Source of the DNA: a virus | Lineage: Duplodnaviria; Heunggongvirae; Uroviricota; Caudoviricetes | Strand: one strand, 5' to 3' | Virus record (IMG/VR): IMGVR_UViG_2648501235_000001 | Span: 1 to 33,554 of that record | DNA length: 33,554 nucleotides | Shown here: positions 1-33,554 of the stretch, piece after piece | Layout of the letters: each line of letters opens with the position of its first letter | Position numbering within the stretch: position 1 is the stretch's first letter | Made by a program: the position numbers and the translations under genes | The notes under the pieces: generated by a model | What the model saw: the letters and a program-made list of their open reading frames with translations, nothing else | Told to the model about the DNA's origin: nothing | The model's database searches: none

Positions 1-98
1 TGGGTCGTCATGTGGGATGGCTGGTTCAGACTTCAGGATATGGTTGAGGGTTACCTGGTGATGAAGTCTCTTGATCAGGAGATCTGATCAAGAGACAG
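1..98 (+). mobile_element. Right end of an IS50-family (IS4 superfamily) insertion sequence: 3' end of the transposase ORF (1-87, truncated by the window edge) and 19-bp terminal inverted repeat (80-98)
   Basis: 80-98 is AGATCTGATCAAGAGACAG, the reverse complement of the IS50 inside-end 19-mer CTGTCTCTTGATCAGATCT. Frame 1 reads ...WDGWFRLQDMVEGYLVMKSLDQEI with the stop (85-87) inside the repeat, as in IS50 tnp. The residues differ from the canonical Tn5 Tnp C-terminus as I recall it (...LDGFLAAKDLMAQGIKI), so this looks like a diverged relative. Confidence 0.6.
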
Positions 99-119
99 CC
101 CGAGGAAGGGGCCTTAAAT

Positions 120-200
120 AAGGTAAGTTCCATATTTAAAATTCCTTTAATTATCAACAAATTACCATGAGCAGGTCATTGTTAGTCAAAATAAAATCAT
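120..200. other. attL: Prophage attachment-site P' arm with Int arm-type binding sites (attL side); core expected near 100-118
   Basis: CAGGTCATTGTTAGTCAAAATAAAATCATTTGTTGATTTC (172-211) closely parallels lambda P' arm CAGGTCACTATCAGTCAAAATAAAATCATTATTTGATTTC, directly abutting the int 3' end. Core not identifiable without attR/attB. Confidence 0.5.
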
Positions 201-1270
201 TTGTTGATTTCAATTTTGTCCCATTCTCTCCCTCGGCTGTCCCTATACCGCGCCGCCATTGAATCTGATTTATGTCCGAGAAGGCGTTGAGCAAACTTAT
301 CGCCAATCTGATTGCGGTATAGTCTCGCCGACAGGCTACGCAGTTCATGGAATGTTGGCGGGTCTCCATCAAATGAGAGTCCAGATGCATTTCTCGCCTT
401 TGTAAAATACTTCGATACTGTTTTCGGGGAAAGTGGTTCGTGATGCGTTGATGCAATTATAGTGTCACTGCCGCTGGCCTCCCTGCATTTCTGTAGTATA
501 TCAGCCAATGAGATATTGAGCGCGTCAATCGTTAGCGTCAGCGGAATGGCGAGCTTAGCCCCTGTTTTACCCTGTTCAATGTGAAGATGGTTGTCGTTTA
601 TGTCTGACCATTTCATTTTGCACAAATCGCCGACTCTCTGACCTGTAACGACGGCCAAATCCATCGCAAGCCTCAGCCAGATTGGGAGAGGTTCGGCTGC
701 ATGGTGAATCGCGACATACTCATTAGCTGTCAGCCTTGAGCGCCTTACTTCTGGCTTTGCTGTGCGGGTTGCTGTTACCGGATTCGTAGCCACATGCCCC
801 TCGGCTATTGCCTCACGAAAAACGTCAACAAGGGTTGACCTGATTAATTTTGCGGAAGCCGCTTTACCTTCTGCTACGTAGGTGTTTAGCATTGCTGCCA
901 CCTCTTTCGTTGATATGTCAGCGAGCGGTTTGTCCGGCAATTTTCTTCGGATTGCCCTGATTTTGCTGGCGTAGTCGAGTAGAGTTTTCGGCCTGATACC
1001 CCTCTCGCTGAGGATTGTTTCATATCGGTCAAGCCACGCATGAAGAGTGATTGCGTCAGCGCCTTTAATTCTGTCTATCAGTGACTCACGCCTGCTCCCG
1101 GATAGCAACTCAATATTGGCCTGTATTGCTTCAGTGATTGCTATCCTCCTGTCTCGGCCTAATCCAAACTCTTTACCCGTCCTTGGGTCCCTGTAGCAGT
1201 AATATCCATTGTTTCTTATATAAAGGTTAGGGGGTAAATCCCGGCGCTCATGACTTTGCCTTCTTCCCAT
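197..1270 (-). CDS. int: Tyrosine integrase, lambda Int family
   Basis: 357 aa, ATG at 1270. N-terminus MGRRQSHERRDLPPNLYIRNNGYYCYRDPRTGKEFGLG and C-terminal HELRSLSARLY...LLGHKSD...Y match lambda Int; central and C-terminal substitutions suggest a different core specificity. Confidence 0.95.
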   Translation of the reverse strand: MGRRQSHERRDLPPNLYIRNNGYYCYRDPRTGKEFGLGRDRRIAITEAIQANIELLSGSRRESLIDRIKGADAITLHAWLDRYETILSERGIRPKTLLDYASKIRAIRRKLPDKPLADISTKEVAAMLNTYVAEGKAASAKLIRSTLVDVFREAIAEGHVATNPVTATRTAKPEVRRSRLTANEYVAIHHAAEPLPIWLRLAMDLAVVTGQRVGDLCKMKWSDINDNHLHIEQGKTGAKLAIPLTLTIDALNISLADILQKCREASGSDTIIASTHHEPLSPKTVSKYFTKARNASGLSFDGDPPTFHELRSLSARLYRNQIGDKFAQRLLGHKSDSMAARYRDSRGREWDKIEINK

Positions 1271-1466
1271 TTCTGATCCTCTTCAAAAGGCTACCTGTTG
1301 CTGGTCGATTTAAGTCAACCTTTACCGCTGATTCGTGGAACAGATACTCTCTTCCATCCTTAACAGGAGGAGGGAATATCCTGCATTCGCGCACCCATCG
1401 ACGAACTGTTTCAAGGCTTCTTGGGCGTCGCTGGCGTGCGTTCCACTCCTGAAGTGTCAAGTACAT
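1248..1466 (-). CDS. xis: Excisionase Xis
   Basis: 72 aa MYLTLQEWNARQRRPRSLETVRRWVRECRIFPPPVKDGREYLF..., near-identical to lambda Xis; overlaps the int start as in lambda. Confidence 0.92.
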   Translation of the reverse strand: MYLTLQEWNARQRRPRSLETVRRWVRECRIFPPPVKDGREYLFHESAVKVDLNRPATGSLLKRIRNGKKAKS

Positions 1467-1492
1467 CGCAAAGTCTCCGCAATTACACGCAA

Positions 1493-1513
1493 GAAAAAAC
1501 CGCCATCAGGCGG
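1493..1513 (-). terminator. Candidate intrinsic terminator (minus strand) between orf103 and xis
   Basis: Stem CCGCC/GGCGG (1500-1504/1509-1513) with 4-nt loop, followed on the minus strand by a U-run (A-run 1494-1499 on plus). Confidence 0.4.
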
Positions 1514-1556
1514 CTTGGTGTTCTTTCAGTTCTTCAATTCGAATATTGGTTACGTC

Positions 1557-1868
1557 TTATTCGATGCGCACTCCTGGTATTTCGCCTTTTGATATTGCTA
1601 AGTCATAAATTTGCGCGGCACTATACCCATCTCGCATCCATGAATCTAAGGCGCGAACAGCCTCGCTACGCTTTTTATCTTCTCTCTCATTTTTGATATC
1701 AACGAGGACATCAACGCAATTAAGGCAAATGTGGATTTTGTCCTTACATTCGATCATGGCGGCTTTGCCATGATTTCCGCCACACAGTGAGCATAAATCT
1801 TCAGGGGCTGGCTGGTATTTCTGTAACGTTAGAGGGTTGAATGTTGAACAGGCCATAATCATCTCCAT
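1557..1868 (-). CDS. Hypothetical early-left protein with Cys-rich (CxxC...HxCxxC) zinc-ribbon-like motifs
   Basis: 103-aa ORF with ATG at 1868; GGAG lies upstream of the third in-frame ATG (1856), so the true start may be there. Co-oriented in the pL operon. Confidence 0.5.
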   Translation of the reverse strand: MEMIMACSTFNPLTLQKYQPAPEDLCSLCGGNHGKAAMIECKDKIHICLNCVDVLVDIKNEREDKKRSEAVRALDSWMRDGYSAAQIYDLAISKGEIPGVRIE

Positions 1869-2049
1869 AAAACAAAACTCGCCGTAGCGAGTTCAGATAA
1901 AAGAAATCCCCGCGAGTGCGAGGATAGTTATTCATTGTCGATATTTACATTTATTTCGAATATCTTTACTGGGTAATCGCCAAAGTCATATGTTTTTTAT
2001 TCTGTTTTATAAGCACTACCAAGTACTGCTTATTACAAATAAGAAAAGG

Positions 2050-2081
2050 CTGAAAAAATATTTAAGGCCACAACTGTGGCC
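2050..2081 (-). terminator. Candidate intrinsic terminator (minus strand) downstream of the 2092-2790 gene
   Basis: Hairpin GGCCAC-AACT-GTGGCC (2066-2081) followed on the minus strand by a U-rich run (A-run 2052-2059 on plus). Confidence 0.4.
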
Positions 2082-2091
2082 CTAAATTTAC

Positions 2092-2790
2092 TTACGGCAC
2101 TGCGTTAATCAGATTACAAATACCTCTTTTGGCAGGGTCTGAATTCAACTTCTGAAAATTGGCGTTCAACATAGCCGTGTGTAAGTGATTCTCAACCTCA
2201 AAGAATAAGTCGATTTTGCCCTCTTTGGCTGCCTGTTTCTTCCAAATATTCACTTGGTCATCAGCAATACGACTGGCGCAAGTGAACAAGAACGAACTGC
2301 CTCTAGGAATGGATGTCGTGCTGTAATACTCACCATCTACTTCTACATATTTAGCTCGGAATGACTCTAAGGTTAGCTCATTGCCGTTCTTGACCGACTT
2401 AGCTTCTGCCTTACTTGTTTCTTCCTGCTCTTCAGAATGTTTCTGCGCCGACGTGGGTATGTCATTGGCCGCTGTTACGCTGACTGAACTCCCCAAACCT
2501 TTGAGGCCATTAATTTGGATAAGATAAGCCAGCTCCAGAGCCTTATTATCAGTGAGTTTTCCACGCATATTTACCCACTGACGTTGAACCATTTTTAGGG
2601 TGTCTGCGTTCTCTGGGTTTCCTTTGAGGGCACTAGAATAGGCAGAGCTAAGCTGTTCGTCTAATTTTGACAGACGTTCGTTATCGCAGATTTTATGTTC
2701 GATTGCTGTCGAAGCCTTTTGGCAGTCAAAGCTGGCTGCAAATGCACCCGGCGATGCCACTAACAATGATGCCAGTAGGATATTTTTCAT
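2092..2790 (-). CDS. Secreted protein with signal peptide and N-terminal LprI/DUF1311-like (lysozyme-inhibitor-type) motif; cargo (moron) gene
   Basis: ATG at 2790 with GGAG 7 nt upstream. N-terminus MKNILLASLLVASPGAFAASF (signal peptide, AFA-A cleavage) then FDCQKASTAIEHKICDNERLSKLDEQLSSAY, which matches the DUF1311/LprI signature from memory. The six-frame ORF extends to 2817 but lacks an SD there. Confidence 0.6.
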   Translation of the reverse strand: MKNILLASLLVASPGAFAASFDCQKASTAIEHKICDNERLSKLDEQLSSAYSSALKGNPENADTLKMVQRQWVNMRGKLTDNKALELAYLIQINGLKGLGSSVSVTAANDIPTSAQKHSEEQEETSKAEAKSVKNGNELTLESFRAKYVEVDGEYYSTTSIPRGSSFLFTCASRIADDQVNIWKKQAAKEGKIDLFFEVENHLHTAMLNANFQKLNSDPAKRGICNLINAVP

Positions 2791-2920
2791 ATTCACTCCA
2801 TAAATACAAAAGCGCATTACTATAGCACTTAACCGATCGCTTATCTCGCCCGTTCGTCATTCTTATCTAACCAGAACATGCGACTGCCACAGCACATGTC
2901 GAGGATTGCTGCATGTCCAG

Positions 2921-3358
2921 TCACTGGTTGCCTCCTTTGCGAAGCTGGGCGGCTAACTCATCACATATGTGCGTCAAAGAGCAAAGTTTGATTGATGGGT
3001 GTTCGCGCATCATCTCAACCCCCTGCGCCCGCACTTCAGACAGGAAAGAGTCGGTGGCTGGGGTTTCAACACGGATGCTGTCGCGCAAGATGAAAAATGC
3101 ATTGAGCATTCCAGTCTCTGGCACTTCATCCTGATGCTTCTCATACTCATCAAGAGCCTTCATCATCTCTGCTCCGAATGGTTGAGGGTGCACAGACTTC
3201 AGCTCCGCATTCTCCGCCGCCAGCGCCGCGCACTTGGCCTCCGCTTCAGCAAATTTGCGTACCAGATATTCAGCATTTGTTTCGTTAACCTTTAAATCAC
3301 ATGGGATGCATTTACCTTTCAGAAATCCATCCATCTCAATTAGTGTCATTCGTTTCAT
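2921..3358 (-). CDS. Hypothetical early-left protein
   Basis: Six-frame ORF 2921-3376 begins with GTG at 3376; first ATG at 3358 ([12 protein letters not shown]...) has GGAG/GGGAAG upstream and abuts the stop of the upstream small ORF. No recognisable family. Confidence 0.45.
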
Positions 3359-3519
3359 TTCTTCCCACTCCGCCACATCGCATTCAGATATTTGTTTTGA
3401 TTCACTGACGGAGAAGAATTTCTCTTAAGCAATTCCTCTCTCGATGGCATTGGCTTTACGCGTTGGCGAATAATCATTTCTGCCGGAAGAATGCCGGGAT
3501 TGTATGCAAGTCCTCTCAT
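3355..3519 (-). CDS. Small hypothetical protein (54 aa)
   Basis: ATG at 3519 preceded by GAGGAA about 7 nt upstream, 11 nt after the stop of the 3530-3826 gene. The longer six-frame ORF (to 3672) overlaps the upstream gene and is less likely. Confidence 0.3.
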
Positions 3520-3529
3520 GGTAAATTCC

Positions 3530-3826
3530 TCAGTCATTACTGATAGCGCCATAGCGTGAGCGGTAATTACGCAGGCGCGGGTCGATATATTCAGGGACGT
3601 GGGTATATGTGGCTTTGCGGAATGGTCGGATTGATGTCTGGTAAATTCGCTCGCGTTCTTCTTTCTCTGCAAGCCATATACAGTGGCGAAATTCCTTTTC
3701 CTCTTTCGTTTCCTGCGGTAGAGACATTATTCGATCGTAGTTTTTTCTGAATTTATCCAGCACCTCCGATACGGAATTGCCGGAACAGCGGCGCGGGTCA
3801 TCCGCACCATACAGAGGCGCTGGCAT
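3530..3826 (-). CDS. Hypothetical early-left protein (98 aa)
   Basis: ATG at 3826 with AGGAG 6 nt upstream, 13 nt downstream of the ssb stop; co-oriented in the pL operon. Confidence 0.5.
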
Positions 3827-3839
3827 GATTTTCTCCTGA

Positions 3840-4346
3840 TTAAATTGCGTGAATAGCGTGACGAGGGAAGGGGAGAGTTACTGGTGCAAAGGGTATATCG
3901 TCGTCAAAATCCATCGGAGGTTCGTTGTGTTGTGCTGGTGATGATTGCTGCTGTGGCTTCTGTGATTGCCTGCTGGCTGCTTGTTGTTTGCTGTCGCCAA
4001 TGCCGCCAAGCATTTGCATCACGCCATTAATTCCGACATGAACCTCGGTTGTGTAACGGTCTTGCCCTGACTGGTCTTTCCACTTTCTGGTTCTCAGCAT
4101 TCCCTCGAAATAAATCTGATCACCTTTTTTCACATACTGCCCCACGACCTCAGCCAGTTTCCCGGATACAGCAACACGATGCCATTCAGTCAATTCCTTT
4201 TGCTCGCCAGTATTTTTATCTCGCCATTGTTCTGACGTGGCTATTGTCAGATTAGCGAACGCTGTTCCTGATGGTGAGTATCGAACTTCCGGGTCTTGTC
4301 CTACCCGACCAAGGATAATCACCTTATTTACGCCTCTGCTTGCCAT
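3840..4346 (-). CDS. ssb: Single-stranded DNA-binding protein (SSB), with 15-residue extension after the conserved DDDIPF tail
   Basis: [23 protein letters not shown]...TEWHRVAV...QDRYTTEV...[11 protein letters not shown] closely matches E. coli SSB (OB fold and acidic tip). Translation continues [15 protein letters not shown] before TAA at 3840-3842. Confidence 0.9.
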
Positions 4347-5054
4347 TTATGCCGCCTGTTTTAGTTCGTTAACTCTGATGTTCATTACCTGAACGCATTT
4401 AGCCTGCGCCTCCTCGTTGCCAGCCATTAATTGCCAGTCACGCTGATAACGCTCGATGAGTTTTTTCTTGTCAGTTTCTGTTGATGCATAATCGCTGAAG
4501 TCTTTCAGGATTTGTTCGCAGTCAACCGATGGAGATTTCTGGTTGGTATTTTCTGGTGATGGTTTGTTATCTGATGCTGGGATTGCCCATCCCGGCAGCG
4601 ATGGAGGGAGCCAGTAAAATCCTGTTCCATCCTTCAGTTTTGCCCTGTGCCACCCCTGCTTTTTATCGAGAGATGTTTGTGCGAAACCTTCCTCAAGGTT
4701 ATACAGATACCGACCGATTCCCCACTGAACGGCAGCGCGCTTCATTGCGCCGGAACGACCACCTTTGACGGCTTCTACCTGCGTGTTTTCAGCAGCATCC
4801 CATTTGGTTACCCATTCGGAATCAATCCTGATTGATATGCCGCATTCAACGCCTCCGTTGTTGGGAATATCGCGGTATTCATTGCGCCATCCTGCTTTGC
4901 CGCAAACATCGTCCAGGCGTTTCATGATTGCCCTGTTCGTGACATAAGCCAGCACCATAGCCCACACCTTGCCATCGCGTGTTTTACCGCTTTGCTGTAT
5001 TCTCCATTCTATATCTTCAGGGCTGAATGGCTCATCGAATTTATTCAAATCCAT
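4347..5054 (-). CDS. Putative phage single-strand annealing protein (Rad52/Erf-like class, tentative) forming a module with ssb
   Basis: 235 aa, ATG at 5054 with GAGGTG SD; its stop abuts the ssb start (4346/4347), a typical SSAP-SSB arrangement. Family inferred from position and general resemblance only; it is clearly not RecT or lambda Bet by sequence. Confidence 0.55.
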   Translation of the reverse strand: MDLNKFDEPFSPEDIEWRIQQSGKTRDGKVWAMVLAYVTNRAIMKRLDDVCGKAGWRNEYRDIPNNGGVECGISIRIDSEWVTKWDAAENTQVEAVKGGRSGAMKRAAVQWGIGRYLYNLEEGFAQTSLDKKQGWHRAKLKDGTGFYWLPPSLPGWAIPASDNKPSPENTNQKSPSVDCEQILKDFSDYASTETDKKKLIERYQRDWQLMAGNEEAQAKCVQVMNIRVNELKQAA

Positions 5055-5153
5055 AATTCACCTCAGAATGGACATGGACCAAGGAAATAACGCTGATTTA
5101 ATACTTCGACTCGGGACAAATTAAGGCATACCCGCATTCCTTCGCGGTCACCA

Positions 5154-5312
5154 TTATGGCGATACCAGAGAGCTTTCTGCGTGTACATGCGTCTCTGTAA
5201 CTTGCTCTCCTTCACTGTGGTTGCAAGTGACATGAATATCTCCTTCGTTACCGATTAATTCTTTCATCTGACGAATGAATTCTTCGTCTGACCAGTTATC
5301 TGTAAAACTCAT
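5154..5312 (-). CDS. Small hypothetical protein (52 aa)
   Basis: ATG at 5312 (MSFTDNWSDEEFIRQMKELIGNEGD...), weak SD; position corresponds to the kil/cIII neighbourhood of lambdoid phages. Confidence 0.3.
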   Translation of the reverse strand: MSFTDNWSDEEFIRQMKELIGNEGDIHVTCNHSEGEQVTETHVHAESSLVSP

Positions 5313-5328
5313 GGACGGCCTTGTTGTT

Positions 5329-5466
5329 TCAAAATATCCCAAAGCTTTTCATTCTTGGTTGTTTAAAGTCTGCTCCGGTTAAAATATTTTTTCGTGAATG
5401 CTGTACCGATAAAATCGGGTTGAAAGGGCGAACCGATGCCGCCCCTGCAATAGCGAACTGTTGCAT
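5329..5466 (-). CDS. Small protein (45 aa), possible cIII-like
   Basis: ATG at 5466 with GGAG 6 nt upstream. N-terminus MQQFAIAGAAS resembles lambda CIII MQYAIAGWPV, but the conserved central CIII helix is not evident, so the call is weak. Confidence 0.3.
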   Translation of the reverse strand: MQQFAIAGAASVRPFNPILSVQHSRKNILTGADFKQPRMKSFGIF

Positions 5467-5541
5467 AGGATGCTCCTTCTGTTTGATTGCATAACGAAAA
5501 CGCCTCGAGTGAAGCGTTATTGGTATGCGGTAAAGCCGCAC

Positions 5542-5910
5542 TCAGGCGGCCTTGATAGTCATATCATCTGAATCAAATATTCCTGATGTATCGATATCGG
5601 TAATTCTTATTCCTTCGCTACCATCCATTGGAGGCCATCCTTCCTGACCATTTCCATCATTCCAGTCGAACTCACACACAACACCATATGCATTTAAGTC
5701 GCTTGAAATTGCTATAAGCAGAGCATGTTGCGCCAGCATGATTAATACAGCATTTAATACAGAGCCGTGTTTATTGAGTCGGTATTCAGAGTCTGACCAG
5801 AAATTATTAATCTGGTGAAGTTTTTCCTCTGTCATTAAGTCATGGTCGATTTCAATTTCTATTGATGCTTTCCAGTCGTAATCAATGATGTATTTTTTGA
5901 TGTTTGACAT
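5542..5910 (-). CDS. Acidic hypothetical protein (122 aa), paralog of the 6090-6413 product
   Basis: ATG at 5910 with GAGGAT SD. D/E-rich; shares EGWPPMDGSEG / SGWEPSMPDGEGW and a ...KAA C-terminus with the neighbour. Confidence 0.55.
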   Translation of the reverse strand: MSNIKKYIIDYDWKASIEIEIDHDLMTEEKLHQINNFWSDSEYRLNKHGSVLNAVLIMLAQHALLIAISSDLNAYGVVCEFDWNDGNGQEGWPPMDGSEGIRITDIDTSGIFDSDDMTIKAA

Positions 5911-5928
5911 CTGTTCATATCCTCACAG

Positions 5929-5955
5929 AAAAAAATCGCCCTCACATTAGAGGGC
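5929..5955 (-). terminator. Candidate intrinsic terminator (minus strand) in the 5911-6089 intergenic region
   Basis: Stem GCCCTC/GAGGGC (5938-5943/5950-5955) with 6-nt loop, followed on the minus strand by 7 U (A-run 5929-5935 on plus). Confidence 0.4.
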
Positions 5956-6074
5956 AAAGAAGATTTCCAATAATCAGAACAAGTCGGCTCCTGTTTAGTT
6001 ACGAGCGACATTGCTCCGTGTATTCACTCGTTGGAATGAATACACAGTGCTGTGTTTATTCTGTTGTTTATGCC

Positions 6075-6100
6075 AAAAATAAAGGCCGACTATGCGGCCT
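6075..6100 (-). terminator. Candidate hairpin/terminator (minus strand) overlapping the stop of the 6090-6413 gene
   Basis: Stem AGGCCG/CGGCCT (6083-6088/6095-6100) followed on the minus strand by a U-rich run (AAAAATAA 6075-6082 on plus). Confidence 0.3.
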
Positions 6101-6413
6101 TATCTACATTTCTGAACCAAACGCAGATCGGACCGTCTTCTGTATCGTGAATCGAACCGACAAACCATCCTTCTCCATCTGGCATGCTTGGCTCCCATCC
6201 ACTGATGTTTGGATTCCCATCTTCAAAATACGCGTCAATTACCGTTTGATTGTTGTCGTTTTCCATTTCAACAATTGATGATTCAATGCCATGCTGCTTG
6301 CAGAAAGATCTGAACTCATCAGCTGAAATTACCTCTCTATCCCCAAACAGGTTGGCGTATTCTGGGTGCGTCCAGTAGCCATCCTCGCTTCGCTCTACTA
6401 CTAATGCTTCCAT
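6090..6413 (-). CDS. Acidic hypothetical protein (107 aa), paralog of the 5542-5910 product
   Basis: ATG at 6413 with GAGGTG SD; D/E-rich; shared motifs with the 122-aa neighbour. Confidence 0.55.
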   Translation of the reverse strand: MEALVVERSEDGYWTHPEYANLFGDREVISADEFRSFCKQHGIESSIVEMENDNNQTVIDAYFEDGNPNISGWEPSMPDGEGWFVGSIHDTEDGPICVWFRNVDKAA

Positions 6414-6475
6414 ATATCACCTCAAATAAGTGGTTTGCTGCCAAAACAATGAACCATCCGGAAATTCCAGATAGT

Positions 6476-6700
6476 TCATAATTCACTCTTCAATACTTCC
6501 AACTTACTAATCGCCGATAGATATCCGCGCTGATAGGGCATCATCATTCCTTCGAGCTTGCCACTTCTTAACTCCTCCCTGAGCAATTGTATTGCTTGAT
6601 CAATAACCTCTGCCTTAGCGTCCTTTATGGCTTGCTTGCGGGGCTTTGCTTTCTGCTTTGGCAGATTTCTCAAGCATGATGGAATGTATGTCTGATTCAT
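6476..6700 (-). CDS. Hypothetical protein (74 aa) immediately downstream of N
   Basis: ATG at 6700 with GAGGT SD 6 nt upstream; the six-frame ORF start at 6703 is GTG. Basic N-terminus, no recognisable family. Confidence 0.45.
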   Translation of the reverse strand: MNQTYIPSCLRNLPKQKAKPRKQAIKDAKAEVIDQAIQLLREELRSGKLEGMMMPYQRGYLSAISKLEVLKSEL

Positions 6701-6703
6701 CAC

Positions 6704-7012
6704 TTACCTCGCTGTCAGTTGTTTTGATTTCCGGTAGCCTGCCGCGTAAAGAGCTACGTTTGGCAGGCAAATACTTCCACTGCATTCATCTGCCTTCTTG
6801 CAGCGAAGGCTTCCGAGTGATATTGCTTTTTCAGAAAGGCTTAACCGCTTTCTCGGGTCTTCCTGAACAGGTTCCTCACTGTCTGTGCCGAAGATCGAAT
6901 CGATGATGTTGCAGATGGAATCACGCTCGATGGCCAGCTTTCTGCGCCGCTCATGACGGCGAGTTTTGGCATTTCCTGCAAATGTTGATTTTCCGTACAC
7001 GATTACCGTCAT
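6704..7012 (-). CDS. N: Antitermination protein N, P22 gene-24 type
   Basis: ATG at 7012 with GAGGA SD. Contains the arginine-rich motif GNAKTRRHERRRKLAIER, which I recall as the P22 N boxB-binding peptide. The six-frame ORF start at 7096 lies 5' of the nutL boxA/boxB (7131-7164), so the shorter product is the real one. Confidence 0.8.
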   Translation of the reverse strand: MTVIVYGKSTFAGNAKTRRHERRRKLAIERDSICNIIDSIFGTDSEEPVQEDPRKRLSLSEKAISLGSLRCKKADECSGSICLPNVALYAAGYRKSKQLTAR

Positions 7013-7130
7013 GATGTTTTCCTCATGTGAAATGGCTTTGGTGGTGATGCGCCAGATGCTGATCTTCTGGTTGCTGTCGTTACTGCTGCAATTCACATCA
7101 CCCCAAACCCATCTCGTTTGGTATCTGTTC

Positions 7131-7164
7131 GCGCTTTGTCAGCGCACCATCGAAGTTAAAGAGC
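7131..7164 (-). promoter_or_regulatory. nutL: nutL (boxA + boxB), P22 type
   Basis: Minus strand reads GCTCTTTAAC (boxA, 7155-7164) then, 9 nt on, GCGCTGACAAAGCGC (boxB hairpin, 7131-7145), matching the P22 nutL boxB as recalled. Confidence 0.75.
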
Positions 7165-7204
7165 CTGCCAATCTGTTCCGTTTGGCTGCCAGCGTCCTGC
7201 TGAT

Positions 7205-7255
7205 GGTGATAATAATGAACTAACAGTTCGATGTTATCAAGAACTATAAGTACGA
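7205..7255 (-). promoter_or_regulatory. Candidate pL promoter with overlapping operator-like inverted repeats (oL)
   Basis: Minus strand -35 TTGATA (7243-7248), 17-nt spacer, -10 CATTAT (7212-7217). Inverted repeat AGTTC-N11-GAACT (7229-7249) and an AAGTACGAA motif are shared with the oR region (9192-9269). Confidence 0.4.
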
Positions 7256-7420
7256 ATTGTTTGTGATTCATTAACTTAATGAGATATGTTTTTGATATGT
7301 AAAGGAATTTATTTTTGTAAAGATTGAAGATTGGTCAGTAGGAGAGAAAGAATTGTTTGCTGGCGTGTTAGTTCGTGGGTTAGCACATGTGCGGATGTTA
7401 AATAAGGTAGACGATCATGA

Positions 7421-7450
7421 GGAAAAGAAAACCCGGCGCTGAGGCCGGGT
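7421..7450 (-). terminator. Intrinsic terminator (minus strand) immediately downstream of the 7455-8354 gene (tImm-like position)
   Basis: 7-bp stem ACCCGGC/GCCGGGT (7431-7437/7444-7450) with 6-nt loop, followed on the minus strand by a U-rich run (GGAAAAGAAAA 7421-7431 on plus). Confidence 0.5.
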
Positions 7451-7454
7451 ATAA

Positions 7455-8354
7455 TTATTTGATTATTTCTTTTATAAAGACTTCTTTCGGTTGGTATTTT
7501 TTATCTGATGATTTGAGCTGGTACGTTATTGTTATATCAGCACGTACAGCAAATTTACCTGCAAAATCTGATGGGTTTACGTTGGGGCCAAGAACCATAT
7601 TTACTCTTCGATCTATTAATCCAGGGATAACAGCGGCCCAACCTTTCTCTGGATTGTCGAGGTCTAATGCACGGATTTCAACATCAACATCAAAATGATC
7701 CTGAGTATATGACTCTGGTGTGAAGACAACTTCAGTTGGGGCTTTTTTAATGGTTTCAGCGGGAATGGTCACTGTACCACCCCCTGTACCTATGACCATC
7801 GTAGATCCTTCGTCTGCCCTAGCTGGGGCAAGCGTCTTAATGGAACTTTTGGCAAGAGTCTTCTTATTGGTTACCGTGCTTTCTATGATTGCTTGAAGAC
7901 GGTCAGGTGAAATATTAGCCTCACCGGCACCAATATTGATGATTGTATTGTTATTTGCTTCAAAGTGGGAGGTGTTGCTTGGAGCCATAGCCTTAGTTGC
8001 TAGAACTAAGCCATATCCAACCAGACCAATAACAACAGCACCAACGAGAGCGTTTCTCATTTTCCCATTTCCGATCTTTGCATGAGCGCCAGCAAGAAAC
8101 TTGTCCATTTCTTCTTGGCTACCAAAGAGGAGTTTAATAACAATATCTTCATAAAGGCTTCCTGCTTCTAATCGCGCAACATGCACCGATATATCAAGGA
8201 TATTAGCCCCTGTCAGTTCCTGCAAAACACCTTCTGATTGTTTTGCGATGGCCTCCCACCCTTGAAGGGAGGTAATCACATCTTTGATGCTTACAGGTTC
8301 TTTAGTTGAATAATATATGTTTTCGGTAAAGGTTAAAGATAATTCTTGGGACAT
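7455..8354 (-). CDS. Uncharacterised single-pass membrane protein (299 aa) in the rexAB slot; putative lysogen-expressed exclusion/defence moron
   Basis: ATG at 8354 with GAGGG SD. Same strand as cI, 129 bp downstream of its stop, and followed by its own terminator. One central hydrophobic segment ALVGAVVIGLVGYGLVLATKAM. About 37% GC in a sampled 60-nt stretch versus about 55% in a late-region stretch. No family recognised. Confidence 0.6.
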   Translation of the reverse strand: MSQELSLTFTENIYYSTKEPVSIKDVITSLQGWEAIAKQSEGVLQELTGANILDISVHVARLEAGSLYEDIVIKLLFGSQEEMDKFLAGAHAKIGNGKMRNALVGAVVIGLVGYGLVLATKAMAPSNTSHFEANNNTIINIGAGEANISPDRLQAIIESTVTNKKTLAKSSIKTLAPARADEGSTMVIGTGGGTVTIPAETIKKAPTEVVFTPESYTQDHFDVDVEIRALDLDNPEKGWAAVIPGLIDRRVNMVLGPNVNPSDFAGKFAVRADITITYQLKSSDKKYQPKEVFIKEIIK

Positions 8355-8483
8355 CCGAGCCCTCGCTGTTTCTTTCGATTTGCTGTGTTAAGCTAATATT
8401 TTAATATCCATGTTTCTGTTTGCTTGCAGTGTGTTACTCACCACCATCCAAACGTACTGGTTACTAGCTATGTGATGATGAAG

Positions 8484-9191
8484 TCATGAACTTTTCAGCC
8501 ATTCCCTGGCCTCGATGTCATCTAGGTGGCGAGATTGCTTCAGAATACCAGCTACATACTCCACCTTTGCTACTTGATGATAAGGCAACGTTATTGGCCT
8601 GTGGTCTTGGTTGATGCTTGTAAATTGGTATTCTCCGTCTCTGTCATAGCCAAGAACCTTGATCATGTTGTGCCCTTCAATGGTTCTGACAAACACCTCA
8701 TCACCTGGGAATACTTTGGTGTTAGGCTCAATGAGTACATATTCTCCTGATTTTATTCTGGGCCACATGCTGTCTCCTTTTACACGAAGACCAAAGGCAT
8801 CTGGATCATCGCTATAAATCTTGAGCCACCCATCGCGCTCTTCGGTCATCTCGATGGCACCATCAACACCAAGAATTGCCTCACCAACCACGCGCACTAA
8901 CCCTTTTTTTAATTTGCCAACAATTGAAAAAGTATCTTCATCATTCGCTCCATTTAACGAAGTGCCGTGCTGAAGCCAAACAACATCAACGTTTAGAAAT
9001 TTCGCAAGCGCATTCATTTTTTCCTGGCGTGGTAAAGACTCAGCATTAAACCATTTGCTAACGCCTTTGGACGAAAGAGAAAGGGCACGGGCTATGGCCA
9101 TTCCCCTACCATGTTCATCAAGACCAGCTTCTTTACAGGCTTGCGCTAGCCGCTGGGCGAATTCTTTGCGCACTTTTTCATTCTGAACCAT
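8484..9191 (-). CDS. cI: CI-type prophage repressor (HTH N-domain + LexA/S24-like autocleavage C-domain)
   Basis: 235 aa, ATG at 9191 with no SD, consistent with a leaderless pRM transcript as in lambda. C-domain has GDSMWP (Ser) and a downstream Lys (MIKVL) typical of S24 peptidases. Not lambda, 434 or P22 c2 by sequence. Confidence 0.85.
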   Translation of the reverse strand: MVQNEKVRKEFAQRLAQACKEAGLDEHGRGMAIARALSLSSKGVSKWFNAESLPRQEKMNALAKFLNVDVVWLQHGTSLNGANDEDTFSIVGKLKKGLVRVVGEAILGVDGAIEMTEERDGWLKIYSDDPDAFGLRVKGDSMWPRIKSGEYVLIEPNTKVFPGDEVFVRTIEGHNMIKVLGYDRDGEYQFTSINQDHRPITLPYHQVAKVEYVAGILKQSRHLDDIEAREWLKSS

Positions 9192-9269
9192 GAGTACGAT
9201 ACTAAAGCACTTGCAAAAACTTTCAGTTCAATCATAATGCGTACTGAAAGTACGAAAAAGGACATTCCT
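9192..9269. promoter_or_regulatory. oR region with divergent pRM (leftward) and pR (rightward) promoters
   Basis: Between divergent cI and cro. Candidate pR -35 TTGCAA (9211-9216), 16-nt spacer, -10 CATAAT (9233-9238). Inverted repeats ACTTTCAGT / ACTGAAAGT and AGTTC...GTACT share half-sites with the oL region. Confidence 0.5.
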
Positions 9270-9497
9270 ATGCAAAATCTTGATGAGCCGATTAAAGGTG
9301 TCGGCATCCCTGAAGTTGCGAAGGCTTGTGGAGTTAGCGAAAGGGCTGTCTATAAGTGGCTCAAAAACGGCTTCCTCCCTAAGACTGAGTTTTTTGGGAA
9401 AACGAAATACGCATCAAAAATCGAAGAGATTTCTGGTGGCAAATATCAAGCAAGCGAAATGCTTGAAATAAGCAAAAAGAACCTTCTGGCAGCATAA
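9270..9497 (+). CDS. cro: Cro-like HTH repressor (75 aa)
   Basis: ATG at 9270 with AAGGA 8 nt upstream. Contains an HTH-like segment (GIPEVAKACGVSERAVYKWLKNG) and sits divergent to cI, followed by nutR. The six-frame ORF start at 9237 lacks an SD. Confidence 0.7.
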   Translation: MQNLDEPIKGVGIPEVAKACGVSERAVYKWLKNGFLPKTEFFGKTKYASKIEEISGGKYQASEMLEISKKNLLAA

Positions 9498-9504
9498 GTA
9501 ACAC

Positions 9505-9539
9505 CGCTCTTTATCAATCTGCACCGCCGACAACGCGGT
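9505..9539 (+). promoter_or_regulatory. nutR: nutR (boxA + boxB), P22 type
   Basis: CGCTCTTTA (boxA, 9505-9513) then ACCGCCGACAACGCGGT (boxB hairpin, 9523-9539), matching the P22 nutR boxB as recalled. Confidence 0.75.
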
Positions 9540-9551
9540 AACTAATTAAGA

Positions 9552-9575
9552 ACTCATCGAAAGATGAGTATTAGT
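9552..9575 (+). terminator. Candidate tR1-like terminator between nutR and cII
   Basis: 7-bp stem ACTCATC/GATGAGT with GAAA loop (9552-9569) followed by a U-rich but imperfect tract. Confidence 0.35.
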
Positions 9576-9603
9576 GATTATTTACCTATGGAAATAGTAA
9601 GAA

Positions 9604-9900
9604 ATGGAACAAACAAATTACAGCAAACTATCACAGCGCGACGTTGATCGCGCAGAAACAGATTTACTTATCAACCTGTCAGCGATTACCCAGCGCGGTT
9701 TGGCAAAGATGATTGGCTGTCATGAATCGAAGATAAGCAGAACGGACTGGAGGTTTATTGCTTCGGTCTTGTGTGCTTTCGGAATGGCATCAGACATCAG
9801 TCCGATTAGCAGGGCTTTTAAGTATGCGCTTGATGGAATCACAAAGAAAAAATCCCCGGCCGCCACCGAGGATTTTAAGCAAATTGATATGCAATTCTGA
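9604..9900 (+). CDS. cII: Transcriptional activator CII
   Basis: 98 aa; C-terminal ...ITKKKSPAATEDFKQIDMQF parallels lambda CII ...LTNKKRPAATERSEQIQMEF; central HTH-like region. Confidence 0.8.
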   Translation: MEQTNYSKLSQRDVDRAETDLLINLSAITQRGLAKMIGCHESKISRTDWRFIASVLCAFGMASDISPISRAFKYALDGITKKKSPAATEDFKQIDMQF

Positions 9901-9932
9901 GGGAATTACTGGATCAATCCACAGGAGTCATT

Positions 9933-10094
9933 ATGACAAAACGTCGTAAGAAATACCAGGAAAAAGAAGAGATTCGACACCCTGATTCACCTGAGGGATT
10001 AGTGGTAGCCGCAGCAAATAACAGGGCGTTCGCAGAGCGCCTTGTTGGTGTTTACAGACTAGCCAAAGCAGGAGTGAAACATGGGCGTCGTTAA
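9933..10094 (+). CDS. Small basic hypothetical protein (53 aa) between cII and O
   Basis: ATG at 9933 with AGGAG 5 nt upstream; [53 protein letters not shown]; its 3' end overlaps the O start. Below the 60-aa cutoff of the supplied ORF track. Confidence 0.3.
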   Translation: MTKRRKKYQEKEEIRHPDSPEGLVVAAANNRAFAERLVGVYRLAKAGVKHGRR

Positions 10095-10902
10095 GTTAGC
10101 TGATTACAGGCCTCAACTGGAGGTCGTGGAGCATCGCGTGGCAGATACCGAAGATGGTTTCATGCGCGTTGCTAACGAGATTACCGACAGTCTGCTGATG
10201 GCTGATTTAACCGTCCGGCAGTTGAAGGTGATGCTCGCTATCATGCGCAAGACATACGGATTCAATAAGCCGATGGATCGACTCACAAACACGCAGATAG
10301 CAGCCATGACAGGTATTCATCACACTCATGTTTGCGCTGCCAAGCGCCAGCTTATTGAGCGTAAATTCCTCATTGCTGATGGCGTGAAAATCGGAGTGAA
10401 CAAGGTGGTTTCGCAGTGGATTAGCCAGGACAGCTTAACATTAGCTAAAACAGCTAATAAAACATTAGCCGAGTCGGCTAATGGGTATAAGCCAAGTCAG
10501 CTAAACACAAAAGACAATATACAAAAGACAATAAATACAAATACCCCCTTACCCCCTAACGGGGGCGGCGATGGGCAGGTTAAACCTGAACGTCGCAAGG
10601 CAGAACGAATCGACTACGAATCCTTCCTGAACGCCTACAACACCGAAGTCGGTGACAGACTGCCACACGCTGTTGCGGTCAACGAGAAACGCAAACGCCG
10701 CCTGAAGAAAATCATCCCGCAACTGAAAACGCCAAACGTGGACGGTTTCAGAGCGTATGTCAGGGCGTTTGTGCATCAGGCCAAGCCGTTTTACTTCGGA
10801 GACAACGACACGGGCTGGACGGCAGATTTTGATTACCTGCTGAGGGAAGATTCGTTAACGGGGGTACGGGAAGGGAAGTTTGCAGACAGGGGGATTGCAT
10901 GA
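10081..10902 (+). CDS. O: Replication initiator, lambda O family
   Basis: N-domain ...[34 protein letters not shown]... parallels lambda O ...ADLTKRQFKVLLAILRKTYGWNKPMDRITDSQL...; AGGAG SD; origin-like iterons embedded mid-gene. Confidence 0.85.
10421..10545. repeat. ori: Putative replication origin: about 4 palindromic iterons followed by an AT-rich tract, inside the O gene
   Basis: TTAGCTAAAACAGCTAA (10441-10457) and TTAGCCGAGTCGGCTAA (10465-10481), with degenerate copies at about 10421-10438 and 10489-10506, then an A/T-rich run (10507-10545). Same layout as lambda ori within O. Confidence 0.55.
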
Positions 10903-12275
10903 AACAGGATATCGAAGCGAGCGTTATCGGTGGCCTGCTGATTGGTGGATTAACACCAACCGCCAGCGACGTTCTGGCAACGCTGGAGCCGGAAGCGTTT
11001 TCAATTCCGCTCTACCGGAAAGCCTTCGAGGTTATCCGCAAGCAGGCGAGAAACAGAAACCTAATCGACGCGCTGATGGTTGCCGAGGCGTGCGGAGAGG
11101 AGCATTTCACGTCAATCCTGATGACCAGCAAAAACTGCCCGAGCGCCGCAAACCTGAAGGGATATGCCGGAATGGTCGCGGATAACTATCACCGCCGTCT
11201 GGTGCTGGAAATCATGGATGAAATGCGTGAACCAATTCAGAGCGGAACCATCGACGCATCGAGTCAGGCGATGGATGAACTTGTAAAGCGTCTTTCAGCT
11301 ATCAGAAAGCCCCGTGACGAGGTTAAACCTGTACGGTTAGGGGAAATCATCACTGACTACACTGACACGCTTGACAGGCGTCTGAGGAACGGAGAAGAGT
11401 CAGATACCCTGAAGACCGGAATCGAAGAACTTGACGCCATCACCGGAGGGATGAACGCAGAAGACCTGGTGATTATCGCCGCTCGTCCTGGTATGGGGAA
11501 AACCGAACTGGCGCTGAAGATTGCCGAAGGCGTTGCAAGTCGTGTTATTCCTGGTTCTGACGTCCGGCGCGGAGTATTGATTTTCTCAATGGAAATGAGC
11601 GCATTGCAGATTGCAGAGCGAAGTATTGCCAACGCCGGGAGGATGTCGGTTAGCGTGCTGCGAAATCCTGCATCGATGGATGACGAAGGCTGGGCGCGTG
11701 TTGCTAACGGCATGAGTCAGCTTGCAGATTTGGATGTATGGGTAGTCGATGCCTCGCGGTTATCGGTCGAAGAAATTCGCTCAATCGCAGAACGGCACAA
11801 ACAGGAAAATCCAAACCTGTCACTCATCATGGCGGATTATCTTGGCCTGATTGAGAAGCCGAAAGCAGACCGCAACGACCTTGCAATTGCTCACATCTCC
11901 GGAAGCCTGAAGGCGATGGCGAAAGACCTGAAAACGCCTGTTATCTCCCTAAGCCAGCTTTCACGCGATGTTGAGAAACGACCAAACAAACGCCCGACAA
12001 ACGCAGATTTGCGTGATTCAGGAAGCATTGAGCAGGACGCAGACTCAATCATCATGCTCTATCGGGAAGCGGTATATGACGAGAACAGTAGCGCCGCGCC
12101 ATTTGCTGAAATCATTGTGACAAAAAACCGTTTTGGCTCGCTTGGTACGGTTTACCAGCGGTTCTGCAACGGACACTTTGTTGCATGTGACCAGGATGAA
12201 GCCAGACAGATTTGCACAGCATCAAATGCACCTGCTGCACGTGGCAGACGATATGCACAAGGGGCTGACGTATGA
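10899..12275 (+). CDS. Replicative DNA helicase, DnaB family (P22 gene-12 type), replacing lambda P
   Basis: 458 aa; Walker [16 protein letters not shown] and DnaB-like C-terminal RecA fold motifs; start overlaps the O stop (ATGA). Confidence 0.9.
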
Positions 12276-12300
12276 CCATCTACATCACTGAGCTAATAAC

Positions 12301-12330
12301 AGGCCTGCTGGTAATCGCAGGCCTTTTTAT
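12301..12330 (+). terminator. Intrinsic terminator (tR2-like) between the helicase gene and ninB
   Basis: Hairpin AGGCCTGC-TGGTAATC-GCAGGCCT (12301-12324) followed by TTTTTATTT. Confidence 0.6.
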
Positions 12331-12348
12331 TTGGGGGAGAGGGAAGTC

Positions 12349-12789
12349 ATGAAAAAACTAACCTTTGAAATTCGATCTCCAGCACATCAGCAAAACGCTA
12401 TTCACGCGGTACAGCAAATTCTTCCAGACCCAACCAAACCAATCGTAGTAACCATTCAGGAACGCAACCGCAGCTTAGACCAGAATCGAAAGCTTTGGGC
12501 TTGCCTTGGTGACGTCTCTCGTCAGGTTGAATGGCATGGGCGCTGGCTGGATGCAGAAAGCTGGAAGTGTGTGTTTACCGCAGCATTAAAGCAGCAGGAC
12601 GTTGTTCCTAACCTTGCCGGGAATGGCTTTGTGGTAATAGGCCAGTCAACCAGCAGGATGCGTGTAAGCGAATTTGCGGAGCTATTAGAGCTTATACAGG
12701 CATTCGGTACAGAGCGTGGCGTTAAGTGGTCAGACGAAGCGCGACTGGCTCTGGAGTGGAAAGCAAGATGGGGAGACAGGGCGGCATGA
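12349..12789 (+). CDS. ninB: NinB recombination protein
   Basis: [56 protein letters not shown]... matches lambda NinB as recalled; ATG at 12349 with GGAG-rich SD. The six-frame ORF start at 12331 is TTG. Confidence 0.9.
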
Positions 12790-12962
12790 GACGACAGCGA
12801 CGAAGCATCACCGACATCATCTGCGAAAACTGCAAATACCTTCCAACGAAACGCTCCAGAAATAAACGCAAGCCAATCCCAAAAGAATCTGACGTAAAAA
12901 CCTTCAACTACACGGCTCACCTGTGGGATATCCGGTGGCTAAGACATCGTGCGAGGAAATGA
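12786..12962 (+). CDS. ninE: NinE
   Basis: [53 protein letters not shown]... matches lambda NinE as recalled; ATG overlaps the ninB stop. Confidence 0.8.
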
Positions 12963-12964
12963 CA

Positions 12965-13324
12965 ATGGATTATTCACAGTTAAGTGATTTTGAAATTAAC
13001 GTGGCGGTATTCGAAGCCATTCATAACGGATCACCGGATTACAAAGAAGGTGAGAATGGCGATATGGTGTTTGTCTCATTTGAGGGAGACATTGTAAACG
13101 GAGACGCAGTTGAAGTAGAAGTTGAGCGCGGATCCTTTAACCCATGCGCAAACCCAGCAGACGCATGGCCGATTATTGAAAAATACAGGATTAGCATTAT
13201 CAATCTCGATGAAGACGAGTGGGGTGCACGCGGTGTGGCCTACTGTAAATCTAAGCGAGCTATACATGAAAATCCCCTCCGCGCCGCCATGATTGTCTTT
13301 CTCATGATGCAGAGAATCCAATAA
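12965..13324 (+). CDS. Hypothetical nin-region protein (119 aa)
   Basis: ATG at 12965 with GAGG 7 nt upstream; acidic; stop overlaps the ninF start (TAATG). No confident family. Confidence 0.55.
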   Translation: MDYSQLSDFEINVAVFEAIHNGSPDYKEGENGDMVFVSFEGDIVNGDAVEVEVERGSFNPCANPADAWPIIEKYRISIINLDEDEWGARGVAYCKSKRAIHENPLRAAMIVFLMMQRIQ

Positions 13325-13500
13325 TGTTTAGCCCATCCCAATCCCTTCAATACCAGAAAGAAAGCGTCGAGCGGGCTTTAACGTGCGCTAACTGCGGTCA
13401 GAAGCTGCATGTTCTGGAAGTTCACGTGTGTGAGTACTGCTGCGCAGAACTGATGAGCGATCCGAATAGCTCAATGTACGAGGAAGAAGACGATGAATGA
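13324..13500 (+). CDS. ninF: NinF
   Basis: 58 aa MFSPSQSLQYQKESVERALTCANCGQKLHVLEVHVCEYCCAELMSDPNSSMYEEEDDE matches lambda NinF as recalled. Below the ORF-track cutoff; read directly from the sequence. Confidence 0.75.
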   Translation: MFSPSQSLQYQKESVERALTCANCGQKLHVLEVHVCEYCCAELMSDPNSSMYEEEDDE

Positions 13501-14215
13501 GTTAATAAATGGCAATGCCATCAAAATGACAAGCATTGAAATCGCTGAGTTGGTGGGTAAGCGTCATGACAATGTGAAACGTACCATCGAAACGCTGGCT
13601 AAAAATGGTGTTATCCGGCTTCCTCAAATTGAGGATTGTGGAAGAATCAATGGGTTAGGCTTAAATCAAAGTTTTTGTGTGTATGTATTCGAAGGCGAAC
13701 AAGGAAAGCGAGACAGTATTGTCGTTGTAGCCCAGTTGTCGCCGGAATTCACCGCTCGTCTTGTTGACCGTTGGCGAGAGCTTGAAGAAACTGCGGTTAA
13801 TATCCCCAAAACGTTACCGGAAGCGTTGCGCCTTGCTGCTGATCTTGCTGAGCAGAAAATGCAACTGGAAAACCAGCTCGCAATTGCCGCACCTAAAGTT
13901 GAGTTTGCCGATCGAGTTGGCGAGGCCAGCGGAATTTTGATTGGAAACTTTGCAAAGGTTGTTGGTATTGGTCCAAACAAACTGTTTGCGTGGATGCGCG
14001 ATCACAAAATCCTTATTGCTTCAGGTTCCCGGCGCAATGTGCCAATGCAGGAATATATGGATCGCGGCTATTTCACAGTGAAAGAAACAGCGGTCAACAC
14101 AAATCACGGAATACAGATATCGTTCACCACAAAAATCACCGGGCGTGGTCAACAGTGGCTGACCAGAAAGCTGCTCGATAACGGAATGCTGAAAGTAACA
14201 GGGGAGGCTGCTTAA
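13493..14215 (+). CDS. Rha-family N-domain + KilAC-type C-domain protein (Roi/antirepressor-like)
   Basis: N-terminus ...MTSIEIAELVGKRHDNVKRTIETL... fits the Rha signature (T-S-x-EIAELxGKRHxNVxRxI); 240 aa; ATG overlaps the ninF stop. Confidence 0.65.
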   Translation: MNELINGNAIKMTSIEIAELVGKRHDNVKRTIETLAKNGVIRLPQIEDCGRINGLGLNQSFCVYVFEGEQGKRDSIVVVAQLSPEFTARLVDRWRELEETAVNIPKTLPEALRLAADLAEQKMQLENQLAIAAPKVEFADRVGEASGILIGNFAKVVGIGPNKLFAWMRDHKILIASGSRRNVPMQEYMDRGYFTVKETAVNTNHGIQISFTTKITGRGQQWLTRKLLDNGMLKVTGEAA

Positions 14216-14505
14216 TGGCTAATCTACGCAAAGAAGCACGCGGCAGAGAATGCCAGGTACGTATTTACGGCGTATGCAATGGTAATCCTGAAACTACAGT
14301 TCTGGCACATTACCGGATGGCTGGAATTTGCGGAACTGGAATGAAGCCTGAAGACCTGATCGGCGCATGGGCTTGTAGCGCGTGTCACGATGAAATCGAC
14401 AGACGCACCCATAATCTCGACAACAAAGACGCCAGACTTTACCACCTCGAAGGCGTAATCAGGACGCAGGCGATACTGCTGAAGGAGGGGAAGATTAAGT
14501 CATGA
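14215..14505 (+). CDS. YbcO-like (DUF1364) putative nuclease with Cys-rich metal site
   Basis: 96 aa with CQVRIYGVCNG...H...CSACHDEID Cys/His motif; size and position (just upstream of rusA) match DLP12 ybcO. Confidence 0.65.
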   Translation: MANLRKEARGRECQVRIYGVCNGNPETTVLAHYRMAGICGTGMKPEDLIGAWACSACHDEIDRRTHNLDNKDARLYHLEGVIRTQAILLKEGKIKS

Positions 14506-14864
14506 ACGAATATCAGTTTGTGCTTCCATACCCGCCGTCGGTGAATACCTACTGGCGAAGACGGGGAAGCCAATACTACATCAGCGATAAAGGCCAGAAA
14601 TACCGAAAAGACGTTCAGCAAATCATCCACCAACTCAAGTTAGATATTTTCACCAAATCACGACTCCGCATCAAAGTCATCGCAGACGTTCCAGACTCCC
14701 GCCGCCGCGACCTCGATAACATCCTGAAAGGTTTACTCGACTCCCTTATCCACGCCGGATTTGCGGAAGACGACGAGCAATTCGATGACATTCGCGTAAT
14801 TCGTGGTGTGAAAGTACCAGGCGGACGGCTTGGAATAAAAATCACCGAACTGGAGAACGTATGA
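14502..14864 (+). CDS. rusA: Holliday-junction resolvase RusA
   Basis: 120 aa; MNEYQFVLPYPPSVNTYW...DLDNILKGLLDSL... is the RusA signature. Confidence 0.85.
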   Translation: MNEYQFVLPYPPSVNTYWRRRGSQYYISDKGQKYRKDVQQIIHQLKLDIFTKSRLRIKVIADVPDSRRRDLDNILKGLLDSLIHAGFAEDDEQFDDIRVIRGVKVPGGRLGIKITELENV

Positions 14865-15049
14865 ACGCCACAATTCAAACGATACCAGAGCTTCTTATCC
14901 AGACACGAGGTAATCAGACCGAAGTGGCAAGGATGCTTTCCTGCGCAAGAGGAACAGTGCTCAAGTACAACCGAGACAGCAAAGGTGAGCGTCACGTAAT
15001 AGTTAACGGCGTCCTGATGGTAACGCCAGGCAAAAAGGGAAGACGATGA
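14861..15049 (+). CDS. ninH: NinH
   Basis: ...TIPELLIQTRGNQTEVARMLSCARGTVLKYNRDSKGERHVIVNGVLMV parallels lambda NinH (...GNQTEVARRLKCSRGTVRKY...). Confidence 0.75.
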   Translation: MNATIQTIPELLIQTRGNQTEVARMLSCARGTVLKYNRDSKGERHVIVNGVLMVTPGKKGRR

Positions 15050-15669
15050 GACTCGAAAGCGTAGCTAAATTTCATTCGCCAAAAAGCCCGATGATGAGCG
15101 ACTCACCACGGGCCACGGCTTCTGACTCTCTTTCCGGTACTGATGTGATGGCTGCTATGGGGATGGCGCAATCACAAGCCGGATTCGGAATGGCTGCATT
15201 CTACGGTAAGCACGAACTCAGCCAGAACGACAAACAAAAGGCTATCAACTATCTGATGCAATTTGCACACAAGGTATCGGGGAAATACCGTGGCGTGGCA
15301 AAGCTTGAAGGAAATACTAAGGCAAAGGTACTGCAAGTGCTCGCAACATTCGCTTATGCGGATTATTGCCGTAGTGCCGCTACGCCGGGCGCAAGATGCA
15401 GAGATTGCCACGGTACAGGCCGTGCGGTTGATATAGCCAAAACAGAGCAGTGGGGGATAGTTGCTGAGAAAGAGTGCGGAAGATGTAAAGGCGTCGGTTA
15501 TTCAAGAATGCCAGCAAGCGCCGCATATCGCGCTGTGACGATGCTAATCCCAAACCTTACCCAACCCACCTGGTCACGCACTGTTAAGCCGCTGTATGAC
15601 GCTCTGGTTGTGCAATGCCACAAGGAAGAGTCAATCGCAGACAACATTTTGAATGCGATCACACGTTAG
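15046..15669 (+). CDS. Q: Late-gene antiterminator Q, lambda type
   Basis: 207 aa MRLESVAKFHSPKSPMMSDSPRATASDSLSG...CRDCHGTGRAVD...CGRCKGVGYSRMP..., near-identical to lambda Q as recalled. Confidence 0.9.
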   Translation: MRLESVAKFHSPKSPMMSDSPRATASDSLSGTDVMAAMGMAQSQAGFGMAAFYGKHELSQNDKQKAINYLMQFAHKVSGKYRGVAKLEGNTKAKVLQVLATFAYADYCRSAATPGARCRDCHGTGRAVDIAKTEQWGIVAEKECGRCKGVGYSRMPASAAYRAVTMLIPNLTQPTWSRTVKPLYDALVVQCHKEESIADNILNAITR

Positions 15670-15711
15670 CGCCATGATTGCCACGGATGGCAACATATTA
15701 ACGGCATAATA

Positions 15712-15765
15712 TTGACTTTTTGAATAACTTTGGGGAAACTTGACACCAATAATGGGCGTTTTTTA
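15712..15765 (+). promoter_or_regulatory. Late promoter pR' with qut site
   Basis: TTGACTTTTTGAATAACTTTGGGGAAACTTGACACCAATAATGGG parallels lambda pR' TTGACTTATTGAATAAAATTGGGTAAATTTGACTCAACGATGGG; similarity to lambda ends shortly after the initial transcribed region. Confidence 0.6.
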
Positions 15766-15947
15766 CATGTCATTGATGAGTCTCAATAACCTGCCGCCGA
15801 GTAGTTTTTATGCTCTGAATTGTATTTGTGTAGTAAACATGCTGACTGCAATGTAATAGAGTTTTTTAGCCTGTAACCTCTTGACGGCATTGAATTGCTT
15901 TTGTTATGAGTTGTAAGCCAATGTTATCATCTTGTATTGGGGTGGTT

Positions 15948-16664
15948 ATGAAGGATGGTGCGCTGCTCAGGAGTTCTTCACTTTTTATTGCCTACATGGG
16001 ATGCCTTGGATGGGGGAGTGCTTATTTCTATGGATGGGGTACTTCTTTTTACTACGGCTTCCCATGGTGGATTGTAGGTGCAGGTGTTGATGATGTTGCC
16101 AGAAGTTTATTTTTTGCAGTTATCGTCATTGCTATATTTCTTATCGGTTGGGGTATTGGTGTTGTATTCTTTTTCGCAGTGAAAAGAAAACATTCTATGC
16201 AAGAGCTAAATGTATTTCGCCTTTATTTTGCTGTGGAATTATTGTTTATGCCGGCAATTATTGAGTTTTCTATATTGAGACAGAAGATTCAGGTACCTCT
16301 TTTGCTACTGTCAGCAGCGATTGCGCTGGCGGTTACAATTTCGATAAGATCTTATGGGCGATTTTTATCGGTATCATGCTTCTATGATAAGCCATTTATA
16401 AAAAAACATTTTTTTGAGATTGTGATGATTGCTTTTGTGGCATATTTCTGGCTTTTTTCATTTCTGACAGGATATTACAAACCGCAGTTTAAGAAAGAAT
16501 ATGAAATGATTAATTATAATGATGGTTGGTATTATGTTCTTGCTCGTTATGATAATTGTCTGGTTTTGTCTACTTCTTTCAATGCAGGTAGTAAAAGGTT
16601 TGTCATTTATCAATCAGCACAAGATAAGAATCTTCAGGTTGATATTGTAAGGACCAGAATTTAA
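15948..16664 (+). CDS. Uncharacterised multi-pass (about 5 TM) inner-membrane protein; AT-rich cargo gene between pR' and the lysis cassette
   Basis: Open frame 15906-16664. Start is ambiguous: ATGs at 15906, 15921 and 15948, only the last with a weak G-rich SD. Hydrophobic segments LFFAVIVIAIFLIGWGIGVVFFFAV, LYFAVELLFMPAIIEFSIL, VPLLLLSAAIALAVTISI, FFEIVMIAFVAYFWLFSFL. About 27% GC in a sampled stretch. Confidence 0.55.
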   Translation: MKDGALLRSSSLFIAYMGCLGWGSAYFYGWGTSFYYGFPWWIVGAGVDDVARSLFFAVIVIAIFLIGWGIGVVFFFAVKRKHSMQELNVFRLYFAVELLFMPAIIEFSILRQKIQVPLLLLSAAIALAVTISIRSYGRFLSVSCFYDKPFIKKHFFEIVMIAFVAYFWLFSFLTGYYKPQFKKEYEMINYNDGWYYVLARYDNCLVLSTSFNAGSKRFVIYQSAQDKNLQVDIVRTRI

Positions 16665-16797
16665 TTGGCTGCATAAATAATATTTTAAGTTGCAAGTTGG
16701 CTATTCGTAGGAATAGAACCTTAGGCATGCTGAATGCGTTTTCTGAACATTGTTTTATAAACTGTGTCTGCTTGCTGTTGTGATCCTGCTTTTAGTG

Positions 16798-16908
16798 ATG
16801 GTGATGATGGATTTCACCAGCAGGATAATGTTGGTACTGACTGATGGCGCTCTGGTCTGCGGCATTGTGGTATTGCTGTGGCCGATGATGAAAGAACAGA
16901 ATGAATAA
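16798..16908 (+). CDS. Possible small hydrophobic peptide (36 aa; alternative ATG at 16828 with AGGA SD gives 26 aa)
   Basis: MVMMDFTSRIMLVLTDGALVCGIVVLLWPMMKEQNE: one TM-like segment with a charged C-terminus. Below ORF-track cutoff; no homology evidence. Confidence 0.2.
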   Translation: MVMMDFTSRIMLVLTDGALVCGIVVLLWPMMKEQNE

Positions 16909-17094
16909 TCCTTGACTTTTTTGTTTACTGTTTATTAAAAAATCAACCGCATGGTGAATCCTCCTTGGAGGGGCTAAATGATCGAGTTTTAAGGGCACGT
17001 AGCGAGTTCTGTTTGATCATTGCAGAACTTAGCGGGAGGCGCCATGCGTACATCACTAATGTTATTTCCTTCTATCATTTTCCTTGTGAGTTCT

Positions 17095-17121
17095 GGCTGC
17101 GCATGGCGCGGCCTTTTTTTT
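17095..17121 (+). terminator. Strong intrinsic terminator (plus strand) within the Q-S spacer
   Basis: 8-bp stem GGCTGCGC/GCGCGGCC (one G-U pair) with 3-nt loop (17095-17113) followed by TTTTTTTT (17114-17121). Confidence 0.6.
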
Positions 17122-17466
17122 ATGACCTGCCACTGGCAGATGGTCATCCTGTGATTTGATTCCGGTTCCGGCTTTTTAACTCTGTTCCTGTACACGGGAG
17201 AAATTCTATGTCGATTAATCGTTATGATATTGGTTACAAGAAGTACCACGTATTGTGTTGAGATAGAAAGCCTGGTGCCAGAGGTAAATGCAGCAGCATA
17301 ATAAAAAAGAGCCAGCGCAGAAGAGAACGGGTAAAAGAGTCTGCGCTGGCGTGGGGATATTCCCCGTGGAGAAATGATATGTAACACACATCGGGAACCT
17401 TTCTATATAAACATTATCATTATTGTCAATCATAACAGTCAGGTATTATGACGTTTATGCATCAGG

Positions 17467-17497
17467 GCCATCAGGAATTAACTGGTGGCTTTTTATT
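17467..17497 (+). terminator. Candidate intrinsic terminator 35 nt upstream of the holin start
   Basis: Stem GCCATCAG/CTGGTGGC (17467-17474/17482-17489, one G-U) with 7-nt loop, followed by TTTTTATT. Confidence 0.4.
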
Positions 17498-17529
17498 GTT
17501 GTCAGCTTCCGGATAACGGGAGACGGGGT

Positions 17530-17745
17530 ATGTACCAGATGGAAAAAATCACAACAGGTGTGTCATACACCACGTCAGCGGTGGGGACGGGATACTGGCT
17601 ACTGCAGTTGCTGGACAAAGTCTCCCCATCCCAGTGGGTGGCAATAGGCGTATTGGGTAGCCTGGTGTTTGGCTTGCTGACGTATCTGACAAACCTTTAT
17701 TTCAAGATTAAAGAAGATAAGCGTAAGGCTGCGAGAGGTGAATAA
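17530..17745 (+). CDS. S: Class II holin (pinholin), phage 21 S type, with dual-start motif
   Basis: [71 protein letters not shown] parallels phage 21 S as recalled; ATGs at 17530 and 17539; GGAG SD. The six-frame ORF start at 17485 is GTG. Confidence 0.85.
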
Positions 17746-18242
17746 TGTCGCCATCATTACGCAGGGCTGTTGCTGCTGCTATTGGTGGTGGGGCTGTTGC
17801 CATAGCGTCTGTGCTCATCACTGGTCCGAGTGGTGACGATGGCCTGGAAGGTGTCAGCTACATACCATACGAAGATATCGTTGGCGTATGGACTGTATGT
17901 CACGGACACACCGGAAAAGACATCATTCCCGGTAAAACGTATACCGAAGCAGAATGCAAAGCCCTCCTGAATAAAGACCTTGCCATGGTCGCCAGACAAA
18001 TTAACCCGTACATCAAAGTCGATATACCGGAAACAACGCGCGGCGCTCTTTACTCGCTCGTTTACAACGTGGGCGCTGGTAATTTCAGAACATCGACGCT
18101 TCTTCGCAAAATAAACCAGGGTGATATCAAAGGCGCATGTGACCAGCTACGTCGCTGGACATACGCTGGCGGTAAGCAATGGAAAGGGCTGATGACCCGT
18201 CGTGATATTGAGCGTGAAGTCTGTTTGTGGGGGCAGCAATGA
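17745..18242 (+). CDS. R: SAR endolysin (signal-anchor-release lysozyme), phage 21 R type
   Basis: N-terminal SAR domain [22 protein letters not shown] followed by a lysozyme domain ([23 protein letters not shown]...); start overlaps the holin stop (TAATG). Confidence 0.9.
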
Positions 18243-18706
18243 GCAGGGTAACCGCGATTATCTCCGCTCTGGTTATTTGCATCATCCTCTGCCTGTCATG
18301 GGCTGTTAATCATTACCGTGATAACGCCATCGCCTACAAAGAGCAGCGTGATAAAAAAGTCAGTGAGCTGAAGCAGGCGACCGCCACCATTACTGACATG
18401 CAGCAACGCCAGCGTGCTGCTGATGTACTCGATGCTAAATACACGAAGGAGTTGGCTGATGCGAAAGCTGAAAATGATGCTCTTCGGCGCAAGCTTGATA
18501 ATGGTGGTCGGGTGCTCGTCAAAGGAAAATGCTCTGTGCCATCCTCAGCCGAAACCTCCAGCGCCTCCGGCATGGGCAATGATGCCACCGTCGAACTCTC
18601 TCCAGTTGCTGGACGAAACGTTCTCGGTATCCGGGACGGAATTATCCGTGACCAAACAGCACTGAGAACGCTTCAGGAGTACATCAGGACGCAATGCCTG
18701 AAATAA
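18239..18706 (+). CDS. Rz: Spanin inner-membrane subunit Rz (i-spanin)
   Basis: [34 protein letters not shown]... (N-terminal TM plus coiled coil) parallels lambda Rz; ATG overlaps the R stop (ATGA). Confidence 0.85.
18459..18665 (+). CDS. Rz1: Spanin outer-membrane lipoprotein subunit Rz1 (o-spanin), embedded in the +1 frame of Rz
   Basis: [44 protein letters not shown]...: lipobox VVGC and Pro-rich mature region as in lambda Rz1; AAGGAG SD 8 nt upstream. Confidence 0.75.
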
Positions 18707-18738
18707 TTTTTTTGCAAATCACAAAGTCAATTTAATGA

Positions 18739-18762
18739 GCCTCGCGATGCGGGGCTTTTTTA
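18739..18762 (+). terminator. Intrinsic terminator downstream of Rz/Rz1
   Basis: Stem GCCTCGC/GCGGGGC (one G-U) with 3-nt loop (18739-18755) followed by TTTTTT. Confidence 0.5.
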
Positions 18763-18904
18763 CGTCCGCAGTAAACGCGCATCTCACGCGCATATTAACG
18801 AGAGCCTTTCAGTAAGCGAGCCTGAGAAATGCCGTTATAGGTGGCGACCTCTCTCGGGCGGCTTTTCTGTGAGACAGGCTCACTTTCTAAAAGGTAAAGA
18901 CGCT

Positions 18905-19429
18905 ATGAATAATCATTCAGTTATTCCAGCCTTCGACTTCCGAGAAATGGTGCAAGCCAAAAACGGAGAGGTCGTTACCACATCCAGAAAAATTGCCAAG
19001 TACTTCGGCAAGCGACACGGTGATGTTCTCAGGAAAATCGAGCAGGTTAAGGCTGATTGCTCGCGTGAGTTTAGCCAACGCAATTTTGCGTCGGCTGATT
19101 ATATCGATGAGCAGGGCAAGGTTCGCCCGATGTACAGCCTGACGAAAGATGGCTGGATCATGGTTGTGATGGGGTTCACCGGGAAAGCTGCTGCGGCAAT
19201 CAAGGAGAGCTATATCGCAGCATTCAACTGGATGGCAGAGCAACTGAGCCGCCGCATGGCAATTGGCGAAGAAATGCAGCACCGCTACGCCATCAAAGAA
19301 ACACGCTCAAAGCTGAAAGGTACGATCGGCAGTCGGTTAATGAACGAACGGAAGAAAGAGAAGCGTGTCCTGGCTGTCGAGCATGAATACATTTTGCAGG
19401 TGACACAGCCTGAACTGCTGATTAATTGA
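18905..19429 (+). CDS. rha: Rha-family phage regulatory protein
   Basis: ...TTSRKIAKYFGKRHGDVLRKIEQV... fits the Rha signature; ATG at 18905. The six-frame ORF start at 18869 lacks an SD. Confidence 0.65.
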   Translation: MNNHSVIPAFDFREMVQAKNGEVVTTSRKIAKYFGKRHGDVLRKIEQVKADCSREFSQRNFASADYIDEQGKVRPMYSLTKDGWIMVVMGFTGKAAAAIKESYIAAFNWMAEQLSRRMAIGEEMQHRYAIKETRSKLKGTIGSRLMNERKKEKRVLAVEHEYILQVTQPELLIN

Positions 19430-19749
19430 AGATGTCATTACAAAGCCTATCTACGGGTGGGCTTGATAATGGCTTATACCCTGCACGGGATAACTTAACT
19501 GATATCCCTTTTAACGGATAAAGGTATTCAAGCCTGACACATCATGCGCTGTATCGTCGCCGTATTCCCGCATTAACCATGACCGTAGCCCGACGGGGAA
19601 TTCCTTCTGCGTGAGTGTGCGGGAATAATCAAAAACGATGCACACCGGGTTTTTACCGCGTTTATGATTCGTGGGTTTGTCCCTCATGCTCGCCAGTCCT
19701 GTGCGGGGGTGGAAGAAACAAGATATTAACGCAAGTGATAATCATTCTA

Positions 19750-19960
19750 ATTTGTCGGGTCCTTTCCGGCGATCCGACAGGTTACGGGGCGGCGACCTCG
19801 CGGTTTTTCACTATTTATGAAAATTTTCCGGTTTAAGGCGTTTCCGTTCTTCTTCGCCGTAACCTAATGTTTTTATTTAAAACACCCCCTGAAAAGAAAG
19901 GAAACGACAGGTGCTGAAAACGGGCTTTTTGGCCTCTGTCGTTTCCTTTCTCTGTTTTTG
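19750..19960. other. cos: cos site (cosQ-cosN-cosB); 12-nt cohesive-end sequence GGGCGGCGACCT at 19787-19798
   Basis: ...GATCCGACAGGTTACG|GGGCGGCGACCTCGCGGTTTTTCACTATTTATGAAAATTTTCCGGTTTAAGGCG... matches the junction of the lambda right and left genome ends as recalled, directly upstream of nu1. Confidence 0.85.
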
Positions 19961-19975
19961 TCCGTGGAATGAACA

Positions 19976-20495
19976 ATGGAAGTCAACAAAAAGCAGCTGG
20001 CTGACATTTTCGGCGCGAGTATCCGTACCATTCAGAACTGGCAGGAGCAGGGAATGCCCGTTCTGCGAGGCGGTGGCAAGGGTAATGAGGTGCTTTATGA
20101 CTCTGCCGCCGTCATAAAATGGTATGCCGAAAGGGATGCTGAAATTGAGAACGAAAAGCTGCGCCGGGAAGTTGAAGAACTGCGGCAGGCCAGCGAGGCA
20201 GATCTCCAGCCAGGGACTATTGAGTACGAACGCCATCGACTTACGCGTGCGCAGGCCGACGCACAGGAGCTGAAGAATGCCAGAGACTCCGCTGAAGTGG
20301 TGGAAACCGCATTCTGTACTTTCGTGCTGTCGCGGATCGCAGGTGAAATTGCCAGTATTCTCGACGGGATCCCCCTGTCGGTGCAGCGGCGTTTTCCGGA
20401 ACTGGAAAACCGACATGTTGATTTCCTGAAACGGGATATCATCAAAGCCATGAACAAAGCAGCCGCACTGGATGAACTGATACCGGGGTTGCTGA

Positions 20496-20521
<26 letters not shown>
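19976..20521 (+). CDS. nu1: Terminase small subunit Nu1
   Basis: MEVNKKQLADIFGASIRTIQNWQEQGMPVLRGGGKGNEVLYDSAAVIKWYAERDAEIENEKL..., near-identical to lambda Nu1. Confidence 0.95.
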
Positions 20522-24202
<3,681 letters not shown>

Positions 24203-24222
<20 letters not shown>

Positions 24223-25522
24223 TCTCCCGCATATTGCCAGCATGGCCTTTAATGAGCCGCTGATGCTTGAACCCGCCTATGCGCGGGTTTTCTTTTGTGC
24301 GCTTGCAGGCCAGCTTGGGATCAGCCGCCTGACAGATGCGGTGTCCGGTGACAGCCTGACTGCCGGAGAGGCACCCGCGACGCTGGCGTTATCCGGTGAT
24401 GATGACGGACCACGACAGGCCCGCAGTTATCAGGTCATGAACGGCATCGCCGTGCTGCCGGTTTCCGGCACGCTGGTCAGCCGGACGCGGGCGCTGCAGC
24501 CGTATTCGGGGATGACCGGTTACAACGGCATTATCGCCCGTCTGCAACAGGCTGCCAGCGATCCGATGGTGGACGGCATTCTGCTCGATATGGACACGCC
24601 CGGCGGGATGGTGGCGGGGGCATTTGACTGCGCTGACATCATCGCCCGTGTGCGTGACATAAAACCGGTATGGGCGCTTGCCAACGACATGAACTGCAGT
24701 GCAGGTCAGTTGCTTGCCAGTGCCGCTTCCCGGCGTCTGGTCACGCAGACCGCCCGGACAGGCTCCATCGGCGTCATGATGGCTCACAGCAATTACGGTG
24801 CTGCGCTGGAGAAACAGGGCGTGGAAATCACGCTGATTTACAGCGGCAGCCATAAGGTGGATGGCAACCCCTACAGCCATCTTCCGGATGACGTCCGGGA
24901 AACACTGCAGTCCCGGATGGATGCAACCCGCCAGATGTTTGCGCAGAAAGTGTCGGCATATACCGGCCTGTCCGTGCAGGCTGTTCTGGATACCGAGGCT
25001 GCAGTGTACAGCGGTCAGGAGGCCATTGATGCCGGACTGGCTGATGAACTTGTTAACAGCACCGATGCGATCACCGTCATGCGTGATGCACTGGATGCAC
25101 GTAAATCCCGTCTCTCAGGAGGGCGAATGACCAAAGAGACTCAATCAACAACTGTTTCAGCCACTGCTTTGCAGGCTGACGTTACTGACGTGGTGTCAGC
25201 GACGGAGGGCGAGAACGCCAGCGCGGCGCAGCCGGACGTGAACGCGCAGATCACCGCAGCGGTTGCGGCAGAAAACAGTCGCATTATGGGGATCCTCAAC
25301 TGTGAGGAGGCCCACGGACGCGAAGAACAGGCACGCGTACTGGCCGGAACCCCCGGAATGACCGTGGAAACGGCCCGCCGCATTCTGGCAGCTGCACCAC
25401 AGAGTGCACAGACGCGCAGTGACACTGCGCTGGATCGTCTGATGCAGGGTGCACCGGCACCGCTGGCTGCAGGTAACCCGGCATCTGATGCCGTTAACGA
25501 TTTGCTGAACACACCAGTGTAA
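24203..25522 (+). CDS. C: Head protease / scaffold-processing protein C
   Basis: GTG at 24203 (V/M-TAELRNLPHIASMAFNEPLMLEPAYARVFFCALAG...), 439 aa, lambda gpC-like. The six-frame ORF start at 24068 lies inside B. Confidence 0.9.
24917..25522 (+). CDS. nu3: Scaffolding protein Nu3 (in-frame nested within the 3' part of C)
   Basis: Internal ATG at 24917 (MDATRQMFAQKVSAYTG...) gives 201 aa sharing the C stop, as in lambda C/Nu3. Confidence 0.7.
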   Translation: MDATRQMFAQKVSAYTGLSVQAVLDTEAAVYSGQEAIDAGLADELVNSTDAITVMRDALDARKSRLSGGRMTKETQSTTVSATALQADVTDVVSATEGENASAAQPDVNAQITAAVAAENSRIMGILNCEEAHGREEQARVLAGTPGMTVETARRILAAAPQSAQTRSDTALDRLMQGAPAPLAAGNPASDAVNDLLNTPV

Positions 25523-25531
25523 GGGATGTTT

Positions 25532-25864
25532 ATGACGAGCAAAGAAACCTTTACCCATTACCAGCCGCTGGGCAACAGTGACCCGGCTCATACCGCAACC
25601 GCGCCCGGCGGATTGAGTGCGAAAGCGCCTGCAATGACCCCGCTGATGCCGGATACCTCCACCCGTAAGCTGGTTGCGTGGGATGGCACCACCGACGGTG
25701 CTGCCGTTGGCATCCTGGCGGTTGCTGCTGACCAGACCAGCACCACGCTGACGTTCTACAAGTCAGGCACGTTCCGTTATGAGGATGTGCTCTGGCCGGA
25801 GGCTGCCACCGACGAGACGAAAAAACGGACCGCGTTTGCCGGAACGGCAATCAGCATCGTTTAA
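25532..25864 (+). CDS. D: Head decoration protein D
   Basis: [92 protein letters not shown]..., lambda gpD. Confidence 0.9.
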
Positions 25865-25884
25865 CCTTACCCTTCATCACTAAA

Positions 25885-25907
25885 GGCCGCCTGTGCGGCT
25901 TTTTTTA
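25885..25907 (+). terminator. Hairpin + U-run between D and E (attenuator or processing/stability element)
   Basis: GGCCGC-CTGT-GCGGCT followed by TTTTTTT. Any terminator here must be partial because E lies downstream. Confidence 0.35.
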
Positions 25908-25919
25908 CGGGATTTTTTT

Positions 25920-26945
25920 ATGTCGATGTACACAACCGCCCAGCTGCTGGCGGCAAATGAGCAGAAATTTAAGTTTGATCCGCTGTTTCTGCGTCTCTTT
26001 TTCCGTGAGAGCTATCCCTTCACCACGGAGAAGGTCTATCTCTCACAAATTCCGGGACTGGTAAACATGGCGCTGTACGTTTCGCCGATTGTTTCCGGTG
26101 AGGTTATCCGCTCCCGTGGCGGCTCCACCTCTGAATTTACGCCGGGATATGTCAAGCCGAAGCATGAGGTGAATCCGCAGATGACCCTGCGTCGCCTGCC
26201 GGATGAAGATCCACAGAATCTGGCAGACCCTGCTTACCGTCGCCGTCGCATCATCCTGCAGAACATGCGTGACGAGGAGCTGGCCATTGCCCAGGTCGAA
26301 GAGATGCAGGCCGTTTCTGCCGTGCTCAAGGGCAAATACACCATGACCGGTGAAGCCTTCGATCCGGTTGAGGTGGATATGGGCCGCAGTGCGGCGAATA
26401 ACATCACACAGTCCGGCGGCACGGAGTGGAGTAAGCGTGACAAGTCCACGTATGACCCGACCGACGATATCGAAGCCTACGCGCTGAACGCCAGCGGTGT
26501 GGTGAATATCATCGTGTTTGATCCGAAAGGCTGGGCGCTGTTCCGTTCCTTCAAAGCCGTCAGGGAGAAGCTGGATACCCGTCGCGGCTCTAATTCCGAG
26601 CTGGAGACAGCGGTAAAAGACCTGGGCGAAGCGGTGTCCTATAAGGGGATGTATGGCGATACGGCGATCGTCGTGTATTCCGGACAGTACGTGGAAAACG
26701 ACGTCAAAAAGAACTTCCTTCCGGACAACACGATGGTGCTGGGGAACACTCAGGCACGCGGTCTGCGCACCTATGGCTGCATTCAGGATGCGGACGCACA
26801 GCGCGAAGGTATTAACGCCTCTGCCCGCTACCCGAAAAACTGGGTGACCACCGGCGATCCGGCGCGTGAGTTCACCATGATTCAGTCAGCACCGCTGATG
26901 CTGCTGGCTGACCCTGATGCGTTCGTGTCCGTACAACTGGCGTAA
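25920..26945 (+). CDS. E: Major capsid protein E
   Basis: MSMYTTAQLLAANEQKFKFDPLFLRLFFRESYPFTTEKVYLSQIPGLVNMALYVSPIVSGE..., lambda gpE; ATG at 25920. Confidence 0.95.
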   Translation: MSMYTTAQLLAANEQKFKFDPLFLRLFFRESYPFTTEKVYLSQIPGLVNMALYVSPIVSGEVIRSRGGSTSEFTPGYVKPKHEVNPQMTLRRLPDEDPQNLADPAYRRRRIILQNMRDEELAIAQVEEMQAVSAVLKGKYTMTGEAFDPVEVDMGRSAANNITQSGGTEWSKRDKSTYDPTDDIEAYALNASGVVNIIVFDPKGWALFRSFKAVREKLDTRRGSNSELETAVKDLGEAVSYKGMYGDTAIVVYSGQYVENDVKKNFLPDNTMVLGNTQARGLRTYGCIQDADAQREGINASARYPKNWVTTGDPAREFTMIQSAPLMLLADPDAFVSVQLA

Positions 26946-26986
26946 TCATGGCCCTTCGGGGCCATTTTCTCTCTGTGGAGGAGTCC

Positions 26987-27382
26987 ATGACGAAAGATGA
27001 ACTGATTTCCCGTCTTCAGGTGCTGGGTGAGCAACTGAACCGTGATGTCAGCCTGACGGGGACGAAAGAAGAACTGGCGCTCCGTGTGGCAGAGCTGGAA
27101 GAGGAGCTTGATGACACGGATGACGCTGCCGGTCAGGACACGTCTGTCAGCCCGGAAAATGCGCTGACCGGGCATGAAAATGAGGTGGTGTCAGCGCAGC
27201 CGGGTACCGTGACTGATACGGCTGATCTGGTCACGGTTGTGGCACTGGTGACGCTGCATACTGATGCACTTCACGCCACGCGGGATGAGGCTGTGGCATT
27301 TGTGCTGCCGGGAACGGCGTTCCGTGTTTCTGCCAGTGTGGCAGCCGAAATGACAGAACATGGCCTGGCCAGAATGCAATAA
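26987..27382 (+). CDS. FI: DNA-packaging/head completion protein FI
   Basis: MTKDELISRLQVLGEQLNRDVSLTGTKEELALRVAELEEELDD..., lambda gpFI-like; ATG at 26987 with GGAGGAG SD. An UUCG-tetraloop hairpin (26948-26965) precedes it. Confidence 0.85.
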   Translation: MTKDELISRLQVLGEQLNRDVSLTGTKEELALRVAELEEELDDTDDAAGQDTSVSPENALTGHENEVVSAQPGTVTDTADLVTVVALVTLHTDALHATRDEAVAFVLPGTAFRVSASVAAEMTEHGLARMQ

Positions 27383-27393
27383 CGGGAGGCGCT

Positions 27394-27747
27394 GTGGCTG
27401 ATTTCGATAACCTGTTCGATGCTGCCATTGCCCGCGCCGATGAAACGATACGCGGGTACATGGGAACGTCAGCCACCATGACATCCGGTGAGCAGTCCGG
27501 CGCAGTAATACGTGGTGTTTTTGATGACCCTGAAAATATCAGCTATGCCGGACAGGGCGTGCGTGTTGAAGGCTCCAGCCCGTCCCTGTTTGTCCGGACT
27601 GATGATGTGCGGCAGCTGCGGCGCGGCGACACGCTGACCATCGGTGAGGAAAACTTCTGGATAGACCGGATTTCACCGGATGATGGCGGAAGCTGTCATC
27701 TCTGGCTTGGGCGTGGCGTGCCGCCTGCCGTTAACCGTCGTCGCTGA
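27394..27747 (+). CDS. FII: Head-tail connector protein FII
   Basis: GTG start at 27394 with GGGAGG SD; (M)ADFDNLFDAAIARADETIRGYMGTSA..., lambda gpFII. Confidence 0.9.
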   Translation: MADFDNLFDAAIARADETIRGYMGTSATMTSGEQSGAVIRGVFDDPENISYAGQGVRVEGSSPSLFVRTDDVRQLRRGDTLTIGEENFWIDRISPDDGGSCHLWLGRGVPPAVNRRR

Positions 27748-27758
27748 AAGGAGGAGGT

Positions 27759-28292
27759 ATGGCCATAAAAGGTCTTGAGCAGGCCGTTGAAAACCTCAGC
27801 CGTATCAGCAAAACGGCAGTGCCCGGTGCCTCCGCAATGGTCATTAACCGCGTGGCCACAACGGCAATGAATCAGTCGGCGTCACAGGTTGCCCGTGAGA
27901 CAAAGGTGCGGCGAAAACTGGTAAAGGAAAGGGCCAGACTGAAAAAGGCCACGGTCAAAAATCCGCACGTAAAAATCATTGTTAACCGCGGTGATTTACC
28001 TGTCATCAAACTGGGGATACGGATCACCGGAAGTCGTCCCAACAGTACGCTACGGGCCGGTCAGCATCGTTATCAGCGGGCATTTATCCAGCGATTAAAA
28101 AATGGTCGCTGGCATGTCATGCAGCGTGTGGCCGGGAAAAACCGTTACCCCATTGATGTGGTGAAAATCCCGATGGCGGTGCCGCTGACCACGGCGTTTA
28201 AACAGAATATTGAACAGATACGGCGTGAACGTTTGCCGAAAGAACTGGAATACGCCCTGAAACAACAACTGAGGATTGCGATAAAGCGATGA
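27759..28292 (+). CDS. Z: Tail completion protein Z
   Basis: MAIKGLEQAVENLSRISKTAVPGA...NGRWHVMQRVAGKNRYPIDVVKIPMAVPLTTAFKQNIE..., lambda gpZ-like. Confidence 0.9.
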   Translation: MAIKGLEQAVENLSRISKTAVPGASAMVINRVATTAMNQSASQVARETKVRRKLVKERARLKKATVKNPHVKIIVNRGDLPVIKLGIRITGSRPNSTLRAGQHRYQRAFIQRLKNGRWHVMQRVAGKNRYPIDVVKIPMAVPLTTAFKQNIEQIRRERLPKELEYALKQQLRIAIKR

Positions 28293-28684
28293 AACATACT
28301 GAACTCCGTGCAGCCGTACTGGATGCACTGGAGAAGCATGACACCGGGGCGACGCTTTTTGATGGTCGCCCCGCTGTTTTTGATGAGGCGGATTTTCCGG
28401 CAGTTGCCGTTTATCTCACCGGCGCTGAATACACGGGCGAAGAGCTGGACAGCGATACCTGGCAGGCGGAGCTGCATATTGAAGTTTTCCTGCCTGCTCA
28501 GGTGCCGGATTCAGAGCTGGATGCGTGGATGGAGTCCCGGATTTATCCGGTGATGAGCGATATCCCGGCACTGTCAGATTTGATCACCAGTATGGTGGCC
28601 AGTGGCTATGACTACCGGCGCGACGATGATGCGGGCCTGTGGAGTTCAGCCGATCTGACTTATGTCATTACCTATGAAATGTGA
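28289..28684 (+). CDS. U: Tail terminator protein U
   Basis: [67 protein letters not shown]..., lambda gpU. Confidence 0.9.
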
Positions 28685-28691
28685 GGACGAT

Positions 28692-29432
28692 ATGCCAACA
28701 CCAAATCCTCTGGCACCGGTGAAAGGGGCCGGGACCACCCTGTGGGTTTATAAGGGGAACGGTGACCCTTATGCGAACCCGCTTTCAGACGTTGACTGGT
28801 CGCGTCTGGCAAAAGTTAAAGAACTGACGCCCGGCGAACTGACCGCAGAGTCCTATGACGACAGTTATCTCGATGATGAAGATCCGGACTGGGCCGCGAC
28901 CGGGCAGGGGCAGAAATCCGCCGGAGATACCAGCTTCACGCTGGCGTGGATGCCCGGAGAGCAGGGGCAGCAGGCGCTGCTGGCGTGGTTTAATGAAGGC
29001 GATACCCGTGCCTATAAAATCCGCTTCCCGAACGGCACGGTCGATGTGTTCCGTGGCTGGGTCAGCAGTATCGGTAAGGCAGTGACGGCGAAGGAAGTGA
29101 TCACCCGTACGGTGAAGGTCACCAATGTGGGCCGTCCGTCAATGGCAGAAGATCGCAGCACGGTGACAGCGGCAACCGGCATGACGGTAACGCCAGCCAG
29201 TGCTTCCGTAGTGAAAGGGCAGAGCACCACGCTGACCGTGGCATTCCAGCCGGAAGGCGCAACCGACAAGAGCTTCCGTGCGGTGTCAGCGGATAAAACA
29301 AAAGCCACCGTGTCGGTCAGTGGTATGACCATCACCGTGAAGGGCGTTGCTGCAGGCAAGGTCAACATTCCGGTCGTATCCGGTAATGGTGAGTTTGCTG
29401 CGGTTGCAGAAATCAACGTCACCGACAGCTAA
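28692..29432 (+). CDS. V: Major tail tube protein V (with C-terminal Ig-like domain)
   Basis: ATG at 28692 ([22 protein letters not shown]...), lambda gpV-like; C-terminal ...[39 protein letters not shown] is the Big-2-like domain. Confidence 0.9.
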
Positions 29433-29447
29433 TCCGGAGAGTCAGCG

Positions 29448-29870
29448 ATGTTCCTGAAAACCGAATCATTTGAACATAACGGCGTGACCGTCACGCTTTC
29501 TGAACTGTCAGCCCTGCAGCGTATTGAGCATCTTGCCTGGTTGAAAGAGCAGGAAAAAAAGGCTGAATCCAGTGGCAACCTGCAGGTGTCTGTAGAGGAT
29601 CTTATCAGAGGCGGGGCGTTTCTGGTGGCGATGTCTCTGTGGCATAACCATCCGCAGAAAACAAAGCTGCCGTCCATGAATGAAGCCATTACGCAGATTG
29701 AGCAGGAAGTGCTTACCACCTGGCCCACGGAGGCAATTGCTCAGGCTGAAAACGTGGTGTTACGTCTGTCCGGAATGTCTGAGTTTGTTGTGAATAATGC
29801 CCCTGAACAGACAGATGACGCCGGGCCTGCAGAGCCTGTTTCTGCGGGAAAGTGTTCGACGGTGAGCTGA
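29448..29870 (+). CDS. G: Tail assembly chaperone G
   Basis: MFLKTESFEHNGVTVTLSELSALQRIEHLAWLKEQ..., lambda gpG-like; contains the slippery site near its 3' end. Confidence 0.9.
   Translation: MFLKTESFEHNGVTVTLSELSALQRIEHLAWLKEQEKKAESSGNLQVSVEDLIRGGAFLVAMSLWHNHPQKTKLPSMNEAITQIEQEVLTTWPTEAIAQAENVVLRLSGMSEFVVNNAPEQTDDAGPAEPVSAGKCSTVS
29846..29852 (+). other. Programmed -1 ribosomal frameshift slippery heptamer GGGAAAG (G to G-T fusion)
   Basis: GGGAAAG at 29846-29852, 6 codons before the G stop; the -1 frame continues as the T reading frame to 30286, as for lambda G/GT. Confidence 0.8.
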
Positions 29871-30286
29871 GTTTTGCCCTGAAACTGGCGCGTGAGATGG
29901 GGCGACCCGACTGGCGCGCCATGCTTGCCGGGATGTCATCCACGGAGTATGCCGACTGGCACCGCTTTTACAGTACCCATTATTTTCATGATGTTCTGCT
30001 GGATATGCACTTTTCCGGGCTGACGTACACCGTGCTCAGCCTGTTTTTCAGCGATCCGGATATGCATCCGCTGGATTTCAGTCTGCTGAGCCGGCGTGAG
30101 GCTGACGAAGAGCCTGAAGATGATGTGCTGATGCAGAAAGCGGCAGGGCTTGCCGGAGGCGTTCGTTTTGGCCCTGACGGGAATGAAGTTATCCCCGCTT
30201 CCCCGGATGTGGCGGACATGACGGAGGATGACGTAATGCTGATGACAGTATCAGAAGGGATCGCAGGAGGAGTCCGGTATGGCTGA
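29852..30286 (+). CDS. T: T portion of the tail assembly chaperone G-T frameshift fusion
   Basis: -1 frame ORF ...ELSFALKLAREMGRPDWRAMLAGMSSTEYADWHRFYSTHYFHDVLLDMHFSGLTYTVLSL..., lambda gpT-like; has no independent start, being expressed only as G-T. Confidence 0.8.
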   Translation: MFDGELSFALKLAREMGRPDWRAMLAGMSSTEYADWHRFYSTHYFHDVLLDMHFSGLTYTVLSLFFSDPDMHPLDFSLLSRREADEEPEDDVLMQKAAGLAGGVRFGPDGNEVIPASPDVADMTEDDVMLMTVSEGIAGGVRYG

Positions 30287-32858
30287 ACCGGTAGGTGATC
30301 TGGTCGTTGATTTGAGTCTGGATGCGGCCAGATTTGACGAGCAGATGGCCAGAGTCAGGCGTCATTTTTCCGGTACGGAAAGTGATGCGAAAAAAACAGC
30401 GGCAGTCGTTGAACAGTCGATGAACCGACAGGCGCTGGCTGCACAGAAAGCGGGGATTTCCGTCGGGCAGTATAAAGCTGCCATGCGTATGCTGCCTGCG
30501 CAGTTCACCGACGTGGCCACGCAGCTTGCAGGCGGGCAAAGTCCGTGGCTGATCCTGCTGCAACAGGGCGGTCAGGTGAAGGACTCCTTCGGCGGGATGA
30601 TCCCCATGTTCAGGGGGCTTGCCGGTGCGATCACCCTGCCGATGGTTGGTATCACTTCGCTAGCGGTGGCGACCGGTGCGCTGGCGTATGCCTGGTATCA
30701 GGGTGACTCAACCCTGTCTAATTTCAACAAAACGCTGGTCCTTTCCGGTAATCAGGCGGGACTGACGGCAGATCGTATGCTGGCCCTGTCCAGATCCGGG
30801 CAGGCGGCAGGGCTGACGTTTAACCAGACCAGCGAGTCACTGACGGCGCTGGTGAATGCCGGTGTGCGTGGTGGTGAGCAGTTTGAGGCAATCAGCCAGA
30901 GTGTGGCGCGTTTCTCCTCTGCATCCGGCGTGGAGGTGGACAAGGTCGCTGAAGCCTTCGGGAAGCTGACCACTGACCCGACGTCTGGGTTGACGGCGAT
31001 GGCGCGCCAGTTCCATAACGTGACGGCGGAACAGATTGCGTATGTTGCTCAGTTGCAGCGTTCCGGCGATGGGGCCGGGGCGTTGCAGGCGGCGAACGAG
31101 GCCGCAACGAAAGGGTTTGATGACCAGACCCGCCGCCTGAAAGAGAACATGGGTACGCTGGAGACCTGGGCTGACAAGACTGCACAGGCATTCAAATCCA
31201 TGTGGGATGCGGTGCTGGATATTGGCCGCCCGGACTCCTCTGCAGATATGCTCGCCAAAGCTGAAAAGGCTTTTGATGAAGCGGATAAAAAATGGCAGTG
31301 GTATCAGAGCCGAAGCCACCGGCGCGGTAAAACCTCAGCATTTCTTGCCAATCTCCGTGGAGCATGGGAGGACAGAGTGAATGCGCAACTTGGGCTTTCA
31401 GCCGCCACGTTGAAGGCCGATCTTGAAAAGGCCAGAGAGATGGCAGCAAAGGACTGGGCCGACTCTGAGGCATCACGGCTGAAATATACCGAAGAGGCGC
31501 AGAAGGCTTACGAACGCCTGCAGACGCCGCTGGAGAAATATACCGCCCGTCAGGAAGAACTGAACAAGGCACTGAAGGACGGGAAAATCCTGCAGGCAGA
31601 TTACAACACGCTGATGGCGGCGGCGAAAAAGGACTATGAAGCGACGCTGAAAAAGCCGAAGCACTCCGGCGTGAAGGTGTCTGCGGGCGATCGTCAGGAA
31701 GACAGTGCTCATGCTGCCCTTCTGACGCTTCAGGCAGAACTCCGGACGCTGGAGAAGCATGCCGGAGCGAATGAGAAAATCAGCCAGCAGCGCCGGGATT
31801 TGTGGAAGGCGGAGAATCAGTTCGCGGTACTGGAGGAGGCGGCGCAACGTCGCCAGCTGTCTGCACAGGAGAAATCCCTGCTGGCGCATAAAGATGAGAC
31901 GCTGGAGTACAAGCGCCAGCTGGCTGCACTTGGCGACAAGGTTACGTATCAGGAGCACCTGAACGCGCTGGCGCAGCAGGCGGATAAATTCGCACAGCAG
32001 CAACGGGCAAAACGGGCCGCCATTGATGCGAAAAGCCGGGGGCTGACTGACCGGCAGGCAGAACGGGAAGGCACGGAACAGCGCCTGAAGGAGGAGTATG
32101 GCGATAATCCGCTGGCGCTGAATAACGTCATGTCAGAGCAGAAAAAGACCTGGGCGGCTGAAGACCAGCTTCGTGGGAGCTGGATGGCAGGCCTGAAGTC
32201 CGGCTGGAGTGAGTGGGAAGAGAGCGCCACGGACAGTATGTCGCAGGTTAAAAGTGCAGCCACGCAGACCTTTGATGGTATTGCACAGAATATGGCGGCG
32301 ATGCTGACCGGCAGTGAACAGAACTGGCGCAGCTTCACCCGTTCCGTGCTGTCCATGATGACAGAAATTCTGCTTAAGCAGGCAATGGTGGGGATTGTCG
32401 GGAGTATCGGCAGCGCCATTGGAGGTGCTACCGGTGGCGGCTCATCAGCGTCAGGTGGTGCAGCCATTCAGGCCGCTGCGGCGAAACTCCATTTTGCGAC
32501 CGGAGGATTTACGGGAACCGGCGGCAAATATGAGCCAGCGGGGATTGTTCACCGTGGTGAATTTGTCTTCACGAAGGAGGCAACCAGCCGGATTGGCGTG
32601 GGGAATCTTTACCGGCTGATGCGCGGCTATGCCACCGGCGGTTATGTCGGTACACCGGGCAGCATGGCGGACAGTCGGTCGCAGGCGTCCGGGAAGTTTG
32701 AGCAGAATAACCATGTGGTGATTAACAACGACGGCACGAACGGTCAGATAGGGCCACAGGCGCTGAAGGCGGTTTATGACGTAGCCCGTAAGGCGGCAAT
32801 GGATGTTGTGACCGGGCAGATGCGTGATGGTGGTCTGTTCTCCGGAGGTGGACGATGA
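30279..32858 (+). CDS. H: Tail tape-measure protein H
   Basis: 859 aa; lambda gpH-like N-terminus MAEPVGDLVVDLSLDAARFDEQMARVRRHFSGTESDAKKTAAVVEQSMNRQALAAQKAG...; long coiled-coil central region. Confidence 0.95.
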   Translation: MAEPVGDLVVDLSLDAARFDEQMARVRRHFSGTESDAKKTAAVVEQSMNRQALAAQKAGISVGQYKAAMRMLPAQFTDVATQLAGGQSPWLILLQQGGQVKDSFGGMIPMFRGLAGAITLPMVGITSLAVATGALAYAWYQGDSTLSNFNKTLVLSGNQAGLTADRMLALSRSGQAAGLTFNQTSESLTALVNAGVRGGEQFEAISQSVARFSSASGVEVDKVAEAFGKLTTDPTSGLTAMARQFHNVTAEQIAYVAQLQRSGDGAGALQAANEAATKGFDDQTRRLKENMGTLETWADKTAQAFKSMWDAVLDIGRPDSSADMLAKAEKAFDEADKKWQWYQSRSHRRGKTSAFLANLRGAWEDRVNAQLGLSAATLKADLEKAREMAAKDWADSEASRLKYTEEAQKAYERLQTPLEKYTARQEELNKALKDGKILQADYNTLMAAAKKDYEATLKKPKHSGVKVSAGDRQEDSAHAALLTLQAELRTLEKHAGANEKISQQRRDLWKAENQFAVLEEAAQRRQLSAQEKSLLAHKDETLEYKRQLAALGDKVTYQEHLNALAQQADKFAQQQRAKRAAIDAKSRGLTDRQAEREGTEQRLKEEYGDNPLALNNVMSEQKKTWAAEDQLRGSWMAGLKSGWSEWEESATDSMSQVKSAATQTFDGIAQNMAAMLTGSEQNWRSFTRSVLSMMTEILLKQAMVGIVGSIGSAIGGATGGGSSASGGAAIQAAAAKLHFATGGFTGTGGKYEPAGIVHRGEFVFTKEATSRIGVGNLYRLMRGYATGGYVGTPGSMADSRSQASGKFEQNNHVVINNDGTNGQIGPQALKAVYDVARKAAMDVVTGQMRDGGLFSGGGR

Positions 32859-33184
32859 AAACCTTCCGCTGGAAAGTGAAACCGGGTATGGATGTGGCTT
32901 CGACTCCTTCCGTCAGGGAGGTGCGCTTTGGTGATGGTTACTCCCAGCGCGCGCCTGCCGGGCTGAATGCCAACCTGAAAACGTACAGCGTGACGATTTC
33001 TGTCCCCCGTTGGGAGGCCACGGCGCTGGAATCGTTTCTGGCAGAGCACGGAGGCTGGAAAGCCTTTCTGTGGACGCCGCCTTATGACTGGCGGCAGATA
33101 AAGGTGACCTGCGCAAAATGGACGTCGCGGGTCAGTATGCTGCGTGTTGAGTTCAGCGCAGAGTTTAAACAGGTGGTGAACTGA
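32855..33184 (+). CDS. M: Minor tail protein M
   Basis: MKTFRWKVKPGMDVASTPSVREVRFGDGYSQRAPAGLNANLKTYSVTISVPRWEATALESFLAEHGGWKAFLWTPPYDW..., lambda gpM-like. Confidence 0.9.
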   Translation: MKTFRWKVKPGMDVASTPSVREVRFGDGYSQRAPAGLNANLKTYSVTISVPRWEATALESFLAEHGGWKAFLWTPPYDWRQIKVTCAKWTSRVSMLRVEFSAEFKQVVN

Positions 33185-33554
33185 TGCAGGATATCCGGCA
33201 GGAAACACTGAATGAATGCACCCGTGCGGAGCAGTCGGCCAGCGTGGTGCTCTGGGAAATCGATCTGACAGAGGTCGGTGGTGAACGTTATTTTTTCTGT
33301 AATGAGCAGAACGAAAAAGGTGAGCCGGTCACCTGGCAGGGGCGGCAGTATCTGGCGTATCCCATTCAGGGGAGTGGTTTTGAACTGAATGGCAAAGGCA
33401 CCAGTACGCGCCCCACGCTGGCAGTCTCTAACCTGTACGGCATGGTCACCGGGATGGTGGAAGATCTGCAGAGTCTGGTCGGCGGAACGGTGGTCAGGCG
33501 TAAGGTTTACGCCCGTTTTCTGGATGCGGTGAACTTCGTCAACGGAAACAGCGA
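33184..33554 (+). CDS. L: Minor tail protein L (5' partial; runs off the window end)
   Basis: ATG at 33184 overlapping the M stop; MQDIRQETLNECTRAEQSASVVLWEIDLTEVGGERYFFCNEQNEKGEPVTWQGRQYLAYPIQGSGFELNGKG..., lambda gpL-like. Confidence 0.85.
   Translation, partial: MQDIRQETLNECTRAEQSASVVLWEIDLTEVGGERYFFCNEQNEKGEPVTWQGRQYLAYPIQGSGFELNGKGTSTRPTLAVSNLYGMVTGMVEDLQSLVGGTVVRRKVYARFLDAVNFVNGNS

Follow-up and report, generated by a model that had tools for sequence, protein, structure and literature searches.

The stretch of DNA analyzed here, called the window (33,554 nucleotides), begins inside an insertion sequence (IS), crosses a short piece of host DNA and then enters, through the left attachment site (attL), a mosaic lambdoid prophage that it follows up to a tail tape-measure gene. 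The prophage looks intact: the window holds genes for N, cI, O, a DnaB-like helicase, Q, a terminase, a portal and, at its end, the tape measure. Its first 106 positions include the following features:

Positions 1-87, + strand: last 28 codons and stop codon (85-87) of an ISEc13 transposase gene (from the translation and 99% identity to annotated ISEc13 copies)
Positions 66-96: perfect 13-bp palindrome with arms at 66-78 (GTCTCTTGATCAG) and 84-96 (CTGATCAAGAGAC) and a loop at 79-83 (predicted fold, -21.6 kcal/mol)
Positions 80-98, - strand: right terminal inverted repeat (IRR) of ISEc13, reading CTGTCTCTTGATCAGATCT from outside (exact, unique 19-mer match)
Positions 99-106: right copy of the 8-bp target-site duplication, CCCGAGGA (the 1550-bp IS of strains DCE7 and A25 is flanked by it left and right)

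The IS end in the window

The 19-mer AGATCTGATCAAGAGACAG has a single, mismatch-free occurrence in the window, on the + strand at 80-98, the position that the preliminary description of this DNA had given. It was never found in 100 dinucleotide-preserving shuffles of the window, even with three mismatches allowed (0/100). Read on the other strand, it is CTGTCTCTTGATCAGATCT, the inside end of Tn5/IS50. Frame 1 of positions 1-84 encodes WVVMWDGWFRLQDMVEGYLVMKSLDQEI, which aligns to the C-terminus of the Tn5 transposase (Tnp; ...WGALWEGWEALQSKLDGFLAAKDL) yet is diverged from it, and the stop codon at 85-87 falls inside the terminal repeat, in agreement with the transposase 3′ end noticed earlier. 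The palindrome at 66-96 consists of the IS terminus and an inward-facing copy of the same terminus, and the tnp stop codon begins directly behind its loop, where the 3′ arm starts. This structure could stabilize the 3′ end of the tnp mRNA or serve as a decoy for transposase binding. An Rfam scan of window 1-400 gave only chance matches to this palindrome and none to SIB_RNA, of whose repeat (sib/ibs, see below) the window retains only 25 bp.

The IS terminus is at window 98, the base at which the complete IS of DCE7 and of A25 also stops. Since the E. coli matches on the prophage side all begin at window 99, the junction between IS and flank was placed at 98|99. Only 98 bp of the IS thus lie inside the window, the remainder being to its left.

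Identity of the IS

Positions 1-98 are 99% identical to copies annotated in RefSeq as "IS4-like element ISEc13 family transposase", and the name ISEc13 used here rests on the annotation of these copies. An end of this type is present in 2464 of the 5426 complete E. coli genomes, on chromosomes as well as plasmids. At the orthologous junction of DCE7 and A25, the IS is 1550 bp long and carries an intact ORF of 457 aa. Its left repeat (IRL), CTGTCTCTTATACACAAAT, shares 17 of its 19 positions with the outside end of IS50; it is known from these orthologous copies, its place in the present element being to the left of the window. The left copy of the duplication also lies outside the window and, as for the completeness of the IS, we infer it from DCE7 and A25. 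Five independent ISEc13 sites of E. coli show 8-bp duplications. The element of the window shares with annotated ISEc13 its terminus, the C-terminus of its transposase, the 1550-bp element at the orthologous junction and, judging from DCE7 and A25, the 8-bp duplication, and it differs from the DCE7 and A25 copies by one synonymous SNP at window position 6 and by nothing substantive otherwise.

A solo IS end or truncated remnant, as opposed to the end of a complete ISEc13, is an improbable reading of these 98 bp. Such a remnant could be suspected because the window begins inside the element and because defective copies exist elsewhere (a 50-bp deletion and a frameshift in MS1494, a copy devoid of duplication on pMAR2). 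However, DCE7 (NZ_CP090611.1), which has the identical IS-attL junction and is 99.8% identical to the window over positions 1-1101, carries the complete 1550-bp IS with both ends, the 457-aa ORF and the 8-bp duplication.

The 457-aa orthologue aligns end to end with Tn5 Tnp structures (E=6e-84), 184 of the 436 aligned residues being identical (~42%), which is far from the essential identity expected of canonical IS50 or of laboratory Tn5. The full transposase of A25, identical in DCE7, has the Pfam domains Tnp_DNA_bind and DDE_Tnp_1 above cut-off and Dimer_Tnp_Tn5 slightly below it (24.1 bits, cut-off 26.7), and it scores 514 bits against NCBIfam NF033590 (cut-off 160). The Tn5-type DDE architecture and the CTGTCTCTT...-type terminal repeats at both ends are those of the ISEc13/IS50 subgroup. 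The level of Tnp identity, the Tn5-type domains and the NF033590 score therefore indicate a natural element of the IS50 subgroup and not a laboratory Tn5, as the preliminary description had already proposed from the terminal codons and as the RefSeq ISEc13 copies now bear out. On these comparisons, window 1-98 is assigned to the right end of ISEc13, a natural and already catalogued IS of E. coli that belongs to the IS4 family and the IS50 subgroup.

ISEc13 resembles IS50/Tn5 by its right end, which is the IS50 inside end with its two GATC sites, by the domain layout of Tnp and by the position of the stop codon inside the terminal repeat. It differs from IS50/Tn5 by the length of its target duplication (8 bp compared to 9 bp) and by the 13-bp perfect palindrome at its end. 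The 19-mer is also identical to the IS50 inside end of mini-Tn5 vectors, and CTGTCTCTTGATCAGATCT stands next to the aphII promoter, followed by ...TGATCC, in a published Tn5 primer (PMC9241598). Nevertheless, an insertion of laboratory Tn5 or mini-Tn5 is hardly conceivable here, given the protein divergence and the abundance of the end sequence in natural E. coli genomes. Furthermore, the adjoining coding end reads ...GATCAGGAGATCT (D Q E I stop) in the window compared to ...GGATCAAGATCT (G I K I stop) in canonical IS50 (taken from the primer of PMC9241598).

The host site

In strain D1, whose attL is 99.4% identical to that of the window and which lacks the IS, the host DNA continues leftward as ...gggaaagcccct|cccgaggaaggggccttaaataagg. 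This is a sib/ibs (QUAD) repeat located between mdtA and yegL. An intact neighboring QUAD copy of D1 matches the Rfam SIB_RNA model with 140 bits (gathering score 56), and ibs CDSs are annotated beside the attB of A25 and the attR of MFDS1001074. The host part of the window is limited to one segment:

Positions 99-116: host DNA, comprising the right half of the GC-rich QUAD hairpin and the B core site (identical in prophage-free A25 and IS-free D1)

The IS splits the GC-rich hairpin gcccctCCCGAGGAaggggc (predicted fold of the uninterrupted sequence, gcccctcccgaggaaggggc, -12.9 kcal/mol). Seen on the ibs strand, the hairpin is directly upstream of the ibs ribosome-binding site. On the opposite strand, it comes just after the SIB_RNA model has ended, the final 3′ bases of this model being complementary to AATAAGG. 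Since a simple terminator scan returned no call for the QUAD hairpin, this hairpin is described here only as a conserved GC-rich hairpin and not as the Sib terminator.

Strains differ in how many sib/ibs repeats separate mdtA from yegL (compared at L003 3380-5130 versus L001 5560-6030 and L008), with one in A25 and DCE7 and two or three in D1, FDAARGOS_144 and MFDS1001074. The left half of the single, IS-split repeat of A25 and DCE7 resembles the mdtA-proximal copy and its right half the att-bearing copy. This hybrid copy and the varying number of repeats suggest recombination between repeats.

The attachment site

The recombination site and the phage arm that follows it were delimited as follows:

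Positions 110-116: GGCCTTA, the B core-type site for Int in attL (aligned with attB, attR and the C site of HK022, CATCCTTT)
Positions 117-123: 7-bp overlap (crossover) AATAAGG, which holds the host/prophage boundary (sole block common to attL, attR and attB)
Positions 124-130: C′ core-type site TAAGTTC, the first phage DNA (HK022 attP has TAAGTTG at the same position)
Positions 152-164: IHF H′-like site TATCAACAAATTA (homology to the P′ arm of HK022 attP)
Positions 173-202: three tandem arm-type Int sites, P′1-P′3, AGGTCATTGT, TAGTCAAAAT and AAAATCATTT (near-identity to the P′ arm of HK022 attP)

The four attachment sites compared are:

attL (window): GGCCTTA-AATAAGG-TAAGTTC
attR (MFDS1001074, a prophage remnant at the same site; L016 44236-44262): CATCCTTT-AATAAGG-AAAGGGT, then an ibs ORF
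attB (prophage-free strain A25, L003): GGCCTTA-AATAAGG-AAAGGGT
attP (HK022; L005 370-400): CATCCTTT-AGGTGAA-TAAGTTG

The attR of the window prophage lies beyond the window, which stops in the tail tape-measure gene, and a search of the window with the core and the ibs flank found no attR; the core was consequently defined with the attR of the MFDS1001074 remnant. Strain D1 was also considered as a source of attR and was dropped: its prophage is rearranged and truncated beside gsp genes, and MFDS1001074 was taken for this reason.

In the attL, attR and attB of these three strains, the flanks of AATAAGG swap partners as expected for B-O-P′ and P-O-B′ structures. The sequences part at 124 and differ at 116, thus bounding the overlap at 117-123, and homology to the phage database begins at window 124. 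Since the attB of HK022 has 21 bp in a 7+7+7 layout (PMC4846993), an overlap at 117-123 sets the core at 110-130. Window 124-215 aligns with the P′ arm of HK022 attP, including its putative IHF site and its three arm-type sites. Setting the P′ arm in register with lambda attP (anchors TTATCAA at 151-157 and CAGGTCA at 172-178) likewise puts the overlap center at 120. The segment 152-164 presumably corresponds to the H′ site of lambda, judging from its position and from the IHF consensus WATCAANNNNTTR, and the names P′1-P′3 follow from homology with lambda.

The end of the IS at 98 is separated by 18 bp from the overlap, by 11 bp from the 21-bp core and by 74 bp from the first P′ site. The preliminary description was therefore right about the vicinity of the IS and the P′ arm, and its estimates (about 20-70 bp, sites from 172 onward) are replaced by the measured 74 bp and a first site at 173. 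Its proposal that the IS ends where the att core should be does not hold, since the core is intact at 110-130. Furthermore, the comparison of 99-120 with attR that it advocated, carried out with the attR of MFDS1001074, finds the IS outside the prophage and a normal attL core, which is the outcome that it had itself named as speaking against its reading.

Integrase, excisionase and integration specificity

Two genes follow the P′ arm:

Positions 197-1270, - strand: full-length gene of an HK022-type integrase (Int) of 357 aa (342/357 residues identical to HK022 Int, no gaps)
Positions 1248-1466, - strand: excisionase (Xis) gene, 72 aa (Pfam Exc, E=4e-40)

Int has the Pfam domains Arm-DNA-bind_1, SAM-like and Phage_integrase, hence both the arm-binding and the tyrosine recombinase domain of a heterobivalent integrase of the lambda/HK022 type. 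The recombination system is very close to that of HK022: the integrases are 96% identical and of equal length, Xis is present, the P′ arms are nearly identical, and they have the phage core sites in common (C, CATCCTTT, as found in the attR of MFDS1001074; C′, TAAGTT, as found in the window). It differs by the overlap (AATAAGG compared to AGGTGAA) and by attB: HK022 and Stx1a phages integrate in the torS-torT region, the present prophage in a sib/ibs QUAD repeat of the mdtA-yegL interval. Hence, the prophage does not have the integration specificity of HK022 proper (overlap AGGTGAA, attB in torS-torT), and the different overlap combined with HK022-like core sites would account for the use of the QUAD site. 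Outside this system, the prophage is lambda-like and not HK022-like.

The attP expected for this prophage was not found among the sequenced phages of the phage collection, where the close int matches all start at 124 and are of the HK022/torS-torT type. A literature search on prophage integration at ibs/mdtA, conducted outside ISfinder and subscription journals, found no description of this attB. Other QUAD copies also hold AATAAGG and, as judged from this motif, could be alternative attB sites.

Distribution of the IS and of the prophage among strains

This attL is present in 81 of the 5426 complete E. coli genomes, 80 times without the IS and with it in DCE7 only; the combination of IS and attL is therefore limited to DCE7 and the window. 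Conversely, in A25 the IS stops at the identical base, and beyond it come an attB that is intact and then the ibs gene. A25 and DCE7 are 100% identical over the 5039 bp that comprise the left flank and the IS, and they diverge exactly at the equivalent of window 124. This identity argues that both strains share a single ancestral insertion of the IS. If the IS was inherited by descent, at least one Int-mediated event would have occurred with the IS already present, this event being either an integration into an attB flanked by the IS or an excision in the line of A25. In principle, the IS copies of A25 and of the window lineage could be independent insertions, which is conceivable since the hairpin is a hot spot of ISEc13 (see below); the case for a recombination by Int beside the IS would then be weaker. 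The 5-kb identity of A25 and DCE7 speaks against such separate insertions. In this lineage, the IS probably came first and the prophage second.

These data also bear on the idea, put forward in the preliminary description, that the IS inserted at the boundary of prophage and host or signals a prophage end that is rearranged or possibly immobilized. If the IS had inserted in the attL junction itself or had come with a rearrangement, the prophage end would be damaged and the prophage perhaps locked in. Indeed, a mere 18 bp separate the IS terminus from the crossover, the hairpin interrupted by the IS is host DNA that normally borders attB, and the prophage of DCE7, the closest relative sharing this junction, is heavily degraded. 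However, the B, O, C′, H′ and P′1-3 sites are all there and match the attL copies devoid of IS, the IS lies outside the 21-bp core, and the same insertion stands beside an empty and intact attB in A25. Furthermore, the degradation in DCE7 is due to IS30, IS3 and ISEc21 well inside the prophage, and Int and Xis are intact in the window. We thus consider damage to the junction improbable; the comparison of attL, attR and attB rather indicates that the IS lies in host DNA next to a complete attL. The IS would leave recombination by Int and Xis unimpaired, and by analogy with work on the minimal attB of lambda and HK022, the 11 bp of native DNA left between the IS and the 21-bp core should be sufficient.

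Target choice of ISEc13

The insertion in the att-bearing repeat is not the only one in a QUAD hairpin. In FDAARGOS_144, the ibsA copy next to yegL carries ISEc13 at the same hairpin position with the duplication CCCGGAGA on both sides. Since this duplication reproduces the sequence variant proper to the ibsA copy, the insertion results from a separate transposition event. The presence of this local variant on both sides of the IS also led us to reject, for the ibsA copy, gene conversion between QUAD repeats as the route by which the IS spread. ISEc13 is found at the same hairpin position in the ibsE copy between yqiK and hldE of TUM14697 and Rb-23 and, in the opposite orientation, in a QUAD hairpin of Escherichia whittamii. 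Judging from these junctions, ISEc13 appears to have hit at least three or four QUAD copies independently.

Further copies of ISEc13 in E. coli likewise interrupt C-rich/G-rich palindromes at their apex and have 8-bp duplications:

ybaY / MGMT-family gene: left arm accctct, duplication CCGCCCGG, right arm agagggt
mog / satP: left arm atcccc, duplication CCGAGCGG, right arm ggggat
MS1494: left arm ctcccc, duplication CTATCAGG, right arm gggggc

A scan of one genome per species retrieved 48 further ends in Rahnella, Serratia, Budvicia, Phytobacter, Scandinavium, Salmonella and other genera. Among 41 distinct right flanks, GGG is found at +7 to +16 in 38, compared to 8% of random positions of the same loci, and G at +13 in 39, compared to 26% of random positions. 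At least eight of the 41 are BoxC/TMECO repeats (CCCTCTCCC-loop-GGGAGAGGGTTAGGGTGAGGGG) split at the loop, the published motif sequences being CCCTCTCCC-loop-GGGAGAGGG (PMC4666352). At the targets examined (window 99-112; L003 3482-3489/5040-5047, L007, L008, L010, L012, L013 and L017-L064), the insertion point of ISEc13 and its close relatives is nearly always the apex of a C-rich/G-rich palindrome, with an 8-bp duplication; these palindromes include three or four different QUAD hairpins of sib/ibs, BoxC/TMECO triplex-motif repeats and hairpins that separate convergent genes. Our literature searches on ISEc13, which included an IS4-family review and were conducted outside ISfinder and subscription journals, yielded nothing on the target choice of ISEc13 or of the IS50 subgroup.

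Tn5 has only a weak target preference (A-GNTYWRANC-T), whereas ISEc13, according to the flanks compared here, seems to favor strongly the apex of GC-rich palindromes. A related behavior is that of IS1397 and ISKpn1, which insert in the loops of REP/BIME. Like them, ISEc13 would insert at the apex of short palindromic intergenic repeats, but the transposases belong to different families (IS3 compared to IS4/IS50 for ISEc13) and the target repeats differ too.

Accessory genes and related remnants

The accessory ORFs of the prophage were searched with PADLOC and Pfam, which revealed nothing notable. Two of these ORFs can be mentioned:

Positions 2092-2817, - strand: 241-aa ORF of the accessory region, downstream of xis, whose N-terminus resembles a signal sequence (weak match to Pfam LprI, lysozyme inhibitor)
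Positions 7455-8354, - strand: 299-aa ORF at the position of rexAB in lambda (match to phrog_4506 only, a PHROG of unknown function)

The 241-aa ORF may be a moron gene. The 299-aa ORF sits between the genes of the N antiterminator (6704-7096) and of a cI-like repressor (8484-9191), and it has no match in Pfam or PADLOC.

Two related prophages are reduced to remnants. In DCE7 (L002 5040-10081), int is truncated past the equivalent of window 1101 and ~11.7 kb are replaced by IS3, IS30 and ISEc21, homology to the window resuming at 12778. The remnant of MFDS1001074 (L016 44651-48551), integrated in the same attB, carries the type III effector genes espJ, nleG and cif beside attR; this attB is therefore also used by lambdoid phages that carry effectors.

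Discussion

Taken as a whole, our results make it very probable that the window begins with an ISEc13 located in host DNA, beyond the limits of both the prophage and the minimal recombination site, beside an intact HK022-type attL. ISEc13 would have inserted into the apex of the hairpin of a QUAD repeat, a type I toxin-antitoxin repeat located between mdtA and yegL, generating the 8-bp duplication CCCGAGGA. A mosaic lambdoid phage would have integrated at AATAAGG, by the ibs ribosome-binding region of the same QUAD repeat, in an event independent of the IS insertion. On the far side of the prophage, attR would then read ...CATCCTTT-AATAAGG-AAAGGGTCATGATG, followed by the ibs ORF. The adjacency of the two elements would result from their preference for different features of the same conserved repeat of ~45 bp, the hairpin apex for the IS and the ibs ribosome-binding region for the phage. 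As far as sequence comparison can tell, this is an ordinary neighborhood of two mobile elements and not a damaged prophage end.

Two broader proposals can be made, both tentatively, as we hold them to be possible but rather less than even in probability. The first is that ISEc13 and its close relatives in Enterobacterales are structure- or sequence-specific elements that generate 8-bp duplications at the apices of C-rich/G-rich palindromes. The second is that the prophage would be a natural case in which an HK022-type Int was re-targeted to a toxin-antitoxin repeat present in several copies, with nothing changed but the 7-bp overlap.

In itself, the finding adds one more copy of a catalogued IS, beside and not inside a lambdoid attachment site, with no sign of a crippled prophage; two hot spots in one conserved repeat account for the neighboring elements. 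ISEc13-like elements could provide a tractable system that is related to Tn5 and has a strong target selectivity. An HK022-type Int whose specificity would be shifted only by a change of the overlap would be a natural example relevant to the use of integrases as tools for genome engineering.

What the first reader, a model, noticed from the sequence alone, without database searches (positions are those of the whole stretch)
3840..3890. Prophage SSB with a 15-residue extension beyond the conserved C-terminal DDDIPF tip
Seen in sequence: the SSB reading frame (minus strand) encodes ...[11 protein letters not shown] and then continues in frame with [15 protein letters not shown] before TAA at 3840-3842. 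Established knowledge: in E. coli SSB the last residues (DDDIPF, with a free terminal Phe carboxylate) are the docking site for partner proteins such as RecQ, ExoI and PriA. Inference: the extension would mask the canonical SSB-Ct interaction. It could be a stop-codon loss that changes partner specificity (for example favouring the adjacent phage SSAP), or a sequencing or assembly error.
Basis: partly seen in the sequence, partly recalled or inferred. Interest (0 to 1): 0.42.

Follow-up and report, generated by a model that had tools for sequence, protein, structure and literature searches.

The report
Conserved tail capping a prophage SSB
The 15 extra residues after the DDDIPF tip of this prophage single-stranded-DNA-binding protein are neither an error nor a lost stop codon: they are a conserved, disordered tail found on many mobile-element SSBs, its function has not been tested, and a mobile HNH endonuclease gene repeatedly inserts exactly at its start.

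Summary
Window 3840-4346 (-) encodes a 168-aa SSB ending ...[11 protein letters not shown] + [15 protein letters not shown] + TAA.

It is not a sequencing error or a recent stop-codon loss:
- The same protein is in phages HK75 and mEp235.
- The tip-tail junction is in 297 of 5426 complete E. coli genomes.
- 112 of the 120 closest SSB clusters carry a homologous tail.
- About half of an unbiased sample of phage SSBs with DDDIPF-type tips are extended, with consensus A-P-[ILV]-G-L-Q-Y-P... and a hydrophobic end.
- The extended genes lie in prophages, plasmids and ICE-like elements across Gammaproteobacteria.

The tail is under protein-level constraint and is predicted to be disordered.

In Sf6-like phages the SSB stops right after IPF. 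The next gene, an HNH endonuclease, ends with the same 14-15 residues, and 46 nt are identical. HNH relatives elsewhere lack the tail. An HNH+/HNH- pair is identical except for 7 substitutions and one codon in the 27 nt next to the junction. The window therefore holds the empty-site allele of a likely homing site.

Function is inferred only. Most likely the tail caps the SSB-Ct, taking away the free Phe carboxylate, and so uncouples or redirects partner binding. What remains is an unstudied variant of SSB.

The parts
3840..4346 (-). ssb gene: 168-aa bacterial-type SSB of the prophage recombination (Rec) module
   Evidence: ORF. Pfam PF00436 E=1.6e-36. The AF2 model shows an OB fold at residues 8-114 with block-mean pLDDT 73-89. 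100% identical to HK75 and mEp235 SSB.
4035..4331 (-). OB-fold ssDNA-binding domain (residues 6-104)
   Evidence: Pfam match 6-104. AF2 strands E8-15 through E109-114.
3921..4004 (-). Q/P/S-rich intrinsically disordered linker (about residues 115-142)
   Evidence: AF2 pLDDT about 30. Highest column entropy in the family alignment, 1.17 bits.
3888..3920 (-). Canonical SSB-Ct tip [11 protein letters not shown], here internal (residues 143-153)
   Evidence: Read directly from the sequence. It is the most constrained segment: entropy 0.16 and pN/pS 0.047.
3843..3887 (-). 15-residue conserved tail [15 protein letters not shown] (residues 154-168), the feature in the finding
   Evidence: Sequence. 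Present in 112 of the 120 closest SSB clusters. P155 and L158 are invariant, and V156 T157 P159 F160 P161 R162 H163 I165 I168 are >=90% conserved. Entropy is 0.48 against 1.17 for the linker. Synonymous variants exist. Predicted disordered. No RNA structure.
3887..3888 (-). Unoccupied insertion site of the HNH endonuclease cassette (between the Phe codon TTT and the Ala codon GCA)
   Evidence: In Sf6-like loci a stop codon, RBS and HNH ORF lie exactly here, and the HNH ORF reads into the tail. L251 and L237 differ by presence or absence of the cassette in otherwise near-identical flanks.
3840..3842 (-). ssb stop codon TAA, 13 nt upstream of the abc2 start codon
3827..3839 (-). ssb-abc2 spacer with the abc2 ribosome-binding site (AGGAG, 3833-3837). 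This is also the unoccupied site of the DnaQ-like exonuclease cassette found in mEp235 and epsilon34.
   Evidence: Alignment. Architectures.
3530..3826 (-). abc2, the P22-type anti-RecBCD protein, downstream neighbour
   Evidence: Pfam PF11043 E=3.2e-61.
4347..5054 (-). Rad52/Rad22-family single-strand annealing protein, upstream neighbour. Its stop codon abuts the ssb start codon.
   Evidence: Pfam PF04098 E=7.2e-26. ORF list.

Best explanation
SHOWN. The extension is a genuine, translated, conserved C-terminal module of a large subfamily of SSBs encoded by mobile elements. It is intrinsically disordered and has a conserved core, A-P-[VIL]-[TG]-L-[PQ]-[FY]-P, followed by a short hydrophobic end. 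In Enterobacteriaceae the end reads x-H-x-[IV]-[HY]-x-[IL]. The module sits directly after the DDDIPF tip. In this lambdoid prophage it belongs to an HK75-type Rec module: Rad52-like SSAP, then SSB, then Abc2.

The boundary between tip and tail is the insertion point of a free-standing HNH (beta-beta-alpha-Me) endonuclease gene. Where that gene is present, it supplies a stop codon immediately after Phe, so the SSB gets a canonical free -IPF end. It also carries a diverged 27-nt version of the tip-coding sequence, and its own reading frame runs on into the old tail. The window carries the uninterrupted, 'empty site' allele.

INFERRED, function. Docking sites on SSB partners, as seen in the RecO complex, hold the last Phe in a hydrophobic pocket and anchor its free carboxyl end with a basic residue. 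The tail therefore most likely acts as a cap. It would prevent or weaken canonical docking of host SSB-interacting proteins (ExoI, RecJ, RecQ, PriA, chi, RecO) to phage-SSB-coated ssDNA, and it may offer a different linear motif to another partner. In a module that also neutralises RecBCD, this would shield recombination intermediates from host nucleases and helicases that SSB recruits.

INFERRED, mobility. The HNH gene is a homing endonuclease whose target is the highly conserved tip/tail-coding sequence of the HNH-less allele.
For: Reality and conservation:
- Identical SSB in HK75 and mEp235, and an identical tail in epsilon34.
- The junction is in 297 of 5426 E. coli genomes.
- 112 of the 120 closest clusters are extended, in Escherichia, Salmonella, Klebsiella, Citrobacter, Enterobacter, Kluyvera, Pluralibacter and Phytobacter.
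- Tail entropy is 0.48, against 0.33 for the OB fold and 1.17 for the linker.
- pN/pS is 0.445 for the tail against 0.36 for the OB fold.
- Synonymous tail variants exist.

Breadth:
- Homologous extensions occur in Proteus, Xenorhabdus, Mixta, Tatumella, Gilliamella, Pasteurellaceae, Vibrio, Oceanisphaera, Pseudoalteromonas and Glaciecola, and shorter ones in Pseudomonas.
- 38 of 78 phage SSBs are extended in a sample not selected on the tail.
- 15 of 83 of the nearest 50%-identity cluster representatives with a recognisable tip are extended by at least 4 residues.

Module character:
- The same tip and tail are attached to an SSB that is only 38% identical overall, with most of that identity in the shared C-terminus.
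- The tail is disordered in the AF2 models of both SSB and HNH.

The tail is native to SSB, not to HNH:
- HNH homologues in other contexts end at ...KPIY(PE..) plus a few variable residues.
- The PHROG endonuclease profile ends at residue 143 of 159.

Insertion polymorphism:
- Four architectures are seen, with and without HNH and with and without Exo.
- There are three different HNH 5' junctions, all with the stop codon directly after IPF.
- HNH+ alleles carry PMNFDD(S)DIPF or NFDDEIPF, where HNH- alleles on the same SSB backbones carry [10 protein letters not shown].
- L251 against L237: about 380 nt of ssb are identical, four scattered differences follow, and then 7 substitutions plus a 3-nt indel fall in the last 27 nt. 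Downstream flanks are identical except for 3 nt in 300.
- Unrelated HNH genes also lie directly after ssb in ES18, L274, L278 and L282.
- Chimeric remnants exist.

HNH identity:
- H112, H113, H130, H134, C100 and C103 are invariant and C126 is at least 90% conserved.

Capping logic:
- A cognate phage SSB tail is needed to stimulate the phage annealase Sak4 (PMC5928155).
Against: - No experiment or complex model links the tail to any partner. The AF2 monomer is uninformative.
- The DDDIPF tip is even more strongly conserved than the OB fold in extended SSBs. A simple 'inactivate the tip' model does not predict this. The tip must still do something while internal, or the tail must be removable.
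- HNH+ phages such as Sf6 live with an uncapped SSB, so the cap is not essential.
- The tail shows no consistent co-occurrence with any one element-encoded protein.
- Within E. coli and Salmonella phages the tail DNA is nearly invariant even where ssb is 10% diverged. This could reflect recent exchange at a mosaic joint rather than selection on the peptide.
- Homing is inferred from population patterns only. Ordinary recombination between mosaic modules could give a similar presence/absence pattern.
Confidence: 0.6

Rival explanations
1. The tail is a degradation or turnover tag. A conserved adaptor-like core (AP-x-G-L-Q-Y-P) plus a non-polar C-terminus (HAIHAI, ALLLAM, LLLQII, HLAGA) would mark mobile-element SSBs for ClpXP, ClpAP or Lon. 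This would limit how long a foreign SSB competes with the host SSB.
For: The last residue of the 60 distinct extensions is I in 29, A in 13 and M in 8. The last five residues are mostly non-polar. The tail is disordered and therefore accessible. Non-polar C-termini and ssrA-like or MuA-like ends are established ClpX/ClpA signals (my own knowledge: Parsell 1990, Flynn 2003). No element-encoded partner is shared between contexts, so a host factor is implied.
Against: The best-conserved positions are the proximal ones (A1, P2, G/T4, L5, Y/F7, P8), not the extreme C-terminus. No match to a defined degron was tested. A degron would not need to abut the tip so exactly.
Confidence: 0.15
2. The tail is autoregulatory. 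Its aromatic and proline-rich core would bind the SSB's own OB fold, or that of a neighbouring tetramer, tuning ssDNA-binding mode or cooperativity or holding the tip until ssDNA is bound.
For: The only protein common to all contexts is the SSB itself. The E. coli SSB tip is known to contact its own OB fold weakly, and the HK620 SSB tail seems accessible only on ssDNA (PMC5928155). The tail is always fused directly to the tip.
Against: AF2 does not dock the tail on the OB fold (pLDDT about 30), although only a monomer was modelled. The same tail is attached to an SSB only 38% identical overall and to an HNH protein, which argues against a co-adapted intramolecular surface.
Confidence: 0.12
3. 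The tail peptide has no function. The 45 nt would be a conserved mosaic joint (a lambdoid 'boundary sequence') and translational-coupling spacer that happens to be read as protein by whichever gene lies upstream.
For: 46 nt are identical between SSB tails and HNH tails, and between epsilon34 and HK75, whose ssb genes are otherwise about 10% diverged. 70 of 124 loci share one tail haplotype. Different cassettes join exactly at its two ends. The ssb stop lies 13 nt from the abc2 start.
Against: Homologous tails occur in distant genera with different downstream genes and diverged DNA, yet keep the peptide pattern. Substitutions are conservative (I/V, F/Y, H/Y, A/S/T). Tail entropy is close to that of the OB fold and far below that of the linker. 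No RNA structure is predicted (z=+1.24) and there is no Rfam hit.
Confidence: 0.08
4. The tail originated in the HNH endonuclease. A deletion of the HNH gene fused ssb in frame to the last 14-15 HNH codons, so the extended SSB would be a scar of endonuclease loss.
For: Sf6 gp26 ends with the same residues. Deletion chimeras such as SSB-OB::HNH-C and HNH-N::Exo do exist.
Against: HNH relatives outside this locus lack the tail and end at KPIY(PE)xx. The endonuclease profile stops before the tail. Extended SSBs are far more widespread and diverse than tail-bearing HNHs, and they occur in taxa where no such HNH was seen. The tail is conserved in the SSB context.
Confidence: 0.04
5. Sequencing or assembly error, or a private stop-codon loss in this genome.
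For: None found.
Against: Identical sequence occurs in independently sequenced phages and in hundreds of complete genomes.
Confidence: 0.01

Closest known systems
E. coli chromosomal SSB (homotetrameric OB-fold SSB with a C-terminal DDDIPF hub motif)
   Same: OB-fold domain (PF00436), a disordered Q/P-rich linker, and the sequence [11 protein letters not shown].
   Different: The motif is not at the C-terminus. 15 conserved residues follow it, so the free Phe carboxylate that partners anchor is absent. All curated SSB profiles end at the Phe.
Sf6 gp27 (SSB) and gp26 (HNH endonuclease) pair; ES18 gp48 and gp47
   Same: Same Rec-module position (SSAP, SSB..., Abc2), the same SSB family, and the same 14-15 tail residues with 46 identical nucleotides.
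   Different: In Sf6 the SSB stops after IPF and the tail is the C-terminus of the inserted HNH protein. In ES18 a different HNH (T7 gp7.7-like) follows ssb and the tail is absent. The Sf6 GenBank note already records '14 contiguous amino acids identical to E. coli SSB'.
Free-standing homing endonuclease genes of phages (T4 seg/mob type, HNH and GIY-YIG)
   Same: A small endonuclease ORF is present or absent at a fixed site in otherwise identical genomes. It lies next to or inside a highly conserved gene, with sequence changes clustered at the junction. Degenerate copies and several lineages occur at one site.
   Different: Cleavage and biased inheritance are untested. The ORF is joined in frame to the 3' end of the host gene, so it truncates the host protein and inherits its tail.
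HK620 SSB (HkaK) and T7 gp2.5: phage SSBs whose C-terminal tails recruit cognate phage proteins
   Same: A phage-encoded SSB in or near a recombination module. Its C-terminal tail is the partner-docking element (PMC5928155).
   Different: Those tails end with the acidic and aromatic motif itself (NDYPPF; ...DDF). Here the motif is followed by a further conserved segment, and no partner is known.
HK75-type lambdoid Rec modules (Genome Res 2025, PMC12315714)
   Same: The window's SSAP-SSB-Abc2 module is this class. Those authors call the SSB 'SSB-1'.
   Different: In the passages I retrieved, that survey states these SSBs 'have not been studied experimentally' and does not mention the extension.

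Membership tests
Bacterial-type SSB (Pfam PF00436 / TIGR00621) | N-terminal OB-fold ssDNA-binding domain | tested here: met
   PF00436 E=1.6e-36 over residues 6-104. TIGR00621 scores 166.9 bits against a cut-off of 53.95. The AF2 model shows an OB fold.
Bacterial-type SSB (Pfam PF00436 / TIGR00621) | Intrinsically disordered linker followed by an acidic tip D-D-D-I-P-F | tested here: met
   Sequence. Residues 115-168 have pLDDT below 50.
Bacterial-type SSB (Pfam PF00436 / TIGR00621) | The tip is the extreme C-terminus, with a free carboxylate on the last Phe | tested here: not met
   15 residues follow Phe153. The same holds in 112 of the 120 closest clusters.
Bacterial-type SSB (Pfam PF00436 / TIGR00621) | Homotetramer that binds ssDNA | not testable with these tools
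   Only a monomer model was possible.
Free-standing HNH homing endonuclease (applies to the cassette absent from this window) | HNH / beta-beta-alpha-Me catalytic core with Zn-binding cysteines | tested here: inconclusive
Free-standing HNH homing endonuclease (applies to the cassette absent from this window) | Presence/absence polymorphism at one precise site in near-identical flanks | tested here: met
   L251 against L237. Four architectures.
Free-standing HNH homing endonuclease (applies to the cassette absent from this window) | The target sequence is altered in the endonuclease-bearing allele, with flanking markers co-converted | tested here: met
   7 substitutions plus a codon insertion fall in the 27 nt next to the junction, after about 380 identical nucleotides and four scattered differences. 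The variant tip segregates with HNH across SSB backbones.
Free-standing HNH homing endonuclease (applies to the cassette absent from this window) | Site-specific cleavage of the endonuclease-less allele and super-Mendelian inheritance | not testable with these tools
   This needs enzyme assays and mixed infections.
Lambdoid mosaic boundary (linker) sequence | A short nucleotide-conserved segment at the joint between exchangeable modules, conserved irrespective of coding | tested here: inconclusive
   The nucleotide-identical 46 nt joins different modules. Across genera, however, the peptide is conserved rather than the DNA.
C-terminal degron (ssrA-like or MuA-like ClpX signals) | A non-polar or basic-then-non-polar extreme C-terminus recognised by an AAA+ protease | not tested
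   The composition is compatible. No recognition assay or motif model was available.

The most novel reading that the evidence does not exclude
Many mobile elements of Gammaproteobacteria encode 'capped' SSBs. A conserved two-part linear motif fused directly to DDDIPF would turn the universal SSB hub motif into an internal one. ssDNA coated by the element's SSB would then be invisible to the host SSB interactome of nucleases, helicases and restart proteins, or would be routed to a single unidentified host factor. In lambdoid phages a homing HNH gene would switch the SSB between capped and uncapped states. That would be a general strategy by which mobile elements privatise ssDNA intermediates, and it has not been described.
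Probability: 0.3. Interest if true: 0.72.

Novelty: new variant of a known kind. Interest (0 to 1): 0.5.

Why it matters
The SSB C-terminal tip is treated as a universal docking hub whose function depends on being the free C-terminus. A large, conserved class of phage, plasmid and ICE SSBs keeps the tip but buries it behind a conserved tail. Either some partners read the motif internally, or mobile elements deliberately disconnect their SSB from host repair and nuclease pathways. The question can be tested directly with peptides, a one-codon stop mutant and mass spectrometry.

It also has practical weight. Recombineering systems are now chosen and engineered around SSAP/SSB-Ct compatibility (PMC13490951, seen; PMC5928155). 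The cognate SSB of HK75-type Rad52-like annealases is of the capped kind.

The tip/tail boundary also gives a clean natural example of a homing-type endonuclease gene that truncates its host protein and takes over its C-terminus.

Tried and rejected
- Sequencing error or private mutation: rejected.
- Recoding at the Phe codon: inspection of CCC TTT GCA shows no X XXY YYZ slippery heptamer in frame, and a +1 shift would give ...IPLHQ*, not a canonical end. Not pursued.
- RNA element in the tail-coding region: MFE -11.2 kcal/mol against a shuffle mean of -14.5, z=+1.24. No Rfam family anywhere in the window.
- Known domain for the tail: none in Pfam or NCBIfam.
- Tail docking onto the OB fold: the AF2 monomer leaves it disordered.
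- Tail on other proteins: a regex scan of all six frames of every fetched locus found the motif only after an SSB tip (148), after the HNH YPDE (32), or in two truncated ORFs.
- A specific element-encoded partner: neighbours of distant extended SSBs are heterogeneous (ERF, Sak4, RecT, RdgC, Dam, AcaB, integrases). Within enterobacterial phages the tail always co-occurs with abc2, but abc2 also occurs without it (P22-like SPN9CC and ES18).
- Beta-clamp-binding motif (QL[SD]LF / QLxLxL): PVTLPF resembles it only loosely, lacks the Gln, and the Pseudomonas-type tails do not fit. Dropped, and based on my own knowledge only.
- Literature: no paper describing the extension was found. The library lacks most subscription journals, including the 2004 Sf6 genome paper.
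- The 50%-identity representative search contained many frameshifted or truncated representatives: 66 of 150 had no recognisable tip. Its 15-of-83 figure is therefore rough.
- The pN/pS estimates use ungapped codon alignments and uncorrected proportions, with synonymous sites near saturation. They are indicative only.
Full report
OBSERVATION. The minus-strand ORF 3840-4346 encodes a 168-residue protein. Residues 6-104 match the Pfam SSB family (PF00436, E=1.6e-36) and are modelled as an OB fold. After a Q/P-rich linker the protein reads [11 protein letters not shown] (nt 3888-3920). It continues in frame with [15 protein letters not shown] (nt 3843-3887) before TAA at 3840-3842. Every curated SSB profile (TIGR00621 and the NCBIfam subfamilies) stops aligning at residue 153, the Phe.

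CONTEXT. The gene lies in the early-left operon of a lambdoid prophage. The window has a lambda-type integrase at 197-1270, N at 6704-7096 and a cI-like repressor at 8484-9191, and it is similar to lambda and HK97. [quoted passage not shown] A recent survey calls this the 'HK75-type' Rec module and says these SSBs have not been studied experimentally (PMC12315714).

NOT AN ERROR, NOT A PRIVATE MUTATION. The same 168-aa protein is encoded by phages HK75 and mEp235. Salmonella phage epsilon34 encodes a 92%-identical one with an identical tail. A 90-nt probe across the tip/tail junction finds matches of at least 80% coverage in 297 of 5426 complete E. coli genomes.

Of the 120 closest 90%-identity protein clusters, 112 have a homologous 15-residue tail. 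They come from Escherichia, Salmonella, Klebsiella, Citrobacter, Enterobacter, Kluyvera, Pluralibacter and Phytobacter. Examples are [45 protein letters not shown] and SPVGLQYGKHRVYAL. In their alignment P155 and L158 are invariant, and nine further tail positions are at least 90% conserved. Mean column entropy of the tail is 0.48 bits, close to the OB fold (0.33) and far below the linker (1.17); the tip scores 0.16. Tail DNA shows synonymous variation. A rough pN/pS of 0.445 compares with 0.36 for the OB fold.

BREADTH. A scan of one genome per species found SSBs with DDDIPF followed by clearly homologous extensions in many other taxa:
- Proteus, APIGLPYPHIAIHII
- Xenorhabdus, APIGKQYPNHAIYVI
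- Mixta, Tatumella and Gilliamella
- Pasteurellaceae, APIHHGYSKHSITVI
- Vibrio, Oceanisphaera, Pseudoalteromonas and Glaciecola, APIGLQYPALLLAM
- Pseudomonas, with shorter or different extensions (APLHHLAGA, APISKLLLQII)

That scan used a pattern that required the first tail residue. A phage-contig sample selected only on FDDD[IV]PF or an OB-fold motif gave 38 extended and 40 canonical SSBs out of 78. Across 60 distinct extensions the consensus is A-P-[ILV]-G-L-Q-Y-P, with a mostly hydrophobic end in I, A or M. Among the 150 nearest 50%-identity cluster representatives, 15 of the 83 with a recognisable tip carry at least 4 extra residues.

The distant extended genes lie in mobile elements next to very different proteins: ERF, Sak4-like AAA_24, RecT, RdgC, Dam, AcaB, Bro-N and integrases. 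The most diverged enterobacterial tail is again in a Rad52-SSB-...-Abc2 module.

THE HNH CONNECTION. In Sf6 the SSB ends at ...DSDIPF*. The next gene, gp26, ends ...[22 protein letters not shown]. Its last 46 nt and the following abc2 ribosome-binding site are identical to the window. The Sf6 GenBank note had already remarked on '14 contiguous amino acids' shared with an E. coli SSB.

A degenerate-pattern scan of viral contigs found the tail at the end of SSBs or at the end of such HNH proteins. A stricter classification counted 90 full-length extended SSBs and 26 HNH proteins among the 124 loci. The HNH proteins fall into at least three lineages.

Four gene orders occur:
- SSAP>SSB-tail>Abc2, 46 loci. 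This is the window's order.
- SSAP>SSB-tail>Exo>Abc2, 31 loci.
- SSAP>SSB>HNH-tail>Abc2, 14 loci.
- SSAP>SSB>HNH-tail>Exo>Abc2, 7 loci.

In all 25 HNH+ loci with enough flank, the ssb stop codon follows IPF immediately. There are three different junction sequences: TAGGAGCTGAATATG, TAGGAGTAAGCATG and TAATCATTGGGAGAAAATATG.

DIRECTION. Among the 77 proteins related to Sf6 gp26, the tail occurs only in the closest relatives of Sf6 gp26, a few related lineages and SSB-HNH chimeras. Most others end at ...WHK.NKPIY(PE) plus a few variable residues. The PHROG endonuclease profile ends at residue 143 of 159. The tail is disordered in the otherwise confident HNH model (pLDDT 92.6 overall, below 50 for residues 152-159). 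Extended SSBs, by contrast, are phylogenetically far wider. The tail therefore belongs to SSB, and the HNH reading frame runs into it. The window is the uninterrupted allele, not a stop-codon-loss derivative.

HOMING SIGNATURE. HNH+ alleles carry a variant tip, PMNFDDSDIPF or PMNFDDEIPF. HNH- alleles of the same SSB backbones carry [10 protein letters not shown]. The pair L251 (HNH+) and L237 (HNH-) is the clearest case. Their ssb genes are identical over the first ~380 nt and differ at four scattered positions after that. They then differ by 7 substitutions and one inserted codon in the last 27 nt before the junction. Downstream, the tail and 300 nt of exo differ at 3 positions.

This looks like a cassette of about 510 bp, made of a diverged target half-site, a stop codon and the HNH ORF, dropped into an otherwise identical genome. 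It is the classical picture of a free-standing homing endonuclease gene with co-conversion or target immunity. Further support:
- Unrelated HNH genes sit directly after ssb in ES18 (T7 gp7.7-like, no tail) and in L274, L278 and L282.
- Chimeric remnants exist: SSB-OB fused to HNH-C (P0131, P0134), and HNH-N fused to Exo (P0144, P0173, P0180, P0183).
- HNH-less alleles that keep the variant tip exist (P0003, L012).

WHAT THE TAIL DOES (INFERENCE). The tail is disordered in both proteins. It has no RNA-level signal and no profile match. In the loci I fetched it is found only after an SSB tip or in the HNH frame. The same tip and tail are attached to an SSB only 38% identical overall, most of it in the shared C-terminus. 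It therefore behaves as a portable short linear motif.

Partners of E. coli SSB bind the last residues of the tip. In RecO an arginine anchors the terminal carboxyl, and the R132A mutant is among the strongest binding losses (PMC3152348). From my own knowledge, the same holds for ExoI, RecQ, PriA and chi (Lu and Keck 2008; Shereda et al. 2008).

My preferred reading is that the tail caps the tip. Phage-SSB-coated ssDNA would then not recruit host nucleases and helicases in the usual way, possibly with re-targeting to another factor. This fits a module that also disarms RecBCD.

Against a pure 'switch-off' model, the tip is the most conserved part of the extended proteins. It must still act, either while internal or after removal of the tail. 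Because the neighbouring proteins differ between elements, the partner is more likely a host protein or the SSB itself than the adjacent SSAP. A tail-less SSB of the same OB type also occurs next to a Rad52-like SSAP and next to a Sak4-like protein.

The alternatives I keep open are a degron, an autoregulatory contact, and a functionless mosaic joint. The last is favoured by the near-invariant tail DNA within E. coli and Salmonella phages but disfavoured by peptide-level conservation across genera.

VERDICT. I rate the three claims separately:
- Descriptive claim (real, conserved, widespread, native to SSB): confidence about 0.9.
- HNH cassette as a homing element targeting the tip/tail junction: about 0.65.
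- Capping or re-targeting function: about 0.35.

I found no paper that describes the extension, though the searchable library is incomplete. I classify it as a new variant of a known kind, of moderate interest. It is ordinary in the sense of being common and not an anomaly of this genome. It is worth a look because it contradicts the textbook expectation that DDDIPF must be terminal, and because it is cheap to test.

Noticed in passing
window 3827-3839; L002:2170-2718; L003:2170-2718: A 549-bp DnaQ-like 3'-5' exonuclease gene (Pfam Rv2179c-like, E=1.3e-73) is present or absent exactly between the ssb stop codon and the abc2 ribosome-binding site in otherwise collinear modules. It is a second cassette polymorphism, independent of the HNH one. 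The window lacks it.
   Followed up: partly
P0131, P0134; P0144, P0173, P0180, P0183: Annotated proteins that are chimeras: SSB OB fold fused to the C-terminal half of the HNH with its tail, and the HNH N-terminus fused to the exonuclease. They look like deletion remnants of the cassettes, that is, endonuclease decay.
   Followed up: partly
L126:2164-2685 (ES18 gp47); L274, L278, L282 downstream of ssb: Unrelated HNH endonuclease families (T7 gp7.7-like and others) also sit immediately downstream of canonical-ended ssb genes in other phages. The 3' end of ssb may be a general hotspot for endonuclease genes.
   Followed up: partly
L012:~9750-10210: An SSB only 38% identical overall to the window's SSB, most of that in the C-terminus, carries the same tip and tail (PMNFDDEIPF+[15 protein letters not shown]) in the same Rad52-SSAP context. 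This points to domain-level mosaicism of the C-terminal module.
   Followed up: partly
L161, L169, L175, L207 (uncultured Gammaproteobacteria): These SSBs have a 24-residue, strongly hydrophobic extension after DDDIPF (for example AWGALLPIGALLAALAPHVARLLA) that looks like a membrane or amphipathic helix. It is a different class of post-tip extension.
   Followed up: no
L157 (Salmonella enterica s1), L154, L158: A further extension class, DDDIPF+SGPGYGAERRIIHAM and VGRGYGTGKSAIYAL. In L157 the 178-aa SSB lies next to a YhgA-like transposase.
   Followed up: no
window 2092-2817 (-): A 241-aa ORF with a signal-peptide-like N-terminus and a weak LprI (lysozyme inhibitor) domain (E=2.3e-5) lies between the xis/int end and the Rec module. 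It may be a moron.
   Followed up: no
window 7455-8354 (-): A 299-aa ORF with no Pfam hit lies just downstream of the cI-like repressor gene (8484-9191), on the same strand. This is the position where RexA-like exclusion genes sit in other lambdoid phages (PMC12315714).
   Followed up: no
window 4347-4520 (-), C-terminal ~56 aa of the SSAP: According to the epsilon34 genome paper (PMC2629481), the C-terminal 56 residues of this Rad52-like annealase are 86% identical to those of P22 Erf, although the N-terminal domains differ. This is a swapped partner-interaction domain that might be relevant to SSB or Abc2 contacts.
   Followed up: no

Follow-up and report, generated by a model that had tools for sequence, protein, structure and literature searches.

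Two small, adjacent genes on the minus strand of a lambdoid prophage, each encoding a strongly acidic protein, raise the question of how they came to lie side by side and what they do. The window, that is, the whole stretch of 33,554 nt that was analysed, carries an integrase, a minus-strand pL operon, an immunity region, replication and lysis genes and lambda-type head and tail genes; its positions 5500-6480 are a 100% match to E. coli O127:H6 E2348/69. Both genes (Table 1) belong to the N-proximal part of the pL operon, where the preliminary description had placed them, start with ATG and are preceded, 6-9 nt before the start codon, by SD-like sites (GAGGA for ea10 and GAGGTGAT for the upstream gene, ORF107). 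ORF107 occupies the position where lambda carries ral, again as proposed earlier. The two products are indeed strongly acidic, with a pI of 4.28 and a net charge of -14 for Ea10 and a pI of 4.09 and a net charge of -17 for ORF107. From these features the pair had been read as tandem paralogues, duplicated and diverged in an arms race, and as candidate anti-defence (DNA-mimic-like) or host-takeover proteins. We find that the observation as a whole is partly confirmed and its interpretation partly supported. The best explanation overall, to which we assign a probability of roughly 0.6, joins a modular anatomy to a counter-defence role of ORF107. A non-coding core of about 175 nt, made up of the hairpin T1, a 12-bp hairpin, PreS/LPR1 and tL2a, is conserved and lies between two independent cargo slots, with ORF107 (ral in lambda) upstream and ea10 downstream, and modular recombination at the hairpin boundaries brought ORF107 and ea10 together. 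The anatomy, i.e., the identity of the parts, the non-paralogy of the two proteins and the modular origin of the pair, is close to certain.

Table 1. Features of the early-left region and other window genes referred to in the text.
Feature	Position	Strand	Basis or remark
Abc2-type anti-RecBCD protein	3530-3826		
Bona fide SSB gene	3840-4346		
Two hairpins after ea10	5493..5550	-	Right border of the downstream slot
ea10, lambda Ea10 orthologue (DUF2528), 122 aa, pI 4.28	5542..5910	-	Occupies the slot downstream of PreS
tL2a intrinsic terminator, 8-bp stem and U7	5929..5957	-	Terminator scan; identity with lambda tL2a
PreS (LPR1) sRNA, about 88 nt	5929..6016	-	Spacer alignment to lambda; 5' end inferred from published length
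Processed 68-nt PreS form	would start near 5996	-	Published length
Perfect 12-bp hairpin, GUGUAUUCAUUC-CAAC-GAGUGAAUACAC	6018..6045	-	Directly 5' of PreS; RNA fold
Terminator-like hairpin T1	6075..6101	-	Overlaps the last codons of ORF107 (K-A-A-stop); terminator scan
ORF107, 107-aa acidic protein, pI 4.09	6090..6413	-	Unnamed phage/plasmid domain family; lambda ral slot
75-aa basic ORF	6476-6703		Between N and ORF107
P22-type N gene	6704-7096		Upstream of ORF107; Pfam N_peptide
Repressor gene	8484-9191		

Three of the parts, Ea10, PreS and tL2a, are already known. The downstream gene is an orthologue of lambda ea10: its product is identical to that of ea10 in NC_001416 (lambdap45) at 121/122 aa (99%), with a single V-to-L substitution, its position in the pL operon is conserved, and the flanking DNA aligns with that of lambda. 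Membership in DUF2528 is equally clear, since the match to Pfam PF10800 scores 159.1 bits against a gathering cutoff of 22 and covers profile positions 1-104 of 104. As in lambda, the gene stands between PreS/tL2a and the cIII region within the same flanking non-coding DNA. Here, however, its upstream neighbour is ORF107 instead of ral, and it is followed by a cIII-like ORF without a kil gene. In PHROGs the protein belongs to phrog_646 (category unknown function), and scans of Pfam, NCBIfam, PADLOC and PHROGs returned no functional name for it other than DUF2528. Lambda pL yields abundant Ea10, which was once mistaken for Kil (PMC3961180). The lambda pL genes bar N are dispensable, and plaques form without ea10 (PMC10695390), and the preprint describing PreS refers to the role of ea10 as 'not fully understood' (bioRxiv 10.1101/2024.10.31.621285); the literature searched for Ea10 function gave nothing beyond these two statements. 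The SPFH (stomatin/HflK/HflC) domain is a candidate comparison for Ea10 only.

The spacer between ea10 and ORF107 (5911-6089) measures 179 bp, close to the earlier estimate of about 180 bp, and aligns almost base for base with the ral-ea10 spacer of lambda and with the corresponding spacer of phage mEpX2. The product of this spacer in lambda is LPR1, now called PreS: an sRNA of about 88 nt that is bound by Hfq, is processed to about 68 nt and has its 3' end at tL2a (bioRxiv 10.1101/2024.10.31.621285). Lambda PreS is made in the lytic cycle and pairs with dnaN mRNA, leading to more DnaN translation and supporting phage DNA replication; its deletion lowers the phage yield two- to four-fold (bioRxiv 10.1101/2024.10.31.621285). 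The same preprint assigns sequences to LPR1 when they are at least 92% identical to lambda LPR1 with at most 3 gaps (bioRxiv 10.1101/2024.10.31.621285), and the sequence in the window, with 1 gap and 2 substitutions across its 88 nt or so, falls within these limits. Judged by alignment, the location and the PreS body, including the unpaired seed region, are identical to those of lambda, and the 3' end likewise consists of a GC-rich hairpin with a U-tail (tL2a) upstream of ea10. The terminator loop differs from that of lambda at two bases, and the U-run is one base shorter. Hfq binding and expression are reported for lambda only. On sequence grounds, then, the spacer DNA is the known sRNA PreS. 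No Rfam 15 family was matched in positions 5000-7500, so that database lacks PreS. The preliminary description had missed that the spacer is a known and highly conserved sRNA locus.

Hairpins delimit the parts of this region. Two of them had been noticed in the spacer before, at 5929-5955 and 6075-6100, and correspond to the hairpins that we find at 5957-5929 and 6101-6075 (5957-5936 and 6101-6082 in the terminator scan when only stems without U-runs are considered); a third, at 6045-6018, had been overlooked. The first of these, tL2a, is both the 3' end of PreS and the border between the spacer and the downstream slot. T1 is the left border of the conserved spacer and a mosaic joint, being identical behind an unrelated gene of mEpX2 and behind mEp213 gp45, and weaker in lambda behind ral. 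The third, the 12-bp hairpin, is kept in lambda, mEpX2 and mEp213 and is possibly a processing or termination element. Of the two hairpins that follow ea10, one (5550-5535) overlaps the K-A-A-stop codons of the gene and the other (5518-5493) is terminator-like; in loci without ea10, tL2a is joined directly to the sequence of these hairpins. The terminator scan found 7 terminator-like sites in positions 5000-7500, compared with 2.0 +/- 1.5 in shuffles, and the spacer RNA folds with an MFE of -63.2 kcal/mol (z = -5.98 versus shuffles).

Other loci with the same core bear on the origin of the pair. IMG/VR was scanned for a 44-nt stretch of the spacer and the loci returned were then analysed. Across these loci the PreS body is essentially invariant. 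The slot upstream of PreS holds 14 unrelated gene families in 109 loci, including Ral (35 loci), proteins of 156 aa (19), 207 aa (12) and 62 aa (8), a membrane protein of 149 aa (11), ORF107 (5) and others. The slot downstream of tL2a holds about 10 cargo families; it is occupied by Ea10 in 42 loci and by a 322-aa Sf6 gp33-like protein in 13, with other small proteins making up further occupants, and in about 40 loci it is empty, so that the cIII region comes next. The two slots are filled independently: 96 loci display 38 different combinations, in which ORF107 is partnered by either Ea10 or the 322-aa Sf6 gp33-like gene, and Ea10 by at least 9 other upstream genes. ORF107 thus occurs with or without Ea10, and the pair is not co-inherited. 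In mEp213, ORF107 and the first part of the spacer are present without ea10. Of 5426 complete E. coli genomes, 2249 have a match to part of the query, mainly ea10/PreS, but only 18 have ORF107 adjacent to ea10. With 14 upstream and about 10 downstream families in 38 combinations, the pair is the product of cargo assortment, not of duplication. The two-slot arrangement around PreS is ordinary lambdoid mosaicism, neatly defined here, and it maps precisely, within lambdoid pL operons, a cargo site prone to recombination that has an invariant PreS core and terminator-hairpin borders. Six cargo families of the downstream slot have a pI of 4.05-4.5; this slot might be a hot spot for diverse, very acidic small inhibitors, Ea10 included.

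Comparison of the two proteins themselves shows that Ea10 and ORF107 are not homologous and are not duplicates. What speaks for a duplication is that both proteins are small, very acidic and encoded next to each other, and that they have in common a loose W-P...G.EG motif and a KAA tail. Neither similarity withstands closer inspection. The spacing of the motif differs, being W-P-x3-G-x2-G in Ea10 and W-x-P-x4-G-x-G in ORF107. The tail is present in both proteins, as had been noticed, and is not a sign of homology: it is encoded as AAG GCC GCx followed by the stop codon, which forms the 5' arm and loop of the hairpin behind each gene. Similar tails are found on unrelated proteins from the slots (Ral, ...NNKAA; the 83-aa protein, ...YNKAA; the 207-aa protein, ...PSEAA; the 103-aa protein, ...ETSAA). 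The KAA tail is therefore shared because the DNA of the terminator stem encodes it, also in unrelated cargo. Pairwise alignment, which had been suggested as a check, does not relate the proteins either. BLASTP gives E = 0.2, and the Smith-Waterman score of 39 is unexceptional, as it is reached by 4.9% of shuffles (p 0.049) and unrelated ORFs of the window match or exceed it against Ea10 (41, 40, 38), making the pair no outlier. When a profile of 29 ORF107 sequences was compared with a profile of 48 Ea10 sequences, hhalign returned a probability of 0.28%. The topologies predicted by AF2 also differ. In these confident models (pLDDT 94.5 for Ea10 and 91.6 for ORF107) the order of elements is b-b-a-a-a-a-b in Ea10 versus a-a-b-a-long loop-b-b in ORF107, the folds being compared by the order of secondary-structure elements without direct superposition. 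A Foldseek search of BFVD with the ORF107 model retrieved significant matches to its own, uncharacterised family only. Given that similarity is absent in sequence, profile and predicted fold, that the genes assort independently and that complete E. coli genomes rarely place them side by side, it is extremely improbable that they are diverged tandem duplicates serving as DNA-mimic anti-restriction proteins, and the story of duplicated DNA mimics should be dropped.

The upstream gene is the least characterised part of the locus. ORF107 is 98% identical to mEp213 gp45 and corresponds to phrog_1372 (category unknown function). It has zero matches in Pfam, NCBIfam and PADLOC; no structural neighbours were found in the PDB, nor did a sequence-profile search of the PDB return anything. 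The names given to its relatives by their sources, among the 120 best matches listed, are 'hypothetical' or 'prophage protein' only, and a literature search by the accession numbers of family members found nothing. Yet the family is large, with 1009 cluster representatives (50% identity, E<=1e-3). Homologues are found in phages of Burkholderia, Pseudomonas, Vibrio, Erwinia, Klebsiella and Yersinia, and in 2442 plasmid records, of which 2130 are typed as conjugative and which come mostly from Klebsiella. The positions R8, G12, H16, P17, W73, P75, W83, F84, the stretch S-I-H-D-T-E-D-G-P, W99 and R101 are invariant. About half of the best 150 family representatives are longer than ORF107 and have the domain joined, at either end, to other modules. 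These partners are mostly unnamed, with one recurrent helical module in 17 proteins. Among 74 multidomain representatives, the partners named in Pfam amount to 10 families: Lar_restr_allev (3 proteins), an Rv2179c-like 3'-5' exoribonuclease (2), single fusions to a Tad2-like Thoeris anti-defence domain (P0196) and to a DHHA1 phosphoesterase (P0176), and KTSC and a few others. ORF107 is an unnamed early accessory gene of phages and plasmids that falls outside Ral/Lar, Ocr/ArdA, Tad2 and other defined families. It represents a very widespread domain without a name or structure, for which the functional leads point to restriction alleviation or counter-defence.

The genomic surroundings of the homologues are diverse. 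A homologue with 46% identity, indexed in more than 12,000 blocks of a contig collection, lies directly after recT in Rac-like prophages of Salmonella, at the place that ralR/lar take in E. coli Rac. Yersinia phage PY54 encodes the domain in an early operon that also contains a Lar-like gene, a DNA methyltransferase and recombination exonucleases. In IncF plasmids, a homologue is located between finO and repA, beside PIN, DUF2726 and PLD nuclease-like genes, and in E. coli contigs of mixed plasmid and prophage character homologues are part of Ead/Ea22-type arrays, in which the neighbours vary. We considered whether ORF107 might, as a general rule, be the antitoxin or immunity partner of the DUF2726 nuclease-like gene of IncF plasmids and rejected this, since the upstream neighbour differs in other plasmids and in phages and since overlaps of 4 nt between genes are the norm in such arrays. 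Anti-defence genes of plasmids cluster in the leading region; the suggestion that the plasmid copies of ORF107 reside in this region was likewise rejected, given their position between finO and repA.

For ORF107 we tentatively favour a counter-defence role, in which it would act stoichiometrically, as an inhibitor or decoy, on a host enzyme directed against DNA or other nucleic acids and would substitute for Ral. ORF107 and Ea10 would be translated as non-essential early accessory factors from pL transcripts antiterminated by N, as the three to five intrinsic terminators in the stretch require. Both would act by binding host proteins, not by catalysis. Taking over from Ral, ORF107 would neutralise a host restriction-modification system or a nuclease, be it of the RecBCD type or of a defence type, possibly with its conserved negative surface competing against nucleic acid. 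Ea10 would be an abundant acidic early protein. The evidence for ORF107 is circumstantial and comprises its location in the ral slot, the location of its homologue in the ralR/lar slot after recT, the fusions to Lar_restr_allev, exoribonuclease, Tad2-like and DHHA1 domains, the PY54 operon and the occurrence on conjugative plasmids. Against it, searches with the available anti-defence and defence profiles, another check suggested at the outset, gave no match, and no structural resemblance to known DNA mimics was seen. Moreover, the fusion partners named in Pfam are a small minority, the window already encodes an Abc2-type anti-RecBCD protein, and the IncF copies are outside the leading region. 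Position alone is weak evidence because the slots are general cargo sites. An anti-defence role had been proposed for both proteins; it is plausible for ORF107, the only one of the two to gain circumstantial support.

ORF107 shares with Ral and with Lar/RalR of Rac its genomic position, in the ral slot and, through its homologue, in the ralR/lar slot, and its domain is fused to Lar-like domains. However, there is no sequence similarity to Ral or to Pfam Lar_restr_allev, and Ral, which forms a separate cluster in the slot, is basic (pI 8.8) and Cys-rich, whereas ORF107 is acidic and has 2 Cys. We regard it as somewhat unlikely that the ORF107 family constitutes a new counter-defence class, whether by inhibiting restriction or a nuclease in place of Ral/Lar or by binding immune-signalling nucleotides. 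With T7 Ocr, ArdA, lambda Gam and T7 gp5.9 the two proteins have in common that they are small, early, non-essential and strongly negative and that such proteins are found on phages and conjugative plasmids. The large negative charge is conserved in the family, as expected of DNA mimics: the median pI values of the two families are 4.23 and 4.29, and at least 60% of residues are D/E in 12 alignment columns of ORF107 and in 17 of Ea10. Nevertheless, no similarity to known DNA mimics of the Ocr/ArdA type was detected in sequence or structure. The invariant Trp/His/Arg/Asp/Gly-Pro pattern is no less compatible with a specific binding site, for a ligand, a metal or a protein, than with a generic DNA mimic. 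True DNA mimicry by ORF107, a subset of the inhibitor or decoy role, is unlikely.

A different kind of function is that ORF107, Ea10 or both modulate host physiology or a developmental decision of the phage, and not defence. Kil, CIII and the exo-xis proteins act in this manner, and the operon neighbours here are of that kind, with PreS acting on DnaN and a cIII-like ORF downstream. The remote homologues of Ea10 in the semi-essential early region of Mu, the ORF107 homologues in accessory arrays of the Ead/Ea22 type and the lack of a match to defence-related profiles are also consistent with such a function. We nonetheless consider it somewhat unlikely, given that ORF107 and its homologue take the places of ral and ralR/lar, and that Lar and Tad2-like domains are among the fusion partners of its domain. 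The knock-down of ea10, which produced no plaque phenotype on a permissive host, fits either model (PMC10695390). A cell-cycle function of pL mapped to ea10-ral was also considered and found to be unsupported, the papers citing Sergueev et al. being concerned with the exo-xis region.

Less likely still, the ORF107 domain could be a sponge or a small enzyme that binds or processes a small molecule or a nucleotide signal, instead of mimicking DNA. The cluster of invariant Trp, His, Arg and Asp residues would agree with this, as would two kinds of fusion partner, a Tad2-like sponge and enzymes that degrade nucleotides; we judge it quite improbable next to the inhibitor or decoy role described above.

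Finally, databases still carry names such as 'single stranded DNA-binding protein, phage-associated' for Ea10, a function that is hardly credible for a protein with a pI of 4.28 and a net charge of -14, a predicted alpha/beta sandwich without an OB fold or OB-fold neighbours, and DUF2528 as its sole Pfam match, with no SSB match, in a prophage that has a separate, real SSB gene elsewhere. The legacy 'ssb' label of Ea10 is therefore unsupported. Among the early proteins of lambda, Ea10 is one of the last to lack an assigned function, and a confident predicted structure and relatives in Mu-like prophages are now at hand for it. In the early region of such prophages, these distant members of DUF2528 (about 40% identity) follow the genes for the transposase and the AAA+ B protein, with Mu Gam, GemA and Mor close by. 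DUF2528 is therefore an early accessory gene of two temperate-phage architectures, lambdoid and Mu-like, and is independent of cIII and PreS.

The cargo position downstream of the terminator tL2a, occupied in the window by ea10 (a DUF2528 gene), holds other genes in IMG/VR loci such as L021, L023, L024, L070 and L112. Most of these alternative occupants encode unrelated, small and very acidic proteins, of 41-138 aa with a pI of 4.05-4.5 and a net charge of -9 to -17, which suggests that this slot gathers acidic factors of analogous function. Ea10-like DUF2528 genes are also found in the early region of Mu-like transposable prophages of Salmonella and Oceanobacter (L015-L018), where they are placed between the gene for the B transposition protein and those for Mu Gam, GemA and Mor.

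Homologues of ORF107, the acidic 107-aa protein encoded in the lambda ral slot, occur in the finO-repA interval of Klebsiella and Shigella IncF plasmids. In pZZDX37-KPC, the homologue overlaps a DUF2726 (restriction-endonuclease-like) gene by 4 nt, with translational coupling, and is flanked by genes for PIN-domain and phospholipase-D-family nucleases. Fused members of the ORF107 family (e.g. P0161, P0175, P0201 and P0216) contain a recurrent helical module of ~100 aa with the motif ...ERQRQ..EGW...HDD...GELA.AA..Y...KP....L.KAGAL..AEIERLDR. In 17 of the ~75 multidomain representatives it is fused to the ORF107 domain, either N- or C-terminally. No Pfam model covers this module, and its matches are limited to PHROGs of unknown function.

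Coordinates of the features discussed
Feature	Locus	Position	Strand	Remark
ssb and Rad52-family recombinase gene	window	3840-5054	-	
Small ORF at the cIII position	window	5296-5466	-	
Perfect 12-bp hairpin	window	6018-6045	-	ends 2 nt ahead of the inferred PreS 5' end
Basic 75-aa ORF and trailing hairpin	window	6449-6703	-	
299-aa ORF	window	7455-8354	-	between N and repressor, rex/sieB position
ORF107-homologue region, IncF plasmid	L004	4993-7955		
ORF107-homologue region, IncF plasmid	L005	351-1366		

The 12-bp hairpin preceding PreS, the sRNA of the ORF107-ea10 spacer, is kept in lambda and in phages mEpX2 and mEp213, in the last of these despite a different downstream gene. Processing (RNase III/E) or termination at this element may define the PreS 5' end.

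The basic 75-aa ORF lies directly 3' of N, belongs to phrog_5305 (function unknown) and is followed, just ahead of the ORF107 SD, by an imperfect 14-bp hairpin (6479-6449). Closer to the repressor, the 299-aa ORF had no significant match in Pfam and PADLOC scans, and a strong bidirectional terminator-like hairpin (7450-7431) stands directly 3' of it; this ORF is a candidate for a prophage gene with a role in exclusion or defence.

The cIII-position ORF comprises 56 aa in the E. coli E2348/69 reference prophage, and its C-terminal LLEKLWDILKQQGRP resembles the lambda CIII core. Relative to that copy, 13 nt between GAAAAGCTT direct repeats are deleted in the window, and the tail is therefore frameshifted. 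In mEpX2 this ORF is followed by kil, whereas the window has no kil there. In the E2348/69 reference an HNH endonuclease is inserted between ssb and the Rad52-family recombinase, while the two genes directly abut in the window; thus, the window prophage is a close relative of the E2348/69 prophage, not an exact copy.

Follow-up and report, generated by a model that had tools for sequence, protein, structure and literature searches.

A lambda-type late region with a crippled tR' and a lysogen-expressed cargo cassette ahead of the PasD terminator

In textbook lambdoid late control, a terminator stands directly after the late promoter pR'. The late region analysed here raises the question of where an RNA polymerase starting at pR' would stop when Q is missing, and of which promoter serves the genes lying between Q and the lysis genes in a lysogen. 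The first-pass annotation of this locus had found no recognisable tR' close to pR' and had proposed that a membrane protein gene (the 5-TM gene) may be transcribed from pR' in lysogens, with the lysis genes remaining dependent on Q. The features of the region are given in Table 1, where positions are those of the window, i.e. the whole stretch of 33,554 nt of viral DNA that was analysed.

Table 1. Features of the late region, from the antiterminator gene to the first lysis gene.
Feature	Position	Strand	Basis or description
Antiterminator gene Q, lambda-type	15046-15669	+	Pfam PF03589 Antiterm, E 3e-56; 202/207 identical to lambda Q
pR' with Q-binding element in spacer	15712-15740	+	Collinear alignment with lambda, HK446, mEp234 and Emek
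Predicted start (~15747/15748) and sigma-dependent pause region	15747-15766	+	Same register as lambda AACGAT-GGG (+1 to +9)
Degenerate homologue of 82/434-type tR'	15788-15813	+	CUGCCGCCGAGUAG (15791-15804) plus U5 (15805-15809)
Long imperfect hairpin, then T6 (T7 in most relatives)	15813-15867	+	Sub-threshold terminator-like site
Candidate cargo promoter, extended -10	15901-15930	+	TTGTTA, 18 nt, TG-n-TATCAT
Cargo gene 1, 238-aa membrane protein (5-TM)	15948-16664	+	ORF; hydropathy
Cargo gene 2, 52-aa DUF3927/TciB-like small membrane protein	16750-16908	+	Pfam PF13064, E 3e-14
PasD1-type sRNA (EcOnc13; structurally STnc100-like)	16949-17121	+	Published PasD1 coordinates, NC_011601 1060260-1060432
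T1, first intrinsic terminator past pR'	17095-17121	+	8-bp GC stem, U8; d = +52.1 (17095-17113 plus T8)
Esr41-like sRNA candidate with promoter-like site and terminator	17301-17442	-	Rfam Esr41, 32.3 bits, E 0.0016; gathering score 102
T2, second intrinsic terminator past pR', 33 nt ahead of the start codon of holin	17467-17497	+	d = +19.9 (17467-17489 plus T5)
Class II holin (S21-type), first lysis gene	17530-17745	+	Pfam PF04971, E 1e-32; PGAP coordinates

Downstream of Q, the -35 hexamer (TTGACT, 15712-15717) and the -10 hexamer (GAAACT, 15735-15740) of pR' are separated by a 17-nt spacer, and the records of HK446 and mEp234 label the homologous stretch "promoter, similar to lambda PR'". 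Compared side by side with lambda, HK446, mEp234 and Emek, this late promoter region has kept its -35 hexamer along with the Q-binding spacer and pause element; variant bases occur within the spacer and the -10 hexamer, and the latter differs at two positions from the TAAATT found in all comparators. The consensus score is 8/12, and since the T at -12 is lost from GAAACT, this pR' may be weak. In the pause region, a -10-like AATAAT (15748-15753) is followed by GGG and then by CG and T6 (15759-15764), and the motif GGGCGTTTTTTAC was found at 15754-15766. The putative start site and pause are placed here by homology to lambda, and similarity to other lambda-Q phages stops at about 15756. As a whole, the lambda-type Q and the promoter and pause of a late antitermination module are both present, but a tR' at about 50-260 nt from the start is not.

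Terminators were scored with d, a d'Aubenton-Carafa-type measure built from the ViennaRNA energy of the hairpin, taken per nucleotide, and a score for the U-tail, a site being positive when d > 0. All five comparator late terminators were positive (lambda tR' +15.3, phage 434 tR' +32.2, HK446 +20.7, mEp234 +13.1 and P22-like Emek +21.1). Within 15735-17094, no intrinsic terminator with d > 0 was found, and a consensus scanner returned the same two plus-strand terminators, T1 and T2, and none earlier. The d scan and the consensus scanner both leave the region without a terminator before 17095, in agreement with the first-pass annotation, which had also placed the first two plus-strand terminators at T1, about 1.35 kb from pR', and at T2. 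An efficient terminator in 15770-15947 had been named there as one result that would speak against lysogenic read-through; the terminator prediction it had proposed, now run, gave none in that interval. Nor did the d scan or folding give a terminator that would bound a 6S-like or StxS-like short RNA between pR' and tR'. Random sequence, too, would be expected to lack a terminator; the notable part is the departure from the family norm, a terminator at most 200 nt from pR' in five of five comparators.

The highest d in the leader (-24.2) belongs to 15813-15861 plus T6, where the hairpin has a free energy of -7.3 kcal/mol over 49 nt and occurs with both Q types. For the T6 run at 15759-15764, the best upstream hairpin that could be placed reaches -0.1 to -3.2 kcal/mol, which bears out the earlier remark that a T-run near pR' lacks a convincing hairpin. 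Another hairpin, at 15755-15798 (unique segment 15757-15790; -6.4 kcal/mol), was rejected, its stem stopping 6 nt short of the U-run (d = -94). In an independent folding, the reference hairpins gave -12.5 kcal/mol (z -4.1) for 434 tR' and -26.9 kcal/mol (z -5.4) for lambda tR', with -16.1 kcal/mol (z -2.9) for T1 and -16.2 kcal/mol (z -4.2) for T2; the structure of the 203-nt leader was not above chance when compared with shuffles (z -0.70), and Rfam gave no match to 15741-15947 at a permissive threshold. Concerning Rho, the leader contains 14.5% C and 22.5% G, with a C/G ratio of 0.5-0.8 in every 78-nt stretch. A rut site is not supported, G exceeding C throughout, unlike in rut, and the leader is a poor Rho loading site because it is G-rich relative to C. 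The three U-runs of the leader (T6, T5 and T6) could give hairpin-independent pausing or release, which lies beyond what the scan scores.

The degenerate tR' homologue lines up, base by base, with the terminator annotated in phage 434, CCCGCUGCCGAGUGGG followed by U8. A compact GC-rich hairpin with a U-run was not found at 15791-15809: the stem has 4 bp, the tail is U5 vs. U7-8 in the intact homologues, the hairpin energy is -1.2 vs. -8.5 kcal/mol for 434 tR', and d is -33 vs. +32. When 15780-15815 is folded (-3.5 kcal/mol, z -0.29), the U-run falls inside a loop. An intact homologue precedes the same cargo in phage 434, in prophage Sp3 of O157 Sakai and in prophage PP2 of EPEC, and the weak allele is always paired with a lambda-type Q. 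Judged by this homology, the T5 run at 15805-15809 is the leftover of a real tR'.

As for the cargo, the 5-TM protein combines about five hydrophobic segments with a C-terminal domain of 65 aa. It is known as WP_001302581.1, E2348C_1012, ECs_0816 and phrog_1521 (unknown function), is named "STM1630 family" by PGAP, and has no match in Pfam, PADLOC or NCBIfam; a tblastn search of 50,697 phage records found it only in 434 and 2B8. Its start at 15948, preceded by the Shine-Dalgarno sequence GGGGTGG (15939-15945), is supported by the upstream ATG at 15921 being out of frame in locus L018. The second cargo gene corresponds to phrog_1470 and is annotated in 434, 2B8 and PGAP records. The GC content of the cargo is 36.3%, vs. 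51% for Q and for the window, and this deviant composition is typical of a moron, as are its own terminator (T1) and expression from a repressed prophage.

The extended -10 element upstream of the 5-TM gene has a predicted start at about 15937, 11 nt before the ATG, and is the sole plus-strand 9/12 match within the leader. With the simple consensus score, it ranks in the top 0.02% of the sites in the window, with pR' in the top 1.2%. Neither the hexamers nor the TG have changed in E. albertii or in Escherichia sp. MOD1-EC7003, where the spacer is substituted. An Escherichia sp. locus has kept the cargo and this element with Q and pR' absent, and the element is 100% identical behind both Q types. 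Against it weighs that the region as a whole is not enriched in promoter-like sites (6 found vs. 7.7 expected from shuffled sequence). As a consensus match, and a better one than pR', the element is a candidate for the cargo's own promoter.

Downstream of the two cargo genes, 16949-17121 is the published PasD1, both by its coordinates, transferred to the window by the offset of the flanking genes, and by the sequence of its Northern probe, the reverse complement of which is 17080-17103. The full-length Rfam STnc100 model (RF02076) was matched at 16919-17124 with 37.7 bits (E 5.9e-6), under the gathering score of 47; in the literature, PasD is viewed as a diverged relative of STnc100 and not as a member. 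The published 3' end of PasD1 coincides with the end of the U-run of T1, and T1 is the PasD terminator. On the opposite strand, the Esr41-like candidate, with a promoter-like site running from 17442 to 17413, fills the gap between T1 and T2 and lies outside the pR' unit. In the published EPEC RNA-seq, the minus-strand feature E2348C_1013 has a BaseMean of 2064 and a log2 fold change of -2.9 in delta-hfq. The probe sequences of PasA and PasC are absent from the window even at 3 mismatches, which sets the minus-strand RNA of 17301-17390 apart as a different relative. The phage 434 record annotates a terminator at the site homologous to T2.

Expression values come from a published RNA-seq data set of EPEC E2348/69; the prophage PP4 of this strain shares 99.7% identity with the window over 15650-17560. 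In uninduced cells, the BaseMean values of Q, the 5-TM gene and the holin gene were 6.0, 147 and 5.4 under activating conditions, and 1.35, 90.3 and 1.2 under non-activating conditions, the 5-TM gene having a near-identical second copy in the strain. The step from Q to the 5-TM gene is thus 25-fold and 67-fold, respectively, and the holin gene is back to background. With the 5-TM gene high and Q and holin low in a near-identical lysogen, the cargo is lysogen-expressed while the lysis genes are off, as had been anticipated; a lack of coverage of the 5-TM gene in uninduced cells, the other outcome that would have weighed against the proposal, is not what these counts give. The cargo mRNA is moderate, 60 times below PasD, and PasD1 has a BaseMean of 8652 in uninduced EPEC (Pearl Mizrahi et al. 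2021). The second cargo copy, in prophage PP2, stands behind an intact tR' and has a count of 226 vs. 147 for PP4; since the two genes differ at 1 nucleotide and the main text of the paper is silent on multi-mapping reads, these counts are not assignable to one copy, and the comparison of the tR'-less with the tR'-bearing copy neither supports nor excludes read-through.

A survey of 5426 complete E. coli genomes gave 572 with the weak-tR' allele, of which 542 have it at ≥99% identity. Among the 728 genomes with a lambda-like pR' match, 572 have the tR'-less allele, including O157:H7, O26, O111 and E2348/69, and this allele is the commonest lambda-Q-type late region among complete E. coli genomes. 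The same arrangement is found in the viable isolated phage 2B8. The Sakai prophage Sp4 was rejected as a carrier of the lambda-Q allele, having another antiterminator; for that reason, the Sakai dRNA-seq and Term-seq cover only the Q82/tR' allele (Sp3). A literature search returned no account of a tR'-less lambda-type late region, and this variant of a known late architecture is real, common and apparently undescribed.

The reading that we prefer, and consider probable, is that of a cargo cassette, with its own promoter as the main one and pR' read-through as an extra, joined to a lambda-type Q/pR' with a crippled tR'. The interval from Q to S would then be a lysogen-expressed cassette for the 5-TM protein, the DUF3927 peptide and the PasD sRNA, closed by T1. 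Over about 1.35 kb, a polymerase starting at pR' in the absence of Q would encounter neither an intrinsic terminator nor an obvious Rho site, and could therefore enter the cargo genes and stop at T1. T1 and T2 would replace tR', so that the holin, the endolysin and the late genes would remain Q-dependent. The cargo would not depend on pR', the candidate promoter at 15901-15930 being the main source of its moderate lysogen expression, to which pR' read-through would add. It is rather unlikely that lysogens transcribe the 5-TM gene mainly or only from pR', a wasted short late transcript having been turned into a cargo mRNA by the loss of tR'. Neither a terminator nor a rut-like sequence lies between pR' and this gene, expression rises between Q and this gene in uninduced cells, and in lambda pR' is constitutive in lysogens (PMC7547250); against this, a better promoter match lies 18 nt before the ATG and is kept where pR' is absent, the -10 hexamer is weakened compared with every other lambda-type pR' examined, the cargo behind an intact tR' has equal or higher counts (from reads that are not copy-assignable), and the cargo mRNA is only moderate next to PasD. 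The wider proposal that, in this very common prophage type of EHEC and EPEC, the loss of tR' made a constitutive late promoter a lysogenic-conversion promoter, yielding a 1.37-kb mRNA that encodes two membrane proteins and whose 3' end feeds the Hfq-dependent PasD pool, is held only tentatively; if it is right, one promoter would serve both lysogeny (without Q) and lysis (with Q), and the Q barrier would have moved to T1.

In another reading, the cargo is purely a moron. It would then be transcribed solely from its own promoter, pR' transcripts never arriving because pR' is nearly inactive without Q, because polymerase lets go at U-runs that lack a hairpin, or because the untranslated AT-rich leader is removed by Rho, H-NS or RNases. 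H-NS and Rho silence AT-rich DNA of the cassette's kind, the promoter of the cargo is conserved, L018 has the cargo standing alone, the -10 hexamer of pR' is GAAACT, and the counts are not above those of the tR'-bearing copy. We nonetheless regard this as doubtful: no terminator is detectable by two methods, the excess of G over C makes the leader a poor place for Rho to load, and pR', which retains a consensus-like -35 as well as A-11 and T-7, must function for 2B8 to be viable. Very improbable, finally, is a role for T6 at +12 to +17, at the sigma-dependent pause, as a hairpin-independent and Q-suppressed release site substituting for tR'. It stands in the same register as the +16/+17 pause of lambda, six rU:dA pairs would form the end of the RNA:DNA hybrid, and AATAAT is nearer to the consensus than lambda's AACGAT, but there is no hairpin, the idea is drawn from position alone, and the literature search found no precedent.

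On the preferred reading of a cassette behind a crippled tR', the lysis genes would be kept off by a barrier that lies 1.35 kb downstream, at the terminator of a regulatory sRNA. Should pR' read-through be true, the late promoter would contribute to lysogenic conversion and possibly to PasD levels in pathogens, and mutations or sRNA processing at T1 would act on prophage stability and host regulation alike. Should it be false, the same cargo behind an intact and a crippled tR', sometimes in one strain, still forms a natural pair, which would let the effect of tR' be measured in vivo. The finding refines the established model rather than overturning it, because all the components are already known.

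Among known systems, lambda shares with the window a 98% identical Q, the same -35, a closely related Q-binding spacer, the -10-like pause element and GGG in the same register, and lysis genes downstream. It differs by a hairpin of -26.9 kcal/mol plus U6 at +194, where the window has none for 1.35 kb, by a -10 of TAAATT vs. GAAACT, and by its 6S-like short RNA, which is not predicted in the window. Phage 434, Sakai Sp3 (ECs_0815-0818) and E2348/69 PP2 have the identical WP_001302581.1, the DUF3927 gene, the PasD sRNA, T1 and T2, the same holin and endolysin type, and a leader that is homologous from 15786 onward. In these three, however, a Q82-type antiterminator and promoter follow lpxR and an N-terminal fragment of lambda Q, and an intact tR' (CCCGCUGCCGAGUGGG plus U7-8) stands where the window has the remnant; 434 and PP2 also retain the nanS-p esterase, which is deleted in the window. 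Short pR'-tR' RNAs are described in Stx phages (StxS), 21, 82, phi80 and P22 (PMC7547250). The principle of a lysogen-constitutive late promoter whose transcript has its fate set by the first terminator is shared with them (PMC7547250), but their terminator lies 50-260 nt downstream and gives a stable short RNA, whereas the window would give a 1.37-kb mRNA ending in PasD. Like the morons of lambdoid phages (lambda bor and lom, HK97 morons), the cargo is an AT-rich insert between conserved phage genes, has its own promoter-like element and a strong terminator, and is expressed from a repressed prophage. Unlike them, it sits inside the late operon leader, before the first terminator, and is hence exposed to pR' as well.

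The window carries a lambdoid prophage whose Q product is identical to lambda Q at 202 of 207 residues. In alignment, positions 15712-15756 are collinear with the late promoters of lambda, HK446, mEp234 and a P22-like phage, and homology to other lambda-Q phages ends at about 15756. The T at -12 is lost in the window copy of the late promoter, pR', and the motif GGGCGTTTTTTAC, quoted in the first-pass annotation, was located at 15754-15766.

Features of the late region, in window coordinates
Feature	Position	Strand	Description
Gene Q	15046-15669		lambda-family antiterminator; Pfam Antiterm match
pR' -35	15712-15717		TTGACT
pR' spacer			17 nt; close variant of the lambda Q-binding element
pR' -10	15735-15740		GAAACT; TAAATT in all comparators
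-10-like element	15748-15756		AATAAT then GGG; same register as the lambda sigma-dependent pause element
Candidate cargo promoter	15901-15930	plus	TTGTTA-18-TATCAT with TG extension; consensus scanner
5-TM gene	15948-16664		cargo, membrane protein
DUF3927 gene	16750-16908		cargo
T1	17095-17121	plus	intrinsic terminator
Esr41-like sRNA candidate	17301-17442	minus	Rfam 32.3 bits, below the gathering score of 102
T2	17467-17497	plus	intrinsic terminator

The plus strand was scanned with a d'Aubenton-Carafa-type score (ViennaRNA hairpin energy per nucleotide plus a weighted U-tail), which was first checked on real late terminators: lambda tR' +15.3, 434 tR' +32.2, HK446 +20.7, mEp234 +13.1 and Emek +21.1. 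Between 15735 and 17094, no plus-strand site scored above 0. Within the 200-nt leader separating pR' from the cargo, the top score was -24.2, for a long imperfect hairpin (15813-15861) followed by T6, while the T6 run at 15759-15764 has a hairpin partner of -3.2 kcal/mol at best. The first site above 0 was 17095-17113 with U8 (+52.1), followed by 17467-17489 with U5 (+19.9), and an independent consensus scanner returned the identical two terminators and none earlier. As for folding energies compared with shuffle controls, 15780-15815 reaches -3.5 kcal/mol (z -0.29), vs. -12.5 (z -4.1) for 434 tR', -26.9 (z -5.4) for lambda tR', -16.1 (z -2.9) for T1 and -16.2 (z -4.2) for T2. The entire leader is unremarkable in structure (z -0.70), gave no match in an Rfam search and is poor in C (14.5%, vs. 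22.5% G), the C/G ratio staying under 0.85 across all 78-nt windows, a composition opposite to that of a Rho loading site. Together, both scanners, folding, the Rfam search and the composition confirm the earlier observation that no recognisable tR', the terminator usually found close after pR', lies near this promoter, T1 and T2 being the first terminators. A 29-codon ORF (MSLMSLNNLPPSSFYALNCICVVNMLTAM) inside the leader, at 15767-15856, lacks any recognisable Shine-Dalgarno and is unlikely to be translated.

The same cargo is present in phage 434, phage 2B8 and widely across E. coli. A Q82-type antiterminator precedes it in phage 434, O157:H7 Sakai Sp3, an O145 strain and PP2, a prophage of E2348/69. 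Ahead of the cargo, 434, Sp3 and O145 have CCCGCTGCCGAGTGGG followed by T7-8, a tR' hairpin annotated as terminator in the 434 record, and the PP2 tR' has a stem one pair shorter, followed by T9. At the aligned position, the window has CCTGCCGCCGAGTAG and T5, with three stem-region substitutions and a shorter U-run than the 434-type tR', and the hairpin energy drops from -8.5 (intact tR') to -1.2 kcal/mol. Judged by this alignment, the window site is the remnant of a real tR'. About 20 differences, including a four-base difference in U-run length, separate the alleles over 75 nt (15786-15861), vs. less than 1% over the following 1.3 kb, which indicates that both alleles are old and that no recent mutation accounts for the difference. 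There are natural recombinants, with crossovers at 15810-15850. All lambda-Q-linked sequences examined have the weak hairpin, and an E. albertii Q82-type locus has a hairpin of intermediate strength (d about +4). Of 5426 complete E. coli genomes, 572 carry the lambda-Q allele, with identity reaching at least 99% in 542 of them; O157:H7, O26:H11, O111 and E2348/69 are among the carriers. The Q82/tR' allele occurs in 620, some strains carrying both. In 434-type loci, the N-terminal end of a lambda-type Q remains as a fragment ahead of lpxR-ylcG-Q82 (103-192 in the phage 434 locus, L001; 9041-9112 in the PP2 locus, L010), which suggests that an lpxR/Q82/pR'/tR' block replaced most of the lambda-type Q and its promoter. 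On its right, this block has its junction at the terminator hairpin.

Over 15650-17560, prophage PP4 of E2348/69 matches the window at 99.7% identity, and its expression in uninduced cultures was taken as BaseMean from the DESeq2 tables of PMC8550237. Under activating conditions, the 5-TM gene reached 147, vs. 6.0 for Q, 5.4 for holin and 3.9 for lysozyme; under non-activating conditions, the values were 90.3, 1.35, 1.2 and 0.6, respectively, almost all other PP4 genes being below 10. The 5-TM gene is thus expressed in the lysogen with the lysis genes silent, as the first-pass annotation had proposed; the refuting outcome named there, absence of coverage of 15948-16664 in uninduced cells, did not occur. 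High 5-TM counts with low Q and holin counts imply a lysogen-active promoter between Q and the 5-TM gene, and the low holin and lysozyme counts imply that transcription stops short of the lysis genes.

The first-pass annotation had suggested pR' read-through as a possible source of this expression, which, from the leader sequence, would be physically unobstructed; the expression itself stands, but pR' is only a putative source of it, next to the candidate cargo promoter. The latter is the sole plus-strand 9/12 match in the leader and ranks in the top 0.02% of window sites by simple consensus score, vs. the top 1.2% for pR'. Its predicted start lies about 11 nt 5' of ATG 15948, just before the GGGGTGG Shine-Dalgarno. 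E. albertii and Escherichia sp. MOD1-EC7003 have the same hexamers and TG, with one to three substitutions in the spacer, and in MOD1-EC7003 the 5-TM gene stands alone among chromosomal genes, without Q or pR'. PP2, with the intact tR' allele, has 226 counts for its own 5-TM copy vs. 147 for the PP4 copy, a split that is uninformative since the copies differ at one nucleotide. We read the cassette as a moron that has its own candidate promoter and its own terminator and that the weak tR' allele leaves open to transcription from pR'.

Concerning the surroundings of this promoter, TTGTTATGAGTTGT (15901-15914), overlapping its -35, bears the label of a CII-type site (ttgy-N6-ttgy) in the 434 record; its distance from the -10 would be unlike that in lambda pRE. 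PGAP and the 434 record put the 5-TM start at ATG 15921, which is out of frame in MOD1-EC7003 and runs into TAA, so that 15948 is the likely start. The MOD1-EC7003 locus (NZ_PTRE01000031.1) is a domesticated remnant: what it keeps is the 5-TM gene (amino-acid identity 94%), the 70 nt before it and a DUF1737 fragment, between SMR transporter, BD-FAE esterase and aminotransferase neighbours with no other phage genes nearby.

Downstream of the cargo, a full-length, sub-threshold STnc100 match covers 16919-17124 (37.7 bits vs. the Rfam gathering score of 47). The Hfq-dependent sRNA PasD1 was mapped in E2348/69 to NC_011601 1060260-1060432 (Pearl Mizrahi et al., PMC8550237), which corresponds by flanking-gene offset to window 16949-17121, and window 17080-17103 is the reverse complement of its Northern probe (PMC8550237). 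With coordinates and probe transferred, T1 is the PasD terminator. According to a 2026 preprint, PasD is structurally related to STnc100, from which it has diverged, and adjoins Q and LpxR genes. As PasD exceeds the cargo mRNA about 60-fold (BaseMean 8652 vs. 147 in E2348/69, PMC8550237 tables), it must have its own promoter. A SASA/nanS-p sialate esterase gene lies 3' of PasD in phage 434, phage 2B8 and PP2 and is missing in the window, where a homology break at about 17232 brings PasD within 410 nt of holin. A PGAP 132-aa 'hypothetical protein' (16989-17387, minus strand), overlapping PasD and the minus-strand sRNA, and a 63-aa 'putative membrane protein' of the 434 record (16965-17159, plus strand), overlapping PasD and including its terminator, are probably not genes.

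The Esr41-like candidate has a promoter-like site (17442 to 17413) and a strong terminator, GCCAGCGCAGA...TCTGCGCTGGC with U6. The overlapping minus-strand feature of E2348/69, E2348C_1013, has a BaseMean of 2064, with a 7.5-fold drop without Hfq. Judged by probe sequences, the candidate is neither PasA nor PasC, and it appears to be unnamed.

In the lysogen, the cargo promoter would transcribe the 5-TM and DUF3927 genes, as pR' probably does too by homology with lambda, and PasD would come from a promoter of its own. Plus-strand transcription would all halt at T1, with T2, 33 nt 5' of holin, as a putative back-up. Upon induction, Q would load at the pR' pause, and Q-modified polymerase would pass T1 and T2 and go on to transcribe S, R, Rz and the late genes.

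All components are already known (lambda Q/pR', the 434 cargo, PasD and an S21-type lysis cassette); a literature search found no description of a lambda-Q-linked allele without functional tR', nor of a barrier at an sRNA terminator. The tR'-less arrangement is widespread in pathogens, can be checked with existing data and is mechanistically unsurprising. The lambda late module is defined in part by a promoter-proximal tR'; the window locus has no functional one and is therefore best called a variant of the lambda late architecture, whose cassette behaves as a moron inside the late leader.

Follow-up and report, generated by a model that had tools for sequence, protein, structure and literature searches.

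A TfpB/STM1630-family membrane protein gene in the Q-to-holin interval of a lambdoid prophage

Organization of the interval between Q and the lysis genes

We analyzed a 33,554-nucleotide stretch of viral DNA (hereafter, the window), focusing on the interval between a lambda-type antiterminator gene Q and a phage-21-type lysis cassette (Table 1). Similarity to lambda-type phages extends over Q and qut and stops at ~15749–15756, in keeping with a preliminary description of this DNA, which had placed the end just after pR'/qut at about 15765. The pR' promoter comprises a −35 hexamer TTGACT (15712–15717) and a −10 hexamer GAAACT (15735–15740) that is weaker than its counterpart in lambda. The inferred transcription start lies at ~15748, and a −10-like pause element, AATAAT, occupies 15748–15753. 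On the far side of the interval, the lysis cassette proved to be of the phage 21 type, as had been described, and consists of the pinholin gene S21 (17530–17745, plus strand; Pfam PF04971, E 1e-32), a SAR-type endolysin gene (17745–18242, plus strand; lysozyme-family matches), and Rz (18227–18706, plus strand).

Table 1. Features of the Q-to-holin interval and its borders in the window
Feature	Position	Strand	Basis
lambda-type antiterminator Q gene	15046..15669	+	Pfam PF03589 Antiterm, E 3e-56; RefSeq 'antitermination protein'
pR'/qut	15712..15753	+	aligned with annotated pR'/qut of phage mEp234
degenerate phage-82/434-type tR' remnant, AACCTGCCGCCGAGTAG-TTTTT	15788..15809	+	alignment with phage 434
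leader travelling with the cargo gene	15810..15947	+	block CCTCTTGACG..TTTGTTATG; near-identical behind both Q types
TfpB/STM1630-family inner-membrane protein gene (cargo gene)	15948..16664	+	238 aa; five helices and C-terminal SH3-like beta domain, predicted
DUF3927 (P1 TciB-like) small two-helix membrane protein gene	16750..16908	+	Pfam PF13064, E 3e-14
STnc100/PasD-family sRNA locus	16919..17124	+	Rfam RF02076 full-length, 37.7 bits (gathering 47), E 1e-6
weak Esr41-like element with its own terminator	17301..17390	-	Rfam RF02676, 32.3 bits (gathering 102)
second strong intrinsic terminator, directly 5' of the holin gene	17464..17500	+	-15.7 kcal/mol, then U-rich tract
phage-21-type lysis cassette	17530..18706	+	pinholin S21, SAR-type endolysin, Rz; matches 434 annotation

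The gap had been described as holding a single substantial open reading frame, a hydrophobic protein gene that we refer to as the cargo gene. This account was incomplete, as the interval also contains a DUF3927 gene, an STnc100/PasD sRNA locus, an Esr41-like element, and two strong terminators. The DUF3927 gene has a normal third-position GC content (GC3) of 58% and is the next gene after the TfpB-like one in all E. coli prophage loci that are long enough. We considered it as an obligate partner of the cargo gene and rejected this idea, since it accompanies only close E. coli prophage copies and is missing beside divergent homologues. The sRNA locus has its syntenic counterpart in pasD of phage 2B8; PasD is an abundant RNA in EPEC (both preprint 10.64898/2026.05.13.724894), and EHEC cultured in LB transcribes STnc100-type RNAs from this position (PMC5331693). 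The terminator of this locus is formed by a hairpin at 17095–17113 followed by U8 (−15.2 kcal/mol) and spans to 17121. The Esr41-like element lies within a doubtful 132-aa reverse ORF (16989–17387), which PGAP annotates as 'hypothetical protein'.

The cargo gene and its product

The cargo ORF spans 15906–16664 on the plus strand and offers three in-frame ATG codons, at 15906, 15921, and 15948, among which the preliminary description had left the start ambiguous. All 23 aligned homologues (39–94% identity) begin at the position of ATG 15948, which is also the RefSeq start, giving a product of 238 aa. The annotators of phage 434 chose the ATG equivalent to 15921, yielding 247 aa. The 23-homologue alignment has almost no indels, a mean column identity of 59%, and 38 invariant columns. 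Comparison with the E. albertii and Escherichia sp. copies gave dN/dS values of 0.065 and 0.094, respectively, indicating that the gene is under selection. The frame is intact in 80 of 97 full-length IMG/VR copies, so that disruption in relatives, which would have spoken against a translated gene, is confined to a minority; the truncation of the other 17 prophage copies implies that the gene is often expendable. These data show that the segment 15948–16664 is truly coding and subject to purifying selection.

The gene is also compositionally foreign. Its GC content is 36.3% compared with 50.6% for the window, its GC3 is 31% compared with 48–67% for the neighboring genes, and it ranks in the bottom 1% for GC among all 717-nt segments, which bears out quantitatively the deviation suspected at the outset. 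The GC minimum per 100 nt is 27%, at 16442. The earlier characterization of some 1.7 kb as very AT-rich holds for 15757–16749 only, because the interval 15770–17530 has an overall GC content of 39.5%.

To describe the product, we built an AlphaFold2 model from a 37-sequence alignment. The model (pLDDT 80, pTM 0.74) contains five helices, at residues 10–36, 47–78, 89–111, 116–136, and 155–181, and a C-terminal domain of five beta strands at residues 184–235, which form a barrel of ~55 aa. This matches well the about five transmembrane (TM) helices and the C-terminal tail of about 55 aa expected from the translation. Kyte–Doolittle analysis recovers four clear TM segments in addition to an aromatic and Gly-rich first helix, and the loop charges agree with an N-in, C-out topology. 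We therefore propose that the product would reside in the host inner membrane, with its N-terminus inside and the small barrel at its C-terminus located in the periplasm.

A sequence-profile search of the PDB with the product returned no match at E ≤ 10, and a Foldseek search of the model against BFVD returned nothing at E ≤ 0.001; the fold, as predicted, has neither a solved nor a viral counterpart. Sequence comparison, in contrast, placed the protein in a family. RefSeq names the 238-aa protein 'STM1630 family protein', and a precomputed assignment to PF27470 (Pfam TfpB) is attached to 103 of 103 homologue matches, STM1630 included. The product shares the family architecture: ~240 aa, a conserved aromatic/Gly motif near the N-terminus, several TM helices, and a short beta domain at the C-terminus. 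Pfam-A and NCBIfam releases predating the PF27470 and STM1630 models gave no real match, and among PHROGs the product matches only families of unknown function. The family is small, with only 73 clusters at 50% identity among 1.84 billion proteins. Profile searching also retrieves members from Neisseria and Pasteurellaceae, and outside Enterobacterales the family occurs in Moraxellaceae, Neisseriaceae, and Pasteurellaceae only; motif and architecture persist down to 12–30% identity in four bacterial families. The literature reports no function for any member. The cargo gene is therefore not new but belongs to a catalogued family of uncharacterised membrane proteins (PF27470 TfpB/STM1630), and no clear homologue with an established function, which would have overturned the cargo reading, emerged.

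Relatives and their genomic settings

The closest named relative is CPT_434_68 of phage 434 ('putative membrane protein', UMO75332.1), with 99.6% protein identity to the window gene, and the copy in phage 2B8 is 97.6% identical. In both phages, as in the window, the gene comes after Q and is followed by the same DUF3927 gene and the same terminator. Phage 434 differs in that its Q is Q82-like and the terminator ahead of the gene is intact, whereas the window has a lambda-type Q and a degenerate terminator; 434 also carries a SASA/NanS-p esterase gene downstream, which the window lacks. The same gene is thus found behind both lambda-type and Q82-type Q, and a Yersinia homologue lies behind a PF06530-type Q. 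On ETEC plasmids, a 58%-identical paralogue adjoins eltAB and estB, and the leader block CCTCTTGACG..TTTGTTATG is common to the window and this paralogue. Together with the Salmonella orthologue described below, which is located in an island, these settings show that the gene is mobile. Among 5,426 complete E. coli genomes, 2,942 contain matches to the interval, and at least 586 carry 80% or more of it. Homologues in Neisseria, Avibacterium, Aggregatibacter, Glaesserella, and Pasteurella are solitary amid housekeeping genes, the Aggregatibacter copy occupying one chromosomal locus shared by several strains.

STM1630 of Salmonella Typhimurium (238 aa) is 46% identical over its full length and has the architecture of the window product. 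Unlike the window gene, it is chromosomal, with no prophage, and adjoins the SPI-2 effector gene sseJ. It is down-regulated together with SPI-2 genes in avirulent regulator mutants (PMC2639726). STM1630 has its own promoter and was picked for study from intramacrophage RNA-seq data, and its deletion caused no defect in macrophage replication (bioRxiv 10.1101/689075). Hypermotility of the mutant was reported, yet the phenotypes that a repeat test confirmed do not include it, and we set this trait aside.

The founder of PF27470, TfpB of Moraxella bovis, is 27% identical to the window product over ~240 residues (tblastn E 5e-19). The two proteins have in common the N-terminal motif AY.YGWG...G.PWW and a layout of helices followed by a beta domain. 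The M. bovis gene sits among pilin gene segments beside the piv recombinase gene, whereas the window has no pilin genes.

Compared with the Q-S cargo of Stx and LT-II phages (stx, nanS-p, tRNAs), the window gene has the same slot, a similarly odd composition, and the same dispensability for lytic growth (see below). It differs in two respects: its product is a membrane protein and not a secreted toxin or esterase, and it precedes the first strong terminator predicted after pR', whereas classical cargo lies downstream of tR'.

Predicted expression and proposed role of the cargo gene

The position of the gene relative to the terminators bears on when it may be expressed. In phage 434, tR' has the form AAACCCGCTGCCGAGTGGG-T8, with a hairpin of −12.5 kcal/mol followed by U8. 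The remnant in the window forms no stable terminator hairpin (−3.5 kcal/mol, with a different pairing), and all lambda-Q-type loci in the IMG/VR set show this degenerate form, leader type tracking Q type strictly. No compact hairpin with a U-tract was predicted within 15700–17094; the first strong terminator after pR' is at 17095–17121 and the second at 17464. The lambda pR' promoter is active in lysogens, and we assume the same for the variant in the window. With the 434-type proximal tR' apparently destroyed and the next predicted intrinsic terminator only at 17095, polymerase initiating at pR' would run through the TfpB-like and DUF3927 genes as far as the PasD/STnc100 terminator. On this model, the lysogen would make the cargo without Q, while the lysis genes would still need Q. 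More generally, the lack of a predicted intrinsic terminator between pR' and the gene in lambda-Q-type prophages suggests that they may make the cargo in lysogens without Q. The transcription of STnc100-type RNAs in EHEC and the abundance of PasD in EPEC fit this model. The read-through is a computational prediction, however; the weaker −10 hexamer speaks against it, and two processes could possibly counter it, namely Rho-dependent termination in the 200-nt untranslated leader and H-NS silencing of the AT-rich cargo DNA. The terminator upstream of the gene is intact in Q82-type phages, so expression there must depend on Q or start from an internal promoter. Such a promoter is weakly predicted in the leader; the promoter-like site TTGTTA-18-TATCAT with a preceding TG (15901–15930) is of a kind not enriched over shuffled sequences.

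Phage 434B bears on whether the gene is needed for phage growth. It lacks the gene, as a region of nonhomology (41277–45846 of the record) spans it. This plaque-forming clear mutant carries DLP12 DNA in place of the segment (PMC9119081). By analogy with the 99.6%-identical gene of that other phage, the window gene is presumably dispensable for lytic growth. The preliminary description had read the gene as foreign cargo in the Q-S slot, and four observations agree with it: the compositional island, the presence of the gene behind two unrelated Q types, the homologues outside prophages, and its absence from viable 434B. The first of these corresponds to what is expected of a moron, an atypical insert (36% compared with 51% GC) between phage modules, here Q/pR' and the S21 cassette. 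We hold with moderate confidence that the gene is a dispensable moron in the Q-to-holin slot of lambdoid prophages, encoding a TfpB/STM1630 member that acts in the host inner membrane. The product would act on the host envelope, to the advantage of lysogens living in an animal host, and would take no part in virion assembly or lysis; it might modify the envelope. The down-regulation of STM1630 along with SPI-2 genes and its selection from intramacrophage data fit a role directed at the host.

Several other roles were weighed against this reading. A product that blocks the entry of incoming phage DNA or triggers abortive infection, as the preliminary description had also proposed, would suit a patchily distributed, AT-rich gene in a prophage accessory slot and a predicted inner-membrane protein with a periplasmic domain. 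Moreover, the homologue in K. electrica adjoins icd and an AAA-ATPase/small-protein pair resembling defence islands. However, no defence-system model in PADLOC-DB matched the cargo or DUF3927 protein at E ≤ 1, nor did any PHROG of known function. The Pasteurellaceae and Neisseria copies generally sit among housekeeping genes instead of in variable islands, the Aggregatibacter locus being the same in several strains, the Salmonella orthologue belongs to the regulator-dependent gene set of SPI-2, and the ETEC plasmid copies adjoin toxin genes. We consider a role in superinfection exclusion or anti-phage defence unlikely. Even less probable, in our view, is a modulator of the late phage cycle (lysis timing, holin control, or DNA entry and exit) made only after Q antitermination. 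The holin gene is 865 nt away with two strong terminators in between, 434B plaques without the gene, homologues exist as solitary chromosomal genes where there is no phage, and neither Pfam nor PHROGs revealed similarity to holin, antiholin, or spanin families. These points make the lysis or entry role suggested earlier unlikely, despite the location of the gene in the late operon between pR' and holin, its pairing with DUF3927 as a second small membrane protein, and the intact upstream terminator of Q82-type phages, with which most transcription would need Q.

A further alternative is an accessory factor of type IV pili or secretion pseudopili that acts on prepilin-like proteins, as proposed for TfpY/FimB-like proteins, with the phage copy modulating host pili. 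Members outside Enterobacterales are confined to Moraxellaceae, Neisseriaceae, and Pasteurellaceae, all of which make type IV or competence pili. The founder tfpB lies between two halves of the pilin gene in the Moraxella inversion locus, adjoining pilin genes in a manner comparable to TfpY-type accessory genes, and TfpY, TfpX, TfpZ, and FimB are, like the window product as predicted, small proteins that cross the inner membrane several times and end in a periplasmic domain. However, a pilin N-terminal motif within 6 kb was found only at the Moraxella loci, with none in the window or at more than 20 other loci, and tfpB of M. lacunata is frameshifted. TfpY-like proteins are described as combining three TM helices with a larger domain of mixed alpha/beta structure, and as always encoded beside pilA (PMC11841053), compared with the five helices and ~55-aa barrel modelled here. 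We rejected the pilin link for the family as a Moraxella-only feature and give the pilus role a low probability. It is very improbable that the ORF is a decaying, functionless passenger hitch-hiking with the neighboring sRNA and lysis genes. Such a reading would account for the truncated copies and for the Salmonella studies without a phenotype, but it conflicts with the low dN/dS, with the retention of motif and architecture in highly divergent members, and with a confident, co-evolution-driven structure model that improved with a deeper alignment.

The reading of the gene as a dispensable moron can be extended to a more ambitious, rather speculative scenario, to which we assign a smallish probability. 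Here, pR' would drive a ~1.4-kb transcript in lysogens comprising the TfpB-like gene, the DUF3927 gene, and the PasD/STnc100 sRNA, the terminator of the sRNA would now serve as tR', and the late leader would have become a lysogenic-conversion platform. Its product, an inner-membrane factor of novel fold recurring beside eltAB, beside sseJ, and in the stx slot, would aid host colonisation.

As it stands, the window gene is an ordinary member of a catalogued, uncharacterised family that is also present in the classical phage 434. This family recurs beside the heat-labile toxin genes of ETEC, beside a SPI-2 effector gene of Salmonella, and inside the pilin switch of Moraxella. Were an activity defined, a gene that repeatedly accompanies virulence loci could be annotated. 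If the predicted read-through is true, it would explain how late-region cargo is expressed without induction in non-Stx lambdoid prophages, and possibly also how the abundant PasD/STnc100 sRNAs are made in uninduced cells.

Coding sequence and predicted product

The open reading frame between the late antiterminator gene Q and the lysis genes offers the three in-frame ATGs listed in the preliminary description. Alignment of 23 homologues (39–94% identity) places a uniform start at the Met of ATG 15948, so the product comprises 238 aa. The RefSeq protein WP_001299184.1 has the identical start, and a Shine-Dalgarno-like G-rich run (GGGGTGG) lies 3–9 nt upstream of this codon. Quantitatively, the GC content of the gene is 36.3%, compared with 50.6% for the window, which places it in the bottom 1% of same-length windows, and its GC3 is 31%, compared with 48–67% in the adjoining genes. 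The approximately 27% GC first quoted for this region is a 100-nt minimum, at 16442. This composition would fit a low-GC mucosal proteobacterial source, such as Pasteurellaceae or Moraxellaceae.

Compared with the gene in E. albertii and in a second Escherichia species, dN/dS was 0.065 and 0.094. Among 112 IMG/VR stretches retrieved by a 29-mer from the gene leader, the reading frame is intact in 80 of the 97 full-length copies and truncated in 17; the frame disruption in relatives that was proposed as evidence against translation thus occurs, in the smaller share of copies. Judged from these comparisons, the ORF is a real gene under maintaining selection, yet expendable in a minority of prophages. 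As a feature it is already known, since its sequence and annotation exist and curated families include it; phages 434 and 2B8 carry the same gene at 99.6 and 97.6% identity, respectively.

AlphaFold2 gave a pLDDT of 67 on the 23-sequence alignment, and a pLDDT of 80 with a pTM of 0.74 on a 37-sequence alignment including distant members. The latter model comprises five helices (residues 10–36, 47–78, 89–111, 116–136, and 155–181) and a C-terminal five-strand beta domain (184–235). Lys and Arg residues are concentrated at the N-terminus and in the loops following helices 2 and 4, which, by the positive-inside rule, suggests an N-in, C-out topology with a periplasmic beta domain. The most conserved stretch in the 23-homologue alignment is aromatic- and glycine-rich and spans helix 1 and the next loop (SS..IAY.G.LGWGSAYFYGWG.SFYYGFPWW...G.DD.ARSL). 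The profile and structure searches advocated in the preliminary description returned no resembling solved or viral structure, with zero matches in a PDB profile search and zero at E ≤ 0.001 when the model was compared with BFVD (viral structures) using Foldseek.

Family membership and genomic distribution

Homologues of the protein, including the STM1630-type protein, are assigned in precomputed Pfam data to PF27470, “TfpB”, and RefSeq names the product “STM1630 family protein”. The family is small: a set of 1.84 billion proteins contains 73 clusters of it at 50% identity. Its name derives from the Moraxella gene tfpB, which in M. bovis (261 aa; locus L123, 491-1276) sits between two pilin gene halves; in M. 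lacunata a frameshifted tfpB lies between piv and a pilin gene. The M. lacunata frame stops at 195 aa (locus L125, 6001-6588), so in this sister species the family's founding member is a pseudogene. A general pilin link was rejected as lineage-specific, since the pilin N-terminal motif occurs within 6 kb of the family gene in Moraxella loci only.

The gene stands alone amid housekeeping genes in Neisseria, Avibacterium, Aggregatibacter, Glaesserella, Pasteurella, and their relatives, and several Aggregatibacter strains share one locus. Within Enterobacterales, the gene is mobile: it directly follows Q in prophages of E. coli and Yersinia, neighbours sseJ in Salmonella (STM1630), and lies beside icd in K. 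electrica. A 58%-identical paralogue, seen on more than 900 contigs, lies divergent beside eltAB and near estB on IS-rich ETEC plasmids; on four such contigs (L149-L152) it occupies 4001-4714, IS-flanked, divergent from Enterotoxin_a/b and near STb. The block CCTCTTGACG..TTTGTTATG upstream of the window gene is also conserved upstream of this paralogue and may be regulatory. Together, the shared block and the position beside the LT genes are consistent with a piece of a prophage Q-S region having been part of the LT locus.

Of 5,426 complete E. coli genomes, 2,942 contain sequence matching the 2-kb Q-to-holin interval, and 586 of these 2,942 carry at least 80% of it. A 3054-nt contig labeled “MAG: Veillonella sp.” (L140) matches the E. 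coli prophage Q/TfpB-like/DUF3927 segment at 99.5% identity and almost certainly entered that MAG through contamination with E. coli DNA or through mis-binning. Additional cargo was observed around the same late region in phage 434, with an LpxR lipid A deacylase gene 5' of Q (L002, 1708-2667), and in an E. coli 2022H047 prophage, with NleG and EspJ type III effector genes directly 3' of the holin (L001, 5259-7392).

Organization and predicted transcription of the Q-to-holin interval

Similarity to the lambda-type Q/pR'/qut region stops at about 15749–15756. This boundary, the ORF, and the lysis cassette agree with the preliminary description, whereas its view of the ORF as the only substantial one in the gap does not hold, as a DUF3927 gene, an sRNA locus, and terminators are also present.

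Features of the interval between the pR' region and the lysis cassette
Feature	Position	Strand	Remarks
AT-rich island	15757-16749		remaining gap 43% GC
TfpB-like ORF	15906..16664	+	in-frame ATGs at 15906, 15921, 15948
Rfam STnc100 match, full-length	16919-17124	+	sub-threshold, 37.7 bits vs gathering 47; E 1e-6
132-aa reverse ORF	16989-17387	-	PGAP “hypothetical protein”; encloses Esr41-like match
Esr41-like element, weak	17301-17390	-	32 bits vs 102; own minus-strand terminator
Second strong intrinsic terminator	17464-17500 (alternatively 17464-17492)	+	-15.7 kcal/mol; directly 5' of S21 holin
P21-type holin, then endolysin, Rz	from 17530

In all sufficiently long loci of the E. coli prophage set, a DUF3927 (P1 TciB-like) gene lies 3' of the TfpB-like gene, followed by a SASA/NanS-p esterase gene or, as in the window, a short remnant, and then the S21 holin. 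We rejected DUF3927 as an obligate partner because it is missing beside divergent homologues and has normal GC3. The STnc100-type match terminates in a strong intrinsic terminator (hairpin of -15.2 kcal/mol, then U8). Being 98% identical to the phage 2B8 sequence and syntenic with it, this is the pasD locus. The pasD gene has been described next to Q, immediately upstream of the sialate esterase gene, with PasD related to STnc100 (Zhu, Shabalina and Storz, 2026 preprint, 10.64898/2026.05.13.724894). STnc100/PasD-type RNAs are transcribed by EHEC in LB (PMC5331693) and abundant in EPEC. The phage 434 ORF CPT_434_70 (63-64 aa; window 16965-17159) overlaps this locus and is probably not a gene. 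The reverse ORF is doubtful, as it overlaps the plus-strand sRNA, its terminator, and short NanS-p 5' remnants. The second terminator may mark where a PasA/PasC-type sRNA ends, a type reported beside the holin in the same preprint.

Two leader forms occur upstream of the gene, strictly matched to Q type. With a Q82-like Q (phage 434), the leader opens with an intact terminator (AAACCCGCTGCCGAGTGGG then T8, -12.5 kcal/mol), whereas with a lambda-type Q, as in the window, the homologous sequence is AACCTGCCGCCGAGTAG then T5 and forms no terminator hairpin. Scanning 15700–17094 yielded zero compact hairpins with a U-tract. The related phage mEp234, in contrast, has a proximal tR' hairpin. The window also differs from it in the pR' -10 hexamer (GAAACT vs TAAATT; region 15735-15753) and the sigma-dependent pause element (AATAAT vs AACGAT), and the window-type junction just 3' of the pause element recurs in approximately 70 IMG/VR loci.

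Lambda pR' is constitutive and limited solely by tR'. Given that no intrinsic terminator is predicted before 17095, RNA polymerase from the window pR' would transcribe the TfpB-like and DUF3927 genes, ending at the PasD terminator, and the cargo would be made in lysogens without Q. The GAAACT hexamer is a caveat to this read-through, and Rho-dependent termination and H-NS silencing could limit it. In 434-type phages, expression would instead depend on Q or an internal promoter; the sole candidate for the latter (15901-15930) does not score above chance.

Proposed role of the gene

The best-supported reading, towards which we lean slightly, is dispensable cargo: a protein working in the inner membrane or periplasm of the host cell that would benefit the lysogen when it lives in animals. 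In phage 434B, the whole Q-to-lysis segment, including the gene, is swapped for DLP12 DNA and plaques still form (PMC9119081). STM1630 is among the genes down-regulated with SPI-2 genes in avirulent regulator mutants (PMC2639726); a promoter of its own drives it, intramacrophage RNA-seq data led to its choice for study, and its deletion left intramacrophage replication unaffected (bioRxiv 10.1101/689075). The phenotypes that re-testing confirmed (PMC4534456) did not include the hypermotility that a screen had reported (PMC4219756).

A lysis or virion role, the former raised in the preliminary description as lysis modulation, is argued against by family copies outside phages, by the distance of the gene from the lysis cassette, and by the intervening terminators. 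As for the exclusion or abortive-infection function also suggested there, no PADLOC model matches the protein, and the stable position of the gene on Pasteurellaceae chromosomes argues against a typical defence gene; exclusion is possible, at low probability.

The gene is an ordinary member of an uncharacterised family, its interest raised somewhat by recurrent toxin- and effector-gene neighbourhoods. The terminator-less pR' leader of lambda-Q-type prophages provides one new, testable regulatory lead.

Follow-up and report, generated by a model that had tools for sequence, protein, structure and literature searches.

The apparently gene-poor spacer at positions 16665-17529 of this 33,554-nucleotide viral sequence, here called the window, is very probably the moron insertion site of a lambda-like E. 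coli prophage, lying 3' of the antiterminator gene Q and the late promoter pR' and 5' of the lysis cassette. Its elements run in order from a DUF3927/TciB-like gene, through pasD1, an sRNA gene of the plus strand, and an esterase remnant, to a converging minus-strand sRNA gene, EcOnc32, and a terminator hairpin that precedes the holin gene S. This explanation of the whole locus, in which we have considerable confidence, draws on EPEC and EHEC sequence that is identical or 99.5% identical to that of the window. It should be emphasized that the locus is mostly known biology, as PasD1, the DUF3927 gene and the converging-sRNA layout are already established; the only new points are the link of EcOnc32 to the sRNA Esr41 and its likely target, entC. 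An earlier note, made from the letters of this DNA alone, had read the spacer as regulatory RNA or tiny membrane peptides rather than conventional proteins. That interpretation is partly supported, in that two Hfq-binding sRNAs and one small membrane protein are encoded here, while the second peptide that it proposed falls away. The five sequence features on which it was built all exist, two of them 8-11 bases from where they had been placed.

The antiterminator gene Q (15046-15669; Pfam Antiterm, 188 bits) is directly followed by a lambda-like pR' (TTGACT, 17 nt, GAAACT; 15713-15741), and the spacer ends at S (17530-17745, plus strand), the first gene of the lysis cassette, which encodes a class II pinholin of the phage 21 type with a dual start (MYQM...; Pfam Phage_holin_2_1, 112 bits; class II holin according to PGAP). 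Positions 15037-18689 are 99.45% identical to prophage PP4 of EPEC E2348/69, and positions 16123-18023 are 99.47% identical to Sp3 of O157 Sakai, where the Sakai coordinate equals the window coordinate plus 884277. Tree et al. described, for Sp3 and other prophages, moron sites downstream of pR' that carry converging sRNA pairs. The AsxR/EcOnc27, AgvB and PasA/PasC pairs resemble the window in joining a plus-strand sRNA to a converging minus-strand sRNA in the interval from the moron genes to the lysis cassette; PasA/PasC lie next to the holin gene, and the minus-strand gene of the converging pairs abuts the stop codon of the esterase gene, as it does here. AsxR and AgvB, however, are anti-sRNAs of 51-60 nt with a different conserved 3' part, whereas the minus-strand partner in the window is of the Esr41 type. 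PasA and PasC take up the corresponding minus-strand slot in other prophages, but a PasA or PasC identity for the minus-strand RNA was rejected, as neither aligns to the window on either strand. An Rfam scan of the PasA/PasC loci of 434, PP2 and PP5 at E <=0.05 returned no Esr41 match, and a covariance model of EcOnc32-type sequences gave only weak matches at the PasA/PasC loci (E 0.036 to 0.4).

The protein-coding component of the spacer is a 52-residue hydrophobic protein with a TTG start (16750-16908, plus strand). The earlier note had recognized a 36-residue hydrophobic peptide at 16798-16908; the frame is indeed coding but the start was misplaced, the peptide being an internal-ATG truncation that comprises the C-terminal 36 residues of the longer product. 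The protein matches Pfam PF13064 (DUF3927) at 53 bits against a cutoff of 25, with residues 7-50 covering profile positions 7-49 of 53, and PHROG phrog_1470 'TciB-like' with E 2.5e-17; PGAP assigns it to the DUF3927 family, and its counterpart in the record of phage 434 is called TciB. Like other members of this group it is small, has two hydrophobic segments and is encoded by a prophage moron, and it matches nearly the full profile. Homologues with 50-73% amino acid identity, in which similarity begins at residue 4, adjoin STnc100-family RNAs in other phage contigs. The full phrog_1470 name reads 'TciB-like inhibition of cell division or resistance to colicin' and should be taken as no more than an annotation label. 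A literature search on tciA, tciB and DUF3927 returned nothing useful on the protein, the results dealing mainly with Trypanosoma 'TcIa/TcIb'.

Downstream of this gene, positions 16949-17121 of the plus strand are the PasD1 sRNA gene (EcOnc13 of O157 Sakai), with 173 of 173 bases identical to NC_011601 1060260-1060432; it is predicted to be expressed and Hfq-associated, as has been shown for the identical EPEC sequence and for Sakai EcOnc13. PasD1 and PasD2 of EPEC E2348/69 are the known counterparts (Pearl Mizrahi et al. 2021; Zhu, Shabalina and Storz 2026 preprint), and published work on PasD1 of that strain includes a Northern blot, RIL-seq and Hfq dependence. The window copy shows no sequence difference from it and has the same seed, terminator and gene context (Q, membrane protein, DUF3927, pasD1, holin, lysozyme); within its lambdoid prophage it is close to Q, with the holin/lysozyme operon immediately downstream. 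PasD2 differs from the window RNA at four positions and lies upstream of an intact esterase gene. The complement of the PasD1 Northern probe, CCTTGTGAGTTCTGGCTGCGCATG, matches exactly at 17082-17105, and the Sakai EcOnc13 Hfq peak maps to 17055-17105; Tree et al. (2014) list for EcOnc13 an Hfq CRAC peak and a Northern band of ~187 nt. According to published RIL-seq motif analysis, PasD1 pairs with the motif CUCACA of its target mRNAs; the seed, UGUGAG, lies just upstream of the terminator, at 17085-17090 in the window. The Rho-independent terminator called by the scan (17095-17113 plus U8 to 17121) is the strong terminator that the earlier note had correctly located. PasD1 apparently has its own promoter, a candidate sigma-70 element with -35 TTGACT (16912-16917), an 18-nt spacer and -10 TAAAAA (16936-16941) that would start the RNA at G 16949. 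It was missed by the consensus scan because the last -10 base is not T; its spacing agrees with the RNA-seq 5' end of PasD1, and a TTAAAA-like box 7-8 nt upstream of GCATGGTG is kept across the PasD/STnc100 family. The idea that this promoter is the late promoter pR' was discarded, since the lambda-like pR' sits right after Q. The fold of PasD1 is more stable than expected by chance (z = -2.07; 3 of 200 shuffles as stable).

PasD1 is a diverged member of the STnc100 family, a group of prophage sRNAs from Salmonella and E. coli. Its match to RF02076 spans the full length but, at 37.7 bits (E 4.5e-6), falls short of the gathering score, which is 47. At gathering thresholds the whole window gave no Rfam match, and both STnc100 and Esr41 appeared in E-value mode only. 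Helices P1 (16949-16956 with 17040-17047), P2 (about 16960-16973) and P3 (17004-17011 with 17023-17030) are backed by covariation: among 49 distinct 5' domains, 98.2% of cells are paired, against about 40% in slid controls, and four pairs of P3 are changed on both sides. The closing helix of STnc100, GCAUGGUG/CACCAUGC, is kept as P1 with one U-G pair, as are P2 and P3, whereas the P4 hairpin (CCGGG/CCCGG) has been lost from PasD1 and its central insert is shorter. The 3' seed module also differs from that of STnc100, such modules being freely swapped in the family, in which 61 distinct versions occur. PasD1 and STnc100 nevertheless share the same syntenic slot after the DUF3927 gene, as in phage Evi, where this site is occupied by a canonical STnc100 (119.9 bits). 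A preprint places PasD2 in the most abundant CsrA-bound RNA pair. The PasD/STnc100 RNAs may be modular, in which case the covarying 5' domain with its invariant GGGAG motif would be a protein-binding scaffold, joined to freely exchanged 3' cassettes of seed and terminator that may act through Hfq.

Facing PasD1 on the minus strand is EcOnc32 (17302-17406), which we identify as an Esr41-like, Hfq-binding sRNA from the Rfam match, its fold and the Sakai and EPEC data. The RNA comprises a 5' hairpin (17392-17376), the single-stranded seed AUUUCUCCA (17375-17367), a second hairpin (17365-17353) and a terminator stem (17350-17311) with its U-tract (17310-17303). The perfect 11-bp stem reported in the earlier note at 17322-17361 exists, at 17311-17321/17340-17350, and since its T-run lies on the minus strand the stem terminates minus-strand transcription. 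The fold is more stable than expected by chance (z = -8.05; 0 of 200 shuffles as stable). In Sakai the Hfq CRAC peak of EcOnc32 (901574-901662, minus strand) corresponds to window positions 17297-17385, in sequence of 99.5% identity. Table S2 of Tree et al. (2014) flags a Rho-independent terminator and gives a Northern band of ~112 nt, the EcOnc32 AUC being the second-highest among the orphan-site rows listed from that table; neither a homologue nor a function is given there for EcOnc32. In EPEC the RIL-seq region 1060613-1060672 (minus strand), always recorded as RNA2, corresponds to 17302-17361, and in published tables some 808,000 of the 18.2 million Hfq fragments come from it; in the hfq deletion its abundance falls by 2.9 log2 units. 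Of the 5426 complete E. coli genomes, about 600 contain EcOnc32. Its 5' end would lie either at about 17392-17395, according to Esr41 homology (~91 nt), or at about 17406, which fits the ~112-nt Northern band. Two promoter candidates were found, one with TTGACA (17429-17424) and a weak -10 TATAGA (17407-17402), and the other, called by the scan, with CTGACT (17442-17437), an 18-nt spacer and GATAAT (17418-17413).

It could be argued that part of this signal belongs to proteins rather than RNAs. On the plus strand the earlier note had drawn attention to a 7-bp inverted repeat, AGTTCTG/CAGAACT, a GGGAGG and an ATG, and a 36-residue frame (17044-17154) that resembled a lipoprotein signal peptide or a type I toxin. 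Such a peptide could be translated from the GGGAGG and ATG with the hairpins serving regulation, or PasD1 could be a dual-function RNA. The GGGAGG (17034-17039) does lie 5 nt upstream of the ATG at 17044, both at the positions claimed, and the EDL933 copy named STnc100_1 (902843), a candidate PasD1 homologue, has a ribosome-footprint/transcript ratio of 2.16, above that of most sRNAs, from which some ribosome association of an STnc100-type RNA is conceivable. All of these elements, however, are parts of PasD1. The inverted repeat, which lies at 17005-17011/17023-17029 and not at 17013-17037, is helix P3; the ATG and its flanking bases belong to the conserved closing helix, P1, of which they are the 3' arm; the supposed Shine-Dalgarno sequence aligns with the GGGAG motif of the structured 5' domain, which in canonical members makes up the top of helix P4 and its loop; and the terminator noted inside the frame is that of the sRNA. 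The stop codon of the frame (17152-17154) lies beyond position 17121, where the 173-nt RNA has its 3' end, and in PasD2 a 1-nt deletion shifts the frame and cuts it to 14 codons. Over the 61 distinct 3' modules the frames read from the AUG are unrelated, with stops from codon 3 to beyond codon 36, and one family member has GUG in place of the AUG. The canonical lipobox is [LVI][ASTVI][GAS]C, with L, V or I at position -3; the frame has S-S-G-C before and at the cysteine, with none of these at -3, and no Pfam match. Nor does any toxin family in Pfam match either peptide, no antisense RNA gene overlaps 16750-16908, and, unlike the type I toxin-antitoxin layout, both RNAs of the spacer are trans-acting Hfq sRNAs. 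We therefore do not regard the frame as a gene, and consider a peptide product of this kind extremely unlikely. The assertion that the plus strand holds no frame of at least 60 residues is not strictly true, as a 64-residue TTG-start frame occupies 16965-17159; it runs through the PasD1 terminator, is probably spurious and was rejected as a gene.

A similar argument can be made for the minus strand, where the RNA assigned to EcOnc32 might be the mRNA of a 132-residue protein (16989-17387; E2348C_1013, ECs_0817, WP_033816266). Both PGAP and the original annotations place a hypothetical protein here, and it is under this spurious CDS, E2348C_1013, that the published EPEC tables count the RNA. 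The Hfq-bound reads, however, cover only the first ~90 nt and end at the Rho-independent terminator inside the 'CDS', which agrees poorly with an mRNA, as does the short Northern band. The frame is antisense to PasD1, has no Pfam family match above threshold, and crosses a deletion junction, being an interrupted pseudogene in the undeleted PP2. Of the readings weighed here this is the one to which we give least credence; the 132-residue and 72-residue minus-strand frames were rejected as genes, as the earlier note had judged, the published 'expression' of the former being that of the sRNA. The junction itself belongs to a scar (17208-17304, plus strand) of a SASA/NanS-p (YjhS-like) sialate esterase gene, recognized by comparison with phage 434 and EPEC prophage PP2, in both of which an intact 1851-nt esterase gene lies between PasD and the holin gene. 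What remains of the gene is its 5' end, with the ribosome-binding site, the ATG and ~8 codons (17208-17232), joined in a different frame to its final ~65 nt, the closing bases of which are TAATAA (17299-17304); homology to 434 and PP2 stops at 17232/17233, MSINRYDIG of the scar resembles the esterase N-terminus MSIKHYDVV, and ...VEIESLVPEVNAAA resembles its C-terminus ...VEIESLMLEINAPAA. A deletion of ~1.75 kb clearly occurred, and the counts of promoter-like and terminator-like sites in the region do not exceed those of shuffled sequence, so that the spacer might be viewed as decaying junk whose stems and frames are leftovers without present function. This is very improbable. The deletion spared the two sRNA genes as well as their terminators, and in EPEC and EHEC that have the same deleted arrangement the two RNAs belong to the abundant Hfq ligands. 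The DUF3927 frame is kept at the protein level in diverged phages. Moreover, 563 of the 5426 complete E. coli genomes contain the entire spacer at a coverage of at least 80%, in most cases with an identity of at least 99%.

Returning to EcOnc32 as an sRNA, comparison of the sequences points to a distant paralogue of Esr41 (RF02676, EcOnc14), which is encoded on the SpLE1 island of O157. The Rfam Esr41 model matches 17390-17301 with 32.3 bits (E 1.2e-3), well below its gathering score of 102. Detection also works in the other direction, as a covariance model built from five EcOnc32-type sequences, with Esr41 left out, finds Esr41 (L007 1499-1572) at 30.4 bits, with a rough E value of 3.6e-5. 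The minimum-free-energy fold has one and the same layout of three hairpins in the window RNA, in four variants and in Esr41. In EcOnc32 as in Esr41, a hairpin at the 5' end is followed by the single-stranded seed UUUCUCCA, a small GGGG/CCCC hairpin and the terminator; the seed reads AUUUCUCCA in EcOnc32 and AUUUUCUCCA in Esr41. The ATTGACAA box upstream of EcOnc32 aligns with the -35 box of canonical Esr41. In contrast, the 5' hairpins are entirely different in sequence, with compensated pairing, and the terminator loop of EcOnc32 is 18 nt long, a further difference from Esr41. The genes also differ in location, EcOnc32 lying in a lambdoid prophage between the esterase remnant and the holin gene and Esr41 on SpLE1, although both occur in the same O157 genome.

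Esr41 represses the iron genes chuA, cirA and bfr by pairing with their ribosome-binding sites, and affects fliC and the LEE. EcOnc32 would pair through its single-stranded, CU-rich seed, an anti-Shine-Dalgarno sequence, and its best-supported predicted target is the ribosome-binding site of entC, a gene of enterobactin synthesis; this prediction combines the RIL-seq chimeras, the duplex prediction and the analogy with Esr41. In EPEC, the chimeras of EcOnc32 number 263 for the entC 5' UTR (p 4e-165), 537 for the rpoS 5' region and 28 for the dnaK 5' UTR. Only seed-restricted duplex prediction was informative: the seed is predicted to form a 12-bp duplex with the entC Shine-Dalgarno region (-16.3 kcal/mol, a value reached by 2 of 300 shuffles), pairing with dnaK is marginal, and the rpoS and nleB partners show no seed pairing in this test. 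When full-length RNAduplex was run without accessibility, each of the four RIL-seq partners yielded long, non-specific duplexes that were matched by those of shuffles. The top RIL-seq partner of EcOnc32, entC, is an iron-uptake gene, the EcOnc32 targets being predicted ones. EcOnc32 may block the ribosome-binding site of entC and in this way let the prophage control enterobactin synthesis. The joint proposal that EcOnc32 is an unrecognised Esr41 paralogue possibly controlling enterobactin, and that the PasD/STnc100 RNAs have a modular design, is tentative, and we judge its chances of holding in full to be rather less than even.

At the downstream end of the spacer the earlier note had proposed a plus-strand promoter. 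Its TTGTCA (17423-17428), 15-base spacer and TATTAT (17444-17449) are present, but the consensus scan does not call a promoter here, and a transcript from it would stop after just ~40 nt, at the hairpin that precedes S; the candidate was rejected. The TTGTCA overlaps the minus-strand -35 box TTGACA of EcOnc32, which is conserved with the Esr41 promoter, and is considered the mirror image of that box. The hairpin, which had been overlooked, is a terminator-like structure of 11 pairs on the plus strand at 17464-17492, followed by a T-run that reaches 17497; the holin gene starts about 35 nt farther downstream. An equivalent hairpin lies upstream of S in phage 434/PP2, where it is an annotated terminator carrying a compensatory A-U to G-C change, and in BP-4795. 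In EPEC the holin gene is nearly silent, with a baseMean of 5.4 against 2064 and 8652 for the two RNAs. In a lysogen, as judged from the identical or near-identical EPEC and EHEC sequence, both sRNAs would be abundant and Hfq-bound while the lysis genes are silent. The hairpin at 17464-17497 probably insulates the lysis genes from the lysogen-expressed genes upstream, and together with the PasD1 terminator it would keep lysogen transcription out of the lysis genes; on induction, Q-modified polymerase would be expected to read through both terminators.

The 'gene-poor' Q-to-S spacer of lambdoid prophages is thus packed with regulatory cargo. Automatic pipelines mis-annotate it, placing hypothetical proteins of 132 and 64 residues over two sRNA genes, neither of which attains its Rfam gathering score. 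EcOnc32 in particular is a very abundant Hfq ligand in two pathotypes, EPEC and EHEC, that has been hidden under a spurious CDS annotation, and its proposed link to Esr41 and entC provides a directly testable hypothesis on how a prophage may control the iron acquisition of its host.

The spacer between the membrane-protein moron and holin S (16665-17529) carries two converging sRNA genes, both already published, a small-protein gene of a known family and the scar of an esterase deletion. An earlier note, made from the sequence alone, had proposed that the region encodes regulatory RNAs or tiny membrane peptides rather than conventional proteins. All five sequence features that it described are present, with corrections to some; its observation is partly confirmed and its interpretation partly supported. 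Simple promoter and terminator counts in the region did not exceed shuffled expectation. Fold stability, by contrast with shuffles, was elevated for both the minus-strand RNA (z = -8.05) and the plus-strand RNA PasD1 (z = -2.07).

The window is a lambda-like E. coli prophage. The antiterminator gene Q (15046-15669; Pfam Antiterm, 188 bits) is followed, directly 3' of its stop codon, by a plus-strand lambda-like late promoter pR' (15713-15741; TTGACT, the 17 nt TTTTGAATAACTTTGGG, GAAACT), a region very similar to lambda pR'. With pR' directly after Q, the two sRNA genes, like the moron genes, fall within the Q-antiterminated late transcription unit. The plus-strand moron at 15906-16664 encodes a multi-pass membrane protein of 252 aa (PGAP 'STM1630 family protein') that matches phrog_1521 (511 bits; function label unknown) and had no match in a Pfam search. 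On the other side of the spacer stands the gene for a phage 21-type pinholin S (17530-17745, plus strand), followed by the SAR endolysin and Rz. The S N-terminus, MYQM (17530-17541), is a dual start (Met1 and Met4), typical of the holin/antiholin pair in phage 21-type pinholins; in phage 434 and EPEC prophage PP2 the annotated homologues are 207 nt long, 9 nt less than the 216 nt here. EPEC E2348/69 prophage PP4 is 99.45% identical to window 15037-18689 and the O157:H7 Sakai prophage Sp3 is 99.47% identical to 16123-18023. Of 5426 complete E. coli genomes, 563 contain the whole spacer at a coverage of at least 80%. The layout of the spacer is one that Tree et al. have described for Sp3 and other prophages, with two sRNA genes converging at the moron site 3' of pR'.

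The plus-strand RNA is PasD1. When the E2348/69 coordinates in Table S6 of Pearl Mizrahi et al. 2021 were taken to the genome sequence, window 16949-17121 was identical to PasD1 (1060260-1060432) at 173 of 173 positions, and both the PasD1 Northern probe and the seed UGUGAG (17085-17090) matched exactly. PasD1 and PasD2 are Northern-validated, Hfq-associated RNAs with targets in the core genome and among virulence genes (Pearl Mizrahi et al. 2021). The Hfq CRAC peak of EcOnc13, the Sakai homologue, falls on window 17055-17105, and Table S2 of Tree et al. 2014 gives its Northern band as ~187 nt. Rfam STnc100 matches over its full length (16919-17124; 37.7 bits, E 4.5e-6, below the gathering score of 47), and PasD sRNAs have been described as diverged relatives of STnc100 (Zhu, Shabalina and Storz, 2026 preprint). 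A plausible promoter of its own lies at 16912-16941 on the plus strand (TTGACT at 16912-16917, 18 nt, TAAAAA at 16936-16941; +1 at 16949), just 3' of the DUF3927 stop codon, and members of the family conserve a TTAAAA-like box.

It had been suggested that an ATG at 17044, behind a strong Shine-Dalgarno sequence (SD), opens a lipoprotein-like ORF with a terminator inside it. Scanning IMG/VR with the conserved 5' motif yielded 49 distinct 5' domains, for which RNAalifold returned P1 (GCAUGGUG with CACCAUGC) as the closing helix, along with P2, a junction helix, P3 and P4. Paired cells make up 98.2%, as opposed to ~40% with the partners slid, and four pairs of P3 have changed on both sides. The inverted repeat that the note placed 8-11 bases away is real, lies at 17005-17011/17023-17029 and is P3; ATG 17044 sits within the 3' arm of P1 (17040-17047). 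The GGGAGG read as the SD aligns with the family's conserved GGGAG motif, which in canonical members forms the top of P4 and its loop, P4 being lost in PasD1. The proposed ORF is not conserved: frames from the equivalent AUG are unrelated across 61 distinct 3' modules, a frameshift in PasD2 leaves 14 codons, and the 3' end of PasD1 (17121) precedes the stop codon. The second peptide is RNA structure of PasD1. Ribosome-footprint to transcript ratios of 0 to 3.2 are recorded for eleven STnc100 copies in EDL933, among them 2.16 for the copy at 902843 (159 nt, plus strand), a candidate PasD1 homologue (PMC5331693); this signal could reflect protection by Hfq or another RNP rather than translation.

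The STnc100/PasD family (IMG/VR contigs L008-L127, alignment A1) is modular: a strongly conserved, covarying 5' domain of ~100-130 nt is joined at its 3' side to seed-and-terminator cassettes, of which there are at least 61 different ones. Some IMG/VR contigs hold two tandem copies a few hundred bases apart. Many canonical STnc100 genes conserve an inverted repeat around a TTGAC box (CAGACGGTTGACAGTTGTCTG) ~30-45 nt 5' of the RNA start (for example within the 50 nt before GCATGGTG in L009 and L029), which could be an operator; PasD1 lacks this repeat.

The other proposed peptide fared differently. The 36-aa hydrophobic ORF exists only as an internal-ATG truncation of a plus-strand 52-aa ORF (16750-16908) that matches Pfam DUF3927 (53 bits; cutoff 25) and phrog_1470 ('TciB-like'), and is labelled DUF3927 by PGAP in E. 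coli genomes and TciB in the phage 434 record. Homologues with 50-73% amino-acid identity adjoin STnc100-family RNAs in other phage contigs, and their similarity starts at residue 4, upstream of the truncated start. Because of these family matches and the homology from residue 4, the ORF is a genuine small-protein gene of a known family.

The perfect 11-bp stem also exists, again 8-11 bases from its proposed place (17311-17321/17340-17350), and is the terminator of the converging minus-strand sRNA. This RNA is EcOnc32, located in Sp3 at Sakai 901574-901662 (minus strand; Tree et al. 2014, Table S2), a peak that corresponds to window 17297-17385. The Table S2 entry gives a predicted terminator and a Northern band of ~112 nt and names neither homologue nor function; its Hfq signal is the second-highest among those orphan-site rows of the table that were compared. 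The gene occurs, nearly always identical, in 603 of 5426 complete genomes, and O157 carries it alongside canonical Esr41. Its 5' end may lie at ~17392, from Esr41 homology, or at ~17406, from a promoter CTGACT-18-GATAAT (17442-17413); the latter fits the Northern band better. The plus-strand promoter proposed nearby, TTGTCA-N15-TATTAT, overlaps a minus-strand TTGACA box and was not called by our scan.

Kinship with Esr41 was weak in Rfam (17390-17301, minus strand; 32.3 bits, E 1.2e-3, gathering score 102). In the fold of EcOnc32 a 5' hairpin leads into single-stranded AUUUCUCCA, after which come a GGGG/CCCC hairpin and the terminator. Four sequence variants and canonical Esr41 have this layout too, and the changes in the 5' hairpin and in the terminator are compensated; the EcOnc32 -35 box, ATTGACAA, aligns with that of Esr41. 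A covariance model built exclusively from prophage variants recovered canonical Esr41 (30.4 bits, E 3.6e-5) and a copy in phage BP-4795 (L249 68-140, minus strand; 26.1 bits, E 3.3e-4) directly 3' of the stop codon of the esterase gene yjhS, the slot of EcOnc32, PasA and PasC; in PP2 and 434 it matched the corresponding position more weakly (E 0.036). This slot seems to host related, exchangeable sRNA genes with a common terminator. Esr41-type Rfam hits are often near PasD (2026 preprint).

In the EPEC tables EcOnc32 is hidden under the CDS name E2348C_1013, which is always the second RNA in chimeras (1060613-1060672, minus strand; window 17302-17361). It accounts for ~808,000 of 18.2 million fragments, more than SroC or ArcZ, and falls 2.9 log2 units in an hfq deletion. 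Four partners are significant: the entC 5'UTR (263 chimeras, p 4e-165), the rpoS 5' region (537), the dnaK 5'UTR (28) and an nleB region (72). In a seed-restricted duplex test AUCAUUUCUCCAC paired with the entC SD region over 12 bp (-16.3 kcal/mol; 2 of 300 shuffles attained this) and the dnaK SD paired more weakly; no seed pairing was found for rpoS or nleB. Esr41 uses pairing of this kind to repress chuA, cirA and bfr. By this analogy and from the entC pairing, it is a reasonable but unproven inference that EcOnc32 represses entC.

The spacer also records a deletion. The match of the window to phage 434, phage 2B8 and PP2 runs as far as 17232, where these three continue with a 1851-nt SASA/NanS-p esterase gene absent here. 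Plus-strand remnants of that gene persist on both sides of the junction: RBS, ATG and first codons at 17208-17232 (MSINRYDIG against MSIKHYDVV) and the last ~65 nt, in another frame, at 17233-17304 (...VEIESLVPEVNAAA*). A PGAP-annotated 132-aa minus-strand ORF crosses this junction and is an interrupted pseudogene in undeleted PP2, and is therefore an artefact, bearing out its earlier dismissal as noise. Minus-strand annotations at 16989-17387 include the hypothetical proteins WP_033816266, ECs_0817 and E2348C_1013. The plus strand was said to lack ORFs of 60 aa or more, which overlooked a TTG-start ORF of 64 aa (16965-17159), which the phage 434 record lists as a 'putative membrane protein'. 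Both annotated proteins lie across the sRNA genes and their terminators and are probably not real; it is because of the minus-strand annotation that the EPEC RIL-seq tables enter an abundant sRNA as a CDS.

Missing from the earlier list was a plus-strand terminator-like hairpin (17464-17492, T-run to 17497). It keeps its place 5' of S in BP-4795 and 434/PP2, with a compensatory A-U to G-C change, and is annotated as a terminator in the 434 record. In the EPEC lysogen there is next to no expression of the holin or Q (baseMean 5.4 and 6.0), while the membrane-protein moron (147), EcOnc32 (2064) and PasD1 (8652) are all expressed. In the lysogen the lysis genes would be insulated by this hairpin and by the PasD1 terminator, both of which Q-modified polymerase would read through.

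The locus is ordinary and already known in the field, since the converging layout (Tree et al.), PasD1, the PasD-STnc100 link (2026 preprint) and DUF3927 were all published or curated. This analysis adds the explicit statement that the E2348C_1013 signal is EcOnc32, an Esr41 paralogue, together with its entC seed pairing, the esterase deletion scar and the demonstration that the second peptide is RNA structure. According to a CsrA RIL-seq preprint, the most abundant pair bound by CsrA includes PasD2. Read alongside the conservation of the 5' domain and the exchange of 3' modules, this points, speculatively, to a possible modular, two-chaperone design of PasD/STnc100 RNAs.

Follow-up and report, generated by a model that had tools for sequence, protein, structure and literature searches.

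Two in-frame start codons with no basic residue between them in the pinholin gene of an Escherichia coli lambdoid prophage

Pinholins form pinholes of about 2 nm, which depolarise the membrane and offer the endolysin no passage. In phage 21 and in lambda, the proportion in which the two products of the S gene are made is set by a stem-loop that the mRNA forms at the ribosome binding site. The record of phage 21 (OL657228.1, Center for Phage Technology) annotates both of them, the antiholin S21-71 as a dual-start product and the class II holin S21-68. The extra positively charged residue of S21-71 retards the externalisation of transmembrane domain 1 and thereby makes the longer product an antiholin, and two further positive residues on S21 block the release of this domain altogether (PMC4749879, PMC9636201, PMC13056207, 10.1101/2024.01.23.576932). 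The initial annotation of the locus described here had stated that phage 21 S starts with MKSMDK and that its longer form is an antiholin by virtue of the extra positive residue. Both statements hold, as the 71-residue S21 query showed a 100% match to OL657228.1 and the same model is described in the four papers cited above. The S gene of lambda (antiholin S107, holin S105) resembles that of phage 21 and the gene studied here in having two nearby in-frame starts in one gene, of which the longer product, S107, is the inhibitor, and S107 carries two extra positive charges, namely Lys2 and the deformylated Met1 (PMC6116005). In contrast, lambda S is an unrelated class I holin with three transmembrane domains, and its extension is Met-Lys, whose antiholin character is ascribed to a positive charge that is absent in the Met-Tyr-Gln (MYQ) extension described below. 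The holins of Shiga toxin (Stx) phages are classed as P21-family pinholins (PMC10462455).

We analysed a window of 33,554 nucleotides, which is the whole stretch of DNA of the IMG/VR virus record IMGVR_UViG_2648501235_000001. The coding features at the lysis locus of the window are the following.

17530-17745, plus strand: long frame of S from the first ATG, 71 aa, MYQMEK... (ORF list, Pfam, alignment with S21)
17539-17745, plus strand: short frame of S from the second ATG, 68 aa, MEK... (alignment with S21; annotation of phages 21 and 434)
17530-17538, plus strand: three-codon extension ATG TAC CAG (Met-Tyr-Gln), with no basic residue (sequence read)
17745-18242, plus strand: R, SAR-type endolysin (lysozyme) (Pfam PF00959, E = 1.6e-44; 92% identity to the phage 21 SAR endolysin)
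18239-18706, plus strand: Rz, i-spanin (Pfam PF03245, E = 8.8e-29 on the ORF 18227-18706; start set by the phage 21 annotation)
18459-18665, plus strand: Rz1, o-spanin lipoprotein, inside Rz in another frame (Pfam PF06085, E = 8.1e-21 on the ORF 18414-18665)

The ATG codons at 17530-17532 and 17539-17541 share one frame (ATG TAC CAG ATG GAA AAA), so that the product starts with MYQMEK. These two in-frame starts, which the initial annotation had reported, were confirmed by the sequence read and by the ORF list. The stop codon TAA of S lies at 17743-17745, and the ATG of the endolysin gene begins with its final A (TAATG). The S product matched the Pfam family PF04971 (bacteriophage P21 holin S) with an E value of 1.1e-32 and 112 bits against a cut-off of 26, and it also matched PHROG holin families. 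Its alignment with phage 21 S covered 71/71 residues without gaps at 75% identity. The earlier assignment to the S21 type of holin is supported by both the Pfam match and this alignment. Judged by hydropathy only, S has two uncharged stretches, one at residues 7 to 28 that is weakly hydrophobic and rich in Gly, Ala, Ser and Thr (mean hydropathy about 0 to 0.8) and one at residues 31 to 58 that is strongly hydrophobic (up to 2.3); both coincide in position with those of S21. The glycine-zipper-like G40xxxS44xxxG48 motif of the second transmembrane domain is present at residues 40 to 48 (GVLGSLVFG, compared with GVLGSLVLG in S21), and the C terminus is basic and conserved with S21. On the sequence-based family criteria examined, S is classified as a class II holin (pinholin) of the phage 21 family. 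By alignment, the 68-residue frame is the equivalent of the S21-68 holin of phage 21 and of the sole product possible in phage 434.

R aligned with the phage 21 SAR endolysin over 165/165 residues, including the Gly/Ala-rich N-terminal domain, and on this match it is taken to be the partner expected for a pinholin. The ATG of Rz at 18239 overlaps the stop codon of R (ATGA), and the start of Rz1 (MRKLKMM...) was placed by its match to the phage 21 o-spanin. The order of a SAR endolysin and then Rz/Rz1 behind S is shared with phage 21. Genes for O, a DnaB-type helicase, NinX, Ant/Rha, RusA and the antiterminator Q were found upstream of S, and genes for Nu1 and terminase A were found downstream. 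The region from 17300 to 18750 showed 99.9% identity to prophages in E. coli strains D1 and A25 and 99.1% identity to a prophage in strain E2348/69. From the neighbouring genes and these prophage matches, the locus is therefore assigned as the S-R-Rz/Rz1 lysis cassette of an E. coli lambdoid prophage.

Other genes were observed around the cassette. A low-GC (33-40%) insert between Q and S carries an ORF of 252 aa with a multi-pass membrane-like product (15906-16664, plus strand), at the position where Stx phages carry stx. Checked as a separate lysis regulator or defence gene, this ORF gave no Pfam or PADLOC match; it matched PHROG 1521, a family of unknown function. There are also two genes with Rha domains on the plus strand. 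One of them, in the nin region (13493-14215), encodes a Rha plus KilAC antirepressor, and the other, a Rha-family gene at 18869-19429, is inserted between Rz and Nu1.

We compared the S gene with those of three named phages. Phage 21 S (OL657228.1) has in common with it the M-x-x-M spacing, the distance between the Shine-Dalgarno sequence and the first ATG, the uncharged stretches, the G40xxxS44xxxG48 motif and the basic C terminus. It differs in its extension, which is Met-Lys-Ser instead of the Met-Tyr-Gln found here with no extra positive charge. In addition, the gene described here has a second Shine-Dalgarno-like sequence, GGGGT, right before the first ATG, and its transmembrane domain 1 is richer in Thr and Val than that of phage 21 S. 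The S protein of the Stx2 phage 933W (NC_000924.1) has the identical N terminus over 23 residues (MYQMEK...), the start region GCTTCCGGAT(T/A)(G/A)CGGGAGACGGGGTATGTACCAGATG is common to both genes, and the proteins are 93% identical with few, conservative substitutions in the body. However, the endolysin of 933W is a different protein of 177 aa that does not overlap S, whereas the endolysin here is R of the phage 21 type. Phage 434 S (OL657226.1) has a 96% identical body and the same arrangement of R and Rz/Rz1, but its 5' end reads ...GACGGAGAC ATA CAT CAG ATG, which lacks the first ATG and places a single GGAG 11 nt ahead of the sole start. This sequence lies at positions 1489-1512 of the phage 434 locus (L120). 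Phage 434, a classical and viable phage, is annotated with the 68-aa pinholin and no antiholin. We considered whether this 68-aa-only annotation could be read as a discounting of the MYQ start, and this was ruled out, since the phage 434 DNA reads ATA CAT CAG and has no first ATG to discount.

The initial annotation had stated that the extension carries no basic residue, and this proved correct. Met-Tyr-Gln contains neither Lys nor Arg, and the long form therefore gains no side-chain net charge over the short form (a difference of 0, compared with +1 in phage 21). In the classical dual-start motif, the starts lie one or two codons apart and the extension contains Lys or Arg; the spacing was found at 17530/17539, and the basic residue was absent. 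Under the charge model, it is plausible that the antiholin is weak or absent. No relevant paper on start usage or antiholin activity of the 933W/H-19B-type S or of MYQMEK was found in the searchable literature. We put at about even the explanation that we consider the best, namely that both ATGs are usable and that the two products have equal N-terminal charge, so that the long form would be a holin or, at best, have weak antiholin activity. Both the use of the two starts and the lack of antiholin activity in the long form are points that we infer. The gene retains the start-region layout of the family (small predicted hairpin, Shine-Dalgarno sequence, first ATG, two codons, second ATG), and the 933W-type sublineage carries Gln at the residue that is Lys or Arg in other members. 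Because the N-terminal net charge of the 71-aa and 68-aa products is equal, transmembrane domain 1 of the long product would leave the membrane about as readily as that of the short product. The long form would then act in lysis itself or inhibit it weakly at most, and lysis timing would be set mainly by the amount of S protein and by the transmembrane sequences, as in the single-start allele of the 434 type. Against this explanation, the extra polar residues Tyr and Gln, although uncharged, could retard the translocation of the N terminus to some extent.

The initial annotation had implied that an extension without charge is unusual in this family, and this view was not sustained. The S family was found by tblastn in 438 phage records, mostly of Stx phages. 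The MYQ-type start region was found at 4,873 places in 1,948/5,426 complete E. coli genomes with a 35-nt query over the Shine-Dalgarno sequence and both ATGs, in which a mismatch at the central base gives no hit. No allele is more common in E. coli than MYQM, which is already known as the 933W-type S. The charge-less MYQM start is ordinary because it is this commonest form and is the same as that of the Shiga toxin phage 933W. In a protein search, two Met residues were present in 94 of the best 120 cluster representatives. Within these best 120, the extension was basic in 53 of the 94 two-Met representatives (MKS, MYR, MLR, MHR, MK, MMK and MKF) and contained no Lys or Arg in the other 41 (MYQ, MDQ, MNQ, MHQ and MFQ). 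Nonbasic extensions were also found on Cronobacter, Citrobacter, Franconibacter and phage-21-like protein bodies. The pattern M-x(1-2)-M was kept in almost all family members examined, and on these sequence comparisons the two-ATG arrangement is not considered a product of chance. The initial annotation had also stated that its inference would be refuted by an alignment in which many functional S21-type antiholins lack a basic residue. As to prevalence this is the case, since the basic residue is absent from many S21-type genes (41/94), whose long forms are, however, only putative antiholins.

We next considered the natural variation of the extension. The more distant members from Enterobacter, Raoultella, Trabulsiella, Dryocola and Shimwellia all have M-R-M, and the closest basic relative of the MYQMEK N terminus is MYRMEKIT, encoded by ATG TAT CGA ATG GAA AAA ATC. 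The basic extension is widespread and probably ancestral, and therefore MYQ plausibly arose by a change from Arg to Gln. A sample of 120 MEKITTGV-type genes was taken from IMG/VR in scan order, not ranked by similarity to the query. It contained MYQ (88 genes), IHQ (18), the acidic MDQ (8) and MNQ (6), and a basic extension was found in 0/120. MYQ, MDQ and MNQ all occurred on one identical 68-aa body, and in the IHQ class (18/120) the DNA reads ATA CAT CAG ATG, so that the first ATG is absent. Among 99 distinct haplotypes, codon 2 (17533-17535) was the most amino-acid-variable codon of the gene, with TAC, GAC, AAC and CAT encoding four radically different residues (Y, D, N and H) and zero synonymous variants. 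The body of S in the same haplotypes showed abundant synonymous change, and its replacements were conservative only (K/R, L/F, V/A, L/V and E/D). The single-start allele of the phage 434 type was found at 2,788 places in 692 E. coli genomes. Taken together, these variants provide evidence that the residues of the extension are unconstrained and that the long form may be dispensable.

All changes in codon 2 affect its first base, which directly follows the first ATG, and they could affect initiation efficiency as well as the protein. The 434-type allele is often multicopy (median of 4 per genome); O157:H7 strains in which it coexists with the MYQ allele are one example. Furthermore, one protein, P0093, has the MYQMEK N terminus on an otherwise phage-21-like body, which suggests a recombination joint in the first few codons of S. 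With a joint at this place, the start region and the holin body would therefore be exchanged independently.

The retention of the two starts was examined in the same way. Among haplotypes with the GGGAGACGGGGT start region, the first ATG was intact in 82/82. No point mutation had removed it within this start region, and the haplotypes that lack it all have a 5' end that is entirely of the 434 type. An exhaustive search of 50%-identity representatives (153 hits) yielded distant full-length members with two Met residues, both basic (MKIM, MKM and MYRM) and nonbasic (MITM, MQLM, MTDM, MTM and MNM). The DNA of four nonbasic members from distant, independent lineages (MITM, MQLM, MTDM and MNM) showed a Shine-Dalgarno sequence about 5 to 8 nt before the first ATG and a small hairpin 5' of it. 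By neutral expectation, only about 5% of genes would have an additional ATG at a distance of three codons or less from the real start, and therefore the two-Met layout appears to be maintained in the charge-less lineages too. This suggests that selection keeps the two starts irrespective of charge. In a pair of related distant loci (L248 589-609 and L246 595-609), one member reads ATG AAC ATG GAC and the other reads TTG AAC ATG GAC; the "single-start" member of this pair may have an alternative TTG start.

This retention bears on the claim of the initial annotation that the long form is not an antiholin or that a single start is used. The claim fits the published charge model and the natural variants, but the first ATG kept in all of its own haplotypes and the recurrence of charge-less two-Met starts in distant lineages, each with a Shine-Dalgarno sequence before the first ATG, hint that two starts still matter. 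The same two observations favor another explanation, in which the 71-aa MYQ form would function as an antiholin, perhaps a less potent one, and the exit of domain 1 would be slowed by the polar residues or by the free deformylated N-terminal amino group. The spread of nonbasic extensions over several protein backgrounds, in 41 of 94 two-Met representatives within the best 120, also agrees with it, as does lambda S107, in which one of the extra charges comes from the deformylated Met and not from Lys2 (PMC6116005). However, the published mechanism rests on an extra positive side chain, and the N-terminal Met of the short form has the same amino group as that of the long form. Moreover, the acidic MDQ variant and the variants with no first ATG, which occur on the same or nearly the same body, are hard to fit to a tuned inhibitor. 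We regard a working antiholin without the charge as doubtful. A charge-independent function of the two-start arrangement, either as a timing modulator insensitive to membrane potential or as a translational throttle from competing starts, would explain the persistence of the arrangement in the charge-less lineages MYQM, MITM, MQLM, MTDM and MNM, although we consider such a function unlikely.

The start region reads ...GGGAGACGGGGT ATG TAC CAG ATG GAA AAA, and three features were noted before the two starts.

17518-17522, plus strand: Shine-Dalgarno-like GGGAG, 7 nt before the first ATG (sequence read; conserved in 933W)
17525-17529, plus strand: second Shine-Dalgarno-like sequence, GGGGT, 9 nt before the second ATG (sequence read)
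17506-17522, plus strand: predicted hairpin CUUCCG-GAUAA-CGGGAG, which would sequester the first Shine-Dalgarno sequence

GGGAG stands in the same geometry to the first ATG as GGAGG, the annotated ribosome binding site, does in phage 21. For GGGGT, a hybridisation estimate of -6.3 kcal/mol at an aligned spacing of 8 was obtained from a crude model that fails the phage 21 control. This simplified thermodynamic model of initiation gave comparable rates of 0.11 and 0.30 for the two starts here and almost none at Met4 of phage 21, which contradicts the annotated products of that phage. The model was discarded as an arbiter of the start, and it decides nothing because its own phage 21 control fails.

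A single ATG might be used in vivo, either the first only, with Met4 as an internal residue, or the second only, with the first Shine-Dalgarno sequence shut in the hairpin. GGGAG is ideally spaced from the first ATG, as in every family member, and both the NCBI pipeline and the 933W record call the 71-aa form. The predicted hairpin can sequester the first Shine-Dalgarno sequence, and GGGGT is placed before the second ATG. On the other hand, the geometry is that of phage 21, whose record annotates both products, and the family-wide conservation of both Met residues is most simply explained by the use of both. Use of one start only is judged improbable.

A start further upstream was considered as well. 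An in-frame GTG at 17485 would give an 86-aa product whose Arg-Arg extension (...DNGRRGMYQ...) could make it a charged antiholin. The frame has no interruption from 17485 onwards, an AGGA is placed 8 nt 5' of the GTG, and some gene callers report such longer products. However, the GTG sits inside a terminator-like hairpin (17464-17492), and the Arg-Arg pair is merely the Shine-Dalgarno region read in frame. This start was rejected as a hidden charged antiholin start because its codon is not conserved, as the open stretch upstream contains none of the codons ATG, GTG and TTG in many haplotypes, that of 933W among them; we regard it as extremely improbable. The terminator-like hairpin at 17464-17492 (plus strand), with 11 pairs and a T-run after it, lies directly 5' of the S start region, and a terminator is annotated at the corresponding position in phage 434. 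Q-modified polymerase presumably transcribes through this hairpin.

The hairpin at 17506-17522 was evaluated in the whole family, in which a hairpin at the same position was predicted in every subfamily. Its sequestration of the first Shine-Dalgarno sequence here was no better than in composition-preserving shuffles of the upstream arm (p = 0.71 and 0.64). Across 15 lineage representatives, which are not fully independent, the Fisher combined p value for sequestration was 0.0024. RNAalifold on a MAFFT alignment of 30 start regions returned no pairs because this alignment is not structure-consistent. The predicted hairpin thus has modest support at the level of the family, and it carries no weight in our interpretation.

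The MYQ allele provides the holin of 933W and of the majority of Stx phages, and prophages in roughly one in three complete E. coli genomes carry it. The timing of the holin fixes the burst size and, in Stx phages, also determines when the toxin is released. If the long product is no antiholin, these phages would time lysis without the intragenic inhibitor of the phage 21 and lambda paradigms, and annotation should stop the transfer of "holin/antiholin" by homology. The Lys or Arg of the classical motif is absent here, and S is therefore not to be annotated as holin/antiholin by homology alone. If instead the long product is an antiholin, the charge-based rule would need revising. If a charge-independent function is true, the textbook rule of a basic residue in antiholins would be incomplete, and the pinholin of Stx phages, on which the timing of toxin release depends, would be regulated differently from that of phage 21. 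In each case, the answer would refine a well-understood system and would not open a new one.

Finally, near-identical Escherichia-type holin loci (L004, L005, L008, L011, L026 and L030) were found in assemblies named for other taxa, with titles of Xanthomonas pisi, Candidatus Nanosynbacter, Bacillota, Veillonella parvula and Geobacteraceae. These loci in non-Escherichia assemblies and MAGs most likely represent contamination or mis-binned contigs.
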